From the NCBI GenBank assembly GCA_964601515.1, contig CAZRNU010000002.1:2755-66754 (forward strand): a stretch of 64,000 nt of DNA. The letters run 5' to 3'. This document shows positions 1 through 64,000 of the stretch, in pieces (positions within the stretch are counted from its first letter, which is position 1; each line of letters opens with the position of its first letter). Made by a program: the position numbers and the translations under genes. The notes below the pieces were generated by a model. The model had not been told where the DNA came from. It did not search any database and was given only the letters and a program-made list of their open reading frames with translations. The stretch comes from an uncultured Bacteroidales bacterium (lineage in GTDB: Bacteria > Bacteroidota > Bacteroidia > Bacteroidales > UBA7960).

Positions 1-555
1 TTCAAATTCATTACCCGTAAATAGTGGTTCCCAAAATGGGTTTAATGTAAATAAAAAGAAGACAGGCAGATAAAACCAAGCAAATTTTTTAATATTTGAA
101 TAATGATTAGGAAGTTTGATGAAAGTACTAAGAAATAAAAACCCAATTCCTGCAAAAAAAGATTGCAATTGCCAGCCTTTAAATCCAATAAAAACAATTA
201 CAAATACAGTTAAGACATAAATTAATCCTTTAATTCGATTAATTCGAATAAATAAACATGCAGCTATACAAATCTGAGAATACAAGACAACAAATCTTAA
301 AATTTGCTTACTATATGGGGATTTATAATTAAAAACATCAAACACGAAATTATCGAAAATAAGAGGAAGCACCAGAAAAACAAAAAATGGCAAATTTATA
401 ATGAGAATGTTTTTGAAAATGCTTTTATTCTTATCATAAATAATAAAAACAAGAACTGCGTATCCCAAAATTACAAACCATGAGTATTTTACAAAGAATA
501 CGGCAATAAGTAAACTAATGAAAGCAAGGATGATACTAAAAATAGAGTTTTTCAT
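1..555 (-). CDS. Multi-pass membrane protein, hypothetical (runs off the window edge, 3' end missing)
   Basis: Manual translation from ATG at 555 is open to base 1 (MKNSIFSIILAFISLLIAVFFVKYSWFVILGYAVLVFII...), with several hydrophobic segments. Absent from the ORF track because no stop falls in the window. Lies 65 bp downstream of the co-oriented 621..1271 gene. Confidence 0.75.
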   Translation of the reverse strand, partial: MKNSIFSIILAFISLLIAVFFVKYSWFVILGYAVLVFIIYDKNKSIFKNILIINLPFFVFLVLPLIFDNFVFDVFNYKSPYSKQILRFVVLYSQICIAACLFIRINRIKGLIYVLTVFVIVFIGFKGWQLQSFFAGIGFLFLSTFIKLPNHYSNIKKFAWFYLPVFFLFTLNPFWEPLFTGNEFE

Positions 556-620
556 AATCAGAACAAATTAAAAATGGAATAAGCTACCTCAATTAACAAA
601 AATTGAGATAGCTTTTTAAA

Positions 621-1271
621 TTAATCACATATACCATTACACCTTGAATTTCCAAGAAGCCCACACCCACTATCTGTTCTAAGACATCCAATACTTTTAT
701 CGCATAGCTTGTATTCAAAATAGCAATATATATCATACAAACACTCGCAATCAACTTTGTCAGTTCCTAAATCTCCAATATTTCTTATAGCTTCATATAG
801 TTCTTCTTCAATCAATAAAGTATGGAAATAAACAAACAATTCTCTATCGTCCCAATGGAAATTATCTCTTGCATGCATTTCCCACAAATTTGCAAACTCG
901 TCAAATTCTTTCTTTTTATTTTTCGAAAAACCAAAATGTGATGGCTGAATAAAGTTTTTCAATTTACCAATATGAACCTTTTCAGTTATTGTAAAATTAT
1001 CAGATGACATCAAAATATCTATTTTTTCATTCCAAAGATTCCATTTATGAACAGGACTAAAACTTCTATATAAAGGTATTTGCATTTTATAAGGAACTAA
1101 TGCAAACTGTCCTCTTGATATATTTGTATAATTATTTTTATTATCTACAACCCATTGTTGCGTATCCGGATCGCAACTAAAAACCTCTTGCTCCTTTTGA
1201 CATGACAATAAAATAAAAATATTTAAAAGAATTACACAATATAATATTGTTTTAATTTTCAATGATTTCAT
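621..1271 (-). CDS. Bacteriocin fulvocin C-related lipoprotein
   Basis: Lipobox LLSC followed by QKEQE. C-terminal 8-Cys module CECLYDIYCYFEYKLCDKSIGCLRTDSGCGLLGNSRCNGIC, resembling the Bacteroidota fulvocin C-related family. Confidence 0.75.
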   Translation of the reverse strand: MKSLKIKTILYCVILLNIFILLSCQKEQEVFSCDPDTQQWVVDNKNNYTNISRGQFALVPYKMQIPLYRSFSPVHKWNLWNEKIDILMSSDNFTITEKVHIGKLKNFIQPSHFGFSKNKKKEFDEFANLWEMHARDNFHWDDRELFVYFHTLLIEEELYEAIRNIGDLGTDKVDCECLYDIYCYFEYKLCDKSIGCLRTDSGCGLLGNSRCNGICD

Positions 1272-1414
1272 ATTACTGATTTTTGTTTAACTAATTAAGT
1301 TTTCAATTAATGATTTTTTAAAATCGTTTACTTTCCTTATTTTTGACAAGTTTGGTTCCTTGGCTATAATCGTCTGAATAATCAGAGATTATGGCATAAA
1401 TGATTTTCTTTTTG

Positions 1415-1422
1415 TACTTTTG
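1415..1422 (+). promoter_or_regulatory. Bacteroidota -7 promoter box (TACTTTTG), antisense to the fulvocin-related gene leader
   Basis: Exact TAnnTTTG match with no + strand CDS downstream; followed by CACCTCCTTTCT and a hairpin. Confidence 0.45.
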
Positions 1423-1451
1423 CGTCACCTCCTTTCTAAAGGATTGGTATC

Positions 1452-1499
1452 AGGGCAGAAAATTCATTTTTGGAAGGATGTTTTTCTGCCCTTCTCTTT
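1452..1499 (+). terminator. Hairpin / possible intrinsic terminator of a short antisense transcript
   Basis: 11-bp perfect stem AGGGCAGAAAA (1452-1462) / TTTTCTGCCCT (1482-1492), followed by TCTCTTT. Confidence 0.45.
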
Positions 1500-1674
1500 A
1501 AAATATTTTTCTAAACAAATACATTTTATGTTGAGTATTGAATAGAGTTGTCGTTTCCATATAAGTTAATATTCATCAATCACTTCTTACAAAATCAAAA
1601 AAAACAATCTTTATTACTATTACTCACATATTCACAAACGAATATTCATTTTTATTCGTCTAATAAATTTAGAG

Positions 1675-1682
1675 CAAAAGTA
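1675..1682 (-). promoter_or_regulatory. -7 promoter box (TACTTTTG), candidate promoter for 621..1271 with a ~400-nt leader
   Basis: caaaagta on the + strand, oriented toward 1271. Confidence 0.4.
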
Positions 1683-1793
1683 AAAAACAATTTTGTTTAT
1701 TTTTTTTTTTTATTTTTTTAACATTTTTTATCTTATAATTTATATGCATGTATCTAAATATCACTTTGATTTGTAGAAGTATTGATATTTGAT

Positions 1794-1823
1794 GTAGAGA
1801 CGTGCCAGAAGGCGCATCTGTAC
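1794..1823. repeat. Degenerate REP-like palindrome GTAGAGACGTGCC-AGAA-GGCGCATCTGTAC
   Basis: 10 of 13 arm positions are complementary. The left arm TGTAGAGACGTG recurs exactly at 2921-2932. Confidence 0.55.
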
Positions 1824-1964
1824 GGCAATGTATGAATGTTGGAATCGAGGGCGAATAACTCCGAAGTTAAATATCTATAGAAAATATGGCATTACCAATA
1901 TCTGGCGCTACGAGGTGCAGCCTATTAATTTCAAAAATATCTTTTATCAGCGAAACGAAGTGCT

Positions 1965-2825
1965 TCACATATTCACCCCCATACCAAACAATGCAAAATC
2001 GTATTTCACAGGGTCGTTGGGATTGAATTTTCTGAGCTTGGAGGTTAGTTCTTCAACGGCCTTCCAATCGTTTTGTTTGCGTTTTAGTATTCCCAGGTTC
2101 CTGGAAACATTTCCGGAGTGAACATCCAATGGGCAATACAATGCTGATGCCGGAATCTTTTTCCAAAGCCCTAAATCAACACCTTTACCATCATTTCTAA
2201 CCATCCATCTTAGAAACATATTAATTCTTTTGGCAGCGGAGCCTGACTCAGGGTCGCTAATATGCCTTGATGTTCGTGGCAAGTATGGAAGCTCAAGAAA
2301 AACTTTTCTAAAATATATAATTGCATCTTTAACATCCCTACTTTTTTCAAATCCTTTGGTGAAAACCTTTTCCAATCCTCCGTGGTTGAGGTAAATATTT
2401 TTCAGTGAGTATAAAAAATACTCAAGATCAAACATATTGCAGGTGCGGTGAACAAATTTAGCAGCAGATTTAATGTCCTTCTCAGAAAAATTCATTACAA
2501 AATCATAAGGAGCATCATTCATAATCTCAACCATTCTTTTTCCGCTTGTAATAATGCTTTTTCTGTTTCCCCAAGCTATCAATGAAACCAACAATCCGGA
2601 AATCTCTTTATCCTCTTTTACTAAAAAACTGTGTGGAATTGATATTGGGTCGTTTTCAATAAATTTGACAGTATTGAATAGCTCAACCTTTTCATCAAGA
2701 AGGGATTTGAGGCGGAAGTCGGCAGTCGGCAGTCGGCAGTCGGCAGTCGGCAGTCGTAAGTCGACAGTCGTAAGTCGGCAGTCGGCAGTCGTTTGTGGTA
2801 AGTCGGATTTAGTTTTAGGTTTCAA
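1965..2825 (-). CDS. TIGR02757 family protein (DUF2400, HhH-GPD-like fold, putative DNA repair); N-terminus encoded across a heptamer repeat
   Basis: Motifs LDEKVELFN, DPISIPH, AWGNRKSII, SAAKRINMFLRWMVR, PLDVH, DPVKYDFALFG. No in-frame start between the repeat and the conserved core. Nearest start is TTG at 2825, downstream of a TAAATTTG box at 2852-2859; the ORF is open to TTG at 2909. Confidence 0.85.
   Translation of the reverse strand: MKPKTKSDLPQTTADCRLTTVDLRLPTADCRLPTADFRLKSLLDEKVELFNTVKFIENDPISIPHSFLVKEDKEISGLLVSLIAWGNRKSIITSGKRMVEIMNDAPYDFVMNFSEKDIKSAAKFVHRTCNMFDLEYFLYSLKNIYLNHGGLEKVFTKGFEKSRDVKDAIIYFRKVFLELPYLPRTSRHISDPESGSAAKRINMFLRWMVRNDGKGVDLGLWKKIPASALYCPLDVHSGNVSRNLGILKRKQNDWKAVEELTSKLRKFNPNDPVKYDFALFGMGVNM
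2717..2807. repeat. Heptamer tandem repeat (AGTCGGC)n, 13 units, 7 perfect
   Basis: Read directly: 5x AGTCGGC, AGTCGTA, AGTCGAC, AGTCGTA, 2x AGTCGGC, AGTCGTT, TGTGGTA, AGTCGGA. Confidence 0.95.
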
Positions 2826-2969
2826 ATTACAATTGATTTTGAAATTTTTTCCAAATTTAGAGATTATGGTGGGATTATTATTGATTTTGAAATCATCTGT
2901 AAAAAACAAAACACCAAACTTGTAGAGACGTGATTTGTATTGTTTGGCGTTCGGCTAATCCCCACATTA

Positions 2970-2997
2970 TCTTCAATCTTCAATCTTCAATCTCAAA
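2970..2997. repeat. Heptamer tandem repeat (TCTTCAA)3 plus a degenerate unit, at the dgt stop codon
   Basis: tcttcaa tcttcaa tcttcaa tctcaaa. Confidence 0.85.
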
Positions 2998-4324
2998 TAT
3001 CTACCCCTTTAATCTGTCTGAAAACACTAACAGCATACGTATCTGTCATGCCGGATATGAAATCTACCACACTTCTCATTTTATCATATGTGTTAGCATT
3101 TTCGGATTGATACTGAGACGGGAACAGCGACAATAGTTTTCTCGAATAATCTGTTTGTGGATTTAAAACAGCAGCGGTGAACTCTTCCATTAAAAACCCT
3201 AAAACATTATATCCTGCTATTTCAATTTTCACTACTGATGGGTGGTTGTATACTTCAGTATAGGCAATTTCGGCAATGTTTTTCAATGCTGATGATTGTT
3301 TTGGAGCCATACATTTAAGGAGTTTACTCTCAAACTGTCCATCCATTATACTTTTGTAATTCTCAACGAAAGCTTTTGCGGCTTCTTCGGCAAGTTTGCC
3401 AATAACCATTGCCCTTAAAAAGGCCATCTGCTCATTTGCATCGGTAACTTCAGATACTGTACTTTGAATTTTTGAAATACGATTTGCATCTTGTTTCTCA
3501 TCAAAGAACTCCATAAAAAGCTCTTTAATTCGGCTTTTGCTCATTATATTAAGCTTCATGGCATCTTCCATATCCATAATCTGATAGCAGATATCGTCGG
3601 CAGCTTCTACCAGATAAACCAATGGGTGACGCGCATACACCAACGGACTTGCAGTAAGTTTTGGAATCTCGGCATGTTCTATTATTTGCCTGAAAGTATC
3701 ATTTTCGGAATAAAAATGTCCGTATTTTTTATGTTTTTTAACGCTTAATGAAGAAAACGGATATTTAATTGTTGTTGCAAGAGTGGCATAGGTAAGAGCA
3801 TACCCTCCTTTGCGCCTGCCATTAAACTGATGCGTAAGCAATCTTAAAAGATTTGCATTTCCTTCAAAATAAGCAAGGTCATTAAATTGTTGTTCGTCGA
3901 AATGCGTCTTTAACTCTGAGCCTTTTCCATTAACAAAGAAGTTAGATATTGCTTTTTCCCCACTATGTCCGAAGGGCGGATTTCCTAGATCGTGGACCAA
4001 GCAAGCAGTTGCCACAACTGAGCCTATTTCTGCAACAATCTCAGCTTCTTCTGCCGACAAATTGCTTTTAATTTTTTTAAAAACCTGATTCCCTATAGAT
4101 CGCCCAACAGAGGCCACTTCAAGGCTGTGAGTGAGTCGGTTGTGTACAAATATTTTTTCAGGTAATGGGAAAACCTGAGTTTTATTTTGCAATCTTCTGA
4201 ATGGTGTTGAGAAAATAATTCTATCAAAGTCTCTTTGAAATTCAGTTCTTACATCGCTCCATACATCCGGAGGAATATCTTCACGCATAAAGCGTTGAGG
4301 TGAAAGTAGTTTTTTCCATTCCAT
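2993..4324 (-). CDS. dgt: dGTP triphosphohydrolase (HD family)
   Basis: RDFDRII, FRRLQNKTQVF, HNRLTHSLEV, HDLGNPPFGHSGE, FEGNAN, EAADDICY, DFISGMTD. Confidence 0.95.
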   Translation of the reverse strand: MEWKKLLSPQRFMREDIPPDVWSDVRTEFQRDFDRIIFSTPFRRLQNKTQVFPLPEKIFVHNRLTHSLEVASVGRSIGNQVFKKIKSNLSAEEAEIVAEIGSVVATACLVHDLGNPPFGHSGEKAISNFFVNGKGSELKTHFDEQQFNDLAYFEGNANLLRLLTHQFNGRRKGGYALTYATLATTIKYPFSSLSVKKHKKYGHFYSENDTFRQIIEHAEIPKLTASPLVYARHPLVYLVEAADDICYQIMDMEDAMKLNIMSKSRIKELFMEFFDEKQDANRISKIQSTVSEVTDANEQMAFLRAMVIGKLAEEAAKAFVENYKSIMDGQFESKLLKCMAPKQSSALKNIAEIAYTEVYNHPSVVKIEIAGYNVLGFLMEEFTAAVLNPQTDYSRKLLSLFPSQYQSENANTYDKMRSVVDFISGMTDTYAVSVFRQIKGVDI

Positions 4325-4332
4325 AGGAGGGG

Positions 4333-4381
4333 TAGTGTTTAGTGGATAGTGTATAGTGGATAGTGTATAGTGGATAGTGGT
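4333..4381. repeat. Heptamer tandem repeat TAGTG(G/T)A x7, just upstream of the dgt start
   Basis: tagtgtt tagtgga tagtgta tagtgga tagtgta tagtgga tagtggt. Confidence 0.9.
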
Positions 4382-4392
4382 TGCAAATTTCC

Positions 4393-4998
4393 TTATATCC
4401 TCTCTTGAGCGTTTTTTAAGATATTGTAAAGAAACTCTCTTGCTCTAAAGAGTTGCGCCTTTACCGTTCCCAGTGGCAAATCGAGTTCTTCACTAATTTC
4501 TTCATAAGAAAGCTCTCTGAAATATCTGAGTTCGACCAGCTGGCGGTATCTTGGCTTAAGCTTTTCTACAACTTCTCTCATCAGTTTAATCTTTTGATTT
4601 CTGATAAGATGCTCTTCCGGGTCGTTGGTTCCGGAGGGGAGATTTTGAACACTTGCCGACTCGTAAATTTCTTCGTTTGCTTCTTGCACTAGAGGATTTT
4701 TCTTTTTCTTACGCATATGGTCAATGCAATTGTTTGATGCAATTTTGAATAACCATGTGCTAAATGCGTAATCAGGGGTATATTGAGCTATATTTTTAAA
4801 AGCTTTACCAAATGCTTCTATTGTAAGATCTTCGGCATCATCGGGATGCCCTGTCATTTTAAGAAGCATAAAATAGATAGTATCCTTATAAAGCCCCATC
4901 AGTTCTGCGTAGGCTTTTTGACTGCCTTTTTCGACAGCTTCCTGAACGAGAACCAAATCTCTTTGTGCTTTTTCAGTTAAATTAGGATTTACTTCCAT
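4393..4998 (-). CDS. RNA polymerase ECF sigma-70 factor
   Basis: Region 2 DAEDLTIEAFGKAF...FSTWLFKIASNNCID; region 4 LSYEEISEELDLPLGTVKAQLFRAR. Confidence 0.93.
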   Translation of the reverse strand: MEVNPNLTEKAQRDLVLVQEAVEKGSQKAYAELMGLYKDTIYFMLLKMTGHPDDAEDLTIEAFGKAFKNIAQYTPDYAFSTWLFKIASNNCIDHMRKKKKNPLVQEANEEIYESASVQNLPSGTNDPEEHLIRNQKIKLMREVVEKLKPRYRQLVELRYFRELSYEEISEELDLPLGTVKAQLFRAREFLYNILKNAQERI

Positions 4999-6137
4999 CT
5001 ATTCTTTTTAACAAACCAATTTGAAATAAGAAAAATCGGGTTTAAAAGTAAAAAAATCACCTCAAATAAGGGCGAAAATATAAATAATTTTCTTTCGTTG
5101 AACTTTTTACATGCATTATAATACAAAAGTAATAAAACAACCCATCTCAACAAAAACACAGAACCCGCTATCAGCAAAAGATTTAAAGAAGTAATTAAAA
5201 ATATTGCTACAACAAACCCTGCAAAAAACAAAAACTGACTCAAGGAATAAAATCCAAGCCTGAACTTGTGCGAAAATTTATAATATTTGGCTGTTGACAA
5301 ATGTCTTTTTTTCTGAAAGAACCAAGAAGAGAAAGTCTTCTTAGGTTCAGAATATGTATAGCTATCCTGAGATATTTCTATACAAGTATTTTTCTTGCTA
5401 GCAGTTTGGTTAATAAAAAGATCATCGTCGCCTGAGCTGATCTTGTAATGAGATGTAAATCCTTTTGCTTCAATAAAAAGTCTCTTGCGGTATGCGAGAT
5501 TGCGTCCAACCCCCATATATGTGTATCCCGCGAGGGCGTATGAAAAGTATTGAAGAGCAATACTAATGGTGTCAAACCTAATAAGTGCATTAAGAAATCC
5601 CGGATATTTATTATAACCGCTATATCCAAGAACTATATCCGTTCCATTATCAAAGTGTTGCTGCATTGAACTGATCCAGTTCTTGCCAACAACCCTGCAA
5701 TCAGCATCAGTAAGTAGAACCACATCATTTTTGGCAGACTTTATTCCTACAGCTAAGGCAAGCTTTTTACCGGAAAAAAAATTTACGTTTTCTCTTAGAT
5801 TAACAATTTTGAGATGAGAATATTTTTTCTCAAAGTTTCTAAGCAGGAAAACACTATCGTCATCGGAAAAGTCGTTTACTACAATAACTTCATAATCCGG
5901 ATAATCCTGCTCTAGAATAAGAGGAAGGAATTCCTGAAGGTTATCGTGTTCGTTTTTAGCGCATATAACAACAGATACAGGGTTAGATACTTTCTTATGA
6001 AGTTTTTTATGAGTTTTATAAAACACAAATCTCAAAAAGAAAAAGCCAAAATAAAAAAATTGTATCAGAGCGAAAAAGACAAAAACGCTAAATATAAGAT
6101 GTTCTATATCAGTAATAAATTCCCAAATACTAACCAT
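4989..6137 (-). CDS. Glycosyltransferase family 2, membrane-bound
   Basis: VSVVICAKNE, VVNDFSDD, LLTDADC, SGDDDLF, QKKRH motifs; N- and C-terminal TM helices. Confidence 0.9.
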   Translation of the reverse strand: MVSIWEFITDIEHLIFSVFVFFALIQFFYFGFFFLRFVFYKTHKKLHKKVSNPVSVVICAKNEHDNLQEFLPLILEQDYPDYEVIVVNDFSDDDSVFLLRNFEKKYSHLKIVNLRENVNFFSGKKLALAVGIKSAKNDVVLLTDADCRVVGKNWISSMQQHFDNGTDIVLGYSGYNKYPGFLNALIRFDTISIALQYFSYALAGYTYMGVGRNLAYRKRLFIEAKGFTSHYKISSGDDDLFINQTASKKNTCIEISQDSYTYSEPKKTFSSWFFQKKRHLSTAKYYKFSHKFRLGFYSLSQFLFFAGFVVAIFLITSLNLLLIAGSVFLLRWVVLLLLYYNACKKFNERKLFIFSPLFEVIFLLLNPIFLISNWFVKKNRWK

Positions 6138-6200
6138 ATCTAATAAAACAGAATAAATTTTAAAGCAGCAAAATTACCCAAATCTTTTATGATTAAGTTC

Positions 6201-6208
6201 TATCTTTG
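6201..6208 (+). promoter_or_regulatory. -7 promoter box (TATCTTTG) of tgt
   Basis: Consensus match ending 19 bp before the ATG. Confidence 0.6.
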
Positions 6209-6226
6209 AAAAAATTATTTCAATAA

Positions 6227-7357
6227 ATGAAGTTTAAGATATTATCACAAGATAAAAACTCGGCAGCCAGATGTGGTGAAATAACTACCAATCATGGAGT
6301 TATACAAACACCTATTTTTATGCCTGTAGGAACGGCGGGTACTGTGAAAGCCATTCACAACAAGGATTTAAAGGAGGAAGTGAAGGCAGAAATAATTCTT
6401 GGCAATACATATCATTTGTATTTAAGACCTGGTACTGATATAATAAAAAAGGCCGGCGGGCTGCACAAATTTAACGGATGGGATAAGCCAATACTTACTG
6501 ACAGTGGCGGATATCAGGTATATTCGCTTGCACACAGGCGAAAGCTTAAAGACGATGGAGTAATGTTTCATTCGCATATCGATGGTTCAAAGCATTTATT
6601 CACTCCTGAAGGCGTAATGGATATTCAAAGAATTATAGGTGCTGATATTATAATGGCATTTGACGAATGTACACCATACCCATGCGATTACGATTATGCT
6701 AAAAAATCTATGGATTTAACCCATAGCTGGCTAAAAAGATGCTGCACTCACTTCGACAATACAGGGCCGGTTTATGATTATAGCCAGACTCTTTTTCCGA
6801 TAGTACAGGGAAGTACATATAAAGATTTAAGAAAAATATCTGCTGAATACATATCAGAGATGAATCGTGAAGGCAATGCAATTGGAGGATTATCAGTTGG
6901 AGAACCTGCAGAAATGATGTATGAAATGACCGAACTTGTTTGTGGAATTTTACCTAAAGACAAACCGAGATATCTTATGGGAGTAGGTACTCCGGCAAAT
7001 ATTCTTGAAAGTATAGCCTTGGGTGTAGATATGTTTGATTGTGTAATGCCTACAAGAAATGCCAGAAACGGGATGCTTTTTACAAGTGAAGGAATTCTTA
7101 ATATGAAAAATGTAAAATGGAGAGATGATTTTTCACCAATTGATTCAAATGGAGAAGCTTTTGTTGACTCTATGTATACGAAGGCATATTTAAGACATCT
7201 CTTTGTAGCTAATGAAATACTAGCTTCAATAATTGCAACAATGCACAATCTAAGTTTTTATTTGTGGCTAGTTACACAAGCCAGAAACCATATAAAAGAA
7301 GGAACTTTTAAAGAGTGGAAAGATCAAATGATTCCAAAAATTTCGAGAAGATTGTAA
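6227..7357 (+). CDS. tgt: Queuine tRNA-ribosyltransferase (tRNA-guanine transglycosylase)
   Basis: TPIFMPVGT, ILGNTYHLYLRPG, LTDSGGYQV, FDCVMPTRNARNG. Confidence 0.98.
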   Translation: MKFKILSQDKNSAARCGEITTNHGVIQTPIFMPVGTAGTVKAIHNKDLKEEVKAEIILGNTYHLYLRPGTDIIKKAGGLHKFNGWDKPILTDSGGYQVYSLAHRRKLKDDGVMFHSHIDGSKHLFTPEGVMDIQRIIGADIIMAFDECTPYPCDYDYAKKSMDLTHSWLKRCCTHFDNTGPVYDYSQTLFPIVQGSTYKDLRKISAEYISEMNREGNAIGGLSVGEPAEMMYEMTELVCGILPKDKPRYLMGVGTPANILESIALGVDMFDCVMPTRNARNGMLFTSEGILNMKNVKWRDDFSPIDSNGEAFVDSMYTKAYLRHLFVANEILASIIATMHNLSFYLWLVTQARNHIKEGTFKEWKDQMIPKISRRL

Positions 7358-7391
7358 TTTAAGTAAATTTGTCGGAGATTAATATTAGCAT

Positions 7392-8471
7392 ATGCTTACA
7401 ATTATAGACAGATATATAATGCGAAAGTTTCTTGGCACATTCTTTTATGCCATAGCATTGATAATTGTAATCGTAATAATTTTTGACATTTCAGAAAGAG
7501 TTGATGATTTCATTGAAAACAAAGCACCTTTGAAAGATATACTTTTTGTATACTATTTAAACTTTATACCATACTTTGTAAACCTATTTAGTCCGCTATT
7601 TACATTCATTGCAGTAATATTTTTCACATCACGCCTTGCATTTAACACTGAAATTGTGGCAATATTAAGCAATGGCATCAGTTTTAAAAGAATGCTCGTA
7701 CCATATATGCTATCAGCAATATTGCTTGCATTACTATCTGTATATCTTTCAAATTTTCTAATTCCAAATGCTAATGCAAAAAGATTAGATTTTGAATCAA
7801 AGTATATAAAAAAACAAGCTAGATTTAGAGAAAGGAATATACATCAGCAAATACGACCCGGAGTTTTCATTTATCTTGAATCATTTAACGACAGAAATAA
7901 TATAGGGTATTCTTTTGCTATTGAAAAAATCAACAACGGTAAGCTAACATACAAAATGAATGCTGAGACTATTCGTTGGCAAGAGGAAGAGGAAAACTGG
8001 AGGTTAAACAATTATACCATTAGAAAAATAGACAATCTAAATGAAACTCTGATTTCGGGAAGACAACTAGATACAATATTTGACTTCGTTCCATCAGATT
8101 TTGTTCAAAGCCTTACAAATATGGAGACAATGAATTTCAGCGCATTAAATACATTCATTGAAAACGAGAGAATAAAAGGCAGCGAACATATAAAATACTA
8201 TCTGGTTGAAAAACACCGCAGAATAGCTTTCCCTTTTTCAACACTAGTATTAACATTAATTGGAGTTGCCTTGTCATCAAGAAAAGTAAAAGGAGGAATT
8301 GGATTACACCTATTTGCAGGAATCTCACTGAGTTTTACATTTATTCTATTTATGCAAATAACTACAACGTTTGCAACCAATGGGAATCTTCCTGCTTGGC
8401 TTTCCTTATGGATACCAAATTTTATATTCTCTATTCTGGGGATTTATCTTCTGATAAAGGCTCCGAAGTAA
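7392..8471 (+). CDS. LptF/LptG family LPS export permease
   Basis: IDRYIMRKFL start, 3+3 TM layout with periplasmic beta domain, EIVAILSNGISFKR, HRRIAFPFS. Confidence 0.9.
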   Translation: MLTIIDRYIMRKFLGTFFYAIALIIVIVIIFDISERVDDFIENKAPLKDILFVYYLNFIPYFVNLFSPLFTFIAVIFFTSRLAFNTEIVAILSNGISFKRMLVPYMLSAILLALLSVYLSNFLIPNANAKRLDFESKYIKKQARFRERNIHQQIRPGVFIYLESFNDRNNIGYSFAIEKINNGKLTYKMNAETIRWQEEEENWRLNNYTIRKIDNLNETLISGRQLDTIFDFVPSDFVQSLTNMETMNFSALNTFIENERIKGSEHIKYYLVEKHRRIAFPFSTLVLTLIGVALSSRKVKGGIGLHLFAGISLSFTFILFMQITTTFATNGNLPAWLSLWIPNFIFSILGIYLLIKAPK

Positions 8472-8724
8472 TTTTATTTTCCTTTTTTAGTTTTACAAAA
8501 AAGTCCGGCAAAATATAACCCAACAATCCACCCCATAACATTGTAAAGTAAGGATTTGATTGTAAAGAGCAATTGCCCGATGTACAACCTACCTTTACAT
8601 AATATAAATACCCAAGTCCAACACCTAATAATGCGAACGCTAATAAAACAGCATAATACTTCTTTTTATCTTCAATAATCAGGGGAAGTTTAAACCTCCC
8701 CTGTTTTTTATTATTTTCATTCAT
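8431..8724 (-). CDS. DUF6132 family small membrane protein
   Basis: GLGYLYYVKVGCTSGNCSLQSNPYFTMLWGGLLG. ATG at 8724; ORF open to GTG at 8733. Confidence 0.75.
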   Translation of the reverse strand: MNENNKKQGRFKLPLIIEDKKKYYAVLLAFALLGVGLGYLYYVKVGCTSGNCSLQSNPYFTMLWGGLLGYILPDFFVKLKKENKITSEPLSEDKSPE

Positions 8725-8856
8725 ATTATTCACTTTTAATATCTAATATGTTTCATTTTCAAATTACTTCGGCACCCTCCAGCCTACATGAAGAGTTGCT
8801 GACATAATCACATATTTCATTCCTAATACGTTATACCTTATACCCTTACCTTACAC

Positions 8857-9213
8857 CTACTTCACCCCAAGAATATCGCCAATAGCCTTAACCATAGCAT
8901 CTTTAGGAAGTGCACCTGCAGCCATTTGCGGCTGTCCTTCTTTCGGGATAAACAGAATGGAAGGGATGCTTCTGATTCCAAATACTGCCGCAAGTTCTTG
9001 TTCTTTTTCTGTGTCAATTTTATAAACATCCAGTTTGCCGTCAAAATCCTTACTTAACTCTTCCATAACCGGAGCAAGCATTTTACAGGGTCCACACCAA
9101 TCTGCATAAAAATCAACAATTGCAGGCTTATCGCCGTTAAACTTCCATTCTTTGTTATTCTCATAATCAAACACTTTTTCTATAAAAGTGTCTTTTGTTA
9201 AATTAGTTGCCAT
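8857..9213 (-). CDS. trxA: Thioredoxin
   Basis: VDFYADWCGPCK. Confidence 0.93.
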   Translation of the reverse strand: MATNLTKDTFIEKVFDYENNKEWKFNGDKPAIVDFYADWCGPCKMLAPVMEELSKDFDGKLDVYKIDTEKEQELAAVFGIRSIPSILFIPKEGQPQMAAGALPKDAMVKAIGDILGVK

Positions 9214-9237
9214 TTTTTAGAAATTATTTTGTTAATA

Positions 9238-9720
9238 TTATTTGAATTCATTTAAAGCATTTAGCAAAGTTTCTTTTTGCTGAACTCCAACATAACGTCT
9301 TACAAGTTTTCCATCTTTAAATAAAAGAAGTGTTGGAATATTTTGGATATTATAGGTTGTAGCAACTCCACCGTTTCTATCTACATCAACTTTGGCTATT
9401 TTTGCCCATGAGCCAACTTCCTTAGCCAAATCATCAATAATTGGCCCCTGCACACGACATGGAGGACACCATACTGCCCAAAAATCAACCAATACAATTC
9501 CAGTAGAGATTGTTTCATCAAAAGTAATTTCTGTCAAATCCACAGCTTTAAATACTTCATCATTAATTACTTCTTTAGAGTCCTCTACAATAGTCTTTTC
9601 AGTAGTGGATTCATTTGATGGCGCATTCACCTTTGAACCATTGCTGCTGGCTGAACAAGAATAAAAAGTTAATGCTACTGATACGCTTAATACGATTGCT
9701 ACATTTTTAAGAAAATTCAT
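9238..9720 (-). CDS. Thioredoxin, exported lipoprotein
   Basis: Lipobox TFYSC; active site DFWAVWCPPC. Confidence 0.88.
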   Translation of the reverse strand: MNFLKNVAIVLSVSVALTFYSCSASSNGSKVNAPSNESTTEKTIVEDSKEVINDEVFKAVDLTEITFDETISTGIVLVDFWAVWCPPCRVQGPIIDDLAKEVGSWAKIAKVDVDRNGGVATTYNIQNIPTLLLFKDGKLVRRYVGVQQKETLLNALNEFK

Positions 9721-9989
9721 AATGCTTAATTTTAGTTTTTTATTAAAATTGTTTTTGCAAATATAATTTGTTATACAATACCTGAAACAACACCAAGTTC
9801 AATTTGTTCAATTATATGCATTTATTTAGATATGTTCATATAAAAACGAAATTGATAACTTTTTATTATAGTATAAATATGTAAGAATTGTGGAATACTT
9901 ATTGATTTGTTTAACACATTTAAATTAAGAAATTTAGTAACTTTGGCATATTGAAAATGTCTAACATAATCTTTCAAAAATAAGTCATC

Positions 9990-10712
9990 ATGAAAACAAA
10001 AGCATTTCTCACCGCTCTACTAATATCAGTAACTACTGCTTTAACTACCACATCTTGCGAAGAACTTCTTGACTTGTTTAATTCCGGGTTAACAGAAGAG
10101 CAAGTAATTGAAGGCTTGAAGGAAGCCTTAGTGGTTGGAACAGACAATTCTGTTGTTAAAGCTAATGCAGCAGATGGTTATTTTCTACATCCTGTTATAA
10201 AAATACCCTTCCCCCCGGAAGCCGAAACGGCAAAGAACATTTTGATTAATCAACTTGGTATGGGGTCAATAGTGAATGATTTTATTCTAGAGTTAAATCG
10301 AGCTGCTGAAGATGCTGCTCAAAAAGCAAAACCAATTTTCATAGATGCAATTACTTCCATAACAATAGAAGATGCATGGGGTATACTAAAAGGATCTGAC
10401 AATGCAGCAACATCATATTTACATGACAAAACTTACACTAGTCTAATTGCCGCATTTGCACCTGACATTACTGCTTCATTAACCAAAGTTGGTGCTGCAC
10501 AAACTTGGAATACATTGGCCAGTGCATATAATCAATACGCAAATATATCCCCTATTCATGATCCGATAAATACAGATCTTGGCGCTTATGCTACAGGCAA
10601 AGCACTTGATGGTTTATTTTTCCTAGTTGAAGAAGAGGAGTATAAAATTCGCACTGACCCTACATCCAGAGTTACTGAACTTTTACAGCAAGTTTTTGCT
10701 GAACAGGATTAA
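9990..10712 (+). CDS. DUF4197 domain lipoprotein
   Basis: GLKEALVVG, MNRAAE-like ELNRAAEDAA, DAWGILKGSDNAATSYL, ALDGLF...EEEYKIRTDP; -7 box TAACTTTG at 9938-9945. Confidence 0.88.
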   Translation: MKTKAFLTALLISVTTALTTTSCEELLDLFNSGLTEEQVIEGLKEALVVGTDNSVVKANAADGYFLHPVIKIPFPPEAETAKNILINQLGMGSIVNDFILELNRAAEDAAQKAKPIFIDAITSITIEDAWGILKGSDNAATSYLHDKTYTSLIAAFAPDITASLTKVGAAQTWNTLASAYNQYANISPIHDPINTDLGAYATGKALDGLFFLVEEEEYKIRTDPTSRVTELLQQVFAEQD

Positions 10713-10749
10713 AAAAAGAGGGGTAACATAAAATATTACCCCTCTTTTT
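10713..10749. terminator. Bidirectional intrinsic terminator
   Basis: AAAAAGAGGGGTAA / TTACCCCTCTTTTT between convergent genes. Confidence 0.9.
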
Positions 10750-10766
10750 ATTTTACAAATGCTATG

Positions 10767-11753
10767 TTATTCTATCCCTGAAAAATGTTTCATGAATTGA
10801 ACCCTTTGATAAGCTGCAGGGTGAGCAATCTTCTCATAGCTCATCATTCCGGCAAAATCAGATATTTTTTCATATTTGCGACTTTCCATCCAGGAAATAA
10901 TTTGCTTATTGATTAGTTCTAAATGCCCTAGCCCGTTTTTATACAATGTAGAGCAAACCTGCACAGCTTTAGCTCCGGCAAGAATCTGCTTTACAACTCC
11001 GTTGCCATCGTGAACTCCGGTGGAAGCACATAAGTCAATTTTCACTTTGTCAGACATTATAGCAATCCACCTCAAAGGCATAGAAATCTCTTCCGGCGTG
11101 CTATAAACGTTAATAGGCTTAATTTTCAAATCATTTATATCAATATCAGGGCTGAAAAATCTATTAAACAATACCAAGCCTTTTATACCTGTCCAAGACA
11201 ACTTTTTAATCATTTCAGCTAGTCCTGAAAAGTGGTAAGAGATTTTTATTGAAATTGGAATGCTTATCTCACTTTTAACCTTTTCAATTATCTCGAAATA
11301 AACTTTTTCGTACTGGCTACCCATAATATCAGGATCTGCAGGCAGTGCAAAAATATTCAGTTCAAGAGCATCTGCGCCTGCATCCTGAATCTTTTTAGCG
11401 AATGAAGTCCACTCACTTGCGGTAACACAATTTATACTTGCGATAACCGGAATATTAATAGAGCTTTTTGCCTGATGAATAAAATCTAGATATTCATCTA
11501 GTTTATGAGATTGAGCATAGTTGTGAATATAATCGTATGCCTCAGTATATGCATTCTGCATATCGTCGTGAGCCATAACCTTGTGAGATTCAAAAGCAAT
11601 CTGTTCCTCGAACAATGATTTTAAGACAACAGCTCCAGCTCCACTTTTCTCTATAGCCTTTAGATTTTCTATTGAGCGTGTAAGCCCTGAGCTACCCACA
11701 ATAACAGGGCTCTTTAATGTAATTCCTAAATAATTGGTTGATAGGTCAATCAT
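10767..11753 (-). CDS. Dihydroorotate dehydrogenase-like flavoprotein
   Basis: LSTNYLGITLKSP, GAVVLKSLFEEQ, ADALELN, LVLFNRF, GVHDG...ILAGAKAVQVCS. Confidence 0.88.
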   Translation of the reverse strand: MIDLSTNYLGITLKSPVIVGSSGLTRSIENLKAIEKSGAGAVVLKSLFEEQIAFESHKVMAHDDMQNAYTEAYDYIHNYAQSHKLDEYLDFIHQAKSSINIPVIASINCVTASEWTSFAKKIQDAGADALELNIFALPADPDIMGSQYEKVYFEIIEKVKSEISIPISIKISYHFSGLAEMIKKLSWTGIKGLVLFNRFFSPDIDINDLKIKPINVYSTPEEISMPLRWIAIMSDKVKIDLCASTGVHDGNGVVKQILAGAKAVQVCSTLYKNGLGHLELINKQIISWMESRKYEKISDFAGMMSYEKIAHPAAYQRVQFMKHFSGIE

Positions 11754-11926
11754 GGTATTATGCTTTAATATTTAATTAATAGTCAAATTCATTTTTACCA
11801 GCAACAAAAATAATTATACATTTTTATTATTCAATAAAAATTATTACATCATTTTTAACACCTTCGTCAATAATTTTATCAAAACACTTAACTTTGGGCT
11901 TAGCAATTTTTAGTTAATCTATAAAA

Positions 11927-13453
11927 ATGAGTGAAACAAGTAATTTACAGCCACACCCACAAAAGGTTATTATCCACGAAGGCTCATTTCGGACGTTATT
12001 GGAACCTCTTCTTGTACTTTTCAACAATGCATCCGAAAAGATTCTTCCCGGGAAAGATTACCATATTGCATATAGTATTCCCGGAGGAGCATATGGCTAC
12101 TATAAAGATTTTGTCCCAAGTGAAGAGCAGATTGAGAAAATAAAAAGAGAAATTGAAAAAAACATAAAGCTGAAAGTAGAATTTAAGCATGATGTTTTAC
12201 CAAAGCAAAAAGTAATTAGGTATTTTGAAAATATTAAAAGACAAGATATTTATACTCTATTAAATTCTCAAAACCATGACTCTGAAATAGAAGGTCTGAG
12301 GCTAGTTCATTTAAACGGTGGTGGCGAATTATTTCTAAATCATGTTTCAGAGAATTGGGAAAAACTCGAAAAATTTAAGCTATTTCTTTTTAATAAAGGG
12401 TTTTTCCTGATTGCAGACACAGAATTTTTCAACAGGATTATGCCGGAGAGACTCGAATTGAGTAAATATCTAAAAAGGTTTGAGGAATCTGATGATGCAA
12501 TGAAAAGCATAGGTATTTCAACTGTTGCCGAACTAAATGAAGCAATTAGAGAAGGAGAGCTCCCTGAGTTAATCAAAATATCTGAAGCATATCAGGCAAA
12601 AAGGATAGGTCGAATTGCTGATAATATTGTTAGTCACCCGCTTAAACCGAGAGTAATATTTCTTGCAGGGCCTACATCATCAGGAAAAACGACATCGGCG
12701 AACAGATTGTACATTGAGTTGAAAGTTTTAATGAAGAAAGTTTTGATAATATCATTGGATAATTTTTATTTACCTCATTCACAAATACCATTCGATCCCG
12801 AAACCGGGATACAGAACTTCGAACTTATTTCAGCATTAAATCTTGAGTTGATAAGAGAAACTATAAATAATCTTATCTCAGGGAAAGAAGTCCATTTACC
12901 TCGATATCATTTCGATGGCAAAGGGGCAACACCTGAAGAAAAAGCGACACAAATCAATTCCGAAACATATATTATTGTTGAAGGAATTCACGGCCTAAAT
13001 CCTGAATTATGGAGAAATGTGATGGATGTTGACTCATACAGATTGTATGTTTCAGCACTTAACACCCTTAATATACACGACCATCTTCCATTTTCAACAT
13101 CTGAGCACAGGTTAATAAGAAGATTAATACGCGACCATCTATTCAGAGGATACGATTTTAACGAAACATTGAAAAGGTGGCCTGATGTCATAAAAAATGA
13201 ATATCAAAGTATTTTTCCATTTCAGGAGAGTGCACATGCCATTTTCAACTCAGCACTAATGTATGAAATTGCAGTTTTCGCGCATTACGCCCCAAGCATA
13301 CTTATACCTGAAAAAGCTGAAAATGAACATATCAAAGAACAGGTAAAAAAACTCAATAGAATTCTTACATTATTCAATCCGATGGATCCTCAAGACATCC
13401 CTCCAACATCAATACTTAGGGAGTTTATTGGAGGAAGTAGCTTTAAGTATTAA
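11927..13453 (+). CDS. Nucleoside (uridine/PRK family) kinase with N-terminal ThrRS-like region
   Basis: Walker A LAGPTSSGKTT, ISLDNF, IIVEGIHGLN, RLIRRLIRD; -7 box TAACTTTG at 11889-11896. Confidence 0.85.
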   Translation: MSETSNLQPHPQKVIIHEGSFRTLLEPLLVLFNNASEKILPGKDYHIAYSIPGGAYGYYKDFVPSEEQIEKIKREIEKNIKLKVEFKHDVLPKQKVIRYFENIKRQDIYTLLNSQNHDSEIEGLRLVHLNGGGELFLNHVSENWEKLEKFKLFLFNKGFFLIADTEFFNRIMPERLELSKYLKRFEESDDAMKSIGISTVAELNEAIREGELPELIKISEAYQAKRIGRIADNIVSHPLKPRVIFLAGPTSSGKTTSANRLYIELKVLMKKVLIISLDNFYLPHSQIPFDPETGIQNFELISALNLELIRETINNLISGKEVHLPRYHFDGKGATPEEKATQINSETYIIVEGIHGLNPELWRNVMDVDSYRLYVSALNTLNIHDHLPFSTSEHRLIRRLIRDHLFRGYDFNETLKRWPDVIKNEYQSIFPFQESAHAIFNSALMYEIAVFAHYAPSILIPEKAENEHIKEQVKKLNRILTLFNPMDPQDIPPTSILREFIGGSSFKY

Positions 13454-13457
13454 AAAT

Positions 13458-15110
13458 ATGAAAACATTTAGCCAAGCTATAACGTTGTTATTGGCGATAT
13501 CATTATTATCATGTAATATGGGCAACGAAAAGCACATTACTGCTGATCTTATAATTACCAATGCTACTATATACACTGTCGACAATGAGTTTTCGACGGC
13601 TCAGTGCATGGCAATTCTTGACGGTAAAATTATTGACATCGGCAGCAATTCTGAAATACTTGAAAAATATTCTTCAAAAGAGGTTATTGATTTTGCGGGG
13701 AAATTTGTTTATCCCGGATTTATAGACCCTCATGCACATTTTTTTGGTTACGGCAAAAGCCTACTAAATGCTGATTTATATGGGGCTAAATCATTTGAAG
13801 AGGTTATTGAAATAATCAAAAAGCATCATAATGACTATCCGTCTGAATGGATTTTGGGAAGAGGCTGGGACCAAAATGAATGGGATGTAAAGGAATTTCC
13901 CAACAGAACACAAATAGACAAAGTTTTTCCGGATGTGCCGGTTTTATTAAGAAGAGTGGATGGACATGCTGCAATAGCCAACACTGAAGCTTTAAATAGA
14001 GCGGGTATTAAAAAAGCAAAAGAAGTAATCGGGGGAAAAATAGAATTCAAAAATGGAGAGTTAACGGGCATTTTAATCGGAAGTGCAATATATTTAGTTG
14101 ATGAAATTATTCCAAAACCGAAGAAAGAAGTTTTAATTGAAGCGTTAATAAACGGCCAGAACAACTTATTTGCTGTAGGACTAACGAGCATAGGCGATGC
14201 AGGATTAGAAAAAGAAACAATTCTAATGATAGATTCATTGCATAAATCCGGAAAACTTAAATTAAAAATTTATGCAATGTTATCTCCAACTGAAGAAAAT
14301 TTCGAGCACTTTGCATCAAAGGGTTATTATAAAACTTCACATTTAAATGTAAGATCAATAAAACTGTTTGCAGACGGCGCATTAGGTTCTCGCGGAGCAA
14401 AACTACTGGAGCCATATTCAGACGACATAAAAAACTCAGGTATTTTGGAAAACACTGTTGATTTTCTTCAAGAAATTGCCCAAAAAGCATATGATTATGA
14501 TTATCAGCTAAACACACACTGTATTGGAGATTCTGCAAATAGACTGATGTTGAATATTTACGGAGACTTATTAAAAGAACAAAACGACCGACGCTGGAGA
14601 ATTGAACATGCTCAAATTGTTCATCCTAATGATATAGATAAATTCAGAAAATTCAGCATAATTCCATCTATTCAGGCTATCCACGCTACTTCTGATATGC
14701 TCTGGGCCATAAACAGACTTGGAAAAGAAAGAATAATAAATGCTTATGCATTAAAAGCGCTACTGAATCAGAATGGATGGCTGCCAAATGGAAGCGACTT
14801 CCCTGTAGAACCAATCAATCCACTTTTTGGATTTTACGCTGCATTTGAGAGAAAAAACGCTGACGGCATCCCTGAAGGCGGATTCCAAATGGAAAATGCA
14901 CTTACAAGAGAAGAAGCTTTAAAAGCTATGACAATTTGGTCTGCAAAAGCGCAATTCGAAGAGCAAGAAAAAGGCAGTCTCGAAATTGGAAAATATGCTG
15001 ATTTTGTAGTATTTGATAAAGATATTATGACAATACCCGGTCATGAAATTCTAACACTAAAAGTTTATAAAACTTATGTAAATGGAGAATTAGTTTATGA
15101 AAATAAATAG
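13458..15110 (+). CDS. Amidohydrolase (YtcJ-like, amidohydro_3), lipoprotein
   Basis: PGFIDPHAH, KLFADGALGSRGA, HCIGD, RIEHAQ, GSDFPV. Start reassigned to ATG 13458 (MKTFSQAITLLLAISLLSC). Confidence 0.9.
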   Translation: MKTFSQAITLLLAISLLSCNMGNEKHITADLIITNATIYTVDNEFSTAQCMAILDGKIIDIGSNSEILEKYSSKEVIDFAGKFVYPGFIDPHAHFFGYGKSLLNADLYGAKSFEEVIEIIKKHHNDYPSEWILGRGWDQNEWDVKEFPNRTQIDKVFPDVPVLLRRVDGHAAIANTEALNRAGIKKAKEVIGGKIEFKNGELTGILIGSAIYLVDEIIPKPKKEVLIEALINGQNNLFAVGLTSIGDAGLEKETILMIDSLHKSGKLKLKIYAMLSPTEENFEHFASKGYYKTSHLNVRSIKLFADGALGSRGAKLLEPYSDDIKNSGILENTVDFLQEIAQKAYDYDYQLNTHCIGDSANRLMLNIYGDLLKEQNDRRWRIEHAQIVHPNDIDKFRKFSIIPSIQAIHATSDMLWAINRLGKERIINAYALKALLNQNGWLPNGSDFPVEPINPLFGFYAAFERKNADGIPEGGFQMENALTREEALKAMTIWSAKAQFEEQEKGSLEIGKYADFVVFDKDIMTIPGHEILTLKVYKTYVNGELVYENK

Positions 15111-15175
15111 TTAAGGTTAAGGTTAAGGTTGAGGTTAAGGTTAAGGTTGAGGTTAAGGTTAAGGTTAAGGTTGAA
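15110..15175. repeat. Hexamer tandem repeat GTT(A/G)AG x11
   Basis: (GTTAAG)3 GTTGAG (GTTAAG)2 GTTGAG (GTTAAG)3 GTTGAA, starting in the stop codon of the amidohydrolase. Confidence 0.95.
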
Positions 15176-15196
15176 TAATTAATAATTTTAAAAGAA

Positions 15197-16618
15197 ATGA
15201 AAATGATTAGAAGAAGAGTTTTTCCAATAGTTTTATTAGTAATAGTTTGCATTAGCTGCTTTTGTTCATTTGCCAAAGAAGGATATCACATTAAGGTTAA
15301 TATCAATGGATTAAAAGATACTACCTCCATACTTGCTTATTATTATGGGAATAATCAATACGTAAAAGACACTGCATACGTTGACAGCAAAGGCTTTTTT
15401 GAATTTAAGGGAGATTCAACTCTTGAAAAAGGCATGTATATGATTGTGCTACCCGGACAACAATATTTTGATATTATAATCGATAATGATCAATTTTTTG
15501 AAATTAATTCCGACATAAAAGATATTTCCGGAAAGCTTACTTTTAAAGGCTCTGCAGAAAATTCAGCGTTTTATGAATACTTAAGAACTCTAAAGCCACT
15601 GTCTGAAAACATTACAGAATTAAGAAAAATAATGAATGAGCTCGAACTTGGAACAGAAAGGCGAGAATCTGTATTGAAACAGATAAAAGATTTAGAAGAA
15701 AAGGCGCAGATTTTACAAAAAGACTTCTTAAATGACAATCCTAAAGGTTTATTTTCATCTGTTTTAATGGCTCAACAGGTTGTACCCGTTCCTGAGCCCC
15801 CTATTAAAGCCGATGGTACTCCGGACAGAGAACTACTTTATTTCATGTTTCTAGACGAATATTGGAAGAATGTTGACTTAAAAGATGAAAGGCTATTACG
15901 AACTCCTGTATTTCATCAGAAACTTAATCAGTTTTTCTCTTCAGTAGTTATACAAATACCCGATAGCATTATTACGGCAGCCGATCGTTTTATAGATAAA
16001 ACTCGAGGAAATAATGAAATGTTTAAATATGTTGTTTGGTTCGTAATGAATCTTTCTGAACGTTCAAACATTATGGGTATGGATGCGGTGTTTGTTCATA
16101 TGGCAGAGAAATATTACATATCCGGAGAAGCATTTTGGGTTAGCGAGGAACAACTTGACCGAATAACAAAACGTGCAATTGCTCAGAAGCCTCTATTGAT
16201 TGGAGCAGTCGCACCTGATATCAATGTATTTACTCCTGATAGAAAGACTATTTCATTACATGAGATAGAATCAAAATATTTAGTGCTTTATTTTTGGGAT
16301 TCAGACTGTTCGCACTGTAAGGTTGTAACACCAAAACTAAAAGAAGTTTATAGCAAGATACAGAATAAAGGGATAAAAGTGTTTGCTGTTAACACAGAGG
16401 CTAGCAGGGAAGACTGGCTGAATTATATCGAAAAGAACAAACTTGAATGGATAAACGTTCACGACCCTGTTAATACAAGCGGATTTAGGGAAAAATATGA
16501 CCTATTTGCAGTTCCAATTATATACGTACTGGATAAAGACAAAAAGATTATTGCCAAGAAAATCAACCCTGAGCAACTTGAAGAACTAATAAATCATTAC
16601 GAGAGAATGAATAAATAA
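15197..16618 (+). CDS. Exported TlpA/redoxin-domain protein (DUF4369/DUF5106-type N-terminus)
   Basis: Signal peptide; DERLLRTP motif; C-terminal LYFWDSDCSHC thioredoxin-like domain. Confidence 0.85.
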   Translation: MKMIRRRVFPIVLLVIVCISCFCSFAKEGYHIKVNINGLKDTTSILAYYYGNNQYVKDTAYVDSKGFFEFKGDSTLEKGMYMIVLPGQQYFDIIIDNDQFFEINSDIKDISGKLTFKGSAENSAFYEYLRTLKPLSENITELRKIMNELELGTERRESVLKQIKDLEEKAQILQKDFLNDNPKGLFSSVLMAQQVVPVPEPPIKADGTPDRELLYFMFLDEYWKNVDLKDERLLRTPVFHQKLNQFFSSVVIQIPDSIITAADRFIDKTRGNNEMFKYVVWFVMNLSERSNIMGMDAVFVHMAEKYYISGEAFWVSEEQLDRITKRAIAQKPLLIGAVAPDINVFTPDRKTISLHEIESKYLVLYFWDSDCSHCKVVTPKLKEVYSKIQNKGIKVFAVNTEASREDWLNYIEKNKLEWINVHDPVNTSGFREKYDLFAVPIIYVLDKDKKIIAKKINPEQLEELINHYERMNK

Positions 16619-16625
16619 GGTTATT

Positions 16626-18167
16626 CTATCTGTGTTCTTTTCTTAACAAATCGTTTACTGATTTAACAGGATTAAATGTAATAAGCGGCACTTCAACAAA
16701 TATCGTTATCCATTTAGCCATTGCACCATTCCATAAACCCGGAAGTTCTAGTGCCTTTAGGTCTTTACCATTTTTTGATTTATGACTTATAAAACAAGTG
16801 TCATTATCAATAAACTGCCTTAAATCAAACTGTTCTCCATTCCAACCTCTAATTGCACAAACAAGATCAACAGGGTTAAAATGTGTAGCTTTTTTAAATA
16901 TTAATTCTTGTCCCGGGTCTTTCATATTAACTTGCGACGACTCCACAATTTGCAATGAAGCAGAATTGCTTTTATGATCAAAAACCCAGAATGGACCACC
17001 GCCCGGCTCACCTTCATTCTTAACCATTCCGCACACTCTAACAGGCCTGTCGAGAATATTCGGAAGAATTTCAATTCCTTCGGAAAAACTTTCAGGGATA
17101 AGAGAAGGGTCTATATTCAATTTATCAATAACGAATTCTCTAACATTATGGTAATCTTCTTTAATGAATTCATTTTCATAAATTTTTCTAAGAATTTCAT
17201 GAATTCTAACTTGTAAATCAATTAGCAAACCGCCTATTACTTTTTTATAAATAATGGTTGGTTCTTTTAGGGAATCAGGAACAACATTATCAATATTTTT
17301 TATAAAAACAAAATCACCATCCAGATCGTTAAGGTTTTCTATCAAAGCGCCGTGCCCTCCCGGTCTAAAATGCAAGCTATTATCAGACTCGCGAAACGGA
17401 TTATTATCCATATCAACAGCAATAGTATCCGTTGAAGTTTTTTGGAGAGAAAAGCTTATCTCATAGTTCACTTCATATTGCTTCCCATATAATGGGACTA
17501 ACTCATCTGTTAGTCTTGCAAAATGCTCTCTGTGGTCAGGAGATACTGTAAAATGAATATGAACTGTTCCATCCTGCATTCTGGCGTAATTTGCGCCTTC
17601 TACCAAATGTTCTTCAATCGGAGTCCTAACCAATCCCTTATCAGCATAATTATGAAACTTAAGCAATCCTTTAGGCAAAGAAGCGTAATCCAGTCCTGTT
17701 TCAGTTAGCAACAATTCAAGTATTAGCTTATAATTTTTAGAATGATAGCATTGCTCAGGATCAATTGCTTTGGCTTCCATGACTTTTGCAAGGTCGCTCC
17801 ACAAAGCCAAACTACGTAACTTTGAAAAGAATGCATTGGCCTCACAATTTTGTTTGCACAATTCATCGGGGCTCACTCCGGCATTAAGCTTATCAAGCCA
17901 ATTAAAGGCATCCTTAAACATCCTAGTTGCAGCACCACTTGCAGGAACAAACTTCACAACTGTGTAACTCGGGCTATTTTTTTCATAAATTTCAATCCAC
18001 CTTAAAAGTGATTTTTCATCAAGTCTTATAATTCCATCACCAACAATAGCAGGGCGGTCAAGTTTAATAGGAGAAATTCCTTTCTTAAATATTTCTAATT
18101 GGGCTTCAACTGATTCTATGGTGTTACCCATTGCAGAAATCTGCTCTATATCTTTTTCAGTAAACAT
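16626..18167 (-). CDS. DUF4301 family protein
   Basis: KFVPASGAATRMFK, HFTVSPDH, FRPGGHGALIENLN, GEPGGGPFW, ELPGLWNGAMA. Confidence 0.92.
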   Translation of the reverse strand: MFTEKDIEQISAMGNTIESVEAQLEIFKKGISPIKLDRPAIVGDGIIRLDEKSLLRWIEIYEKNSPSYTVVKFVPASGAATRMFKDAFNWLDKLNAGVSPDELCKQNCEANAFFSKLRSLALWSDLAKVMEAKAIDPEQCYHSKNYKLILELLLTETGLDYASLPKGLLKFHNYADKGLVRTPIEEHLVEGANYARMQDGTVHIHFTVSPDHREHFARLTDELVPLYGKQYEVNYEISFSLQKTSTDTIAVDMDNNPFRESDNSLHFRPGGHGALIENLNDLDGDFVFIKNIDNVVPDSLKEPTIIYKKVIGGLLIDLQVRIHEILRKIYENEFIKEDYHNVREFVIDKLNIDPSLIPESFSEGIEILPNILDRPVRVCGMVKNEGEPGGGPFWVFDHKSNSASLQIVESSQVNMKDPGQELIFKKATHFNPVDLVCAIRGWNGEQFDLRQFIDNDTCFISHKSKNGKDLKALELPGLWNGAMAKWITIFVEVPLITFNPVKSVNDLLRKEHR

Positions 18168-18189
18168 AATTTTTAAATTAAACAGTTTA

Positions 18190-19275
18190 TTACTGATTTG
18201 TATTTATCGGTTTTGCAAGAAACCTTTCCTGAAATAATCTGATGTAATGATTGCTATTAGCTATCAAGTCTTGCAATAACTTTTTACACGCTTCCTTTTT
18301 GAAATCATCATCAAACATCAAGAATGACAAAAGAATTTCATTATTTTTCAGGCTAAAGGTAAGATTTTTTAAAACATAATTCTGTTGTAGAACAAATTCA
18401 TAAAACATAGCTATATTATCATCCGGCAGCAAACATATTGAAATATCAAAAACAACAAATTTAGTTTTATTTGAATACACTATTTTCACAATACCGCCTT
18501 GTTGTTCCAACTCCCATAAGAATGGTCCTGACCTTGATGTCACTGCATCAAATCCACACTCCTCGATAACACCTTCTATTTTCTTTACTATTCCTTCAGG
18601 GATATAAGCAGGTGGATCGTACTCATCGAGGCTGAATTTATGCCCACAATTACAACAATAACCATTATTTAATTCTTCTATAAGCTGTACCCTTCGGCAA
18701 GATGAACAACGTATTGAATTTTGTTCCTGATAGCTGTAATATAAATCCAAGTTTTCACTAATGTAATAAAATGGCAAAGCAAAACCTATATTTTCAGCCT
18801 CTTTAATTATCATAGTATTGAGTCCTACAACTTCAGCATTCGCATTGAATAATGGACCGCCACTATTACCCGGATTTAGAGGAGCATCAATCTGGATATA
18901 TTTAATTCCATTGTATTCTCGATCAACCTTTGAAATTATTCCTGAAGTTGATGTGTAATTCAAACTCATTGGATGTCCAATAGCCAAAACACTTTCACCT
19001 TCATTTACAGGGCCTTCAGACAAGTCAGGAAATTCTGCTTCAAACCCTTTAGGCTTTTCAAGAAAAGCTATATCTTGCAGCATGTCGACATATAAAACTC
19101 TAACAGCTTTCTTTTTTATATTCCTACCTGAAATTACCACTTCTTTATTTCCCTTAACAACATGAAAATTAGTTATAATTAGATCCCACCCGTTCAGAAT
19201 AAAACCACTTCCGAAGCTAAAGGGTGTGGTTATCTGAACAATAGCATCCTTATATCGGTCAATTATTTTATTCAT
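18190..19275 (-). CDS. Trypsin-like (S1C) serine protease with Zn-ribbon and C-terminal YbjN-like domain, no PDZ
   Basis: Triad ITNFHVV / DIAF / GNSGGP; CSSC...CCNCG; C-terminal FVLQQNYVLKNLTFSL resembling YbjN/CesT-like chaperones; no signal peptide. Confidence 0.85.
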   Translation of the reverse strand: MNKIIDRYKDAIVQITTPFSFGSGFILNGWDLIITNFHVVKGNKEVVISGRNIKKKAVRVLYVDMLQDIAFLEKPKGFEAEFPDLSEGPVNEGESVLAIGHPMSLNYTSTSGIISKVDREYNGIKYIQIDAPLNPGNSGGPLFNANAEVVGLNTMIIKEAENIGFALPFYYISENLDLYYSYQEQNSIRCSSCRRVQLIEELNNGYCCNCGHKFSLDEYDPPAYIPEGIVKKIEGVIEECGFDAVTSRSGPFLWELEQQGGIVKIVYSNKTKFVVFDISICLLPDDNIAMFYEFVLQQNYVLKNLTFSLKNNEILLSFLMFDDDFKKEACKKLLQDLIANSNHYIRLFQERFLAKPINTNQ

Positions 19276-20594
19276 ATTTCAGGCTGAGTAAAATTCAAAT
19301 ATGTTATTTCATTTAACAAGGACTTGCAAAATAATGGCAAACTATTAAAATTTATATTTACACTAATGATTCCTAAATGAGGGTACTCTTTTCTTTCGTC
19401 ATTTATTATTCTTTTTATTTCATTTTCAATTTCAATTTTATTTAATGAGTTTAATTTCTCATCATAAAAATTGTTCACCAAACCCATCTCACGAAAGAAT
19501 TCCGGATGTAATACATTATAAATAAGCGTTATCAACTTTTTTGTTGCCGGGTAAACACCAAAATAGTACATACAATATCCTATAATGTATTCATTTAAGC
19601 ATGCAGTATAGGATTTATCCGAAGGTCTTGAGGTAAGCTTTGAATTCTCATCCAACTGCTTTAATATGAATTCATAAACTTGTTTGTGACTCGAGGCTTC
19701 AATTATTGAAAAAGTGTATTTATGCTTTACAAAACTATTTATCAAATCAGCAGAAGGAAGCTTCAAAACTTCATTCAAGTATACTTTAATAGAGTCGAGA
19801 CGTGCAGTTGATGAAAGGCTTTTTTGATTATATGAAATAAGGCTTTTATTCAATAATTGCTTAACTTCTCCTTCAGGTACTAATAAAAAATCTATTCTAA
19901 ACAACAATGTAAGCAGATAATACGAGATAATAACCAAATCTTTTTCCTGATCCATCTTCTCTATAATTGCTAAAGTATCAGAAATCCATAATTTCAAATA
20001 TTTAATTTTTACATTAGAAAACTTTTCAGTGGTTAATGGCGCATCAATATTAACATTTAAATCGAACTCCCTTATAAATGATTCGCTATCTGATGCAGAA
20101 TTCATTGCAACTTCTTTTAGTACGAAAAATAGTTTCTCAGGAGATGTCTCGCTAATTTTCGAATTTGATTTTAGAATAATTTCATTATTATTAATTGCAT
20201 AACTGCTATAATGAAAATTGTAATTTTTTGATAATATATATCTGAACAAAGAAGGACTAATTTGCTCATATCTGCCAATTCTGGCATAAATATTAATTTC
20301 ATCATCAATAATTTCAAGATGAACTTTTTGTATTCCCTGAAATATTTTATACTCTTTTTGATTGTTAAATTGGCTTGAAACTACATTTTGCTGAGTGGAA
20401 TCATTAAGATAATCCATCAGAACATCGACACTCTCTTTATATTTACCCTCATTATAAAGCCTAAGAGATTCATTGTATTTTCTATTTAAAGATGGTGACT
20501 TATTGCATGATAAGTATCTTCCAAATTCCACATCCGGCAATATCACTTTATCATCTGTAGAACTTTTCTTGAAAAACTTATTAAATAAAGCCAT
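19272..20594 (-). CDS. Conserved hypothetical protein with probable YbjN-like domain
   Basis: 440-aa ORF overlapping the protease start by 4 bp (ATGA coupling); EFGRY, IFQG, LFRYILSKNYNFHYSSYAI segment. Domain call by eye. Confidence 0.7.
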   Translation of the reverse strand: MALFNKFFKKSSTDDKVILPDVEFGRYLSCNKSPSLNRKYNESLRLYNEGKYKESVDVLMDYLNDSTQQNVVSSQFNNQKEYKIFQGIQKVHLEIIDDEINIYARIGRYEQISPSLFRYILSKNYNFHYSSYAINNNEIILKSNSKISETSPEKLFFVLKEVAMNSASDSESFIREFDLNVNIDAPLTTEKFSNVKIKYLKLWISDTLAIIEKMDQEKDLVIISYYLLTLLFRIDFLLVPEGEVKQLLNKSLISYNQKSLSSTARLDSIKVYLNEVLKLPSADLINSFVKHKYTFSIIEASSHKQVYEFILKQLDENSKLTSRPSDKSYTACLNEYIIGYCMYYFGVYPATKKLITLIYNVLHPEFFREMGLVNNFYDEKLNSLNKIEIENEIKRIINDERKEYPHLGIISVNINFNSLPLFCKSLLNEITYLNFTQPEI

Positions 20595-20633
20595 ATGATG
20601 AAATAAAAAGACCTTTAATTCGGTTGGGCTATT

Positions 20634-20750
20634 AAAAACCAGTTCCAGACAACACCGTGAATCCTAATTTATTGTTGAAAAACCTTTCAGCCTTTCTTAC
20701 ACCGTCATTCCAGGATTGAGTTGAATGGTGCTGCCTGGTTAATGGTTTTT
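20634..20750 (-). ncRNA. Candidate unassigned rod-shaped structured RNA or leader (~117 nt)
   Basis: Nested helices AAAAACCA/UGGUUUUU, CCAG/CUGG, GCAGCACC/GGUGUUGU, AAUCCUGG/UUAGGAUU, GAAAGGCU-GAAA-GGUUUUUC. G-U pairs form only on the - strand. Confidence 0.6.
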
Positions 20751-20767
20751 GGAAAAAAAGGATGATT

Positions 20768-20775
20768 CAAAGGTA
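20768..20775 (-). promoter_or_regulatory. -7 promoter box (TACCTTTG) upstream of the candidate RNA
   Basis: caaaggta on the + strand. Confidence 0.6.
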
Positions 20776-21012
20776 TAATATTTTGTTTAAATAAAAAAAA
20801 TGAAAAATAGAAAATATGTTTTGATGAAGATTATAAATTTACAAAACCTCAATAATATTTTTTTCTGACATAACCAAAAAATACAGATATAAAAAAAATA
20901 TTTTTTTTATATCACTTTGAGGAGATTTTTATTTACTTTTCGTATTGTAAAATAAGTCTTATGCTTAAAAAGATTTTTATTTCTGCTTTTTAAATAACGA
21001 AAAATTCATCAT

Positions 21013-21534
21013 ATGCGAATAAAAAGAATTCAAAACGAAGCAAATCCAGGTGATACTTTATTAGCTGCCGACCTTAGTTTGATGGACTCCTTAATAGCCA
21101 AATTCAAAGGAAAAAAGGGCAATCTAATCCCGTTGCTGCAAGGAACACAATCTTTATATGGATATATTCCAAAAGAAGCATTTCATAAACTCAATAAAGA
21201 GGCAGGCCTGGAGCTTAACGAAATGTATGGCGTTGCTACTTTTTACGCTCAATTCAGGCTTAGTCCTGTTGGAAAACACATAATCAGAATGTGTCATGGA
21301 ACAGCATGCCATGTACAAAATGTTACAGCCATTACAGAAGCATTACTAGATCATCTTGAAATAAAAGATGGAGAAACTACTACTGACAGGCTTTTCACTG
21401 TTGAAACTGTTGCATGCTTGGGCTGCTGTTCTCTTGCGCCGGTTATGATGATTGGTGAAGAAACATATGGCAAACTTACTCCAACGGAAGCAACAAAAAT
21501 TATTAAGGAAATAAAACGCAACGAATTAGGTTAA
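21013..21534 (+). CDS. NuoE/HydC-like [2Fe-2S] subunit (StnA-like)
   Basis: YGVATFYAQF, CHGTACHV, VACLGCCSLAP. Confidence 0.9.
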   Translation: MRIKRIQNEANPGDTLLAADLSLMDSLIAKFKGKKGNLIPLLQGTQSLYGYIPKEAFHKLNKEAGLELNEMYGVATFYAQFRLSPVGKHIIRMCHGTACHVQNVTAITEALLDHLEIKDGETTTDRLFTVETVACLGCCSLAPVMMIGEETYGKLTPTEATKIIKEIKRNELG

Positions 21535-21570
21535 CCCCTAAAAATTGACAATCATAAAACCAAACATAAA

Positions 21571-23349
21571 ATGAGTAAAACAACCATAATAGTTGGATTA
21601 GGCAGTTGCGGGTTAGCTGCAGGAGCCGGCAAAACCTACGATGAGATAAAACGAATAAAAGATGCTGACAGTCTTGACTTTGAATTAAAGAAAACAAGCT
21701 GTATCGGTATGTGTTTCCGCGAACCTCTCGTTGAAATAATCGACGACAGTGGAAGTTATCTTTATGGAAATGTTGATGTAACAAAGGTTGACGAAATTCT
21801 TGAAAAACATCTTAAAAACTTCTCTCCTATTCAAGAATATATAGTCAAATCTGACAAGTTCGATTCTCCTGATAAAGATTTTTTTGACGGACAAGTTAAG
21901 ATTGCTTTAAGAAATTGCGGACATATCGACCCTGAATCGATTGATGAATACGAGTCGAAAAATGGATATGCAGCTATAAGAAAAATTGCCTCTGAAAAAT
22001 TAAAACCTGAAGATGTTATACAAAAAGTATTGGATTCAGGTCTTAGAGGCAGAGGCGGCGGTGGTTTTGCCACAGGCATGAAGTGGAAGTTTGCATTTAA
22101 TAATAAAGCTCCTCAAAAATATGTAATTTGTAATGCAGACGAAGGTGACCCGGGTGCATTCATGGACAGATCATTACTTGAAGGCGATCCTCACAGCATA
22201 CTCGAAGGAATGATTATTTGCGGCTATTCTATTGGTGCTTCAGAAGGTTATATTTACTGCCGAGCCGAATATCCTTTAGCAATTAAGAGATTGAATATAG
22301 CAATTGAAAATGCAAGAAAAAAAGGCTATCTGGGTAAAAATATTTTCGGCATTGAGAATTTTAATTTTGATATAAAGATTAAAGAAGGTGCAGGAGCTTT
22401 CGTTTGTGGTGAAGAAACAGCTTTGATTGCTTCTATTGAAGGAGAAAGAGGGATGCCTCGACGCCGACCTCCGTTTCCTGCTGAATCAGGTTTGTGGAAA
22501 AGCCCTACAAACATTAACAATGTTGAAACTTTTGCTAATATTCCTTGGATAGTATTCAACGGTCCTGAAAAGTATAATCAATACGGCACTGAAAAGAGTA
22601 AAGGCACAAAAGTGTTTGCACTTACAGGCAAAATAAAACACGGTGGATTGGTTGAGGTTCCTATGGGAATTTCTATTAAGGATATTATATACAAACTTGG
22701 AGGCGGTATACAAGGCGGAAAGAAATTCAAGGCAGTGCAGCTTGGCGGACCTTCAGGCGGATGTATTCCGGAGTATTTATCTCATACTCCTATAGACTAC
22801 GATTCAGTAAATGCAACAGGTGCAATTATGGGCTCGGGTGGTATGGTTGTGATGGATGAAACTACATGTGTGGTGGATATTGCAAGGTTTTTTCTTGATT
22901 TTACTCAGAAAGAATCTTGCGGAAAATGCACATTCTGTAGAATTGGCACTAAAAGAATGCTTGAAATTTTAACCAGAATAACAAAAGGAGAAGGTAAAGA
23001 AGGTGATATCGAGACATTAGAAGGGCTTTCACATTCTATAAAAGACAGTTCACTTTGCGGACTTGGTCAAACTGCACCAAACCCTGTATTAACTACAATT
23101 AAATACTTCAAAGATGAATATGAAGCACATATAAGAGACAAAAAATGCCCTGCATTAAAATGTAAGGAATTAATAACCTACGATGTTATTCCGGAAAATT
23201 GCACCGGATGTACGGTATGTGCTAAAGGATGCCCTGTAAATGCAATTTCAGGAGAAAGAAAGCAATTACACGTTATAGATCATGATTTATGCACCAGATG
23301 TGGAGTGTGCTTTACAAAATGCAAATTCAATGCAATAAAACTTAGCTAA
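21571..23349 (+). CDS. NuoF/HydB-like FMN/NADH subunit with N-terminal [2Fe-2S] and C-terminal 2x[4Fe-4S] (StnB-like)
   Basis: CIGMCFREP, GLRGRGGGGF, CNADEGDPGAFMDR, ESCGKCTFCRIG, CTGCTVCAKGC, CTRCGVCFTKC. Confidence 0.92.
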   Translation: MSKTTIIVGLGSCGLAAGAGKTYDEIKRIKDADSLDFELKKTSCIGMCFREPLVEIIDDSGSYLYGNVDVTKVDEILEKHLKNFSPIQEYIVKSDKFDSPDKDFFDGQVKIALRNCGHIDPESIDEYESKNGYAAIRKIASEKLKPEDVIQKVLDSGLRGRGGGGFATGMKWKFAFNNKAPQKYVICNADEGDPGAFMDRSLLEGDPHSILEGMIICGYSIGASEGYIYCRAEYPLAIKRLNIAIENARKKGYLGKNIFGIENFNFDIKIKEGAGAFVCGEETALIASIEGERGMPRRRPPFPAESGLWKSPTNINNVETFANIPWIVFNGPEKYNQYGTEKSKGTKVFALTGKIKHGGLVEVPMGISIKDIIYKLGGGIQGGKKFKAVQLGGPSGGCIPEYLSHTPIDYDSVNATGAIMGSGGMVVMDETTCVVDIARFFLDFTQKESCGKCTFCRIGTKRMLEILTRITKGEGKEGDIETLEGLSHSIKDSSLCGLGQTAPNPVLTTIKYFKDEYEAHIRDKKCPALKCKELITYDVIPENCTGCTVCAKGCPVNAISGERKQLHVIDHDLCTRCGVCFTKCKFNAIKLS

Positions 23350-23373
23350 AAACAAAAATACACTATCATAAAG

Positions 23374-26300
23374 ATGGAAAAACTCAACATAATTATAAAC
23401 GGAAAAATAGCAGAAGGCTTCAAGGGAGAAACTATTTTGCAAACAGCAAACCGTTACGGTATAGAAATTCCTACATTATGCAACGACGAGAGGCTTCAGC
23501 CATTTTCGTCGTGCTTCGTGTGTGTAGTGGAAGTTGAAGGCATGAGAGGATTACAACCGGCATGTTCTACCAAAATAACCGAAGGGATGAACATAAATAC
23601 TAATAACGAAAGAGTAACTAATTCAAGAAAATTTGCTCTTGAACTAATTGCAAGCAATCACTATGCTGATTGTGCCGCACCCTGCAAAGAAAGATGTCCT
23701 GCCGGCGTCGATGTGCAAGGTTATATTGCACTGATAAATCAGGGATTATATAGTGAAGCTGTTGAACTTATAAAGAAAGTAAACCCATTACCTGCTGTTT
23801 GCGGAAGAGTTTGTGTTAGACCATGCGAAGTTGCATGCAGAAGAAATCTTCTCGAAGGCGTTGGTGTTGGCATTGATTATCTTAAGAGATATACATCAGA
23901 CAAAGATATTCAATCAAAAAATCCATTTCGACCTGAATTAAAAAAATCAACAGGAAAAAAAGTTGCAGTAATTGGCGCCGGACCGGGTGGACTCACTGCT
24001 GCATATTATCTGCAAATTGAAGGTCATTCAGTTGAGATTTTTGAAGCCAGTCCAAATCCGGGTGGTATGCTTAGATACGGGATTCCACCTTACAGACTCC
24101 CAAATGACGTTATTGATGCCGAAGTAAAAGCAATAACTGATATCGGAGTAAAAATACATTACAACCAAAAATTGGGCGACAATGTTTCATATAAAGACCT
24201 CAAAAACAAATTCGACAGTGTTGTTTTGGCTATTGGATCCCAAAGTGGAACAAGCATAGGTTGCGAAAATGATGACGCAGGAAATATTTTTTCAGGTATA
24301 GACTTCCTTAGAAATATGGAAATGACCGGTCAAAAGTATGATTTCACAGGGAAAAAGGTTGGAGTTATCGGAGGTGGTAACACGGCAATGGATTGCTGTA
24401 GAACAGCTATGCGTTGTGGTGCATCGGAAATATATGTTCTTTACAGAAGAACAGAAAAAGAAATGCCGGCAAACCCTATTGAAATTCATGAATCAAAACT
24501 TGAAGGAATAAATTATATGTTTCTGACTGCTCCTGCTAAAGTTGTAAAAGATGCCAAAGGAGATTTGAAATCATTACTTTGCTATAAAATGGAACTTGGA
24601 GAACCGGATGCTTCAGGTAGAAGACGTCCTGTAAAAGTTGAAGGAAGCGACTTTGAAGTTGAACTTGACTATATCCTTGCTGCTATCGGGCAAAAAACTG
24701 TTGTTAACTTCATTAATGACATCAACCTGAATTCTGATCAAGAATTAATTATTAATAAATGGGGCGATATTGATGCAAATCCAAAAACTCTGCAAACCTC
24801 TGTAAAACATATTTTTGCATGTGGCGACGGAGTAACAGGACCTGCAACACTTATTGAAGCTATAGCTCAGGGAAAACTTGCTGCTCAAAGCTGTAATAAA
24901 TTCCTGCTAGGAATGAATGTAACCCCACCTGAAAAAGAATTTTTAAGCAAGAAAGAAAATTTTATAAAGCAAGAAAAACAACATTATCATGGTCATTATG
25001 CCTCTCAAGAAAGAGAAGAGATGCCAACACTTGACCCCAAAAAGAGAAACAACTTTGAAGAAGTTGAACTCGGCTATTCCGATAAGCAAGCATATAATGA
25101 AACATTAAGATGTCTGGAGTGCGGTTGTGTGGAATATTACAGCTGCGATTTAAAAAAATATTCAACTGAATATAATGTTGAGCAAACTCATTTTGCAGGA
25201 GATTTCAAAAAACATAATGTGGACTTTTCTCACCCATATATAGAAATAGACAACAACAAATGTATTCTTTGTGGTAGATGTGTAAGAATTTGCAGGGAAG
25301 TTGTCGGAGCAAATGCACTTGGATTTATAAACAGAGGCTTTGAAACTTTTGTCGCACCAAGTTTAAATGCAAAACTTTCTGATACTAATTGCGAATCATG
25401 TGGTATGTGTATTTCTACATGCCCTACTGCTGCTTTATCTGAAAATGTTCCTTTCAAACCTGGACCTTTAAAAACTGAAGAAATAAACACTATATGCAAT
25501 TATTGCTCTATTGGTTGCGAAATTATACTTAACCATAAATCAGGCTTTTTTACTAAAACTGATGGTGCAAAAGGCTTGATAAATAAAGATGGAAATATTT
25601 GTAAATATGGACGATTTGGATACAGACATTTAAACGATAAAAAAAGGATTATTAAGCCTCTGTTGAATAAAAACGGGAAGTTTGAGGAAATCTCATTTAG
25701 CGAAGCTTATCAGCTAATTACTGAAAAGATTAAAAAATCAAATGCCGAGGAAAATGCATTTTACTCAGGAGCTAGACTTTGTAATGAAGAAATATATATG
25801 ATTCAGAAACTAGCCAGAGCAGGTGCTAAAACAAATAATGTTTTTTCGTTTCATTACATGGGAAGAGAAAAAGCTTTTTCTGAAAACAGCAATTTCAATG
25901 TTTCTTTTGATAATTTAAAGCATGTTTCTCAATACTTTATTTTAGGTTCTGAGTTAAATCATGAAAATGGAGTAGTTGGGTTTATTATATCAAATGAGAA
26001 ATACAACAATCATAAGCCTGTTTATCTTATTACAGAAAAACAGCAAAGCACAATGACGCACAAGGCCGATTCTGAGCTTATAATAAATTCATACTATAAT
26101 TTCATTAAAGCTGCAAATCATTATATAATATCTAACAAGCTTGAAAATAGCGTGTTTATTAAAGATCATTCGGTTGGTTTTGAAAGTTATAAAGCTACTT
26201 TACTAAAAGAAAAGTTTGAAGATATAGTTAAGAAAGCAGGCTGTAGTGAAAATGACATTAAAACTTTTGTTGAACAATACAACAAAGAACATAAATCGGT

Positions 26301-27069
26301 TATTGTATTTGCCGAGAAAAACGTTTCTCCCGAAACATGCTTTGAATTGCAGAATTTATCGATGCTAACAGGGAAAAAAGGCAAGATTGGTGCAGGAATA
26401 CTATCTCTAAAAGAGAAAAATAATTCGCAGGGTTTATTCGACATGGGAGCGTTTCCGGGCATTATTCCGGGTGGTTTAAACATAAAAGAAGATAAAGCAT
26501 TAGAAGTATTATCATCAACATGGGATGTTAATGGGTTATCAAATTCCATTGCAGAAGACTCTTACAATCTATTTTCAAGCGGGCGAATAAAAAACATGTT
26601 TATTTTTGGTGAAGACCCTGTTGGGTGCAGTATAAATAAAAATATGATTTTGGATGCTATAAAAAAATCAGATTTTGTTGTTGTTCAAGATTTTTACATG
26701 AGTGAAACTGCTGAGTTGGCAACATTAATTTTACCTGCAACTATGAATTTTGAAACAGGAGGAAGTTATACAAATACTTGGAAATACATACAGCAATTTG
26801 AAAAATCAATAAATTATAAAGTTGAACAATCAAGTTTTGAACAACTAGTAGAGCTGCACAACAGATTAGGAGTTAACAATAAAATAAATAATCCCGCAGA
26901 TGCATTGATTGAAGCAATGAGCATAGTTGAAAAACTAAATGTATTAAATGAGAAACCTTCAGTATTTAACAGCACTGAAGATAAAGCCTGCTCAATGCTA
27001 TTTAAACACGGTTGCGATATATTAGTTAAGAGATTTGATGAAGAATTTGAAAGCTCTTTAAACAATTAG
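23374..27069 (+). CDS. Large fused subunit: NuoG-like [2Fe-2S], GltD/NfnB-like FAD-NADPH domain, Fe-S array and Mo-free molybdopterin-oxidoreductase fold (StnC-like)
   Basis: CFVCVVEV...PAC; CAAPCKERCP, CGRVCVRPC; GAGPGG, YGIPPYRLP, GGGNTAMDC, YRRT; CILCGRCVRIC, CESCGMCISTC, CNYCSIGC; GARLCNEE where the Mo-ligand segment would be. Confidence 0.85.
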   Translation: MEKLNIIINGKIAEGFKGETILQTANRYGIEIPTLCNDERLQPFSSCFVCVVEVEGMRGLQPACSTKITEGMNINTNNERVTNSRKFALELIASNHYADCAAPCKERCPAGVDVQGYIALINQGLYSEAVELIKKVNPLPAVCGRVCVRPCEVACRRNLLEGVGVGIDYLKRYTSDKDIQSKNPFRPELKKSTGKKVAVIGAGPGGLTAAYYLQIEGHSVEIFEASPNPGGMLRYGIPPYRLPNDVIDAEVKAITDIGVKIHYNQKLGDNVSYKDLKNKFDSVVLAIGSQSGTSIGCENDDAGNIFSGIDFLRNMEMTGQKYDFTGKKVGVIGGGNTAMDCCRTAMRCGASEIYVLYRRTEKEMPANPIEIHESKLEGINYMFLTAPAKVVKDAKGDLKSLLCYKMELGEPDASGRRRPVKVEGSDFEVELDYILAAIGQKTVVNFINDINLNSDQELIINKWGDIDANPKTLQTSVKHIFACGDGVTGPATLIEAIAQGKLAAQSCNKFLLGMNVTPPEKEFLSKKENFIKQEKQHYHGHYASQEREEMPTLDPKKRNNFEEVELGYSDKQAYNETLRCLECGCVEYYSCDLKKYSTEYNVEQTHFAGDFKKHNVDFSHPYIEIDNNKCILCGRCVRICREVVGANALGFINRGFETFVAPSLNAKLSDTNCESCGMCISTCPTAALSENVPFKPGPLKTEEINTICNYCSIGCEIILNHKSGFFTKTDGAKGLINKDGNICKYGRFGYRHLNDKKRIIKPLLNKNGKFEEISFSEAYQLITEKIKKSNAEENAFYSGARLCNEEIYMIQKLARAGAKTNNVFSFHYMGREKAFSENSNFNVSFDNLKHVSQYFILGSELNHENGVVGFIISNEKYNNHKPVYLITEKQQSTMTHKADSELIINSYYNFIKAANHYIISNKLENSVFIKDHSVGFESYKATLLKEKFEDIVKKAGCSENDIKTFVEQYNKEHKSVIVFAEKNVSPETCFELQNLSMLTGKKGKIGAGILSLKEKNNSQGLFDMGAFPGIIPGGLNIKEDKALEVLSSTWDVNGLSNSIAEDSYNLFSSGRIKNMFIFGEDPVGCSINKNMILDAIKKSDFVVVQDFYMSETAELATLILPATMNFETGGSYTNTWKYIQQFEKSINYKVEQSSFEQLVELHNRLGVNNKINNPADALIEAMSIVEKLNVLNEKPSVFNSTEDKACSMLFKHGCDILVKRFDEEFESSLNN

Positions 27070-27118
27070 TATTAAACAGGTAATTTGGGTAAATAAAAAA
27101 AAACAAAAACATAAAAAC

Positions 27119-27574
27119 ATGAAAGCATTTGAAAACATAGATGAAGTATTGGATTTTGCAATGAATGCAGAACAAGAAGCTGTTGATTTTTACACTCAAT
27201 TGGCATCAGTAATGAACAACCCCCAGATGAAGGAAACATTTTTAGAGTTTGCTAAAGAGGAGATAAAGCATAAAGCCAGATTAAAAAAGATTAAGGAAGA
27301 AAAGGTTTTTGACCAAAACCCTGAAAAAGTTGCAGATTTAAAAATTGCTGATTATACCGTAAATGTAACCCCAAGTCCCGACATGAACTATGCCGACGCA
27401 CTTGTTTTAGCAATGAAGAAGGAGAAGGCTGCCTTCAGATTATATTACGCATTAGCAGAAAGAACCACAAATCCTGAACTTAAAAAGGTGTTTGAAGAGC
27501 TTGCAATAGAAGAATCAAAGCATAAACTTAAGTTTGAACTCGAATACGACGAACATGTACTGAGAGATAATTAA
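27119..27574 (+). CDS. Rubrerythrin-like ferritin family di-iron protein
   Basis: EQEAVDFY...EEIKH and EKAAFRLY...EESKH. Confidence 0.9.
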   Translation: MKAFENIDEVLDFAMNAEQEAVDFYTQLASVMNNPQMKETFLEFAKEEIKHKARLKKIKEEKVFDQNPEKVADLKIADYTVNVTPSPDMNYADALVLAMKKEKAAFRLYYALAERTTNPELKKVFEELAIEESKHKLKFELEYDEHVLRDN

Positions 27575-27582
27575 ACAAAACC

Positions 27583-27892
27583 CTCCATGAACCTCTGTTC
27601 TCTCCGTGCCTCCGTGGTAAAAAAACCCCGTGAAAAAACCGGATATTTATTCAATCCATAAAAGACTTATCCGCTACAGTGAAGGTTTTTCAATCCTGAA
27701 AATTTGAATAAAAAACAATCTGATTTCCCAGCTTCTTTGCGTAACTCTGCGCAACCTCAGCGTAACTTAGCGTAATAACCTAAAGCTATACGCAGAGAAC
27801 CGCAAAGAATCCGCAAAGGCTCGCAATGGAATTATAACAATCTTTTCAATCCCTTCAATCCACCGGATATCTCGCTTACGCTCGATATGACA
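27583..27892. repeat. Mosaic of short tandem and inverted repeats (9-11 bp units) plus a REP-like hairpin
   Basis: CTCyRTG-like x4 at 27583-27618; CTyTGCGyAA-like x4 at 27735-27775 facing inverted copies at 27789-27826; TTCAATCC x4; GGATATCTCGCTTACGCTCGATATGACA at 27865-27892. Confidence 0.75.
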
Positions 27893-27908
27893 GCAGTTTC
27901 CCGCCGAA

Positions 27909-29010
27909 CTATCTGAATGACAAAGCCATTCCGGCTGTAGCTACAGAGTAGTGAGCGTATGTATAATCAAAATACAAATGGAATAATCCCATTTTGAATT
28001 TTATGCCGAGGTTGTATTTTTGGTTCATATTTATTGGCATCACCAACCACAATTATATCAATAGGGTCTTTTCTAACAACGCTTTCATCAGTTACAATTC
28101 TTGAACCATCAGACATGTCTATAGTAGGAATAGGGTAATAACCTAACATCCTTAAATTAGCTGTATTTGTAGCAAAACCAACCGCACCATAAACAACAAA
28201 GAATGGAATATCAACTGATGCTATTAAGTTGGCGGTAATGCTGCTTACATCAAAAAGAAACTTTTGATCATTAAAGCTAACAGCATCCGTTGTACGATCA
28301 TATGCATCAATATCAACCGGCTTAAGGTCTATCCCAGAGCTGGTGTGAAACTTTGTATAGCCACCCTGAACAGAAAGATGTATAAGCGGTAACTTTTCAA
28401 AAACAGGAATCCACTGCTTTATACTATGCTTTATACCAAACCCATACAAACCGATTCTACCGGTATTTCCTAAATTAAACTCAGGAGTATATCTGAAAAT
28501 TAAATCTGTGTCAAAAGGCATCCCAATGCCTGCCTGAATCATAGGCGCAGGGATATAAGCCAATCCAACTCCGTTTGGAACTCTATATTTAGTCAACTCA
28601 ACAGGATTTCCATTATATTCCATGTAATAGGCAAGATGAGATCTCTCGCTGTCAGGCACTCCGGAAAATGTTGGCACTACATCATCGCCAATTACTGTTG
28701 CATCAAGGTTTAATGAAGAAAGGCTATACGATCTGGCTACAGAAGGAACAATTGATGTATTAAGAGATACAGTAAGATCAAAGCCAAACAAACTATGAGG
28801 CTTTGCGGTATTATACCATCCTGCATTCAGATTGGCTCCAAAACCATCAATAAAAGGATTTAGGTATGCCTCTGAAATTTTCTCAGCATCATCAATACCA
28901 CCTGTTAACAAACGCCCCATAATATCAATCTGAGCATAAGATTTACCTGCAAACAGACTTAAAAGCCCAAAACAAAAAACCAGACTATACTTAACTAGCA
29001 ATGTTTTCAT
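27909..29010 (-). pseudogene. DUF6588 family outer-membrane beta-barrel protein, frameshifted near the 3' end
   Basis: Signal peptide; YLNPFIDGFGANLNAGWYNTAKPH; APMIQAGIG. The natural-looking C-terminus (YNLGIKFKMGLFHLYFDYTYAHYSVATAGMALSFR*) is in the +1 frame, ending at TAG 27909-27911; total span 1102 = 3n+1. Confidence 0.8.
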
Positions 29011-29037
29011 AATACAAAATATTTAGTTAAAATTAAT

Positions 29038-30579
29038 TTATTTTGCAAACGACACAGCCCTGATTTCACGAATTACTGTAATTTTAATCTGACCGGGGTA
29101 TGTCATTTCTGTTTGAATTTTCTTTGAAAGATCATAAGCAATTTGTTCAGCTTCTTTATCAGAAACCTTGTCACTTCCTACAATAACCCTTAGTTCTCTA
29201 CCGGCTTGTATTGCGTATGTTTTAACAACTCCCGGATATGAGAGAGCCAATTCTTCCAAGTCATTTAGCCTTTTAATGTATGATTCAACAACTTCTCGTC
29301 TTGCTCCCGGTCTGGCACCTGATATAGCATCACACACCTGAATAATGGGTGAAATAAGGCTTGTCATTTCAACCTCATCATGGTGAGCTCCAATTGCGTT
29401 AATAACTTCCGGTCTTTCTTTGTATTTTTCAGCCAGCTTCATACCGAGTAGAGCGTGTGGAAGATCCGGCTCATTATCGGGCACCTTGCCAATATCATGC
29501 AACAATCCGGCTCTTTTAGCCAGCTTTGTGTTTAATCCAAGTTCGGCAGCCATAGTAGCAGCAAGATTTGCAACTTCTCTAGAGTGCTGAAGCAAATTTT
29601 GTCCGTAAGAAGACCTGTATTTCATTCTACCCACAAGTCTGATTAGCTCATGATGAAGATTATGAATACCAAGATCAATAGCCGTTCTTTTTCCGATTTC
29701 GATTATTTCCTGCTCAATTTGTTTTTGAGTTTTTGCAACTACCTCTTCAATTCTTGCAGGATGAATACGGCCATCAGTAACAAGTTTATGCAATGATAAC
29801 CTTGCAATTTCCCTTCTAACAGGGTCAAAGCCTGACAGAATAATTGCTTCAGGAGTATCGTCAACAATTATCTCAACGCCTGTTGCCGCTTCCAATGCTC
29901 TGATATTTCTACCTTCACGACCAATAACACGACCTTTAATTTCATCATTTTCAATAGGGAAAACAGAAATAGAATTCTCAATTGCAACTTCGGTAGCAGT
30001 TCTTTGAACAGATTGTAAAACAAGCTTTTTAGCTTCCATATTTGAAGTAATTTTTGCTTCATCCATTACTTCTTTTATGTACGCTTGAGCATCTTGTTGA
30101 GCTTCATTTTTTAGAGCCTCAACAAGTTGTACTTTAGCTTCCTGCGAAGACATTCCGCTGATTGCTTCAAGTTTTTCAATTTGCTCTTTGTATGACTTGT
30201 CTAGATCTGATTGTTTTTTTGTTACGATCTCAAGTTGGTTATTTAGATTTTCCTTAACAATATCAACTTCTTTCTGCTTTCTTTGAATTTCTTCAAGTTT
30301 TTGATTAATAGAAGCTTCTTTTTGTTTTAGTCTGTTTTCCTGAGTAAGAATTGCCAAGTTTTTCTCGGCAACATATTCTTCATGTTCTGCTTTAAGCTGT
30401 ATAAACTTTTCTTTTGCCTGAAGCATTTTTTCTTTTTTCATCACTTCAGCTTCAGCCAAAGCATCTTTAAGTACTCGCTGGCTTTTGCTCAAAAGAGATT
30501 TCCGCATTATTGTTACGGAAATTAATAAGCCTAAACCTAAGCCTGAGATTCCGATAATTATAATAGTTAATATGTCCAT
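29038..30579 (-). CDS. rny: Ribonuclease Y
   Basis: N-terminal TM, coiled coil, KH ([13 protein letters not shown]), HD (LLHDIGK), [11 protein letters not shown]. Confidence 0.97.
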
Positions 30580-30674
30580 TTTTAGAAATTTAAAATTAGT
30601 AATCAGATTTTAATAGTAAACGTTTATATATGTTTATTTGTTCGAGATTGAATGTCAGTTATTTAAATAAAAAA

Positions 30675-30867
30675 ACCCGCATAATTCAATGAGGTTAGAT
30701 GAAACCCCAAATATACATGGTTAGGGCAACCGGGGCTTTTCGAACTTCCTGCGATGCAGAAGCAAACTATCGGCAAGCCGATATTCAGGCCTGTTCTTGA
30801 AATCCCGAGTTGTGACCGTTTAGTTTATAGCGTTGAGTTTCAAAACGTATCTTGAATTGATGCGGGT
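30675..30867 (-). ncRNA. ssrS: 6S RNA
   Basis: 193 nt between zapA and rny, a typical 6S position; closing stem ACCCGCAU-CAAUUCAA / UUGAAUU-AUGCGGGU followed by a U-run. Confidence 0.8.
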
Positions 30868-30893
30868 ATATTGAAATATTTTTCAAAGAACGT

Positions 30894-31187
30894 TTATTCC
30901 TTTTCCAGATAACTGTTAAGCAGTTTATCGATGTTCACCAGCTTTTCCTTAAGAGGCTGCTGATATTCAACTTTTTTTTCACTACTTAATAATTCCACAC
31001 TAATTTGCAATCCCACCATTGCCAACAAATCTTGCTTATCTCTGAAAGCATAGTTTGCTGCAAATTCCTGCAACTTCTCATTGATTCGCTTACCGGCTTC
31101 CCTCAGGGATATTTCTTCTTCTTCGCTTGTAACGCTAAGTCTGTATGGCCTGTCAGCGATTATTACTGAAATAAATTGTTCCTTCAT
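30894..31187 (-). CDS. zapA: Cell division protein ZapA
   Basis: ISVIIADRPYRL...EEEISLREA...DKQDLLAM. Confidence 0.9.
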   Translation of the reverse strand: MKEQFISVIIADRPYRLSVTSEEEEISLREAGKRINEKLQEFAANYAFRDKQDLLAMVGLQISVELLSSEKKVEYQQPLKEKLVNIDKLLNSYLEKE

Positions 31188-31205
31188 CAGTGTGAAAATT
31201 TGCGG

Positions 31206-31490
31206 TTATCTGTTTAAAAGCGAATAGCACTTTTCAATTTCCCGCAAAAGATCATTAATTTTTTGTTTTGCCTGTGATGAGTCTCCCCTCTCAAGCACTT
31301 TGACAACTTTTAATGTTTGAATTTCATACCTCAACTCAGCAATGATATCAGTCTTTTCGTCTATTGCTGATTTTAAATCAGACACTTCCACTTTTAAACT
31401 GCCATTTTCTGTATTTAGCTGGTCAATCTGAAATACTAATCTCTTAATTTTAGTCTCAAATCCTTCAACTATCAGAGGCAAATCATCCAT
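31206..31490 (-). CDS. Small coiled-coil protein (ZapB-like), upstream of zapA
   Basis: Coiled coil ending AKQKINDLLREIEKCYSLLN; -7 box at 31517-31524. Confidence 0.75.
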   Translation of the reverse strand: MDDLPLIVEGFETKIKRLVFQIDQLNTENGSLKVEVSDLKSAIDEKTDIIAELRYEIQTLKVVKVLERGDSSQAKQKINDLLREIEKCYSLLNR

Positions 31491-31692
31491 AAAAAGAAAC
31501 CTTTATATAATATTAACAAAGGTATTACTTTTCGCATAAATTTAGTTATTTTTTTTTAATAAAAGAAGTAGTTTGAAGAAATATTAATCATTTTTTATCA
31601 TTGGTTTTTTATTCGCAAAAAGATGTAATATTTTCTGTTGTATGACATATATGTCATTTTATCTATTATTTTTGCACTTTAATATGCTATTT

Positions 31693-32970
31693 ATGAGAGA
31701 AGAATTCTTATCCTATTTATGGGAATACAAACTAATTCAAAAAGAATTACTGCATACAACACAAGGACAGGAATTAGAAGTAATTTCGCCCGGGACAAAA
31801 AATACCGATTCAGGACCGGATTTCAGTGCAGCAAAAATAAAAATTGGGAATACAATTTGGGCAGGGAATGTTGAAATACATATTAATACATCTGATTGGA
31901 AGAATCACAAGCATCATAACGACCCTGCATATTCAAATATAATATTACACGTAGTTTATAATAACGATATTCAAGAAACCAATAACTACTCTTCTTTCCC
32001 ACAGCCCTGTCTTGAGATAAAAAATTACTATGACAGTAGATTGTTTTCAAACTTTCAGCTTCTAATAAATAGCAAAAACTGGGTACCATGTCAAAATTTT
32101 ATTGAATCAGTAAATAATGTAATTATTTCAAGTTGGCTAAATAGAATGCTAATAGAAAGATTAGAGCATAAATCTGAGGAAATACTGCATTTTTTGAAGT
32201 ATAATAACAACAACTGGGATGAAGTATTTTATCAATTTCTTGCCAGAAACTTCGGATTTAAAATTAACAAAACACCATTTGGTTTGCTTGCTCAAAAAAC
32301 TCCTCTTTCTATTATCCAGAAACACAACGACCAACTCATTCAAATTGAAGCTATCATATTCGGTCAGGCAGGAATGTTAGATAGCTCACAAACTGACATT
32401 TACCCAAGAACTCTTTTAAAGGAATATAACTTTTTAAAGAACAAATACAATCTTGCTTCTATCGATAAGAAACTTTGGAAACAATCGAAACTAAGACCGG
32501 CAAATTTCCCATGCATAAGATTATCTCAGTTTGCGATGCTTTTACATAATAAAGGAAAACTTTTCAGAGATTTAATTAACTCCGAAACAGCTGATGAAAT
32601 AATAAACATAATCAAAACACACAGCTCTCCGTATTGGGCAGAGCATTACAATTTCGACAAACAATCTGCCCAAAAAAACAAAACTTTGGGGCCAGACTCA
32701 ATTCAAAATATAATCATAAATACAATAGTTCCATTTATGTTTGTTTACGGCAAAGAAAGAATGGACAATAACCTTGTTGAAAAGGCGATAGAAATAATCA
32801 CAAAGCTTCCGCCCGAGAAAAATCAAATAACAAGCAATTGGATAAAGCATGGCTTAATGCCATTAAATGCTGCAGATTCGCAAGCACTTATCGAGATGCG
32901 AAAAAACTATTGTATTTCAAAAAAATGTCTAGATTGTGCAATAGGACATTGCGTTATAAAAGGCAACTAA
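31693..32970 (+). CDS. DUF2851 family protein
   Basis: MREEFLSYLW, NTDSGPDF, WAGNVEIH, HHNDPAYSNIILHVV, LRPANFP, C-terminal CLDCAIG; start reassigned to 31693. Confidence 0.92.
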   Translation: MREEFLSYLWEYKLIQKELLHTTQGQELEVISPGTKNTDSGPDFSAAKIKIGNTIWAGNVEIHINTSDWKNHKHHNDPAYSNIILHVVYNNDIQETNNYSSFPQPCLEIKNYYDSRLFSNFQLLINSKNWVPCQNFIESVNNVIISSWLNRMLIERLEHKSEEILHFLKYNNNNWDEVFYQFLARNFGFKINKTPFGLLAQKTPLSIIQKHNDQLIQIEAIIFGQAGMLDSSQTDIYPRTLLKEYNFLKNKYNLASIDKKLWKQSKLRPANFPCIRLSQFAMLLHNKGKLFRDLINSETADEIINIIKTHSSPYWAEHYNFDKQSAQKNKTLGPDSIQNIIINTIVPFMFVYGKERMDNNLVEKAIEIITKLPPEKNQITSNWIKHGLMPLNAADSQALIEMRKNYCISKKCLDCAIGHCVIKGN

Positions 32971-34827
32971 TCAGTCTTTATCTGCAAAAGAAATCTTAAA
33001 AGTAGTTTCACCAGGCTTAGAAACAATATCAAAAGTTCCATTAATTTGTTCATTAACCAAAACCTTTATTAATTGCAATCCAATAGTCTGCTTCATAGAA
33101 AGCTCTTCGATGTTTTTAAAACCTACACCGTTATCAGAAATCTCAATATCATAAAAGCCATCCTGATATCTATAGATAACAGACAATACAGGTATGATAC
33201 TATCATCGCTATCTAAAAGCTCTTTGGGAAATCCGTGTATTAATGCATTTGATACTATCTCATTAATAACAATTCCAAGAGGAATAGCAAAGTCTATATC
33301 AAGATAAACTTCCGAGATATTTAAATCTAAGTGAACTTTCCCCTTTCTCTTGTAGAAGTTCATTAGATCACTGATAATTGTATTAATGAAAGAGGCAAAA
33401 TCGACATAAGAGTAACTAATTGACAAATACAAATTATCATGAACTAGAAGAATGCTTTTAACTCTATTTGACAGCTCCATAAACTTTTTGAGAGTTTTTT
33501 CATGCATTCCTTTTTTCGTAAGTGTTTCAATTAATGAAACAATAATCTGCATATTGCTCTTAACCCTATTGATTATTTCGCTAATCAGTATTTCTTTTTC
33601 AGTAATATCGGCCTTAATTTGCTCCTCGACCTGCATTCTTTCTGCAATTTTAAGCTGAAGTTGCTTATACGATTCAATTAAATCATTAGTGCGCTCCTTA
33701 ACCCTGACATCAAGAAGTTCTTTAATTTTATTCATTTTAACTTCAACATCTTGCCTATAAAGTATCTCTTCTTTTAATGCAATTGCTTCCCTATTGTCGC
33801 TTCCAAAGACTACTATACCTAGGGTATCACCAAATGAGTCATTAATCAATGAAAATGACAACAATAATGGAATGGTATTTCCATTACTTCCAATAATATT
33901 AAACTCTATATTTTCAAGCGAAGCTCCTTTTAGAACTTTATTTAAGCTAATTTCAATAAACTCTCTTTCAACAAAAGTATCCGGCAAATATGTTTGAATA
34001 AGGTCAAATTTATTATGCTCAATCAATTTCAAAGAATACGAATTAATATTACTTATATAAAACTGAGGATTAATAAAAACCAAGAATTTTTGCATTTCTT
34101 TTAAAACAACTTCTGTGGCAATATTTTTTGAGTCATAAGAATTTTTGTTTCTTGCAACTACATGACCCGATGCCAATATCCATGCAACAGCTGACAAATA
34201 CGACAAGTTAAAACTTACCGAGTCAAGAAAATAAAAGAAAACAACATCATAGATTAAATAAAAAGCAAGAAAAAAAATTAAAGAATAGCTTTGCAGTCTT
34301 TGATGCAATCTTAAATTCTCTTCTTCTTTAGGTGCTTTATAATAATTCAGCAGAAAAATTGCCACCAAAATGCTAACTACAAAAAACACAAAACAGAAGT
34401 TGTTTAGGTCAGAGACATTCACGACCAAGGGAAATTGATTGAATTCATTAACAAAAGTAAATTTTGCGTCTTCTCCGATAAATGCCAATGAATACAAAAC
34501 AAAAAAGCAAATTAAGAAAACCAGACTCAGAATAATAAACTTAACTTTATTAAGAAATTCATTTTCAATATATTCAAAAACAATAGCCAGAATAATAAAA
34601 GGGATAAAAGAATATCCAAAGGACGAAATTTTAAAAGCCAAATCAATATAGAATGCGTCTGCAGCAATATAAGCCATAGCATATCCCAACGACCAAAGTG
34701 CAAGCAGAATAGCATTAATCAAGTAAAGAATATTCAACCTCAGGTTGGGATTTTTTATAAAAACCATAATTCCAACCTGCATATAAACAATGCATGTAAT
34801 AATAGAAATAATTGCAAAAAATAGCAT
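32971..34827 (-). CDS. Membrane sensor, 7TM-PAS-HisKA_2-HATPase, lacking the phospho-acceptor His
   Basis: H-box reads EIINRVKSNMQ; N-box NEIVSNAL, G1 DNGVGF and G2 IGLQLI are intact. Confidence 0.85.
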   Translation of the reverse strand: MLFFAIISIITCIVYMQVGIMVFIKNPNLRLNILYLINAILLALWSLGYAMAYIAADAFYIDLAFKISSFGYSFIPFIILAIVFEYIENEFLNKVKFIILSLVFLICFFVLYSLAFIGEDAKFTFVNEFNQFPLVVNVSDLNNFCFVFFVVSILVAIFLLNYYKAPKEEENLRLHQRLQSYSLIFFLAFYLIYDVVFFYFLDSVSFNLSYLSAVAWILASGHVVARNKNSYDSKNIATEVVLKEMQKFLVFINPQFYISNINSYSLKLIEHNKFDLIQTYLPDTFVEREFIEISLNKVLKGASLENIEFNIIGSNGNTIPLLLSFSLINDSFGDTLGIVVFGSDNREAIALKEEILYRQDVEVKMNKIKELLDVRVKERTNDLIESYKQLQLKIAERMQVEEQIKADITEKEILISEIINRVKSNMQIIVSLIETLTKKGMHEKTLKKFMELSNRVKSILLVHDNLYLSISYSYVDFASFINTIISDLMNFYKRKGKVHLDLNISEVYLDIDFAIPLGIVINEIVSNALIHGFPKELLDSDDSIIPVLSVIYRYQDGFYDIEISDNGVGFKNIEELSMKQTIGLQLIKVLVNEQINGTFDIVSKPGETTFKISFADKD

Positions 34828-34843
34828 AGACTATCTATTTGTA

Positions 34844-36697
34844 TTACTTTAAAAATTCTAACACAACCTTTGTTCCATCAGCTGACAGAATATTTAAATT
34901 TCCTTTTAAATGCTTTTTCACTATTATATCAACAAGATGTAGCCCGATTGCTTCCGGCTTATCAATATTTTTTTCCCAGCTTATTCCCACACCATTATCG
35001 CTAACAACAAGGCAATAATTGATATCTTTTTTAAAAAATTCTATCTCAATAATATGTGGTTGTTGGAGTTTTTTTGCTAAATAGCCTTTGGTTGGAAAGG
35101 CAAATTTCAGAGCATTCGTTAATAATTCAACAAACACAATTCCACATGAGATGGCCATATCGATATCAAGATCTTCGTCGGAAATATTAAGCCTGAAAAG
35201 AATATTTTTATTCCCTTTGTGCAAAGAATATAATTCTCCTGTAGTTTTTTTCAAAAATGAACCGAAATTAATTCGAGATAATCTCGGCAAGGAATAGAAA
35301 ACTTCATGCACATTTGAAATACTTCTAACCTTATCGCCAAGCTCTTTCAATTTAATTGCAGATTCTTTATCAATATCCTCGTGAGTAGCCAACATATTTA
35401 TCAATGAAATAATTATTTGGATATTGTTTTTAACTCTATGATGAATTTCTTGAATTAAAGCAACCTTTTTGTTAAGATCACTCTTTATTTGCAGCTCAAC
35501 TCTCTTTCTTTCAAGAATTTCATTTTTTAACTTTTCATTGGCTTGAAATATTTCCAGAGTTTTCTTTTCAACCAAAGATTCAAGATCTTTTTTTATTTTC
35601 TGCAATTCTTTTTCTCTAGAAATTCTATCAATAATTTCTTGTTTCAATGCAAGTTTTTGTCTGTAATCATTGCATATTAAAACAAAACCTAATGGATTTC
35701 CATAATTGTCTTTATTTAGAAGACAGGCTAAGACAACAGGAATCTGCTCATTTTTATTGTTTATTAAATTTACGTTGTAAACATCTGATAAGCCGGTCTG
35801 ATATGACTTCTTCAACATACCATTAATAAAGTCTGATTTATCAAACAATTTATCAAACGATAATTTCTGCAGTTCATACTTTTCTATTCCTATACTTTTT
35901 AATAAATGTTTGTTTGAAGCGACAATTTTTCCATCAATATCAAGAAATAAAATAAAATCCTTCACTTGATCAAGTATTAGAAAATCAAGAATTTCAGGAC
36001 TACTTAATGTAGGCTTAAACTTTACCAGTAGATAGTAAAACAGACCAGTGGTAAAGACTACAAATAATGGAGTTGTTGAGGCTGCAAAATCTAAATGAAT
36101 AGCAGAGGCAACATAATACGTAAACATAATAACGGGTGCTAGCACTCCAACAATTAACAAAAAATTAAATGCCAGTTTTCTCTCCCTGTTTGTTTTAGCT
36201 TTTTGTTTCCATTCTTTAATTATGAACAGCGAAAAAATACCACAAAAAATAAAATTAATAATCGACAATAAAAACCAAGAAGATTGATACAGAGGGCTTA
36301 CTTGCCAAACACCTTTAACAAATTCAAATTCTTTAATACTATTCAAATCCAGTATTAAGTATTTATACATTAAAAAGCCATAAGTTGGTAAAAGAATATA
36401 TCGAATAACATTTATGAAAACAATGTTTTGAGACTTTGAAATCCTAAAAAAGAAGAAAGCTAAAAGCCCGGGGATGCCCGCTCTGGCAACCGATGATAAT
36501 CTGTAATAAATACTAAACTCTTCATAGTCTTTTGTAATTTGCATTAAAAAAATAAATAAAACATAGATAAAAATGTTGAAGCAGACAAATGCAAATTCTT
36601 TAGCTGCAATAGCTCTCTTTTCGAAGAAAAAAAGATATATTACCGCCTGAATGAATAAGACAGAGGCAATTAATGAAAATAACGCATAGCTATTCAT
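34844..36697 (-). CDS. Membrane sensor histidine kinase, 7TM-PAS-HisKA_2-HATPase
   Basis: EIHHRVKNNIQ, ELLTNALKFAF, DNGVG, IGLHLV. Confidence 0.9.
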   Translation of the reverse strand: MNSYALFSLIASVLFIQAVIYLFFFEKRAIAAKEFAFVCFNIFIYVLFIFLMQITKDYEEFSIYYRLSSVARAGIPGLLAFFFFRISKSQNIVFINVIRYILLPTYGFLMYKYLILDLNSIKEFEFVKGVWQVSPLYQSSWFLLSIINFIFCGIFSLFIIKEWKQKAKTNRERKLAFNFLLIVGVLAPVIMFTYYVASAIHLDFAASTTPLFVVFTTGLFYYLLVKFKPTLSSPEILDFLILDQVKDFILFLDIDGKIVASNKHLLKSIGIEKYELQKLSFDKLFDKSDFINGMLKKSYQTGLSDVYNVNLINNKNEQIPVVLACLLNKDNYGNPLGFVLICNDYRQKLALKQEIIDRISREKELQKIKKDLESLVEKKTLEIFQANEKLKNEILERKRVELQIKSDLNKKVALIQEIHHRVKNNIQIIISLINMLATHEDIDKESAIKLKELGDKVRSISNVHEVFYSLPRLSRINFGSFLKKTTGELYSLHKGNKNILFRLNISDEDLDIDMAISCGIVFVELLTNALKFAFPTKGYLAKKLQQPHIIEIEFFKKDINYCLVVSDNGVGISWEKNIDKPEAIGLHLVDIIVKKHLKGNLNILSADGTKVVLEFLK

Positions 36698-36813
36698 TAA
36701 AACGGTATTTAAAAATTATTCTATAAAACAACTTTATATTCAGCACGACAATGAATAGAGAGAGCACTAGCTAAGATACTCAATAAATCTTTATTATAAG
36801 CACACAGACAAAA

Positions 36814-37743
36814 CTATTCCTGATCGCTTAAATATCTTTCAGCTTCAATTGCAGCCATGCATCCTGTTCCGGCAGCAGTAACAGCCTGTCTGAACACATG
36901 GTCTTGAACATCACCTGCTGCAAAAACTCCCTCAATATTAGTTTGAGTTGTTCCCGGCTTTGTTAATATGTATCCGTTTTCATCTAGCTTTAGCTGACCT
37001 TTAAATATATCCGAATTAGGCTTGTGTCCAATGGCGATAAAAACCCCCTGAACATCTATTTTGACATCTTTGTTTCCTTTTATATCATGAACAATAAACC
37101 CATCAACCGTTTTATCTCCAACAATTTCCTTAGGGATATGACTCCAAAGTACCTCAATGTTTTTTGTTTTCAATATTCTATTTTGCATTGCTTTAGATGC
37201 CCTTAGCTCGTCTCTGCGGTGAATTAGATAAACTTTTTTACATAATTTTGACAAATAAGAAGCCTCCTCACAGGCAGTATCACCACCGCCAACAACTGCA
37301 ACGTCCTGTCCTCTATAAAAGAACCCATCGCAAGTAGCACATGCTGAAACGCCAAAACCATTAAACCTTTTCTCTGATTCGATGCCAAGCCATCTTGCAG
37401 AAGCTCCGGTAGCAATAATAAGTGTCTCTGCCAAAACAGTCTTATCTCCGTCTATAATCACTTTGAATGGCCTTTTGCTCAAATCAGTCTCAGTAGCAAT
37501 TCCCCATCTGACATCGGTACCAAATCTTTCAGCTTGTTTTTTTAATAATTCCATCATTTCAGGCCCTGTAATACCATCTGCAAATCCCGGAAAATTTTCT
37601 ACTTCTGAAGTAATTGTAAGTTGTCCGCCTGGTTGTAATCCCTGAAAAACAACCGGCTTCAAATCGGCTCTGGCAGCATAAATTGCAGCAGTATAACCGG
37701 CAGGACCAGATCCTAGAATTAAACATTTAATTTTTTCTTCCAT
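36814..37743 (-). CDS. trxB: Thioredoxin-disulfide reductase
   Basis: GSGPAGYTAA, CATCDG, GGGDTA, FAAGDV; -7 box at 37759-37766. Confidence 0.97.
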   Translation of the reverse strand: MEEKIKCLILGSGPAGYTAAIYAARADLKPVVFQGLQPGGQLTITSEVENFPGFADGITGPEMMELLKKQAERFGTDVRWGIATETDLSKRPFKVIIDGDKTVLAETLIIATGASARWLGIESEKRFNGFGVSACATCDGFFYRGQDVAVVGGGDTACEEASYLSKLCKKVYLIHRRDELRASKAMQNRILKTKNIEVLWSHIPKEIVGDKTVDGFIVHDIKGNKDVKIDVQGVFIAIGHKPNSDIFKGQLKLDENGYILTKPGTTQTNIEGVFAAGDVQDHVFRQAVTAAGTGCMAAIEAERYLSDQE

Positions 37744-37786
37744 ATTTTATAGTTTTTTCAAAAGTATATAATAATCGCGATATGTT

Positions 37787-37820
37787 AAAAAAAACCGAAT
37801 ATTGGAAAACAATATTCGGT
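37787..37820 (-). terminator. Intrinsic terminator
   Basis: ACCGAATATTG/CAATATTCGGT stem plus an 8-U tract on the - strand. Confidence 0.8.
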
Positions 37821-37841
37821 AGTAATTCAATAATTAAAACT

Positions 37842-38861
37842 CTAAAAACCCACACTTAACTTTAATGCATTAGAAAAATATTTATCATATTTTGTTGAAA
37901 CATCTTGTACTCCATCAAAAAGATTGAAGAAAGTGTATCTATATCCTAATTCATAACCTAATCTTACCTTATTGTTAAGCTTAAACCCAAATCCAATACC
38001 TACAGGTATTGTTGGCTGAATCTGACTATATTCAACTTCCACTCGATGCCTTCTGTTAAATTCATCATAAACTCTTAAGTCATTAAAAAACACTCCTATA
38101 CCGGTAAATAAATAAGCATCTGCAATAGTGTTTTTTAAGAAAGGAGCATGAAACTCGGTTTTCCCAAAAAACTCAAAAACATCATTTTCAAATCTGTACC
38201 CGGAATAATTATTAGCAACAGTACTTTGGACACCAATATAGCTACCGTAATCCATTCCAAAACTAGCAGCAAAATAGCTTGTAAATTTATATTTTGTATA
38301 AATGCCAAAATTCAACCCCAGATTACTAAACTGATAGCTAACAAAATCGCCAAAAGCCATTTCTTTAGAATCTCCAATATCTGCAACTGCATGAGAAGAA
38401 CCTATAGATAGGCCAAGCTCCCATTTATTTGGCACATTAACCACTCTATCTCTTCTAGAGGTTGATAAAGGCTCTTTAGGCGAATTCTGCACACCTTGAT
38501 TTTCAGTAGATGCAGGGCTGCCATTTTCTGTATATCCACCCGGAATATTACTATTGCTTTTTGCTTTAGGATTTTTGAAAGCACTTCTTTTTGAAGTCGC
38601 ATGAGTTTGAGATTTGGAGTTTTGCTCAGCAACAGTTTTCTTACTAAAGAGTCTCTTAAAAAAACTGTCATTTCCATTTTTATAGTTAGGAAAATTACTG
38701 AATGCTACAAACTCGGATAATTTGAGTTCACTATTCAATGAGAAAGAAGCTTCATTTTGTTCGTTTACAATAATGTAAAAATTGCTCTCAGCATTTGCTA
38801 GGCCTGAAAGCATTAAAATCAGTGAAACACTTAAAAAGCACTTAATATTTAATAACATCAT
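37842..38861 (-). CDS. Outer-membrane beta-barrel protein (DUF6089/PorG-like) with low-complexity N-terminal extension
   Basis: Signal peptide; WELGLSIG, FENDVFE, IPVGIGFGF, YELGYRYTF; terminal LSVGF; -7 box at 38978-38985. Confidence 0.7.
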   Translation of the reverse strand: MMLLNIKCFLSVSLILMLSGLANAESNFYIIVNEQNEASFSLNSELKLSEFVAFSNFPNYKNGNDSFFKRLFSKKTVAEQNSKSQTHATSKRSAFKNPKAKSNSNIPGGYTENGSPASTENQGVQNSPKEPLSTSRRDRVVNVPNKWELGLSIGSSHAVADIGDSKEMAFGDFVSYQFSNLGLNFGIYTKYKFTSYFAASFGMDYGSYIGVQSTVANNYSGYRFENDVFEFFGKTEFHAPFLKNTIADAYLFTGIGVFFNDLRVYDEFNRRHRVEVEYSQIQPTIPVGIGFGFKLNNKVRLGYELGYRYTFFNLFDGVQDVSTKYDKYFSNALKLSVGF

Positions 38862-39063
38862 TTTTAAGATTTAGGTTTATAGATATACTTGTTGGTCAAT
38901 AAATAAAAAAATCGAAACTTACTACAGCAATAAGGAATACAAAAAAAACAAATACAACATTCTTTGCATTATGGCAACAAATGTATGAAAAAAAATCAGT
39001 GTGTAATCAGATTTTTGTTTAAAAAATATCAACAAAATAAATTAACATTTATTAACGGAAGGT

Positions 39064-39119
39064 AAAAAAATGAGGTTTAAGATTTTGTAGCAAAAATTGC
39101 TTATAATTCTTAAACCTCA
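39064..39119 (-). terminator. Probable intrinsic terminator
   Basis: 12-bp inverted repeat TGAGGTTTAAGA/TCTTAAACCTCA plus 7 U on the - strand. Confidence 0.6.
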
Positions 39120-39140
39120 ACCATTCATATCTTGATATTA

Positions 39141-39983
39141 TCAGAATTTTCTTCTTTTATTCTTCATATCAATGAAGTAAGTAAATTTTGCAGCAGTAAA
39201 ATAATAACTGTTGTATCCTTCACTCCATGGGCGGGTAAACCCGTTTAGATAACTTGTAAATGTTTTTCTCCAGCCAATATCAATACCTACACGGTATTTT
39301 TTCATAAAAGTATAATTAGCTCCCAAACCAATAGGAAAAACAACCTGATATTTAGAAAATTCATCATACACAAATGTGTCAGGATTAGGCACAGTAAGTA
39401 TAGGATTGTGATAGAAACCACCCACTCCTAAATAGCCATAAATATCTAAAGGGATATCATAATATATTCTTGGAGCGTAAATTTCAGTAATAAATGCCAA
39501 TTCATAAATATTATTTTCGAAAGCAAAACCTCTATTGTATCTGGATGAATTAGGCGGCGACAATGAGTCGGCACCATGAATATGTCCGTAGTTAAAAGTG
39601 AGCCCTGATACAAAAGTGTGATTAAATCTATACTTAGCAAATGCACCTAGATTAATACTGGTAGTTTCGAATTGAGTATCCATTATAAAACCTCTAGCAT
39701 CAGACCTACTACCACCTATCTCAGTTAATGAATTTGAAGTTCCAATATTGGGCCCAAATTCCCACCCTTTAGGAGTAAGCGCTTTACTTCTCCTCGATTG
39801 TTTGATTGGCTTTCTAGCCTGTGAAGGAGGACGAGATCCACTAAACACTCTTCTGATTATTCTTGTGTAAATTGGAGGCTTTGAATTACTTGGTGGCGCA
39901 GATGCCATCACAATATTAACACTTATGCCATTATCCAAAATGCCAATCAGAAATATGACTAAAACAATTGCTAGCTTTTTCAC
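39141..39983 (-). CDS. DUF6089/PorG-like outer-membrane beta-barrel protein
   Basis: WEFGPNIG, RGFAFENNIYEL, VFPIGLG, DIGWRKTFTSYL; GTG start. Confidence 0.78.
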   Translation of the reverse strand: MKKLAIVLVIFLIGILDNGISVNIVMASAPPSNSKPPIYTRIIRRVFSGSRPPSQARKPIKQSRRSKALTPKGWEFGPNIGTSNSLTEIGGSRSDARGFIMDTQFETTSINLGAFAKYRFNHTFVSGLTFNYGHIHGADSLSPPNSSRYNRGFAFENNIYELAFITEIYAPRIYYDIPLDIYGYLGVGGFYHNPILTVPNPDTFVYDEFSKYQVVFPIGLGANYTFMKKYRVGIDIGWRKTFTSYLNGFTRPWSEGYNSYYFTAAKFTYFIDMKNKRRKF

Positions 39984-40297
39984 AACAATATGTATTTAGG
40001 TGAATAAAAGATTATTGCTTATCGCTATATTGAAAAAAATTTGAACTGTTATTGTTGTAAAATAATTTGTAAATGTAATAAATTTTTGAAAATAAATATA
40101 ATCAAAATATATTTAGTGCATAAACTAACAAAATCAAAAAACAAACAATTAAAGCTTTACCACAAAAAACAAAACAATTTTATTATTACCTTTAGACTAT
40201 ATTTGTATTCTGTAGATAATTTCGCGATAGAAAGTATTTAATATTAACATTTACTAAACAAATTTTATTATCTTGTGTTCAAAATTAACCTGCTTAA

Positions 40298-41422
40298 ATG
40301 ATGAAAACATCAGAAAAACATCAGACAAGGCCTTTTAAGGTATTGCTAATAGATGATGATGAAAGTATAGTTAAGACTATTGAGAAGATACTGGTTAATA
40401 AAAATTACATCATATACTCTTCTTTATCAGGCCAAGACGCCCTTACTCACATAAGTAATATTATCCCTGACATAATACTGCTAGACATTTTGATGCCAAA
40501 AATGGATGGATATGAAGTATGCAAAGCGATTAAGCAAGACAGCAGATTTGAGAATGTTCCGGTTATCTTCATCACAGAAAGTAATGACCCTGACAATATC
40601 ATAAAAGCATTTGAATCCGGGGGAGTTGACTACATATTAAAACCCTTCAATCATAAAGCATTACTCGCTAGGCTAGATACTCATCTGCAGCTTAAAGTGT
40701 CTCAAGAAACATTAAAAGAATTGAACAAGGTCAAATTGAAGTTCTTTTCTATCATGACTCGTGACATAAAAGACCATTTGATAGGTGTAAAAGGTATTGC
40801 AGACTTTTTAGTACAAGATTTAGAGCAAGATTGTGAATCCAATACTGAAGGAATTAAAATGGCAAAGATACTCCAGGATGATTCTAAAAGACTATATGAA
40901 TTATTGGAAAACTTAATAGAGTGGGCTTCTATTGAAATAGGTCAAATGACTTTTAATCCTAAAGAAATTAGCATAAAAGAATTCATTGCTGAAAAAATAC
41001 AATTATTACAATTTTATGCAACCGACAAAAAATTAATAGTTAATCTTGATTGTGAGGATGATATAATTTTAAAAACAGACCCTGAGGCATTAAAAACGAT
41101 ATTTTTAAAAATCCTTTCTAACGCAATAAAATATAATAATCCTAAGGGAACAATAGATATTAAAATTATCAGAAAAAAGAATAAGTGTGTTTTTTCAATT
41201 ATTGACACCGGAATTGGTATGGATGCCGATGTTATTAACAATATTTTCAGATTAGACACCCCACATCCCAAAACTATAGGCACCGCAGAGGAAAAAGGCG
41301 CAGGACTTGGACTAATAATTTGCAAATCTATAATTGACAAACTAAATGGTAAAATATTAATTGAAAGCAAAAAATTCAGAGGTGCTAATGTAACATTTGA
41401 AATTCCTGATTTCGTAAAATAA
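40298..41422 (+). CDS. Receiver-(pseudo)HisKA-HATPase hybrid; H-box His replaced by Arg
   Basis: REC LLIDDD / DIILLDILMPKMDG; H-box FFSIMTRDIKDH (canonical FFSIIAHDLKNP); N, G1 and G2 boxes intact. Confidence 0.85.
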   Translation: MMKTSEKHQTRPFKVLLIDDDESIVKTIEKILVNKNYIIYSSLSGQDALTHISNIIPDIILLDILMPKMDGYEVCKAIKQDSRFENVPVIFITESNDPDNIIKAFESGGVDYILKPFNHKALLARLDTHLQLKVSQETLKELNKVKLKFFSIMTRDIKDHLIGVKGIADFLVQDLEQDCESNTEGIKMAKILQDDSKRLYELLENLIEWASIEIGQMTFNPKEISIKEFIAEKIQLLQFYATDKKLIVNLDCEDDIILKTDPEALKTIFLKILSNAIKYNNPKGTIDIKIIRKKNKCVFSIIDTGIGMDADVINNIFRLDTPHPKTIGTAEEKGAGLGLIICKSIIDKLNGKILIESKKFRGANVTFEIPDFVK

Positions 41423-41466
41423 AAAACAAAATATCAGCTAAGAAAAAAATTATAAAACAATTACCT

Positions 41467-42729
41467 ATGAAAAACATTAAAAAGCTTGGTGTAATTATTT
41501 CAATTCTTGCAATACTTATAACTGCATCATGTAAACAAAAGAGCATTTCATCCACTAACTCAACTAATGACAACAATATTGAAGTAAATTCGGATATGAA
41601 GCAATCTGTAATAGAGGGTAACAATAAATTTGCAATAGGGATAATGCAGAATTTGAAATTTGCAGAAGAAAATAGTATTATTTCACCCTACAGCATTAGC
41701 ACTGCATTGGCTATGACTTATGGGGGAGCTAGAGGAAAAACAATGAATGAAATGTCTAGTGTAATGAAATATTCATTAGAACAAAATAGTTTTCACCCAA
41801 CATTCAGTGCTTTCATGAGTGACATTACTTCAATATCTTCTGAAAAAGCCGGATTTGAATCAGCAAATGCGATTTATGCACAAAAAGATTATGATTTTTT
41901 GTCTGAATTTTTTGAGTTGATAAATAAAAACTATGGGTCAGCTTTAAAATTTGTAGATTTCCACAAAGGCAATAGAGAAGATATAAGGCAAGAGATCAAC
42001 AAATGGGTTGAATTAAAAACAAAGTCTAAAATTACCGAGCTAATTGCACCAAATATTTTAAGTGAAGATACAAGAATGGTATTGGTAAATGCAATATATT
42101 TTCTTGCTGAATGGGAAAAGGAATTTAACAAGGAACTTACTTACAGCGACTCTTTTTATCCCAATAACGGAGACCCGCAAAAAGTTAATTACATGAAAAC
42201 AACAGATAATTTCATGTATATACAAAGCAAAGGTTATGAAGCTATTGAATTGCCATATAGTGGAAATAAATTCTCTATGATGATGGTATTGCCTGAGAGC
42301 AAAACTGATTTTAGCTCGTTTATCAAGAGTTTTAGCTATGATGATTTCAATACTATTACCTCAAACTTTGCAAAAAAACAAGTTGAAGTTAATATTCCAA
42401 AATACAAAATTGAAACTGCAACCGAATTGCAAAAAGTTTTAATTCAAATGGGTATGCCTTTAGCATTTTCAAATAAAGCAGACTTTTCAGGTATGACAGG
42501 CAAACAAGACCTTAAAATCGACAAAGTAATTCATAAAGCATTTGTTGAGGTTGATGAGAAGGGCACTGAAGCTGCAGCAGCAACTGCTGTTGTTATGATA
42601 AGAAAAACTGCCGCTGTCGAGGATATGTCTCAAAAAATAATATTCAAAGCAGACAGACCATTTTTATTCTTTATTAAGGAGAATAATAATAACACAATAA
42701 TTTTCATGGGAAGTGTTATAAATCCTTAA
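41467..42729 (+). CDS. Serpin (serine protease inhibitor), lipoprotein
   Basis: Lipobox ITASC; ISPYSISTALAM, LVNAIYF, hinge EKGTEAAAATA, FKADRPFLF. Confidence 0.95.
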   Translation: MKNIKKLGVIISILAILITASCKQKSISSTNSTNDNNIEVNSDMKQSVIEGNNKFAIGIMQNLKFAEENSIISPYSISTALAMTYGGARGKTMNEMSSVMKYSLEQNSFHPTFSAFMSDITSISSEKAGFESANAIYAQKDYDFLSEFFELINKNYGSALKFVDFHKGNREDIRQEINKWVELKTKSKITELIAPNILSEDTRMVLVNAIYFLAEWEKEFNKELTYSDSFYPNNGDPQKVNYMKTTDNFMYIQSKGYEAIELPYSGNKFSMMMVLPESKTDFSSFIKSFSYDDFNTITSNFAKKQVEVNIPKYKIETATELQKVLIQMGMPLAFSNKADFSGMTGKQDLKIDKVIHKAFVEVDEKGTEAAAATAVVMIRKTAAVEDMSQKIIFKADRPFLFFIKENNNNTIIFMGSVINP

Positions 42730-42735
42730 TTGCTG

Positions 42736-43122
42736 CTAAAAGCCTTCATTGTCAAAATATTGACTCAGTTGTTTAAGATTACTGTCGAAAAGAGAATATA
42801 ATTCTTCTTTGTAGGTAAAGTTTTCTTGTTTATGACAAGCATCGATAAATGAGAGAAGCTGGTAAAACCTTGATGCACCAATAGTACCCGACAAGCCTTT
42901 AAGTGTATGAACTGATCTGGAAAGCATTTCTTCATTATTGGTTTCAATATATGATTTCATTTCCTCAACAATTTCATAGCTTTCTTCAATAAATGAGTCA
43001 ATAATTTCCTTAAGTAGTTCTGGCTTGTTTCTAGTTTGAAATCTTAACTTTTCCATATTTGCAGGGTTAAATACCGGGAAATTGGAAAAGTCCGGAATTT
43101 CATTTTGAGGTTTTTCCGTCAT
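42736..43122 (-). CDS. Hpt (histidine phosphotransfer) protein
   Basis: SVHTLKGLSGTIGA. Confidence 0.88.
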   Translation of the reverse strand: MTEKPQNEIPDFSNFPVFNPANMEKLRFQTRNKPELLKEIIDSFIEESYEIVEEMKSYIETNNEEMLSRSVHTLKGLSGTIGASRFYQLLSFIDACHKQENFTYKEELYSLFDSNLKQLSQYFDNEGF

Positions 43123-43134
43123 AATGTAATAAGA

Positions 43135-46100
43135 TTATTTTTCTGATGATTTATTTGTCCATTTTATAATTTTCGCATACAGATCTTCAGCCTTTACAGG
43201 CTTTGAAATATAATCATCCATACCTGCATTAATATATTTTTCGGCATCACCTTCAAGTGCATTAGCGCTCAAAGCAATTACTGCGGGGAGGTCTTTAAAT
43301 CTTGTTTTCATATGTTTATTTGCAGTAACTCCATCCATAACAGGCATTTGAATATCCATAATAATCAGGTCAAATTTTTCATCTTTCTCGAGAATATCTA
43401 GTGCTTGTTGTCCGTTGTATGCAATTTTGACTCTGCATCCTGCATTTTCTAGCATCATTCGGATAATTTTCTGATTTATAATTTTATCCTCAACAAGCAT
43501 AATATCAAGGTTAAGGTTAAGATTTTCCTTAACAACAGGCTTTTCTTCTTTAGGTGCAATAAATAGATGATCTAACTTTTGAACCTTTACTGTAAAGAAA
43601 AATGTAGTACCCTGCCCTTCATTATTATTTTTCACGCCTATTTCACCGCCCATTAATTTAACTATACTTCGGCATATTGACAGGCCAAGACCTGTTCCCT
43701 CATGCACTCGTTTAAGTGAAGTATCTATTTGTGTAAATGGTTGGAAAAGCTTATCCATAGATTCTTCACTAATTCCAATTCCCGTGTCAGTTACTTCAAC
43801 ATATAATTCAACATCATTAATAACTTTCTTGTTTAAGGCAATTATAATTTTCACTCCACCTTCCGGTGTAAATTTCACTGCATTTGAAATTAGATTGGTA
43901 AATACCTGCATTAATCTATTTTCATCTGCTGAAATAAACTCCGGAACCTCAGGTTTAATCTCAATAGAAAATGACAGGACCTTTTGCTTTGTGAGAGCAG
44001 CAAATAATCCTTTAATTCGTTCAATGCTTTCATAAAGATTAAACTCAATAGGTTTCAGATGCAATTTCCCTGCTTCAATTTTTGACAAATCAAGTACATC
44101 ATTAATAATATTTAAAAGACTCTCTGAGGAATGCTTAATTGTGTTGGCATAATCAAGTTGTTCTTCTGATAAAGATGTTTTTAAAAGAAAATCTATCATC
44201 CCAAGTATACCATTCATTGGTGTTCTCATTTCATGGCTCATATTAGCCAAGAATTGTTGCTTCATTTCAGAAGTTTTCACTGCAATTTCTACATTATTTT
44301 TGAGTTCCTGATTAGCAACTTGTTCAGTAACATCCTGAACTGTACCGATTAATAATATAGGTTTTAGTTTATCATCAAAATTTATCTGAGATGTAGCCCT
44401 AATATGCTTAATAGTACCTGCAAAGTCAACAATTCTATAATTAGAGTTTATATCAGACACATTGCCACTATAAATTTTATGCATCTGACTGACTATATGT
44501 TTTCTATCTTCCGGATGAACCAATGCTCTAAATTCATCATCATTAAATGATTTACGTTTCTCAGGAGAAACGCACATAATATCGAAATAAGATTCTGAAA
44601 AAACCTTCCTGCCGGATTTTAAATCCCACTCCCAATTACCAATTTTCGCTATTTTTTGCGCTTGGTAAAGTTTCTCATGGCTTTCATTTAAAGCTTGCTC
44701 CATATTTTTAGAGTCAATTATTTGAGCCAACTTTTCGGCAATACTCTTGATTAAAATTTTCTCACTAAACTGGAATGGATCCTTATTTACATTTGGCTTT
44801 TCTTCCAGATATCCGATTTTTATATGTCCTAATTTTTTCTTTTGAATTTTTATAGGAGTTATAAAAACCCAAGGTGTTTCAATATAATTTTCGCTTCGGA
44901 ATATTTCACTTCCGTATAAAACTTCGACATAAACATCATGCGAATATTTGATGCCATTTGGTATTATATCGATTGCTTTTTTAAGCAATTCTTCAAATGT
45001 AATTCCGGGCACACTTGTGAGATCAGATACATCAAACAAACAGTTAAGTTGTTTAATTTTTTGATTCAGATTAGCAGTGGCTTCCTGAAGCTGATAGTTA
45101 GACTTTTTGCTTTCAGTTACATCAAGTAAAACGATAACTGAACCATAAAACCTTTGATTTTCATCAAGTAAAGGGGATACGCTGAAATGTCCCCAAAAGT
45201 CATCATCATCAAGGCTACTTAATTGAATTTCAAACTGATCGGCAACTCCTATTTTCCTAAGCTCAAAACTTTCTAAATAGGCTTTTCGCTGCTCGTCGTT
45301 TCCAATAAAGCTTTTTATTGGCTTCATTTTTATCTGCTCAAAGGTTGCGCTGAGCATCTGGCAAGCTTTACTGTTAGCAAATTGTATATTGTCATTTTCA
45401 TCAGCCATTATCAGGCCTTCATTCATAGTCTTAATCAACTTGCTATATCTGTCTTCGCTTTTGCGCAAAGCAGACGTAATTTCATCTCTTTCTGCAATTG
45501 ACTGTTGTAGTTTAGATATGAATGATTTCTTATCTCTGTTACTTTTATAAAAAACAATTAAAAGTCCGGACAGTAAAAGGAGAATGAATATTGCAAAAAA
45601 GTAAATAATTGAGTTCCTCTGTTTAAGGCTTTGATAAAGCTTATTAATTTCATATGCTTCATCTTTTCTGGCTTCGAGAAGATTTGCCTGTCCATGGAGA
45701 TTTTTAAAATTCAGCTCTTTACTAATAGACACATATGTGAGCATGTCTTCATAAGCTTCTTTTTGTTTACCCATTTCAAAATTGAGCCTTGCCCTGTCTG
45801 AGTAAAAATTGATAAGCATAGACCTAAGTCCAATTTGCTTCATAATAAGAAGGCCTTCATTTATATGTAACTCAGCCTTGTCATATTGCTTTAACTCAAG
45901 ATAAGTAACGCCCTGATTTCTAGTAACAAGCCCATACAGAGGTATATTATAAAACATTCTCAAAACACTGTCGGACCTTGAATAATAGTTTAGAGCAAGT
46001 TCCAATTCCTTCATTTCTCTGTAGACATTTCCAATATTGTTGTATATTATTGCTTGGCTATGGATATCTTCAATTCCCGTAGCCATAATAAACGCCTGAT

Positions 46101-46755
46101 CATAGAAGAAGAATGCCATTTCAAAATTCTTATCAACTATATTAAGCGTCCCAATATTATTAAACACCCTAATTGTAACTTTATGGAAATCGTTGGGCAA
46201 TGATATTTTCAGCGCAGCATCATAATATTCTCTTGCTTTATCGATTTTCTCAAGATTTCTATAAACCATCCCCATATAATTTAAAGAGCTGGCTTCTCCA
46301 TAAAGATATTTGTGTGTTTCAGAAATTCGAAGAGCTTCGTGGTGATTTTCTACGGCCATATAATATATGCCTCTTTGTCTTAACAGATTGCCAAGTTGAT
46401 TTTTAATATTGACTGCTAATTCGGGATATTTATCAGGGTCTAGCAGTTCATCTGCCTCATTATATAGTTGCTCGGCATCATAGTATTTACCCATAAGCAT
46501 ATACAATTGGGCTAGATTATCAATTGTTAAAATATTTACAGGTAAATTACTTATCTGTTTTGCCATTTCAAGAGCTTCTAAGGCAAAACTCTCCCTTTGT
46601 TCAATATTGAAGTTTTTATAGTCATTAGATTTGGCAACTAAATCAGAAATACTATCGGGCAATGCAACTATATTGTTTTCAACGCCATATGTAAAAATAG
46701 TTGAAACAGATAAAAGCAAAAAAACAATGAAATTTGTAAAGGTTCTTGAATTCAT
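43135..46755 (-). CDS. Hybrid sensor kinase: periplasmic TPR, TM, PAS, GAF-like, PAS, HisKA, HATPase, REC
   Basis: TPR repeats, FLANMSHEMRTPMNG, NLISNAVKFT, DTGIG, GTGLGL, DLIIMDIQMPVMDG. Confidence 0.93.
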   Translation of the reverse strand: MNSRTFTNFIVFLLLSVSTIFTYGVENNIVALPDSISDLVAKSNDYKNFNIEQRESFALEALEMAKQISNLPVNILTIDNLAQLYMLMGKYYDAEQLYNEADELLDPDKYPELAVNIKNQLGNLLRQRGIYYMAVENHHEALRISETHKYLYGEASSLNYMGMVYRNLEKIDKAREYYDAALKISLPNDFHKVTIRVFNNIGTLNIVDKNFEMAFFFYDQAFIMATGIEDIHSQAIIYNNIGNVYREMKELELALNYYSRSDSVLRMFYNIPLYGLVTRNQGVTYLELKQYDKAELHINEGLLIMKQIGLRSMLINFYSDRARLNFEMGKQKEAYEDMLTYVSISKELNFKNLHGQANLLEARKDEAYEINKLYQSLKQRNSIIYFFAIFILLLLSGLLIVFYKSNRDKKSFISKLQQSIAERDEITSALRKSEDRYSKLIKTMNEGLIMADENDNIQFANSKACQMLSATFEQIKMKPIKSFIGNDEQRKAYLESFELRKIGVADQFEIQLSSLDDDDFWGHFSVSPLLDENQRFYGSVIVLLDVTESKKSNYQLQEATANLNQKIKQLNCLFDVSDLTSVPGITFEELLKKAIDIIPNGIKYSHDVYVEVLYGSEIFRSENYIETPWVFITPIKIQKKKLGHIKIGYLEEKPNVNKDPFQFSEKILIKSIAEKLAQIIDSKNMEQALNESHEKLYQAQKIAKIGNWEWDLKSGRKVFSESYFDIMCVSPEKRKSFNDDEFRALVHPEDRKHIVSQMHKIYSGNVSDINSNYRIVDFAGTIKHIRATSQINFDDKLKPILLIGTVQDVTEQVANQELKNNVEIAVKTSEMKQQFLANMSHEMRTPMNGILGMIDFLLKTSLSEEQLDYANTIKHSSESLLNIINDVLDLSKIEAGKLHLKPIEFNLYESIERIKGLFAALTKQKVLSFSIEIKPEVPEFISADENRLMQVFTNLISNAVKFTPEGGVKIIIALNKKVINDVELYVEVTDTGIGISEESMDKLFQPFTQIDTSLKRVHEGTGLGLSICRSIVKLMGGEIGVKNNNEGQGTTFFFTVKVQKLDHLFIAPKEEKPVVKENLNLNLDIMLVEDKIINQKIIRMMLENAGCRVKIAYNGQQALDILEKDEKFDLIIMDIQMPVMDGVTANKHMKTRFKDLPAVIALSANALEGDAEKYINAGMDDYISKPVKAEDLYAKIIKWTNKSSEK

Positions 46756-46821
46756 AAAGCCAACATATAGGTCTGAAAAACTTCATAAAAATACAAAAAA
46801 CAGATAATAAATTAAGATTTT

Positions 46822-47757
46822 TTAAAAAAGCCTTGCTCTTTTTATTAAAAAAGAAAACAAAACCTTTTCAAAGCCCTCATTTATATCAGCATCCACGAAA
46901 TCTATTTGATATTGAAGGCACTTCATTTTGAGTGTTTTGAAGTAATCAGAAAGGGCATTTTGATACTTTTCTTTAATTCCTCCGGGATTTAATTTAATTT
47001 CATTGCCGGTTTCCATATCAATAAACCTTAAAGGCCTGTTTGTAAAATCAAACTTAAGCTCTTTTTGTTTATCATAAACATGGAATAAAATTACTTCGTG
47101 CTTATTGTGTTTCAGATGCTTTAATGCAGAGAAAACCTCAGCAGGATCTTCAGCATTTACGAGCATATCGCTAAATACTATTACCAATGATCTTTTATGA
47201 ATACTATCTGCAAGCAAATGAAGACTTTCAGAGGTTGCAGACAATTTGTGGATTGGTTGATTTTCTCTTTTAATGATGCTGTTAAGATGTGCAAACAGCA
47301 TTTTTTGATGAGTACTGTTTGAGCGGGGTTTATAATGAGAATCTACTTTATTTGAAAAAGTACTTAACCCCACCGCATCTCGCTGCTTATTCATTAGATA
47401 AATTAGAGATGCTGCAGACATTACAGAAAATTCAAGTTTATTAAACTGTTCAGGACTTTTATTTTCCAGAGGAAAATACATAGATGAAGAGTTATCTATA
47501 ATAATTTGGCATCTTAGATTAGTTTCCTCTTCAAAGCATTTCACAAAAAGCTTTTCTGATCTGGCAAATAACTTCCAATCTATGTGCCTGGTAGATTCTC
47601 CTTGATTATAAATTTTATGTTCAGCAAACTCTACCGAAAAACCATGAAAAGGGCTCTTGTGGAGCCCTGTAATGAAACCCTCAACTACTTGCTTGGCAAG
47701 GAGTTCAAGATTTTCAAATTTCTTAAAAATTGCCTGGTTAAAACCGGGATTATTCAT
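46822..47757 (-). CDS. DUF58 domain protein (vWA-like)
   Basis: GLHKSPFHGFSVEFAEH, IDWKLFARS, EEETNLR, DNSSSM. Confidence 0.92.
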   Translation of the reverse strand: MNNPGFNQAIFKKFENLELLAKQVVEGFITGLHKSPFHGFSVEFAEHKIYNQGESTRHIDWKLFARSEKLFVKCFEEETNLRCQIIIDNSSSMYFPLENKSPEQFNKLEFSVMSAASLIYLMNKQRDAVGLSTFSNKVDSHYKPRSNSTHQKMLFAHLNSIIKRENQPIHKLSATSESLHLLADSIHKRSLVIVFSDMLVNAEDPAEVFSALKHLKHNKHEVILFHVYDKQKELKFDFTNRPLRFIDMETGNEIKLNPGGIKEKYQNALSDYFKTLKMKCLQYQIDFVDADINEGFEKVLFSFLIKRARLF

Positions 47758-47793
47758 TATATGATATTAAATGAAGTAGTCTTAGAAAAGCAA

Positions 47794-48111
47794 CTACAAC
47801 AATGCGTCAATTTTAGCCGAAAGTACATTTTTAGGTACGGCACCAACTTGCTTATCTACTACTTCTCCTTTTTTGATAAACAATATTGTAGGAATGTTTC
47901 TAATTCCAAATCTTGCTGAAATTCCGGGATTACTGTCGACATCAACTTTACCAACCAATGCCTTACCTTCATATTCACTAGCAAGCTCGTTAACAATAGG
48001 AGCTATCATTCTGCAAGGGCCACACCACTCTGCCCAAAAATCAACAAGAACAGGCTTATCTGATTTAATAACCAATTCTTCAAAGTTCGCGTCTGTAAAT
48101 TCTAATGCCAT
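47794..48111 (-). CDS. trxA: Thioredoxin
   Basis: VDFWAEWCGPC; dnaE-trxA adjacency typical of Bacteroidota. Confidence 0.95.
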   Translation of the reverse strand: MALEFTDANFEELVIKSDKPVLVDFWAEWCGPCRMIAPIVNELASEYEGKALVGKVDVDSNPGISARFGIRNIPTILFIKKGEVVDKQVGAVPKNVLSAKIDALL

Positions 48112-48211
48112 TTTATTACGTTTTTAGTTATTGAATAATTATTTACAAATTTTATAACAAACATACTATCCTAATTGTTCTTTTCCAATTTTTTTTTAGC
48201 AAAAAAAATCA

Positions 48212-51200
48212 TTAGTTAAGCTTATAATCAATTTCCATTCTATTTAGCAGGTTGTTTAAAAAATCATATGGTTCAACCCTAAATGATTTTGACTCTAGAG
48301 TAACTGCGCTTCTATCTTCAGAATCGATAAGATTAATCTTCAATTTTGCGTTTCCTTGATATTTTTCAATATACATTCTTAAAATTTCAATAGTTCTTTC
48401 CGACAAAGTTTCAAGAGGCAGATTTAATAAAAGGTTGTTTGACACATTACCTCCCAACTCGCTCAGAAGTCCCATTTGAGTAATTCTCACTTCCAATTCA
48501 TTAGACCTAACATTCTTCCTAACAGCGGCCCTTATAAATACAGAATTATCTTTAACCAGCAAGTGTTTATATTTCAGATAATCTTCAGAGAAAAGGAAAA
48601 ACTGATGACTGTCTTTATAGTCTTCCAATGAGAATGCACCATATTGATTACCGCTCTTTTGTGATATCTTATGTCGAACATCAGTAACTATTCCGGCTAA
48701 AACTATATCAATTTTGTTTAAGCTTGAAAGATCTTTAAGCTGGTCAACAGAAGTATTACTGAATGACTTAATTCTAACTCTGTAGTTATCGAGAGGATGC
48801 CCTGAAAGATACATTCCTGTAACTTCTTTTTCATTTTTGAGCATATCCAGCTTTGACCAATGTTGGCAATCGGGTAGCTCCGGGTCAGGAATTGAGATCT
48901 CTTCTGAGTCGCCAAATAGATTCATTTGAGAAGTGTTTTCCTGATTGCTAACCATATTCGCATGTCTGATAATTTTGTCAACAAAGTTTGATTCCCCATT
49001 ATTATCGCTAAAGAAAAACTGTGCCCTATGAGTATTAAGGCAATCGAAAGCTCCGCTAAGAGCCAAAGCCTCAAATGTTTTTTTATTCACAATTCTAAGA
49101 TTAACTCTAGCAGCAAAATCAAAAATGCTTTTATAAGGCCCATTATTTCTTCTTTCATCAACAATATTCTCGACTGCACCTTCACCAACACCCTTTACAG
49201 CACCAAGTCCGAATCTAATCTCCCCTTTTTCATTAACATTAAAACTAAAGATACTCTCATTGATATCAGGGCCGAGAACAGGAATATTTTGCCTGTTACA
49301 TTCATCCATAAAAAACCCAATCTTCTTTATATCGCTGAAATTGTGTGTAAGTACCGCAGCCATATATTCAGGCATATAATGAGCTTTCAGGTATGCTGTT
49401 CTAAAAGCTAGAACTGAATATGCAGCAGAATGAGAGCGGTTAAAACCATATTCGGCAAAATTTGCCATAATATCAAAAATCTCTTGAGCTTTCTTTTTAT
49501 CAACTCCTTTTTCAACAGCTCCATTAACAAAAACATCTTTTTGCTTTGCCATTTCAGCAACATCCTTCTTACCCATAGCACGTCTCAAAATATCAGCAGC
49601 AGCTAAAGAGTACCCGGCCATAATTTGAGCAGCTTGCATAATTTGCTCCTGATAAACCATAATTCCGAAAGTAGGTTTCAGTATATCTTCAAGCCAAGGA
49701 TGTAAGTATTTCGGTTTGTCGTAACCATGTTTACACTTGATGTAGGTAGGAATAAAATCCATTGGCCCCGGCCTATACAATGCGTTCATTGCAATAAGAT
49801 CTTCAATATTGGTTGGTTTCAACTCCATTAAGCATCCACGCATGCCCTTTGATTCAAACTGAAATGTACCAACAGTATCGCCGGCTTGATAAAGTTGATA
49901 AGTTTTCTCATCATCAAGTGGGCAATTATCAATATCTACATCAACATTATGGCGTGCTTTAATGTTTTTCAAAGCCTCTTTAATGATAGAAAGAGTTTTT
50001 AATCCTAAAAAATCCATTTTTAGCATTCCGACAGACTCGGCATCTTTGCCATCATATTGAGTAACAGGCAAGTCAGAATCCTTTTGTTTACTAAGAGGAA
50101 TACAATCTATAAGATCTTTTGGACCAATAATTACACCACATGCATGAACACCCGGATGACTATTTGTTCCTTCGAGTTGTTTAGCATAAATTAAAGTATC
50201 CTTAACAAGTTGTTCTCCATCATTTAAAGCACTTTTAAGATCAGGAATTTCTTTATAAGCTGCATCAAGGTTTGCCGCCTTATCAGGCACAAGTTTAGCA
50301 AGTTTATCAGCCTCACTCAAGGGCAATTTCAGAACTCTGGCAACATTTCGAATAGATGAACGAGCTGCCATTGTTCCAAAAGTTACAATTTGGGCAACCT
50401 TTTCCCTCCCATATTTATTAATAACATAATCCAGAACTTTATCCCTTCCTTCATCATCAAAATCAACATCAATATCAGGCATTGAAATTCTTTCAGGATT
50501 AAGAAATCTTTCAAAAAGTAAATTATATTTGATAGGGTCAATTTCTGTGATACCTGTACAATAAGCAATAATAGACCCGGCGGCACTTCCTCTTCCAGGC
50601 CCTACAGAAACTCCCATTTTTCTAGCTTCATTAATAAAATCCTGAACAATAAGAAAATAGCCGGCAAACCCCATATTCTTAACTACATCTAATTCTAGGT
50701 CTATTCTTTCTTGGACTTCGTTAGTTATTTCAGGGTAAAGTTTTTTTGCACCGTTGTTGGTAAGAAAAGTAAGATAATCATTTTCAGTTTCAAACCCCTC
50801 AGGGAGAGGAAACACCGGAAGAAGTATATTTTTTGTAAGAATATCAAATTCTTCAATTTTAGCAGCAACTAACATAGTATTTTCGAGTGCTTCAGGAATG
50901 TCTTTAAACAATTCCCCCATTTCTTTGGGGCTTTTTAAATATTCATTACCTGAATATTTCATTCTATTAGGATCATCGTAATCTTTATTTGTTTGCATAC
51001 AAACAAGAATATCATGAGCTTTTGAATCCTCATCCTTTATATAATGCACATCGTTTGTAGCAATAAGTTTTACATTATATTTTTCTGAGAGCTTAATAAG
51101 ACCTTCATTAACTCTATCCTGCTCGGGCCAACCATGCCTCATCATTTCAAGATAGAAGTCATCTCCAAAAATATCGATATATTCTTTTAAAACTTCTTCT

Positions 51201-51664
51201 GCTTTTTCAAAACCTAAAGATTCGAGTGCATAAGGAATTTCTCCTCCGAGGCATGCTGATGATGCAATTAATCCGGAACTATGTTCGCGAAGCAATTCCT
51301 TGTCTATTCTAGGAGTATAGTAAAACCCCTCTAAAAAGCCTTTCGAACAAAGCTTTGATAAATTCTTGTATCCTTCAATATTTTTAGCTAGCAGAATAAG
51401 ATGAAAGCCTGATCTATCTTCTCTTCCTTTTTTCTCAAATCTACTGCCATCAGCTACATACATTTCGCAGCCAATAATTGGTTTTATTCCAAGCTTTTTG
51501 GCTATTTTCGTAAACCGCAACACTCCATACATATTCCCATGATCAGTAATTGCAAGCGATTTCATACCTAATTCGGAAGCTCTCTTCAATAATTTCTCAA
51601 TTTCTGCTGCTCCATCAAGCAGACTAAATTCAGTATGTACGTGTAAATGAGTAAACTCTGTCAT
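48212..51664 (-). CDS. dnaE: DNA polymerase III alpha subunit
   Basis: PHP HLHVHTEFSLLDG, GPGRGSAAGS, PDIDVDFD, KMDFLGL, YGFNRSHSAAY. Confidence 0.98.
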   Translation of the reverse strand: MTEFTHLHVHTEFSLLDGAAEIEKLLKRASELGMKSLAITDHGNMYGVLRFTKIAKKLGIKPIIGCEMYVADGSRFEKKGREDRSGFHLILLAKNIEGYKNLSKLCSKGFLEGFYYTPRIDKELLREHSSGLIASSACLGGEIPYALESLGFEKAEEVLKEYIDIFGDDFYLEMMRHGWPEQDRVNEGLIKLSEKYNVKLIATNDVHYIKDEDSKAHDILVCMQTNKDYDDPNRMKYSGNEYLKSPKEMGELFKDIPEALENTMLVAAKIEEFDILTKNILLPVFPLPEGFETENDYLTFLTNNGAKKLYPEITNEVQERIDLELDVVKNMGFAGYFLIVQDFINEARKMGVSVGPGRGSAAGSIIAYCTGITEIDPIKYNLLFERFLNPERISMPDIDVDFDDEGRDKVLDYVINKYGREKVAQIVTFGTMAARSSIRNVARVLKLPLSEADKLAKLVPDKAANLDAAYKEIPDLKSALNDGEQLVKDTLIYAKQLEGTNSHPGVHACGVIIGPKDLIDCIPLSKQKDSDLPVTQYDGKDAESVGMLKMDFLGLKTLSIIKEALKNIKARHNVDVDIDNCPLDDEKTYQLYQAGDTVGTFQFESKGMRGCLMELKPTNIEDLIAMNALYRPGPMDFIPTYIKCKHGYDKPKYLHPWLEDILKPTFGIMVYQEQIMQAAQIMAGYSLAAADILRRAMGKKDVAEMAKQKDVFVNGAVEKGVDKKKAQEIFDIMANFAEYGFNRSHSAAYSVLAFRTAYLKAHYMPEYMAAVLTHNFSDIKKIGFFMDECNRQNIPVLGPDINESIFSFNVNEKGEIRFGLGAVKGVGEGAVENIVDERRNNGPYKSIFDFAARVNLRIVNKKTFEALALSGAFDCLNTHRAQFFFSDNNGESNFVDKIIRHANMVSNQENTSQMNLFGDSEEISIPDPELPDCQHWSKLDMLKNEKEVTGMYLSGHPLDNYRVRIKSFSNTSVDQLKDLSSLNKIDIVLAGIVTDVRHKISQKSGNQYGAFSLEDYKDSHQFFLFSEDYLKYKHLLVKDNSVFIRAAVRKNVRSNELEVRITQMGLLSELGGNVSNNLLLNLPLETLSERTIEILRMYIEKYQGNAKLKINLIDSEDRSAVTLESKSFRVEPYDFLNNLLNRMEIDYKLN

Positions 51665-51864
51665 TATTATTATTCCTTTCTATTTGCTCTCAAAAATATA
51701 CAAAAATTCCCCTCAAAAATTGATTAGTTTTTCACAAATAACATTTAATTATCAACTCAAAAAATAATTATTAACACATAATCACAAAAAGACAAACCAA
51801 ATAAAATTAAAAGTGTTTAATATCTGAATTAAAGCAGTACTTTTGCAGGCTTAAAAATAAAAAA

Positions 51865-53670
51865 ATGCAACAAAATATTAGAAATATTGCAATCATTGCC
51901 CATGTTGACCATGGCAAAACCACTTTAGTTGATAGGATTTTACATCAGTCTAAGCTCTTTAGAGACAATCAGGAAACAGGGGATTTAATAATGGACAGTA
52001 ATGAGTTGGAGAGGGAAAGAGGGATAACTATATTATCAAAAAACTGTTCTGTAAGATATAATGATGTTAAGATAAACATCATAGATACACCCGGTCACTC
52101 TGATTTTGGAGGTGAAGTTGAGCGCGTATTGAATATGGCTGACGGAGTATTGTTGATAGTGGATGCATTTGAGGGTCCAATGCCACAAACCCGATTTGTA
52201 TTGGAAAAAGCAATTCTTTTAGATAAAAAACCAATTGTAGTAATAAACAAAGTAGACAAACCTAACTGCGATCCTGAATTAACTCAGGAAAAAGTTTTTG
52301 ATTTAATGTTTAGTTTAAATGCAACTGAAGATCAGTTGAATTTTCCAACAGTTTATGGTTCGGCCAAGGTTGGATGGATGGGAGAAGATTGGAGAAACCC
52401 TACTGAAGATGTAAGTTATTTATTAGATGTGATAATTGAGCATATTCCACCTGCTCATTTTACAGAAGGGACAAGCCAGCTTCAAATTACTTCCTTAGAT
52501 TATAGTTCTTATGTTGGACGAATTGCTGTTGGAAAAATAAACCGAGGAAGTTTGATTCAAAATCAACAGGTTTCTTTAGTAAAAAGAGATGGCAAAATTC
52601 TTAAGTCGAAGATCAAAGAACTATACGTTTTTGAAGGCTTAGGTAAAGAAAAAATAAAGCATGCTATTCATGCAGGTGAGATTTGTGCAGTATTAGGGGT
52701 TGATGATTTTGAAATTGGCGACACTATTGCTGATTTTGAAAATCCTGAAGCAATAAAACCCATTTCCATAGATGAGCCAACAATGAGTATGCTGTTTACA
52801 ATTAACAACTCACCATTTTTTGGAAGAGACGGCAAGTTTGTAACCAGTCGCCAGCTCCGCGAGCGTCTTTTTAAGGAGACTGAAAAAAACCTAGCATTAA
52901 GAGTAGAAGAAACAGGCTCATCTGATTCTTATATGGTATTTGGGCGCGGTGTACTTCACTTATCAATCTTAATTGAGACAATGAGAAGAGAGGGGTATGA
53001 ACTTCAAGTTGGTCAGCCTCAAGTGGTTATAAAGACAATTGACGGAATTAAAAACGAGCCTATCGAACTTTTAACTGTTAAGGTTCCTGATGAATTCGCC
53101 GGAAAAGTAATTGAGATGGTCTCACAAAGGAAAGGAGAAATGATAAGCATGGAACAAAAAGGAGGCAGAACATCGCTCGAATTTGAAATTCCCGCAAGAG
53201 GATTAATTGGATTACGCAGTAATTTACTAACAGCTACCGAAGGTGAGGGTATAATGGCGCATAGATTTAAGGGTTATGAACCGTGGAAAGGCGATTTTGC
53301 AGCAAAACAAAATGGTGCTTTAATAGCGATGGAAACAGGAACAGCAATTGCCTACTCAATAGACAAACTGCAAGACAGAGGCAAGTTCTTTATTTTTCCG
53401 GGAGAAGAAGTATATGCCGGGCAAATAATTGGTGAAAATTCAAGGCAAGATGACTTGTTAGTCAACGTTATAAAAACAAAAAAACTCACAAACGTAAGAG
53501 CATCAGGATCTGACGACAAGGCAATGCTAGCACCTCCTATTAGATTTTCTATGGAAGAAGCACTTGAATATATTAAATCTGACGAAATTGTGGAGTTTAC
53601 GCCAAAGCACATTAGAATGAGAAAAATAATTCTTGATGAGCATGAGAGAAAGAGAGCATCTAAAAAATAA
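51865..53670 (+). CDS. typA: Translational GTPase TypA/BipA
   Basis: AHVDHGKTT, ERERGITILSK, DTPGHSDFGGEVER; -7 box TACTTTTG at 51838-51845. Confidence 0.98.
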   Translation: MQQNIRNIAIIAHVDHGKTTLVDRILHQSKLFRDNQETGDLIMDSNELERERGITILSKNCSVRYNDVKINIIDTPGHSDFGGEVERVLNMADGVLLIVDAFEGPMPQTRFVLEKAILLDKKPIVVINKVDKPNCDPELTQEKVFDLMFSLNATEDQLNFPTVYGSAKVGWMGEDWRNPTEDVSYLLDVIIEHIPPAHFTEGTSQLQITSLDYSSYVGRIAVGKINRGSLIQNQQVSLVKRDGKILKSKIKELYVFEGLGKEKIKHAIHAGEICAVLGVDDFEIGDTIADFENPEAIKPISIDEPTMSMLFTINNSPFFGRDGKFVTSRQLRERLFKETEKNLALRVEETGSSDSYMVFGRGVLHLSILIETMRREGYELQVGQPQVVIKTIDGIKNEPIELLTVKVPDEFAGKVIEMVSQRKGEMISMEQKGGRTSLEFEIPARGLIGLRSNLLTATEGEGIMAHRFKGYEPWKGDFAAKQNGALIAMETGTAIAYSIDKLQDRGKFFIFPGEEVYAGQIIGENSRQDDLLVNVIKTKKLTNVRASGSDDKAMLAPPIRFSMEEALEYIKSDEIVEFTPKHIRMRKIILDEHERKRASKK

Positions 53671-53681
53671 ATTTTTTTAGA

Positions 53682-55751
53682 TTATTTGCCAATCTCTTGC
53701 TTCAACTGAGATAATTCATTTTCCAATTCTTCAACCAAACGAGTAAGGTCGTCTATTTTTTCACTATTGACCCTCTCCTGTTCTTCCATTTGCTCTTGTA
53801 TTTCTATAAGCTCTTCCATATTTCTCTTCATATCCTCTTCTTGAGCTCTCATTTCATCCGCCTGCTTTTGAGACATTTTCAGCAGCATGTTTGTTTTAAT
53901 GTTATTTTTAACATATTGCAATGTAGAGGCTATATTTTCAGCAATTTTTTCAACAAATTGAATCTGATACTGCTCTAACTTATTAAATGAAGCTATTTCA
54001 ATAACACCATAAACTTTGTCATCTTTCAAGAGAGGAACAATAAGCAGAGCATCAGGATTAGCGCTGCCAAGACCGGATTCAATTTTTATATATGTTTGCG
54101 GTATATCGGTAATGTATATAGTTTTCTTTTCTACTGCACATGATCCAATAAGACCTTCACCACGTTCAAATTTATTCTCAAGGTACTTTCTTCTATCGTA
54201 TGCGAATGCAGCTTTCAATTCAAAAAACACATTATCGGAGTCATCGTTTATTATAAAAACACCACCTTGATTAGCTTCCAGATATTTAACAAGATTATTA
54301 ATAATCTCAAAGGATAATTTTTCAATGTCATCATTGTTTTGTCTTAATATTTCAGCAAACATATTAAGTCCTTCATTCACCCAATTTGTTTTTCTAACAG
54401 CCTGCATTTGTTTTTCCATTTCCTCTTGCTTGGCTGTTTTAAGGTTTTCCCGCATTTGAAGCAGTGACTTTGCAAGGTGGTCGTCTTGAACTATATCATC
54501 GAGCTGAGCATCAAGGTTGCCTTCTCCAATTTTTTGTGCAAACTCAGATTTACTAATATATCCATCAATATAAATGTTTAAGGCATTTGCCATCTCCTGC
54601 ATTTCATCACCGGTTGAAATATCTAGCTTCAGCGATATATCAACCTTTCCTGCTGAAATCATTTTAATGGCATGAGTGAGTTTTTCAATCGGCCCGGATA
54701 TATTACCTGCCAAAAACCATATAATAAACGCCACAAGCAAAAGGCCAATCACACCTGCCAATAATGCAATTTTATTTGTATGTGATGCAGCAGATAAAAT
54801 AGATTTCCTAGGGAATGCCACACCCAAAAACCAAGGAGTATTAGAATTTCCTATAGGAACGACCGAAACTGAAACATAATAGTTCTCATCTTTGAACTTT
54901 GTATCAAAACTAAACGGACGACCATCTTCAACAGCTTCACGAAACAACCCAGCTTTTTCGTCAATAAGTCCAATACTAAATATATCTCTACCTATATTAA
55001 CCCTTTCAGGAAAAGTAACAATCTTGCCAGACTGTGTAAATAAAAAAGCATAACTACCATCTAAAGGTTGATAACCATCTATAATAGACTGCAAAGAGGC
55101 CAAAGACACATCAACTCCAACAACACCTATAAATTCACCTTCTTTAACAACAGGAGCAACCATATTTGTTTGCAGAATATCATCTTGAGCTGAGCCTGTA
55201 TATGAATAATAATAAGGATCAACAACCGTTTCTTGCCCTCGACTTTTAACAAGATTGTATATTGTCCCACTTAATACCTCTGAAGGGTTTTGCTCAACAT
55301 ACTCACTTAGTTTAATATCTCCGTTATCACGATAGTAGATATAGCGAAAATTACCAAGTATTGTACTTCCCACTTCATTTATATACAAACTGTCTCTATT
55401 ATCAATTGTCTCAGGAGCCAGAATACTCCAAGCTGATAACATATCCTTATTCTCAGTCAAAATATGCTTTAGCAATTTACTATAAAAAAATCTTCTATTC
55501 TCTTCAGGAATCAGCTCATGTCCGTCAAAAGTTTGCTTTAAATATCTTGTAATCTGCATGTATTCGTTAAGGTCAGATTTTGCGAGATTAGCATATTGTC
55601 CGGCATATGAATCAGCGAGATCAGTACTAAACTCATCAAGAAGCCTGCGAGAATTTGAGCCTATATAAGAAGAAACGGCAATTATAACTAATGCAGTAGC
55701 TGTTAATAAATAAACTAAAATTCTTGATTTTACTTTAAATTTTCTTGCCAC
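53682..55751 (-). CDS. Membrane sensor dCache-HAMP-GAF with terminal coiled coil and no kinase or MCP output
   Basis: TM, Cache (VVDPYYYSY...GVVGVDV), TM, HAMP (STGDEMQEM), GAF (YAYDR-like FAYDRRK...GEGLIGSCAVEK...GVIEIAS); GTG start. Confidence 0.8.
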   Translation of the reverse strand: MARKFKVKSRILVYLLTATALVIIAVSSYIGSNSRRLLDEFSTDLADSYAGQYANLAKSDLNEYMQITRYLKQTFDGHELIPEENRRFFYSKLLKHILTENKDMLSAWSILAPETIDNRDSLYINEVGSTILGNFRYIYYRDNGDIKLSEYVEQNPSEVLSGTIYNLVKSRGQETVVDPYYYSYTGSAQDDILQTNMVAPVVKEGEFIGVVGVDVSLASLQSIIDGYQPLDGSYAFLFTQSGKIVTFPERVNIGRDIFSIGLIDEKAGLFREAVEDGRPFSFDTKFKDENYYVSVSVVPIGNSNTPWFLGVAFPRKSILSAASHTNKIALLAGVIGLLLVAFIIWFLAGNISGPIEKLTHAIKMISAGKVDISLKLDISTGDEMQEMANALNIYIDGYISKSEFAQKIGEGNLDAQLDDIVQDDHLAKSLLQMRENLKTAKQEEMEKQMQAVRKTNWVNEGLNMFAEILRQNNDDIEKLSFEIINNLVKYLEANQGGVFIINDDSDNVFFELKAAFAYDRRKYLENKFERGEGLIGSCAVEKKTIYITDIPQTYIKIESGLGSANPDALLIVPLLKDDKVYGVIEIASFNKLEQYQIQFVEKIAENIASTLQYVKNNIKTNMLLKMSQKQADEMRAQEEDMKRNMEELIEIQEQMEEQERVNSEKIDDLTRLVEELENELSQLKQEIGK

Positions 55752-55936
55752 TTTTTAAAATTTTAAACTATTATGATTTTCGAATACTAACCAAGTCTTT
55801 TCAGCCACAAACATATTAAACATGGCCGCATGTTTTCCCTACAAATATAATGAAATATTTATTGAGCACTGATTTTTATTAAAAAATCAAAAAATAAATA
55901 TTCGTATAAATTTTATGTTTTACTTTGCTTCAAAAT

Positions 55937-56008
55937 ATGCACGAAATGTTTTTATTCAATTTACATCATCATCATTTTCATACTTGCGCTCAGGCGAGGT
56001 GGGAATGA
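55937..56008 (+). CDS. hisL: his operon leader peptide MHEMFLFNLHHHHFHTCAQARWE
   Basis: Manual translation: 6 His codons including (CAT)4, directly upstream of a terminator and hisG. Confidence 0.85.
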   Translation: MHEMFLFNLHHHHFHTCAQARWE

Positions 56009-56066
56009 TATTTTGTAATTTATAATATAATTATAAAACCCGTCTGAGTAAACAGGCGGGTTTTTT
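55989..56066 (+). promoter_or_regulatory. his attenuator (antiterminator / terminator)
   Basis: Terminator AAAACCCGTCTG/CAGGCGGGTTTT+TT at 56035-56066; CTCAGGCG (55989-55996) can pair with CGTCTGAG (56041-56048). Confidence 0.85.
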
Positions 56067-56111
56067 GTTTCTACACTCCAATAGTTTACTCAGACATAAA
56101 TTGTTATTAAA

Positions 56112-56969
56112 ATGAGTAAACTAAAAATTGCCATTCAAAAAAGCGGCAGATTAAGTGAAAAATCGCTAGACCTTTTTAGGGAATGCGGTATTAAACTTCC
56201 TAACGGTGACCGAAAATTAAAAACTGAAGCCAAAAACTTTCCATTGGAAATTTTGTATCTCAGAGATGATGACATTCCTCAGTATGTTGAGCAAGGGGTA
56301 GCTCATGTTGGAATTCTTGGAGAGAATGAAATTGAGGAAAAATCTAAAAATGTCATACGTATTAAAAAACTTGGTTTTGCAAGCTGTAAATTATCTCTAG
56401 CCATTCCCAAAGATGAGGAATACAATGGTTTAGATTGGTTTGATAACAAGAAAATTGCAACATCATACCCGAAAATTCTCCGAAAGTATTTTGACAAACA
56501 AAACATCAAAGTAGAAATAGAAGAGATTGGAGGAAGTGTTGAAATAGCTACCGGAATTGGCTTGGCAAATGCAATATTTGATATAGTTAGTACCGGAAGT
56601 ACATTAATAATGAACGGGCTCAAAGAGGTAGAAGTTGTAATGAAAAGTGAAGCTGTTTTGATTTCCAACCCTAATCTAAACACTCAGCAAAATGAAATAC
56701 TCAGCAGATTATTATTCAGAATAGCTGCCGTAAAAAATGCAGGTGAGAACAAATACATTCTACTTAATGCACCTAACAACTCTATTGATAAAATTTCTAA
56801 AATAATTCCCGGAATGAAATCTCCCACAATTTTGCCATTAGCTAAAAAAGGCTGGAGCAGCTTGCACTCAGTAGTGAAAGAAGATGAATTCTGGGATGTT
56901 ATTGACAAGCTTAAAGAATGCGGTGCTCAGGGAATATTAGTAGTACCTATAGAGAAAATGATTATTTAA
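56112..56969 (+). CDS. hisG: ATP phosphoribosyltransferase (long form)
   Basis: LKIAIQKSGRLS, LRDDDIP, GSVE, DIVSTGSTL, PGMKSPT. Confidence 0.97.
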   Translation: MSKLKIAIQKSGRLSEKSLDLFRECGIKLPNGDRKLKTEAKNFPLEILYLRDDDIPQYVEQGVAHVGILGENEIEEKSKNVIRIKKLGFASCKLSLAIPKDEEYNGLDWFDNKKIATSYPKILRKYFDKQNIKVEIEEIGGSVEIATGIGLANAIFDIVSTGSTLIMNGLKEVEVVMKSEAVLISNPNLNTQQNEILSRLLFRIAAVKNAGENKYILLNAPNNSIDKISKIIPGMKSPTILPLAKKGWSSLHSVVKEDEFWDVIDKLKECGAQGILVVPIEKMII

Positions 56970-56985
56970 CTTAACCTTTAATAAA

Positions 56986-58284
56986 ATGGAGAAATTATTT
57001 AAACCCGAAAAGTCGATTTGGAAACAATTAACCCAAAGACCTGAGAAAGACTTTAACTCACTATCGAAGACTGTAAACGACATTTTTGATGACATTAAAA
57101 GGAATGGTGATTCTGCTGTAATCAGATACACAAAGCTATTCGACAAAGCAGAAATAACCGAACTAAAACTAAGCGATGCCGAATTCAAAGAAGCGGCAGA
57201 AAAAGTATCAGATGATTTAAAACAGGCAATATCAGTTGCTGCCAAAAACATTGAGAAATTTCACCTTTCGCAAATAGAAATCTCAAATATTTGCGAAACA
57301 ACGAAGGGTGTTTTCTGCTGGAGAGAAAGCAGGGCTATTGAAAAAGTGGGAATATATGTACCCGGAGGAACAGCTCCTCTTTTTTCGAGTGTGCTGATGC
57401 TTAGCATTCCGGCAAAAATTGCAGGATGCAAAGAAATTATCATGTGCACTCCACCAGATAAAAATGGGAAAGTTGACCCTGCAATTATTTTTACTGCTCA
57501 AACTGTTGGCATAAAATCTATTTATAAAGTTGGAGGTGTTCAGGCAATTGGAGCAATGACTCTTGGTACAACCGGTATCTCAAAAGTAGATAAGATTTTC
57601 GGGCCGGGAAATCAATATGTAACCGCTGCAAAACTAATTTCTCAAAACTATGGAGTTGCTATTGACATGCCTGCCGGACCAAGCGAAGTGCTTATTATCG
57701 CTGATAGTTCAGCAGACCCTGAGTTTATTGCCGCAGATTTACTTTCTCAGGCTGAGCACGGAGAAGACAGTCAGACAATTTTACTTTCTACAGATGAAAC
57801 AATTATTAACGATGTATTTGAGAAAATAGAGCAACAATTGATTGTTTTGCCCAGAAAGGAGATAGCAGCTACGGCGCTAAAATATAGTAAAGCGATACTA
57901 TTTAACAGCATTGAAGAATGCATTGAGTTTAGCAACCTTTATGCACCTGAGCACTTAATAATGGCCTTAGAAAATGCTAATTCATATCTGTCACTGATTG
58001 AAAATGCCGGTTCTGTTTTTGTCGGAAATTTCAGTTGTGAAAGCGCAGGCGACTATGCAAGTGGAACAAATCACACACTGCCTACAAATGGTTACGCAAG
58101 AAACTATAGTGGAGTATCACTGGATAGCTTTCTCAAGAAAATTACATTCCAGGAAGTAACCATGGAAGGAATAAAAAATCTCGGACCAACAATAGAAATT
58201 ATGGCCGAAGCAGAGCAGCTCGATGCCCACAAAAATGCTGTAAGCGTAAGACTAAAGAAACTCAATAATATGAAACCTTTATAA
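56986..58284 (+). CDS. hisD: Histidinol dehydrogenase
   Basis: [50 protein letters not shown]. Confidence 0.97.
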
Positions 58285-58286
58285 AG

Positions 58287-59906
58287 ATGAACTCATTTGA
58301 TATAACCAAACTTTTAAGGCAGAATATAATATCGCTTAAGCCATACTCATCAGCAAGAAATGATTTTTCGGGTGGAGCTGAAATATTTCTGGATGCAAAT
58401 GAAAATCCTTATGGAAATCTAAACAGATATCCTGACCCTTTGCAAATGGAACTTAAACGATTAATTGCATCTCAAAAAAACATTCCAATAGAAAATATTT
58501 TCATTGGAAATGGCAGTGACGAAATTATTGATTTATCTATCAGAGTGTTTTGCGAACCACAGAAAGATAAGATACTGATTTTCGCTCCTACATATGGGAT
58601 GTACGAATTTTTAGCAAATGTCAATAATGTTGAAGTTGTTAAAGTTCCACTTGACAGCAATTTTCAAATAGACTTCAATCTATATGAGAAGGCTGTTTCC
58701 GAAAACAATGTAAAAATGTTGATTTTGTGCTCGCCAAACAACCCTACAGGAAATTCTTTGGAAGGTATAGATGAAATATTGAATCGCTTTAATGGAATTG
58801 TATTTATTGACGAAGCTTATATTGAGTTTTCTAATAAAGGCTCTTTCGTTTCAAATGCACTTTCAATGCCAAATGTAATTGTATCAAGAACATTAAGCAA
58901 GGCCTGGGGATTGGCTGGTGCAAGGATAGGATTAGGTTATGCCTCTAAAGAAATTATTTCATTGTTTTCCAAAACAAAATATCCTTATAATGTTAGTAGC
59001 TTAAACCAGAATGAAGCTATTAGAATATTGAAAAACGATGAGGAATATAATCGCAGAAAGCTTTCAATAATAAGCCAAAGAGAGATTCTTATAAAAGAAC
59101 TGTCGCAGTTACCGATAGTAAATAAGATTTATCCCTCAGATTCAAATTTCATTCTTATTGCAACAGAACAATCTCAAAAAGTATATTCTCAGCTTGTTGA
59201 AATGGGTATAATAATAAGAAATAGGAATAATGAAATTGAAAACTGCCTAAGAATAACTGTTGGCAGTCCTTATGAAAATCAACAACTTATAAAAGCTCTG
59301 CAAATATTAAGCAATGTTAGTGGGAAAACTGACAGAACAGCGGCTTTAAAGCGAAAAACAAATGAAACCAATATAGATGTTGTTGTAAACCTTGATGGTT
59401 CAGGATATAGCAATATCTCGACAGGTTTAAAGTTTTTCGACCACATGCTTGAGCAAATTGCAAAGCATGGCAATGTAGATCTAAATATTTCTGCAGTTGG
59501 CGATTTAGAAACAGATGAGCACCATACTGTTGAAGATGTTGCAATAATATTGGGAGAAGCTTTTAACAAGGCTCTTGGAAACAAAGAAAGCATTGAAAGA
59601 TACGGATTTGTTTTACCTATGGATGAAAGCCTTGCGCAAGTAACTATTGACTTTGGAGGAAGACCATATTTAGTGTGGGATGTTTCGTTTAAGCGTGATA
59701 TGATAGGCGATATGCCTACAGAAATGTTTAAGCACTTTTTCAAATCATTCAGCGACAATGCAAAATGCAACATAAACATTAAGGCTGAGGGAGAAAATGA
59801 TCACCACAAAATTGAGGCAATATTTAAAGCTTTTTCAAAATCAATAAAACAGGCAGTAAGCAAATCCAATGTAAAATCAATACCAAGCACAAAAGGAATA
59901 ATATGA
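58287..59906 (+). CDS. hisC-hisB: Fused histidinol-phosphate aminotransferase / imidazoleglycerol-phosphate dehydratase
   Basis: HisC ([32 protein letters not shown]) runs without a stop into IGPD ([38 protein letters not shown]). Confidence 0.92.
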
Positions 59907-60487
59907 TAGCAATTATAAAATATAACGCGGGAAATATCGCATCAGTAAAAAACGCTGTCGAACGACTCGGATATCAGTGCATTATAACTGACGACAAGAA
60001 AACTTTAATGAACGCTTCAAAAGTTATTTTCCCCGGCGTAGGAGAATCGGGTTTTGCCATGAATTATCTTAAAAGCAAAAATCTCGATAAAGTCATAAAA
60101 CAGCTTAAACAACCCGTGCTTGGCATTTGCCTTGGACTGCAGCTGCTTTGCAGGTTTTCGGAAGAAAGCAACACCTATTGTTTGGGAATTTTTAATAACG
60201 ATGTTAAGATGTTTCCGAAAAAAGGGATTATTCCGCATATGGGATGGAATAATCTGGAAAAACTTAGTTCAGAGCTTTATAATGGATTAGAAAATAATCC
60301 TGATGTGTACTTTGTACATAGTTATTACGCTGAAATATCAGGAGAAACAACGGCTGTAGCAAATTACATATTACCTTTTAGTGCTTCAATGCAAAAGGAC
60401 AATTTTTTTGCAACTCAGTATCATCCTGAAAAATCGGGAACTTTTGGAGAAACTATATTAAAAAACTTTCTATCACTAAAATCATGA
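59903..60487 (+). CDS. hisH: IGP synthase glutamine amidotransferase subunit
   Basis: GICLGLQ, PHMGWN, YFVHSY, QYHPEKS. Confidence 0.96.
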
Positions 60488-61200
60488 AAATAATACCTGC
60501 AATTGACATAATAAATGGGAAATGCGTAAGATTAACAAAAGGAGATTACAGCACAAAGATTATTTACAATGACAATCCTTTGGAAGTTGCTAAAAAATTT
60601 GAAGCAAACGGCATATCGCATCTGCACTTAGTTGATTTGGACGGCGCCAAAGCCAATAGAGTAATAAACTATAAAATTATTAATGATGTTGCAAAAAATA
60701 CCAAACTAAAGATTGATTTCGGAGGCGGAATAAAATGCATTAATGACTTAAACCTAGCATTTGAAAACGGCGCCGATCAAATCACCATTGGTAGTATGGC
60801 TGTGAAGCAACCTGACATTTTTTTAGAATGGCTTAAAAAATTTGGCAACGAGAAGATAATTCTTGGAGCCGATTGTATTGATAAAAAAATTGCATATAGC
60901 GGATGGCAATTTGTGTCTGATTATAAAGTAGTTGATTTTATTAAGAACTATGAAAAAGCAGGAGTAAGATACGTTGTATGTACTGATATTTCAAAAGACG
61001 GAACTCTACAGGGGCCTTCATTAAAATTATATGAGGAAATAATATCCGAAACGAATGTTTCTCTTATTGCAAGCGGCGGAGTTTCAGACATTGGCGACCT
61101 AATTAAATTAAAAAAAGCAGGTTGCGAAGCCGCAATAGTTGGCAAGGCCATTTACGAGGGGAAAATTACACTTAATCAAATACAAGAATACTATGCTTAA
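60484..61200 (+). CDS. hisA: ProFAR isomerase
   Basis: [39 protein letters not shown]. Confidence 0.96.
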
Positions 61201-61945
61201 GAAAAGAATAATACCATGTCTTGACATTAAAGACGGTACAACGGTTAAAGGGATAAACTTCATTAATATCAAAAATGCCGGAGACCCAATTGAACTGGCA
61301 AAAAGGTACGTTGATGAAGGTGCAGATGAGTTGGTATTTTTAGATATAACTGCAACAAACGAAAAGAGAAAAGCACTTGCGAATTTAGTTAGCAAAATTG
61401 CAAAAGAGATAAATATCCCATTTACGGTTGGTGGAGGTGTTCAATCTTTGGGAGATGCATCTGTTTTGATTAATTCAGGAGCTGATAAAATCAGCATTAA
61501 CTCAGCTGCCGTAAAAAATCCCGGGATTGTTTCCCAAATAGCATCAGTATTTGGGAATCAATCCGTTGTAGTTGCAATTGATGCAAAGTATAATAATGGG
61601 AAATATTATGTTTATCTCAATGGAGGTAGAATTGAAACAAACATTGATGCAACAGAGTGGGCAATAAAAGTCGAAAAAGCAGGTGCAGGCGAGATTTTAT
61701 TAACATCTATGGATGCCGATGGAACAAAAAACGGATTTAACCTTGAACTTACAAAAAAAGTATCTGAATCGGTCAATATTCCGGTAATCGCATCCGGTGG
61801 TGCAGGTACAATGGAAGACTTTAAATCTGTATTTACAAAAACCAAGGTATCAGGAGCACTAGCAGCAAGCATATTCCATTACAATGAGATAAATATCTCT
61901 CAATTAAAAAACTACTTACAACAAGAAAACATTCCAATAAGATGA
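61193..61945 (+). CDS. hisF: IGP synthase cyclase subunit
   Basis: [34 protein letters not shown]; start reassigned to 61193. Confidence 0.96.
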
Positions 61946-62538
61946 AAACAAAATTTAAAATCAATTTCAAAAAAGGCGCCGGCCTTATTCCTGTAATTAT
62001 ACAGAACAACTTGAATATGAAGATTCTTATGCTCGGCTATATGAATGAAGAGGCACTAAAAAAAACCATAGAAGAAGGCATGGTTACATTATACAGCAGA
62101 AGTCGTAAATGCTTATGGACAAAAGGTGAAACTTCAGGCAACTTTTTAAAAGTAGCGAACATTTTACCTGATTGCGACAATGACACCCTATTGATTCAGG
62201 TTATTCCCAAAGGTAATACTTGTCATAAAGACAGAGAAAGCTGCTTTGGAAAAATGACTGAAAAAGGTTTTATTTATGAATTAGAGAATATTGTTTCAGA
62301 GAGAATTGAAATCGATGCAGAAAACTCTTACACCAATAAACTATACAAAAAAGGGATAGCTAAAGTATCTCAGAAGGTTGGAGAAGAAGCAGTAGAATTG
62401 GTTATTGAGGCTAACCGTAATAATAAAAACTTATTTAAAAATGAAGCAGCAGACTTACTGTATCACTTGTTAATACTGCTAAAATCAAAAAATATTAAAC
62501 TGGAAGATGTTGAAAAAATATTAAAATTGAGGTCATAA
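61942..62538 (+). CDS. hisIE: Phosphoribosyl-AMP cyclohydrolase / phosphoribosyl-ATP pyrophosphatase
   Basis: WTKGETSG, DCDNDTLL, CH...SCF, KVGEEAVE, EAADLLYH. Confidence 0.96.
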   Translation: MKTKFKINFKKGAGLIPVIIQNNLNMKILMLGYMNEEALKKTIEEGMVTLYSRSRKCLWTKGETSGNFLKVANILPDCDNDTLLIQVIPKGNTCHKDRESCFGKMTEKGFIYELENIVSERIEIDAENSYTNKLYKKGIAKVSQKVGEEAVELVIEANRNNKNLFKNEAADLLYHLLILLKSKNIKLEDVEKILKLRS

Positions 62539-62593
62539 TTTGCATTTATGTTTAATTATTAGTTCATTTGCAAATGGAAATCGGAATAAAAAA

Positions 62594-62656
62594 ATGAAAA
62601 TCGGAACATTCATAACATGGTGGCGTTTATTAATCTCTCTAAAACAAGGGCATTAA
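62594..62656 (+). CDS. trpL: trp leader peptide MKIGTFITWWRLLISLKQGH
   Basis: Tandem TGG TGG CGT codons in a 20-aa ORF upstream of a terminator and trpB. Confidence 0.8.
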   Translation: MKIGTFITWWRLLISLKQGH

Positions 62657-62683
62657 TAAAGGTATAACTATGTATTAACATAC

Positions 62684-62715
62684 AAAGCCGCAAGAATCCC
62701 TTGCGGCTTTTTTTA
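62684..62715 (+). terminator. trp attenuator terminator
   Basis: AAAGCCGCAAG/CTTGCGGCTTT stem plus T-run. Confidence 0.88.
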
Positions 62716-62763
62716 TTTAAAAAATGAGGCACTTTCCTTTTATAGTTGTTTGGACATGGCGTT

Positions 62764-62836
62764 GGCGGGGGCTCCCCCGCCCTGTAAATGCATTTACCCC
62801 ACGTGGGTGAAGTGTGCAATGCTACAAATTTGCACA
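62764..62836. other. Cluster of four adjacent palindromes/hairpins in the trpB 5' region
   Basis: GGCGGGGG-CT-CCCCCGCC; GTAAATGCATTTAC; CCCACGTGGG; TGTGCAA-N10-TTGCACA. Confidence 0.7.
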
Positions 62837-62889
62837 GCTCATTAAAGCATTATTTTACATTCAAATAACTATCTAAAAATTAAATCATT

Positions 62890-64000
62890 ATGGAAAATAT
62901 ACATATACCAACACATAAAACTAAAGTACAACCAATTGCATCAATGCTTAATTATAATGGATTTTATGGGGATTTTGGAGGAGCATACATCCCTCCTGTT
63001 TTATCAACTCCTCTAGAAAAACTCGCTGATTTTTTTGACAGTGAAGTTCGAAAAGAGTCATTTCAAAAAGAGTTTATACACTATCTAAAAACCTATGTAG
63101 GCAGGCCTTCTCCATTGTATTATGCAAAAAGGTTGAGTGAATTTATAGGGTCGAAAGTTTATTTAAAAAGAGAAGACCTCAATCATACAGGCTCTCACAA
63201 AATAAACAATACTATTGGACAAATTATTATAGCAAAAAACATGGGAGCAAAAGAAATAATTGCAGAAACCGGTGCCGGACAACATGGAGTAGCAACCGCA
63301 ACTGCAGCTGCTCTTGTTGGGATTCCATGCAAAGTGTTTATGGGTGCAATTGATTTAGAAAGGCAAGCTCTAAATGTTAGAAGAATGAAACTGCTTGGAG
63401 CAGAAGTAATAAGCACTGACCTAGGCACCAAAACGCTAAAAGACGCTGTAGATGCAGCCTTGGGCTACTATATTCAAAATCCTGATTCATATTATTTGCT
63501 TGGTTCTCAAGTTGGGCCACACCCATATCCGAAAATGGTAGGATATTTTCAAAGTGTAATAGGTCAGGAGGCAAAAACCCAAATTCTTGAGAATGAAGGA
63601 CGCTTGCCTGATTCAGTTTTTGCTTGTGTTGGAGGTGGCTCCAATGCTATTGGACTTTTTTCCGGCTTTCTGGAGGATGTGGAAGTTGAGATTTTCGGAG
63701 CAGAGGGTGGTGGAATGGCAACTCTAAACAACACTGCTGCAACATTGTCAATGGGTAAGCCCGCTGTTTTTCAGGGAACATATTCATATTGCCTTGTTGA
63801 CGAACTGGGCAATCCTGTTGAATCACACTCAATAGCTGCAGGTCTGGATTACCCGGGGATAAGTCCGCAGCACTCTTTCCTGAAAGAGTCGAGCAGAGCC
63901 AAATATTTCGCCATTACAGACGAGGAGGCTGTATCAGCTTATAAGCTGTTATCTGAGCTAGAAGGTATCATACCGGCTATTGAATCAAGCCATGCTATTG
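62890..64000 (+). CDS. trpB: Tryptophan synthase beta subunit (runs off the window edge)
   Basis: Manual translation from ATG 62890: GDFGGAYIP, YVGRPSPL, LKREDLNHTGSHKINN, AETGAGQHGVATA, CVGGGSNAIG, SIAAGLDYPG, IPAIESSHA. Confidence 0.96.
   Translation, partial: MENIHIPTHKTKVQPIASMLNYNGFYGDFGGAYIPPVLSTPLEKLADFFDSEVRKESFQKEFIHYLKTYVGRPSPLYYAKRLSEFIGSKVYLKREDLNHTGSHKINNTIGQIIIAKNMGAKEIIAETGAGQHGVATATAAALVGIPCKVFMGAIDLERQALNVRRMKLLGAEVISTDLGTKTLKDAVDAALGYYIQNPDSYYLLGSQVGPHPYPKMVGYFQSVIGQEAKTQILENEGRLPDSVFACVGGGSNAIGLFSGFLEDVEVEIFGAEGGGMATLNNTAATLSMGKPAVFQGTYSYCLVDELGNPVESHSIAAGLDYPGISPQHSFLKESSRAKYFAITDEEAVSAYKLLSELEGIIPAIESSHAI

Follow-up and report, generated by a model that had tools for sequence, protein, structure and literature searches.

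A conserved, previously undescribed small non-coding RNA element precedes a YbjN-like/HtrA-like protease gene block in a small clade of uncultured Bacteroidota

Post-transcriptional control in Bacteroidota is poorly understood; to our knowledge the phylum lacks both Hfq and ProQ, and we know of few regulatory RNAs beyond those of gut Bacteroides and of none from the uncultured clade considered here, which is known from metagenomes of activated sludge and the subsurface. Among rod-like RNAs, 6S RNA is recognised by a large conserved central bubble flanked by long helices, ~150–200 nt in all. The closest described systems within the phylum are the canonical intergenic sRNAs, for example GibS of Bacteroides thetaiotaomicron, which combine a sigma-ABfr promoter (−7 consensus TAnnTTTG) with an intrinsic terminator, the accepted signature of high-confidence canonical intergenic sRNAs in Bacteroides (PMC7366714).

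An intergenic element on the minus strand of a 64,000-nt stretch of DNA from an uncultured Bacteroidales bacterium (the window, meaning the whole stretch analysed) resembles these sRNAs in its TAnnTTTG box, its length of ~85–140 nt, a highly conserved single-stranded 5′ stretch, and a hairpin with trailing U residues at the 3′ end (PMC7366714). Unlike the GibS-type sRNAs, to which it bears no known sequence relationship, it has almost invariant helix sequences, is nearly all hairpin, and yielded no target within the window. A second resemblance is to 5′ UTR-derived sRNAs and attenuators, since in the window and two related loci (L001 and L002) the sole consensus promoter precedes it and the opening gene of an operon follows it, with a hairpin and U run ahead of the start codon; unlike attenuators, however, it features no leader peptide, conserved antiterminator alternative or ligand-binding core, and in two lineages other genes with promoters of their own intervene. 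The rod-like outline and internal loops recall 6S RNA (6S-Flavo, RF01685; Bacteroidales-1, RF01693), but the element is too short, matches no 6S model and does not conserve its loops. Likewise, a ~115-nt hairpin with a GNRA tetraloop and asymmetric loops is reminiscent of bacterial small SRP RNA (4.5S), although the apical domain that is essential in SRP RNA corresponds to the part that appears dispensable here.

The features of the window version, with helices taken from the minimum free energy (MFE) fold, are as follows:

20775–20768, minus strand: −7 promoter box TACCTTTG (TAnnTTTG type), read from the sequence
20751–20763, minus strand: predicted start A20763 ± 2, placed from the position of the box, and unpaired pyrimidine-rich 5′ end AUCCUUUUUUUCC (13 nt)
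20750–20743 with 20641–20634, minus strand: helix H1, 8 bp
20743–20750, minus strand: 5′ strand of H1, AAAAACCA, partner 20634–20641, with one G-U variant in L005
20739–20742, minus strand: 5′ side of the H1/H2 internal loop (4 × 3 nt), UUAA inside a conserved AUUAA, the same in five of six versions (AUUGA in L040)
20738–20727 with 20656–20645, minus strand: helix H2, 12 bp
20727–20738, minus strand: 5′ strand of H2, CCAGGCAGCACC, paired in all six sequences
20657–20726, minus strand: apical domain, delimited by comparison of the six versions, with H3 to H5, the GAAA loop (20685–20688), a repeated GGUGU motif and TAAATTAG (20664–20671)
20717–20710 with 20667–20660, minus strand: helix H3, 8 bp, separated from H2 by an internal loop of 9 × 3 nt
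within the apical domain, minus strand: helix H4, 3 bp, separated from H3 by an internal loop of 8 × 5 nt
within the apical domain, minus strand: helix H5, 8 bp, closed by the GAAA tetraloop at 20688–20685
20645–20656, minus strand: 3′ strand of H2, GGUGUUGUCUGG, the same in five of six versions; GAUG... in L005, compensated on the opposite strand
20642–20644, minus strand: 3′ side of the H1/H2 internal loop, AAC, variable in sequence and length across versions
20634–20641, minus strand: 3′ strand of H1, UGG and a U5 run (terminator-like U tract), from fold and sequence
20595–20633, minus strand: 39-nt spacer from the U run to the start codon, without a consensus −7 box in the box scan

The hairpin, 117 nt in length (20750–20634), is paired end to end. 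A preliminary description, made from the sequence of the window, had reported a −7 box, a set of nested helices and an orientation fixed by G-U pairs, and all three are borne out: the box matches TAnnTTTG, the minus-strand RNA folds as described at z-scores of about −3 to −3.5 (MFE −38.1 kcal/mol, z −2.92, with 0 of 200 shuffles as good, for the 142-nt segment; −38.6 kcal/mol, z −3.55, for the RNA from its predicted start), and the plus strand folds at chance (z −0.35, 60 of 200 shuffles as good). This asymmetry arises because ~7 of the pairs are G-U, and the chance-level fold of the plus strand therefore supports the minus-strand orientation as correct. The G+C content of the RNA is 38.5%, against 17.5% in the remaining intergenic region, and the core pattern occurs once in the whole window. 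No leader peptide was found in the RNA, the sole AUG of which opens a frame of three codons and is missing in L002.

Relatives were gathered from the contigs of homologues of the 440-aa protein encoded downstream and of close homologues of a divergent NuoE-like gene, the element being picked out by nhmmer and a covariance model (R1), with a genome scan as one more route. Six distinct versions were obtained, all from related uncultured Bacteroidota:

Window version, 20631–20763, minus strand: reference
L001 (= L008 = L011), L011 5667–5800, minus strand: "Bacteroidetes bacterium CROMO_A_117", neighbouring protein 86% identical
L002, 3825–3961, plus strand: neighbouring protein 52% identical
L040, 124–261, minus strand: close to L002
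L003, 1750–1833, plus strand: neighbouring protein 48% identical
L005 (= L030), L005 687–827, plus strand: neighbouring protein 44% identical

In every case the element occurs once, ahead of the same gene block and in the same orientation as that block, and a single contig carries it in the source metagenome. A metagenome scan with the invariant 3′ block returned the L001 contig alone; scanning genomes for a loop-anchored pattern produced 20 matches, of which ~17 were expected by chance on our own estimate and one was real (L011, identical in sequence to L001). The covariance model found no further or divergent copy over the window and all protein-derived loci, the element was neither found at more distant orthologous operons (L006 and L034–L036, protein 30–35% identical) nor seen on the short L004 contig, and nothing similar appeared in collections of plasmids, phages and viral contigs. 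For L001, the gene caller annotates a 99-aa ORF (2474–2773) that covers the 5′ half of the RNA as well as the intergenic region; since no counterpart of at least 40 aa is present in the window, this is most likely a false gene call.

Comparison with Rfam 15 by cmscan gave no match at the gathering score over the whole 64-kb window, in keeping with the preliminary view that the RNA belongs to no known family (SRP, 6S or riboswitch), and relaxed searches gave nothing relevant at E ≤ 10 over 20300–21100 and four related loci produced no match at E ≤ 1; models of SRP RNA, 6S RNA, riboswitches and named Bacteroidetes motifs are therefore excluded at that sensitivity. The proposal of a structured RNA, specific to one strand and preceded by its own promoter, likewise stands; all six versions share both structure and promoter. 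We regard the element as real and conserved, as a small non-coding RNA element not described before, and as confined to a small clade of uncultured Bacteroidota.

Common to all six versions are the −7 box, the unpaired 5′ end, H1 (8 bp), H2 (12 bp) and the U run. The consensus of H1 pairs AAA(A/G)ACCA with UGGUUUU, that of the 5′ side of the loop is AUU(A/G)A, and that of H2 pairs CC(A/G)G(G/A)CA(G/A)CA(C/U)C with G(G/A)UGUUGUCUGG. This core is kept where the neighbouring protein is merely 44–52% identical, whereas the apical domain and the sequence after the U run are not. The structure in the window exceeds chance and the same basal architecture is found in the five other lineages (z −3.7 to −7.4), giving a range of z −3.5 to −7.4 for the base folded by all six. 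Pairing in H2 is complete (72 of 72 cells, 12 pairs in six sequences), with changes limited to three A-U/G-U alternations, varying on the 5′ strand, and one compensatory C-G to U-A exchange; no uncompensated change occurs on its 3′ strand, where a pair would be lost with most single transitions. In H1, the two or three unpaired cells reflect an alignment shift in L005 and a U-to-C change that ends the run of L040. The covariation analysis of orthologous upstream regions that had been suggested thus yields intact H2 pairing, but a statistically weak signal. The observed score is matched by 64 of 500 column shuffles, the alignment having too few sequences (six, with one compensatory pair) of too little divergence. 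The case for an RNA structure rests on its stable folding in one version after another, on the difference between the two strands and on its conservation while the surroundings evolve fast. The near-invariance of both helix strands exceeds the needs of a terminator and hints at a possible further partner; for the 5′ end, duplex energies against the 49 start regions of the window were no better than those of shuffled seeds, 172 of 200 of which equalled them.

The apical half of the rod is, on comparison of the six sequences, a lineage-specific and apparently dispensable insertion. The window-type domain is common to the window, L001, L002 and L040 only, with a few compensatory changes in its hairpin, and is replaced by a 21-nt loop in L003 and by 77 nt of unrelated AT-rich sequence in L005. 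A competing CACC...GGUG helix, put forward earlier as the basis of a switch, does exist as a pairing, but is 17–20 kcal/mol weaker than the rod and present only in the four window-type versions, so that a conserved switch is not supported. A direct repeat inside the RNA, GGAUUCACGGUGU/GGAAUGACGGUGU in minus-strand reading, lies at 20652–20664 and 20699–20711, alongside a second AUCCU-like motif; the sequence suggests that the window-type apical domain may have arisen by partial internal duplication of basal sequences.

As in canonical sRNAs, the element has its own promoter directly upstream, with the −7 box kept as TAYCTTTG in six of six versions at a fixed spacing of 3–4 nt to AUCC; in the window, TACCTTTG is the only perfect −7 box on the minus strand of the intergenic region. 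The 5′ end, AUCCUUUUUU(U)CC, is invariant in the six except for one U fewer in L002 and L040, and is unpaired in the MFE fold of each. At the other end, a hairpin followed by U4–U8 is found in all six, and alignable sequence ends directly after the U run (4–8 nt across versions); a simple terminator scan calls no terminator at the window or L003. The stable helix stops 6 nt short of the U run, the gap being spanned by a 3-bp CCA/UGG extension alone. The U runs of L003 and L005 (7–8) are longer than their 5-A partner, which fits a terminator tail rather than plain pairing. Run length is 4–6 where the operon follows directly and 7–8 where other genes intervene, a relation to operon adjacency suggested by two to three independent lineages per group. 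Termination at the hairpin, as judged from its anatomy, would probably be inefficient, with an internal loop close to the base of the stem. A search of RNA sequencing runs turned up none that contains the locus.

The downstream gene block comprises, in the window:

19272–20594, minus strand: 440-aa protein with an N-terminal YbjN/type III chaperone-like fold and a helical remainder (AlphaFold model, pLDDT 83)
18190–19275, minus strand: HtrA/DegP-like serine protease, 361 aa, overlapping the preceding gene by 4 nt
16626–18167, minus strand: DUF4301 protein, always next in the block (family match and synteny)

This trio is syntenic at every locus, and its earlier labelling as a YbjN-protease operon is upheld by the YbjN-like N-terminal fold of the 440-aa protein and the HtrA-like protease that follows. 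The 440-aa protein gave no Pfam or NCBIfam match, and its family is very rare (11 clusters among 5.8 billion proteins). The protease has an HtrA/DegP-like catalytic domain at aa 20–176 and no PDZ match; the absence of an evident N-terminal signal peptide suggests a cytoplasmic enzyme. A CxxC...CxxC zinc-ribbon-like stretch follows its catalytic domain, and then a C-terminal domain without family assignment.

Spacing between RNA and block differs among lineages. The 440-aa gene begins ~40–45 nt past the U run in the window, L001, L002 and L040; in the first three, which the box scan covered, the RNA's own box is the sole perfect −7 box on that strand. In L003 (2017–3878) and L005 (961–2884), two genes intervene, 130–180 nt past the RNA and behind perfect −7 boxes of their own: one has a PKD domain, and the other, of 244/245 aa, weakly matches an outer-membrane beta-barrel. 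Both are absent behind the RNA in the window's lineage, which indicates an insertion or deletion exactly at that point. On the other side, the neighbour is a divergent NuoE-like hydrogenase-type operon at most loci and a peptidase M28 gene in L003, so that the RNA stays linked to the protease side. A perfect 28-nt AT palindrome, GATATAAAAAAAAT/ATTTTTTTTATATC, also lies at 20886–20913, in the half of the window's intergenic region nearer the NuoE-like gene, and an A-run-TAT-T-run is kept at the matching position in L001, L002, L040 and L005; the palindrome may act as an operator, or as part of a promoter, for the hydrogenase-type operon.

The best explanation, held with roughly even confidence, is that of a small RNA, ~85–140 nt in length, ending at its own, probably leaky, terminator-like hairpin. 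Transcription would start at about A20763, 4–5 nt past the consensus −7 box, and the 13-nt unpaired 5′ end would precede a long hairpin, the conserved core of which is formed by the two basal helices (8 and 12 bp) split by an internal loop; the 3′ arm enters the U tract, an arrangement typical of intrinsic terminators. Transcripts would mostly end near 20634, giving an RNA of ~130 nt (~85 nt in the shortest relative), and read-through of the rather weak terminator (U5, internal loop near the stem base) would transcribe the YbjN-like/HtrA-like protease/DUF4301 block. With the next gene ~40 nt past the U tract and no consensus promoter between, such leak-through probably transcribes the block, and in the window's lineage the RNA probably doubles passively as the operon's 5′ leader. 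The perfect −7 boxes between RNA and next gene in L003 and L005 make the RNA look stand-alone there. The previously proposed role as a cis-leader of the operon is plausible in the window's lineage; in these two relatives, however, other genes come between RNA and operon. The conserved 5′ end may have a trans-acting role.

The main rival to the small-RNA reading is a dedicated, actively regulated attenuator, in which termination would be modulated, for example by a protein or RNA recognising the invariant 5′ 30 nt and internal loop, and the protease block switched on under some stress. We consider it unlikely, though a serious contender: linkage and co-orientation with the same block in six of six lineages, despite the different other-side neighbour in L003, speak for it, as do the lack of another consensus promoter for the operon in the window, L001 and L002, the invariance of the 5′ end, H1 and H2 beyond structural need, and the less stable alternative fold of the window-type versions. 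That alternative pairing is, however, not family-wide and yields to a rod stabler by 17–20 kcal/mol, the variable apical domain leaves no conserved multi-helix core for ligand binding, the element is not found at more distant orthologous operons, and in L003 and L005 the PKD-domain and beta-barrel-like genes with their own boxes separate RNA and protease block. A structure in the 5′ UTR that does not terminate, acting as an mRNA stabiliser or processing site with a U run that merely pairs with the A run, would account for the negative terminator scans, the interruption of the L040 U run after four U and the A5/U5 pairing as part of H1. Protective 5′ hairpins are not known to be preceded by a 13-nt single-stranded 5′ end, though, and U runs of 7–8 that outlast the A run, together with the separate downstream promoters of L003 and L005, render this reading very unlikely.

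The idea of a second 6S-like RNA polymerase decoy, raised in the preliminary description on account of the rod shape with internal loops and the near-promoter box TAAATTAG at a loop edge, is largely refuted by the comparative data and is next to negligible. The box is indeed present at 20671–20664 but is not conserved, for it lies, with the bubbles and the GAAA hairpin, in the dispensable apical domain that is missing from L003 and replaced in L005, and the loops beyond the H1/H2 junction are accordingly absent in the one and non-homologous in the other; the RNA is 117 nt against ~180 nt for 6S, and no 6S model (RF00013, RF01685, RF01693) matches even at E ≤ 10. A separate 6S candidate does exist elsewhere, as had been stated, at 30669–30861 (minus strand), but below the Rfam threshold (6S-Flavo RF01685, 35.6 bits, E 0.001, gathering score 85; Bacteroidales-1 RF01693, 21 bits), and is probably a divergent 6S RNA. 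Conserved terminal inverted arms around a variable interior resemble a miniature inverted-repeat transposable element (MITE), and a DNA-level element of this kind, or a protein-binding inverted repeat, would make the RNA fold incidental; it is extremely unlikely, given that MITEs occur in many dispersed copies and this element in one in the window, the 19 loci searched and the source metagenome (one contig), that it is syntenic across divergent lineages and without counterpart among plasmids, phages and viral contigs, that its arms are complementary only with G-U and hence mismatched as DNA and on the other strand, and that the conserved block takes in the promoter and unpaired 5′ end outside the arms.

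Several further candidates were considered and set aside. SRP RNA finds no Rfam SRP model match, and its apical domain would be dispensable here; a riboswitch or other ligand-sensing leader has no Rfam match, only two stacked basal helices conserved and an alternative pairing in four versions only. UTP- or CTP-sensing through the U7 run would lack a leader peptide, a run at the very start of the transcript and an operon with a known pyrimidine link, and in a U-A-U triple helix of the 5′ U7, A5 and 3′ U run both U runs would be antiparallel to the A run. A CsrA-type sponge was rejected on GGA motifs too few and buried in helices.

Returning to the small-RNA reading, the element offers a compact and well-delimited candidate, with promoter, 13-nt free 5′ end, conserved hairpin and U run, and the naturally occurring versions with a deleted or replaced apical domain constitute a test set for the function of the core. 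A bolder and distinctly unlikely proposal is that the 5′ 30 nt, internal loop and 12-bp helix may form a docking site for a novel factor, in which case the element would represent either a new class of leader for factor-dependent antitermination or a small RNA that sequesters a protein, dedicated to the cytoplasmic YbjN-like/HtrA-like protease module. At present, the element is a further candidate for a lineage-specific small RNA or leader; should the YbjN-like/HtrA-like protease block be gated by its terminator, a gene module without known function would be tied to an RNA element.

Follow-up and report, generated by a model that had tools for sequence, protein, structure and literature searches.

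The his operon in an uncultured Bacteroidales genome raises two questions: how a gene for HisC came to be joined to one for IGPD, and which enzyme supplies the histidinol-phosphate phosphatase (HolPase) step, for which the operon has no gene. The histidine pathway is a textbook case of how pathways are shaped when genes fuse, operons are assembled, and enzymes are displaced by non-orthologous ones. We addressed these questions in a stretch of 64,000 nucleotides (hereafter, the window) and in the rest of the genome to which it belongs, and compared both with relatives that carry the fused gene and with relatives that do not. The sequence originates from an activated-sludge metagenome.

The his Operon and Its Leader

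The genes are arranged in the order hisG-hisD-fusion-hisH-hisA-hisF-hisIE (table 1) and are tightly coupled, with junctions that are 2-nt gaps or 4-nt overlaps, and together they encode each step of histidine biosynthesis except HolPase. The true start of hisF probably lies about 20 codons further in than that of the ORF given in table 1. A preliminary description of this locus had stated that no HAD phosphatase domain is encoded anywhere in the operon; we confirmed this, and a tblastn search of the whole 64-kb window likewise returned neither HAD nor PHP homologs. Upstream of hisG, the sequence reads as an attenuator, with a His-rich leader peptide followed by a terminator-like hairpin. The hairpin has a 12-pair stem, and 0.1 such sites would be expected in shuffled sequences; the folding of the his leader gave a z of -5.7. 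The Rfam model His_leader (RF00514) matched positions 55966-56070 with 32.7 bits, below its gathering threshold of 49. The leader peptide ORF lies inside this sub-threshold match, and both the His-run peptide and the terminator are nonetheless present.

Table 1. Coordinates of the his operon, of the parts of the fused gene, and of candidate phosphatase genes elsewhere in the genome
Feature	Position	Strand	Remarks
His-rich leader peptide ORF	55937..56008	+	23 codons, run HHHHFH, upstream of hisG; read from sequence
Terminator-like hairpin and T run (attenuator terminator)	56035..56071	+	intrinsic type; 41 nt before hisG
hisG, long form	56112..56969	+	HisG + HisG_C
hisD	56986..58284	+	histidinol dehydrogenase
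Fused ORF	58287..59906	+	539 aa
HisC domain of fused ORF	58287..59312	+	residues 1-342; PLP lysine K205 in SKAWG
Linker of fused ORF	59313..59333	+	NVSGKTD, 7 residues, N343-D349; from junction alignment
IGPD domain of fused ORF	59334..59906	+	residues 350-539 plus stop; Mn-site motifs intact
hisH	59903..60487	+	overlaps fusion stop codon by 4 nt
hisA	60484..61200	+	
hisF	61139..61945	+	ORF as listed; Pfam match from residue 23
hisIE	61942..62538	+	PRA-CH + PRA-PH
PHP-type HisJ-family protein	G000:C3:20494-21243 (L003:1435-2262)	-	275 aa; contig C3
Stand-alone GmhB-like HAD-IIIA protein 1	L001:1390-1935	-	
Stand-alone GmhB-like HAD-IIIA protein 2	L002:1402-2103	-	
IMPase-family candidates	L005, L006		

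One Gene for HisC and IGPD

Both the ORF list and the translation gave a single ORF with no internal stops, in which a complete HisC and a complete IGPD are separated by the linker alone. The aminotransferase joined to IGPD by a short linker, as reported in the preliminary description, was thus found as reported, and the linker text quoted there is present in the sequence. In the Pfam comparison, Aminotran_1_2 matched the protein at residues 43-338 and IGPD (PF00475) at residues 379-519, the latter with 210.8 bits over profile positions 1-143 of 144. The hisC model TIGR01141 scored 325 bits (cut-off 276.55) over residues 11-339 and profile positions 1-347 of 349, and the IGPD model NF002111 matched residues 349-539 with 268.5 bits (cut-off 231). 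The model of bifunctional HisNB, NF003937, stayed below its cut-off (301.5 vs. 443) and was matched only at profile positions 127-355, which indicates that the HAD part is absent. Its alignment reached back to residue 309, and a HAD remnant was considered there; HisC extends in full to residue 339-342, and we therefore read this stretch as an over-extension of the alignment into the C-terminus of HisC.

The residues on which the two enzymes depend are conserved. In a set of 31 fused proteins with 50-71% identity, K205, N152, D175, Y178, and R311/R322 of the HisC part were invariant, as were the IGPD ligands H386, H412, H413, E416, H483, H506, H507, and E510; the IGPD part has both D/N-x-H-H-x-x-E metal motifs in addition to the other His ligands. 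The HisC part thus has the PLP-binding lysine and a conserved core of fold-type I. Its best PDB match was E. coli HisC (1fg3, 205 bits), and a PDB sequence search with the fused protein found no solved structure with a chain spanning HisC and IGPD. In the AlphaFold2 monomer model (pLDDT 86.9, pTM 0.80), the last helix of HisC extends over residues 328-341 and the first strand of IGPD over residues 351-357. A complex prediction of the HisC domain against the IGPD domain scored 0.01 and was counted neither for nor against binding. We concluded that HisC::IGPD is a genuine bifunctional product of one gene, with the dehydratase of step 6 and the aminotransferase of step 7 predicted on one chain; both domains may well be active within one oligomer.

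Probable Excision of the HAD Domain

The origin of the fusion was addressed by aligning the fused protein with concatenated HisC and HisNB from the nearest unfused operons. The fused protein tracked HisC as far as the natural C-terminus of the latter (...ALQILS, S342), continued for the seven linker residues, and resumed the alignment at the first conserved residues of IGPD (R350 ... R356, T358, E360, T361). Compared with the unfused operons, the whole HAD domain of ~170 aa (MKK..DRDGT..GDR.TD..) is missing, together with the hisC stop codon; in the relatives without the fusion, hisC directly adjoins hisNB or overlaps it. An in-frame deletion of the phosphatase had been put forward in the preliminary description as the event that created the fusion, and the junction indeed looks like a clean excision of the HAD domain.

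The domain was lost rather than moved. TIGR01261, the model of the hisB N-terminal part, had no match over its cut-off in the whole genome, which is 92% complete. The two stand-alone HAD-IIIA proteins of the genome are only 22-30% identical to the HAD domains of HisNB, whereas these domains are 65-80% identical among themselves, and a relocated HAD domain was ruled out on this ground. No HAD remnants were found in the long linkers of other fused lineages, which are of low complexity. The linker KKDILGT of the genus-mate G401 resembles the HAD motif NQDGLGT, a likeness too short for interpretation. Triple HisC-HAD-IGPD intermediates were also considered; the long open frames in G247, G043, G067, and G320 were not of the C-N-B type once extracted, and this architecture occurred in two database proteins only (P0049 and P0054), which could be frameshift artefacts.

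We proposed that the ancestral state was a translationally coupled pair of hisC and hisNB, and that one in-frame deletion would have converted it into HisC::IGPD by taking the hisC stop codon, the entire HAD-type histidinol-phosphatase domain, and the hisNB start. Once the hisNB start codon was gone, IGPD would presumably be translated only when joined in frame to hisC; that only such joins keep IGPD translated would explain why the same product arises repeatedly. The loss of the HAD domain would have been tolerated if an unlinked phosphatase was already able to dephosphorylate histidinol phosphate, so that in the order of events that we infer the phosphatase came first and the deletion later. 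Taken whole, excision from a coupled hisC and hisNB through loss of a function made redundant by a PHP phosphatase is the best explanation of the locus, and we consider it likely.

Candidates for the Missing Phosphatase

It follows from the preliminary description that the phosphatase must be supplied by an unlinked gene, and candidates of this kind exist in the genome: a PHP protein, two HAD-IIIA proteins, and proteins of the IMPase family (table 1). In the search for HisN, HisJ, and HAD candidates that had been suggested there, a HisJ-family PHP protein was over its cut-off, and HisN and HisB-N were below theirs.

The PHP protein scored 159 bits with TIGR01856 (HisJ family; cut-off 90.2) and marginally missed the HisJ equivalog NF005996 (130.6 bits; cut-off 133). 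Its sole PDB matches were three histidinol-phosphatases, from T. thermophilus, Listeria, and L. lactis, the nearest with 73 bits. In the printed alignment with the best of them, the T. thermophilus enzyme 2yxo, the conserved H-x-H, E, S-x-H, G-H-x-D, and D-x-H motifs line up, and these we take to be the ligands of the PHP metal site. The gene is unlinked to any his gene in the genome. In 12 fused loci with flanks, a search reaching up to 10 kb from the fused gene gave no PHP or HAD homolog, and the window gave none either.

The PHP family occurred in 12 of the 15 fused relatives. All 10 fused relatives with a completeness of 90% or more have it, as do 7 of the 10 distant fused genomes; its background in an even sample of the phylum was 24 of 400 genomes. 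The PHP proteins of the distant fused genomes are 21-30% identical to that of the window's genome. The neighborhood of the gene also differs, in that udk adjoins it in the window's genome and not in the distant fused genomes.

The protein is not specific to the fusion or to the pathway, which speaks against a dedicated role: it was also over the cut-off in four of seven unfused relatives in which the HAD domain is retained, and in 10 of 19 relatives without detectable his genes; among these his-less carriers were three genus-mates and a 100%-complete member of the family, in which hisD was not found. Because the protein occurs in both unfused and histidine-less relatives, we proposed that a PHP phosphatase probably pre-existed in this group of Bacteroidales, and that the HAD domain could probably be dispensed with for this reason. 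Within the order, G433 is the unfused relative nearest to the window's operon; it has both HisNB and the PHP protein and looks similar to the pre-deletion state. On balance, we lean, with some reserve, toward the PHP protein as the HolPase of the window's genome.

It is possible, though in our view doubtful, that the step is carried out by another enzyme, such as a GmhB-like HAD-IIIA protein, an IMPase-family protein, or a phosphatase that is unassembled or unrecognised. Both HAD-IIIA proteins are over the cut-off of TIGR01656, the "histidinol-phosphatase domain" model (111.8 and 99.5 vs. 84 bits), GmhB is a paralog of HisB-N, and a possible HolPase activity has been suggested for it (PMC8305728); moreover, HolPases are notoriously non-orthologous and redundant (PMC12220765). 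However, with 79 and 50 bits the two proteins fall far short of the 140 bits set for the equivalog of the hisB N-terminal part, and they are also under the GmhB cut-offs. Their low identity to real HisNB HAD domains was described above, and neither has a gene context related to histidine (one lies with DUF4914 and a transposase, the other with MORN and mnmA-like genes). The fused genome G430, which is 100% complete, has the PHP protein but is entirely devoid of HAD-IIIA proteins, and this speaks against a general substitution by GmhB-like proteins. Also in favor of another enzyme, the PHP protein persists in his-less relatives, and with 8% of the genome missing another phosphatase could be unassembled; against it, the HisN model (cut-off 275) gave no more than 109 and 76 bits for the IMPase-family proteins of the window's genome.

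The PHP protein remains our preferred candidate for the window's genome, and other fused lineages may have filled the same place differently. Two related fused genomes that lack the PHP family, G345 (100% complete) and G445, have HisN matches of 274-276 bits at a cut-off of 275, so that an IMPase-type HisN is a candidate for the phosphatase in these two lineages. In one fused genome, G441, a clear HisJ and a clear HisN are both absent.

Repeated Origins of the Fusion

The fused gene had been presented in the preliminary description as a new bifunctional enzyme, but it is not a one-off. A search of 5.8 billion proteins for the same fusion in other genomes showed it to be recurrent and widespread, with more than 120 database clusters of the same two-domain architecture (533-560 aa), cultured Ekhidna species among them. 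The opposite prospect, of a widespread and already described architecture, stood in its first part only: the fusion is widespread, but no description of a HisC::IGPD fusion was found in the literature searched. It occurs in most of the window's family and in several other Bacteroidota lineages, and 14 relatives in all, the genus-mate G401 included, have it in a single frame.

The usual arrangement in Bacteroidota is, as had been stated, hisC followed by bifunctional hisNB; this was observed in 84 of 113 classifiable Bacteroidota loci and, among the matches listed, in nearly all of the 400-genome sample. Direct fusions accounted for 13 of 80 fetched GTDB loci, and almost all of the others had the ancestral hisC and hisNB. 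The even 400-genome phylum sample gave, among the matches listed (688 weaker ones lay beyond them), a single full-length match in one genome besides the window's. The fusion therefore looks rare per species yet widely scattered.

Phylogenetic trees were built from the concatenated HisC and IGPD columns, excluding the linker and the HAD domain. The window's protein formed a clade with G401/P0002 and P0003 (100% SH-aLRT), which P0004 joins. This clade was nested among the unfused operons G433, G065, and G124 with 95-96% support, and was separate from two other fused clades within the window's own family. In these trees, which are quick-search trees of rows picked by similarity to the fused query and of sampled relatives that are mutually non-independent, the fused state needed 10 changes in the first (110 rows), at least 7 of them forced by well-supported branches, and 17 changes in the second (121 rows), at least 11 of them forced. 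A single fused clade was rejected by the AU test (delta lnL 490, p = 5e-15). Since it is implausible that the HAD domain was gained back at the same position, we read the state changes as repeated independent excisions, and the trees then require at least 7-11 independent origins of the fusion. The large fused clades were uniformly fused (27/27 and 19/19 rows), which indicates that the fusion is stable once formed. The his operons themselves clearly move horizontally.

Linkers and the Question of Channelling

IGPD and HisC catalyse consecutive steps of histidine biosynthesis; HisC must dimerise and IGPD must form an Mn-dependent 24-mer, and an N-terminal addition to IGPD is tolerated in HisNB. 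These properties invite the proposal that the fusion is adaptive, with HisC dimers carried on the IGPD 24-mer and imidazole-acetol phosphate channelled between the two active sites, and that this advantage, rather than tolerance, drives the recurrence. In its geometric form, up to 12 HisC dimers would sit on the two-fold axes of the IGPD 24-mer in a super-complex. The succession of the two steps is in favor of this proposal, as are the number of origins (at least 7-11), the uniformity of the large fused clades, the tolerance of IGPD for N-terminal additions, and the pTM of 0.80 of the AlphaFold2 monomer.

The linkers, however, point elsewhere. Across the fused lineages they measure from about -2 to 86 residues, and those that are long consist of low-complexity sequence rich in Ser, Gly, Pro, Asp, Ala, and Gln. 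That they vary so widely, and that the long ones are low-complexity tethers, argues against a fixed geometry between the domains and suggests that the linkers fit a flexible tether, or loose proximity, better than a fixed tunnel. In addition, recurrence is also expected from the neutral argument that only in-frame joins rescue the translation of IGPD, and no solved chain spans the two enzymes. We thus regard the adaptive proposal as unlikely. The fuller version of it, a predicted IGPD 24-mer with 12 HisC dimers that channels labile imidazole-acetol phosphate, in which excision of the HAD domain was selected after a PHP or IMPase phosphatase had taken over, seems to us more improbable still.

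Integrity of the Assembly and of the Operon

A misassembly at the junction, which had been raised as a concern in the preliminary description, was not borne out. A separately assembled Logan contig of 1,897 nt bridges the junction with 0 differences, although it comes from the probable source run and is not independent evidence. The assembly of the genus-mate G401 is separate and carries the same 539-aa fusion at 71% identity with the junction conserved, and thus the fusion is not a misassembly. That the fused ORF is an artefact (a misassembly or chimeric contig), or part of a degenerating operon that has ceased to produce histidine, is close to refuted and highly improbable: the metagenome bin has a low coverage of about 5x, and the his genes are missing in three of four genus-mates, so that the pathway is dispensable in the genus, but the same junction is found in that independent genus-mate assembly and in hundreds of further assemblies, the contig of a second assembler spans it, the eight genes of the operon overlap and are all undamaged and of full length, the catalytic residues of the fusion are invariant, and a His-codon attenuator lies upstream of the operon.

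Implications

Taken together, the locus contains a real and conserved gene, bifunctional by prediction, with an origin by domain excision that is unusually clear and with a plausible replacement phosphatase in the same genome. Its enzymology is ordinary, in that both domains are well known, and the architecture is widespread and recurrent; because the fusion has numerous origins and is frequently met with among database sequences, the finding is a modest one. Its interest lies in the repetition. Excision and fusion at least 7-11 times, with unrelated candidate replacement phosphatases of the PHP and IMPase types, amounts to a natural replicated experiment, which informs how redundancy permits the loss of a domain and how translational coupling steers the deletions that survive. 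There is also a practical consequence. Public annotation names the fused proteins "histidinol-phosphate transaminase" only; as a result, automated pathway reconstructions will report IGPD as well as the phosphatase, in error, as absent.

Comparison with Known Systems

The PHP candidate resembles the HisJ/HisK enzymes of B. subtilis, L. lactis (4gc3), and T. thermophilus (2yxo) in passing the HisJ-family model and in its aligned motifs; it differs in its distance from the nearest solved enzyme (73 bits), in falling just under the HisJ equivalog cut-off, and in its occurrence in relatives without the histidine pathway. The HisC part, in turn, resembles monofunctional HisC (TIGR01141; E. coli 1fg3), being full length, over the cut-off, and in possession of the PLP lysine and the other invariant residues, but it has no stop codon of its own and runs on through seven residues into IGPD.

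Like hisIE, HIS4, and HIS7 (= hisHF), the fusion merges neighboring his cistrons into one multifunctional gene; unlike them, it went together with a domain loss. A survey of his genes in this superphylum by Fani's group, with 91 strains, found hisNB in all Bacteroidetes considered (Del Duca et al. 2021; PMC8305728); the fusions that it lists are hisIE and hisNB, and a hisC::hisB fusion is absent from it.

The closest known system is HisNB itself, as found in E. coli, Salmonella, and most Bacteroidota (NF003937). In both cases, a histidine enzyme lies N-terminal to IGPD and the gene occupies the same position relative to hisC; the IGPD part of the fusion is homologous to that of HisNB throughout, and its closest relatives are HisNB proteins. 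The fusion is nevertheless not a member of the HisNB family, because the defining domain, the HAD (DDDD) histidinol-phosphatase domain of HisNB, was looked for and is absent. The N-terminal partner is instead the PLP aminotransferase HisC, which acts at the next step, rather than a HAD phosphatase that acts two steps later. Thus, judged by its sequence, the fusion probably works like a HisNB whose N-terminal partner has been swapped for the product of the upstream gene.

Distribution of the his Operon and Its Leader

The his operon was patchily distributed within the genus of the window's genome: hisC, IGPD, and hisD had no match in three of four genus-mates (G402, G403, and G404; 76–94% complete); the family member G413 is part of the same observation. 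In the gene tree, the window operon clustered with those of G433, G065, and G124, which are unfused and belong to other orders and classes. This pattern points to horizontal gain or loss of the operon as a whole. The attenuator preceding hisG in the window encodes a 23-codon leader peptide (beginning MHEMFLFNLHHHHFH), the His codons of which are paired within a hairpin, and ends in a terminator with a 12-bp stem and a T run. The fold z-score of the leader was −5.7, and its Rfam His_leader score was sub-threshold (32.7 bits; threshold 49).

Features of the window and related loci
Feature	Position	Strand	Context
His attenuator, classical type	window 55937-56071	+	upstream of hisG, Bacteroidales MAG
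Linker of fused HisC::IGPD ORF, 86 residues	residues 373-458		L126 (G415:C77), family-mate of the window genome
GmhB-like HAD-IIIA gene	L001:1390-1935	-	G000 (window genome) contig C141
hisC, HAD domain, and IGPD, each as an ORF of its own (364, 176, and 189 aa)	L034:3306-5469		Marinilabiliales MAG
HisJ-family PHP gene and its neighbours: uridine kinase (udk) on one side, a purF-like, glutamine-amidotransferase-like ORF on the other	L003:1-2901		G000 contig C3

Unlinked Phosphatase Candidates

The PHP family of the L003 gene was kept in relatives without the histidine pathway; therefore, it probably has a different, or a broader, substrate. The HAD-IIIA gene of L001 shares 4 nt with the start of a DUF4914 gene and is adjoined by a DDE transposase, and its protein scored under the equivalog cut-offs of both GmhB and HisB-N.

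Alternative Arrangements of hisC, HAD, and IGPD

The linker of L126 is built of repeated GS(R/D)(S/P)GSDP-like units and is an expanded low-complexity tether joining the two enzymes. HisC, HAD, and IGPD occur on a single chain in two metagenome proteins, P0049 (746 aa) and P0054 (725 aa), which could be intermediates in which fusion preceded HAD loss, or could be frameshift or annotation artefacts. The three ORFs of L034 represent an apparent fission of hisNB, the bifunctional phosphatase-IGPD gene, an outcome opposite to the HisC::IGPD fusion of the window.
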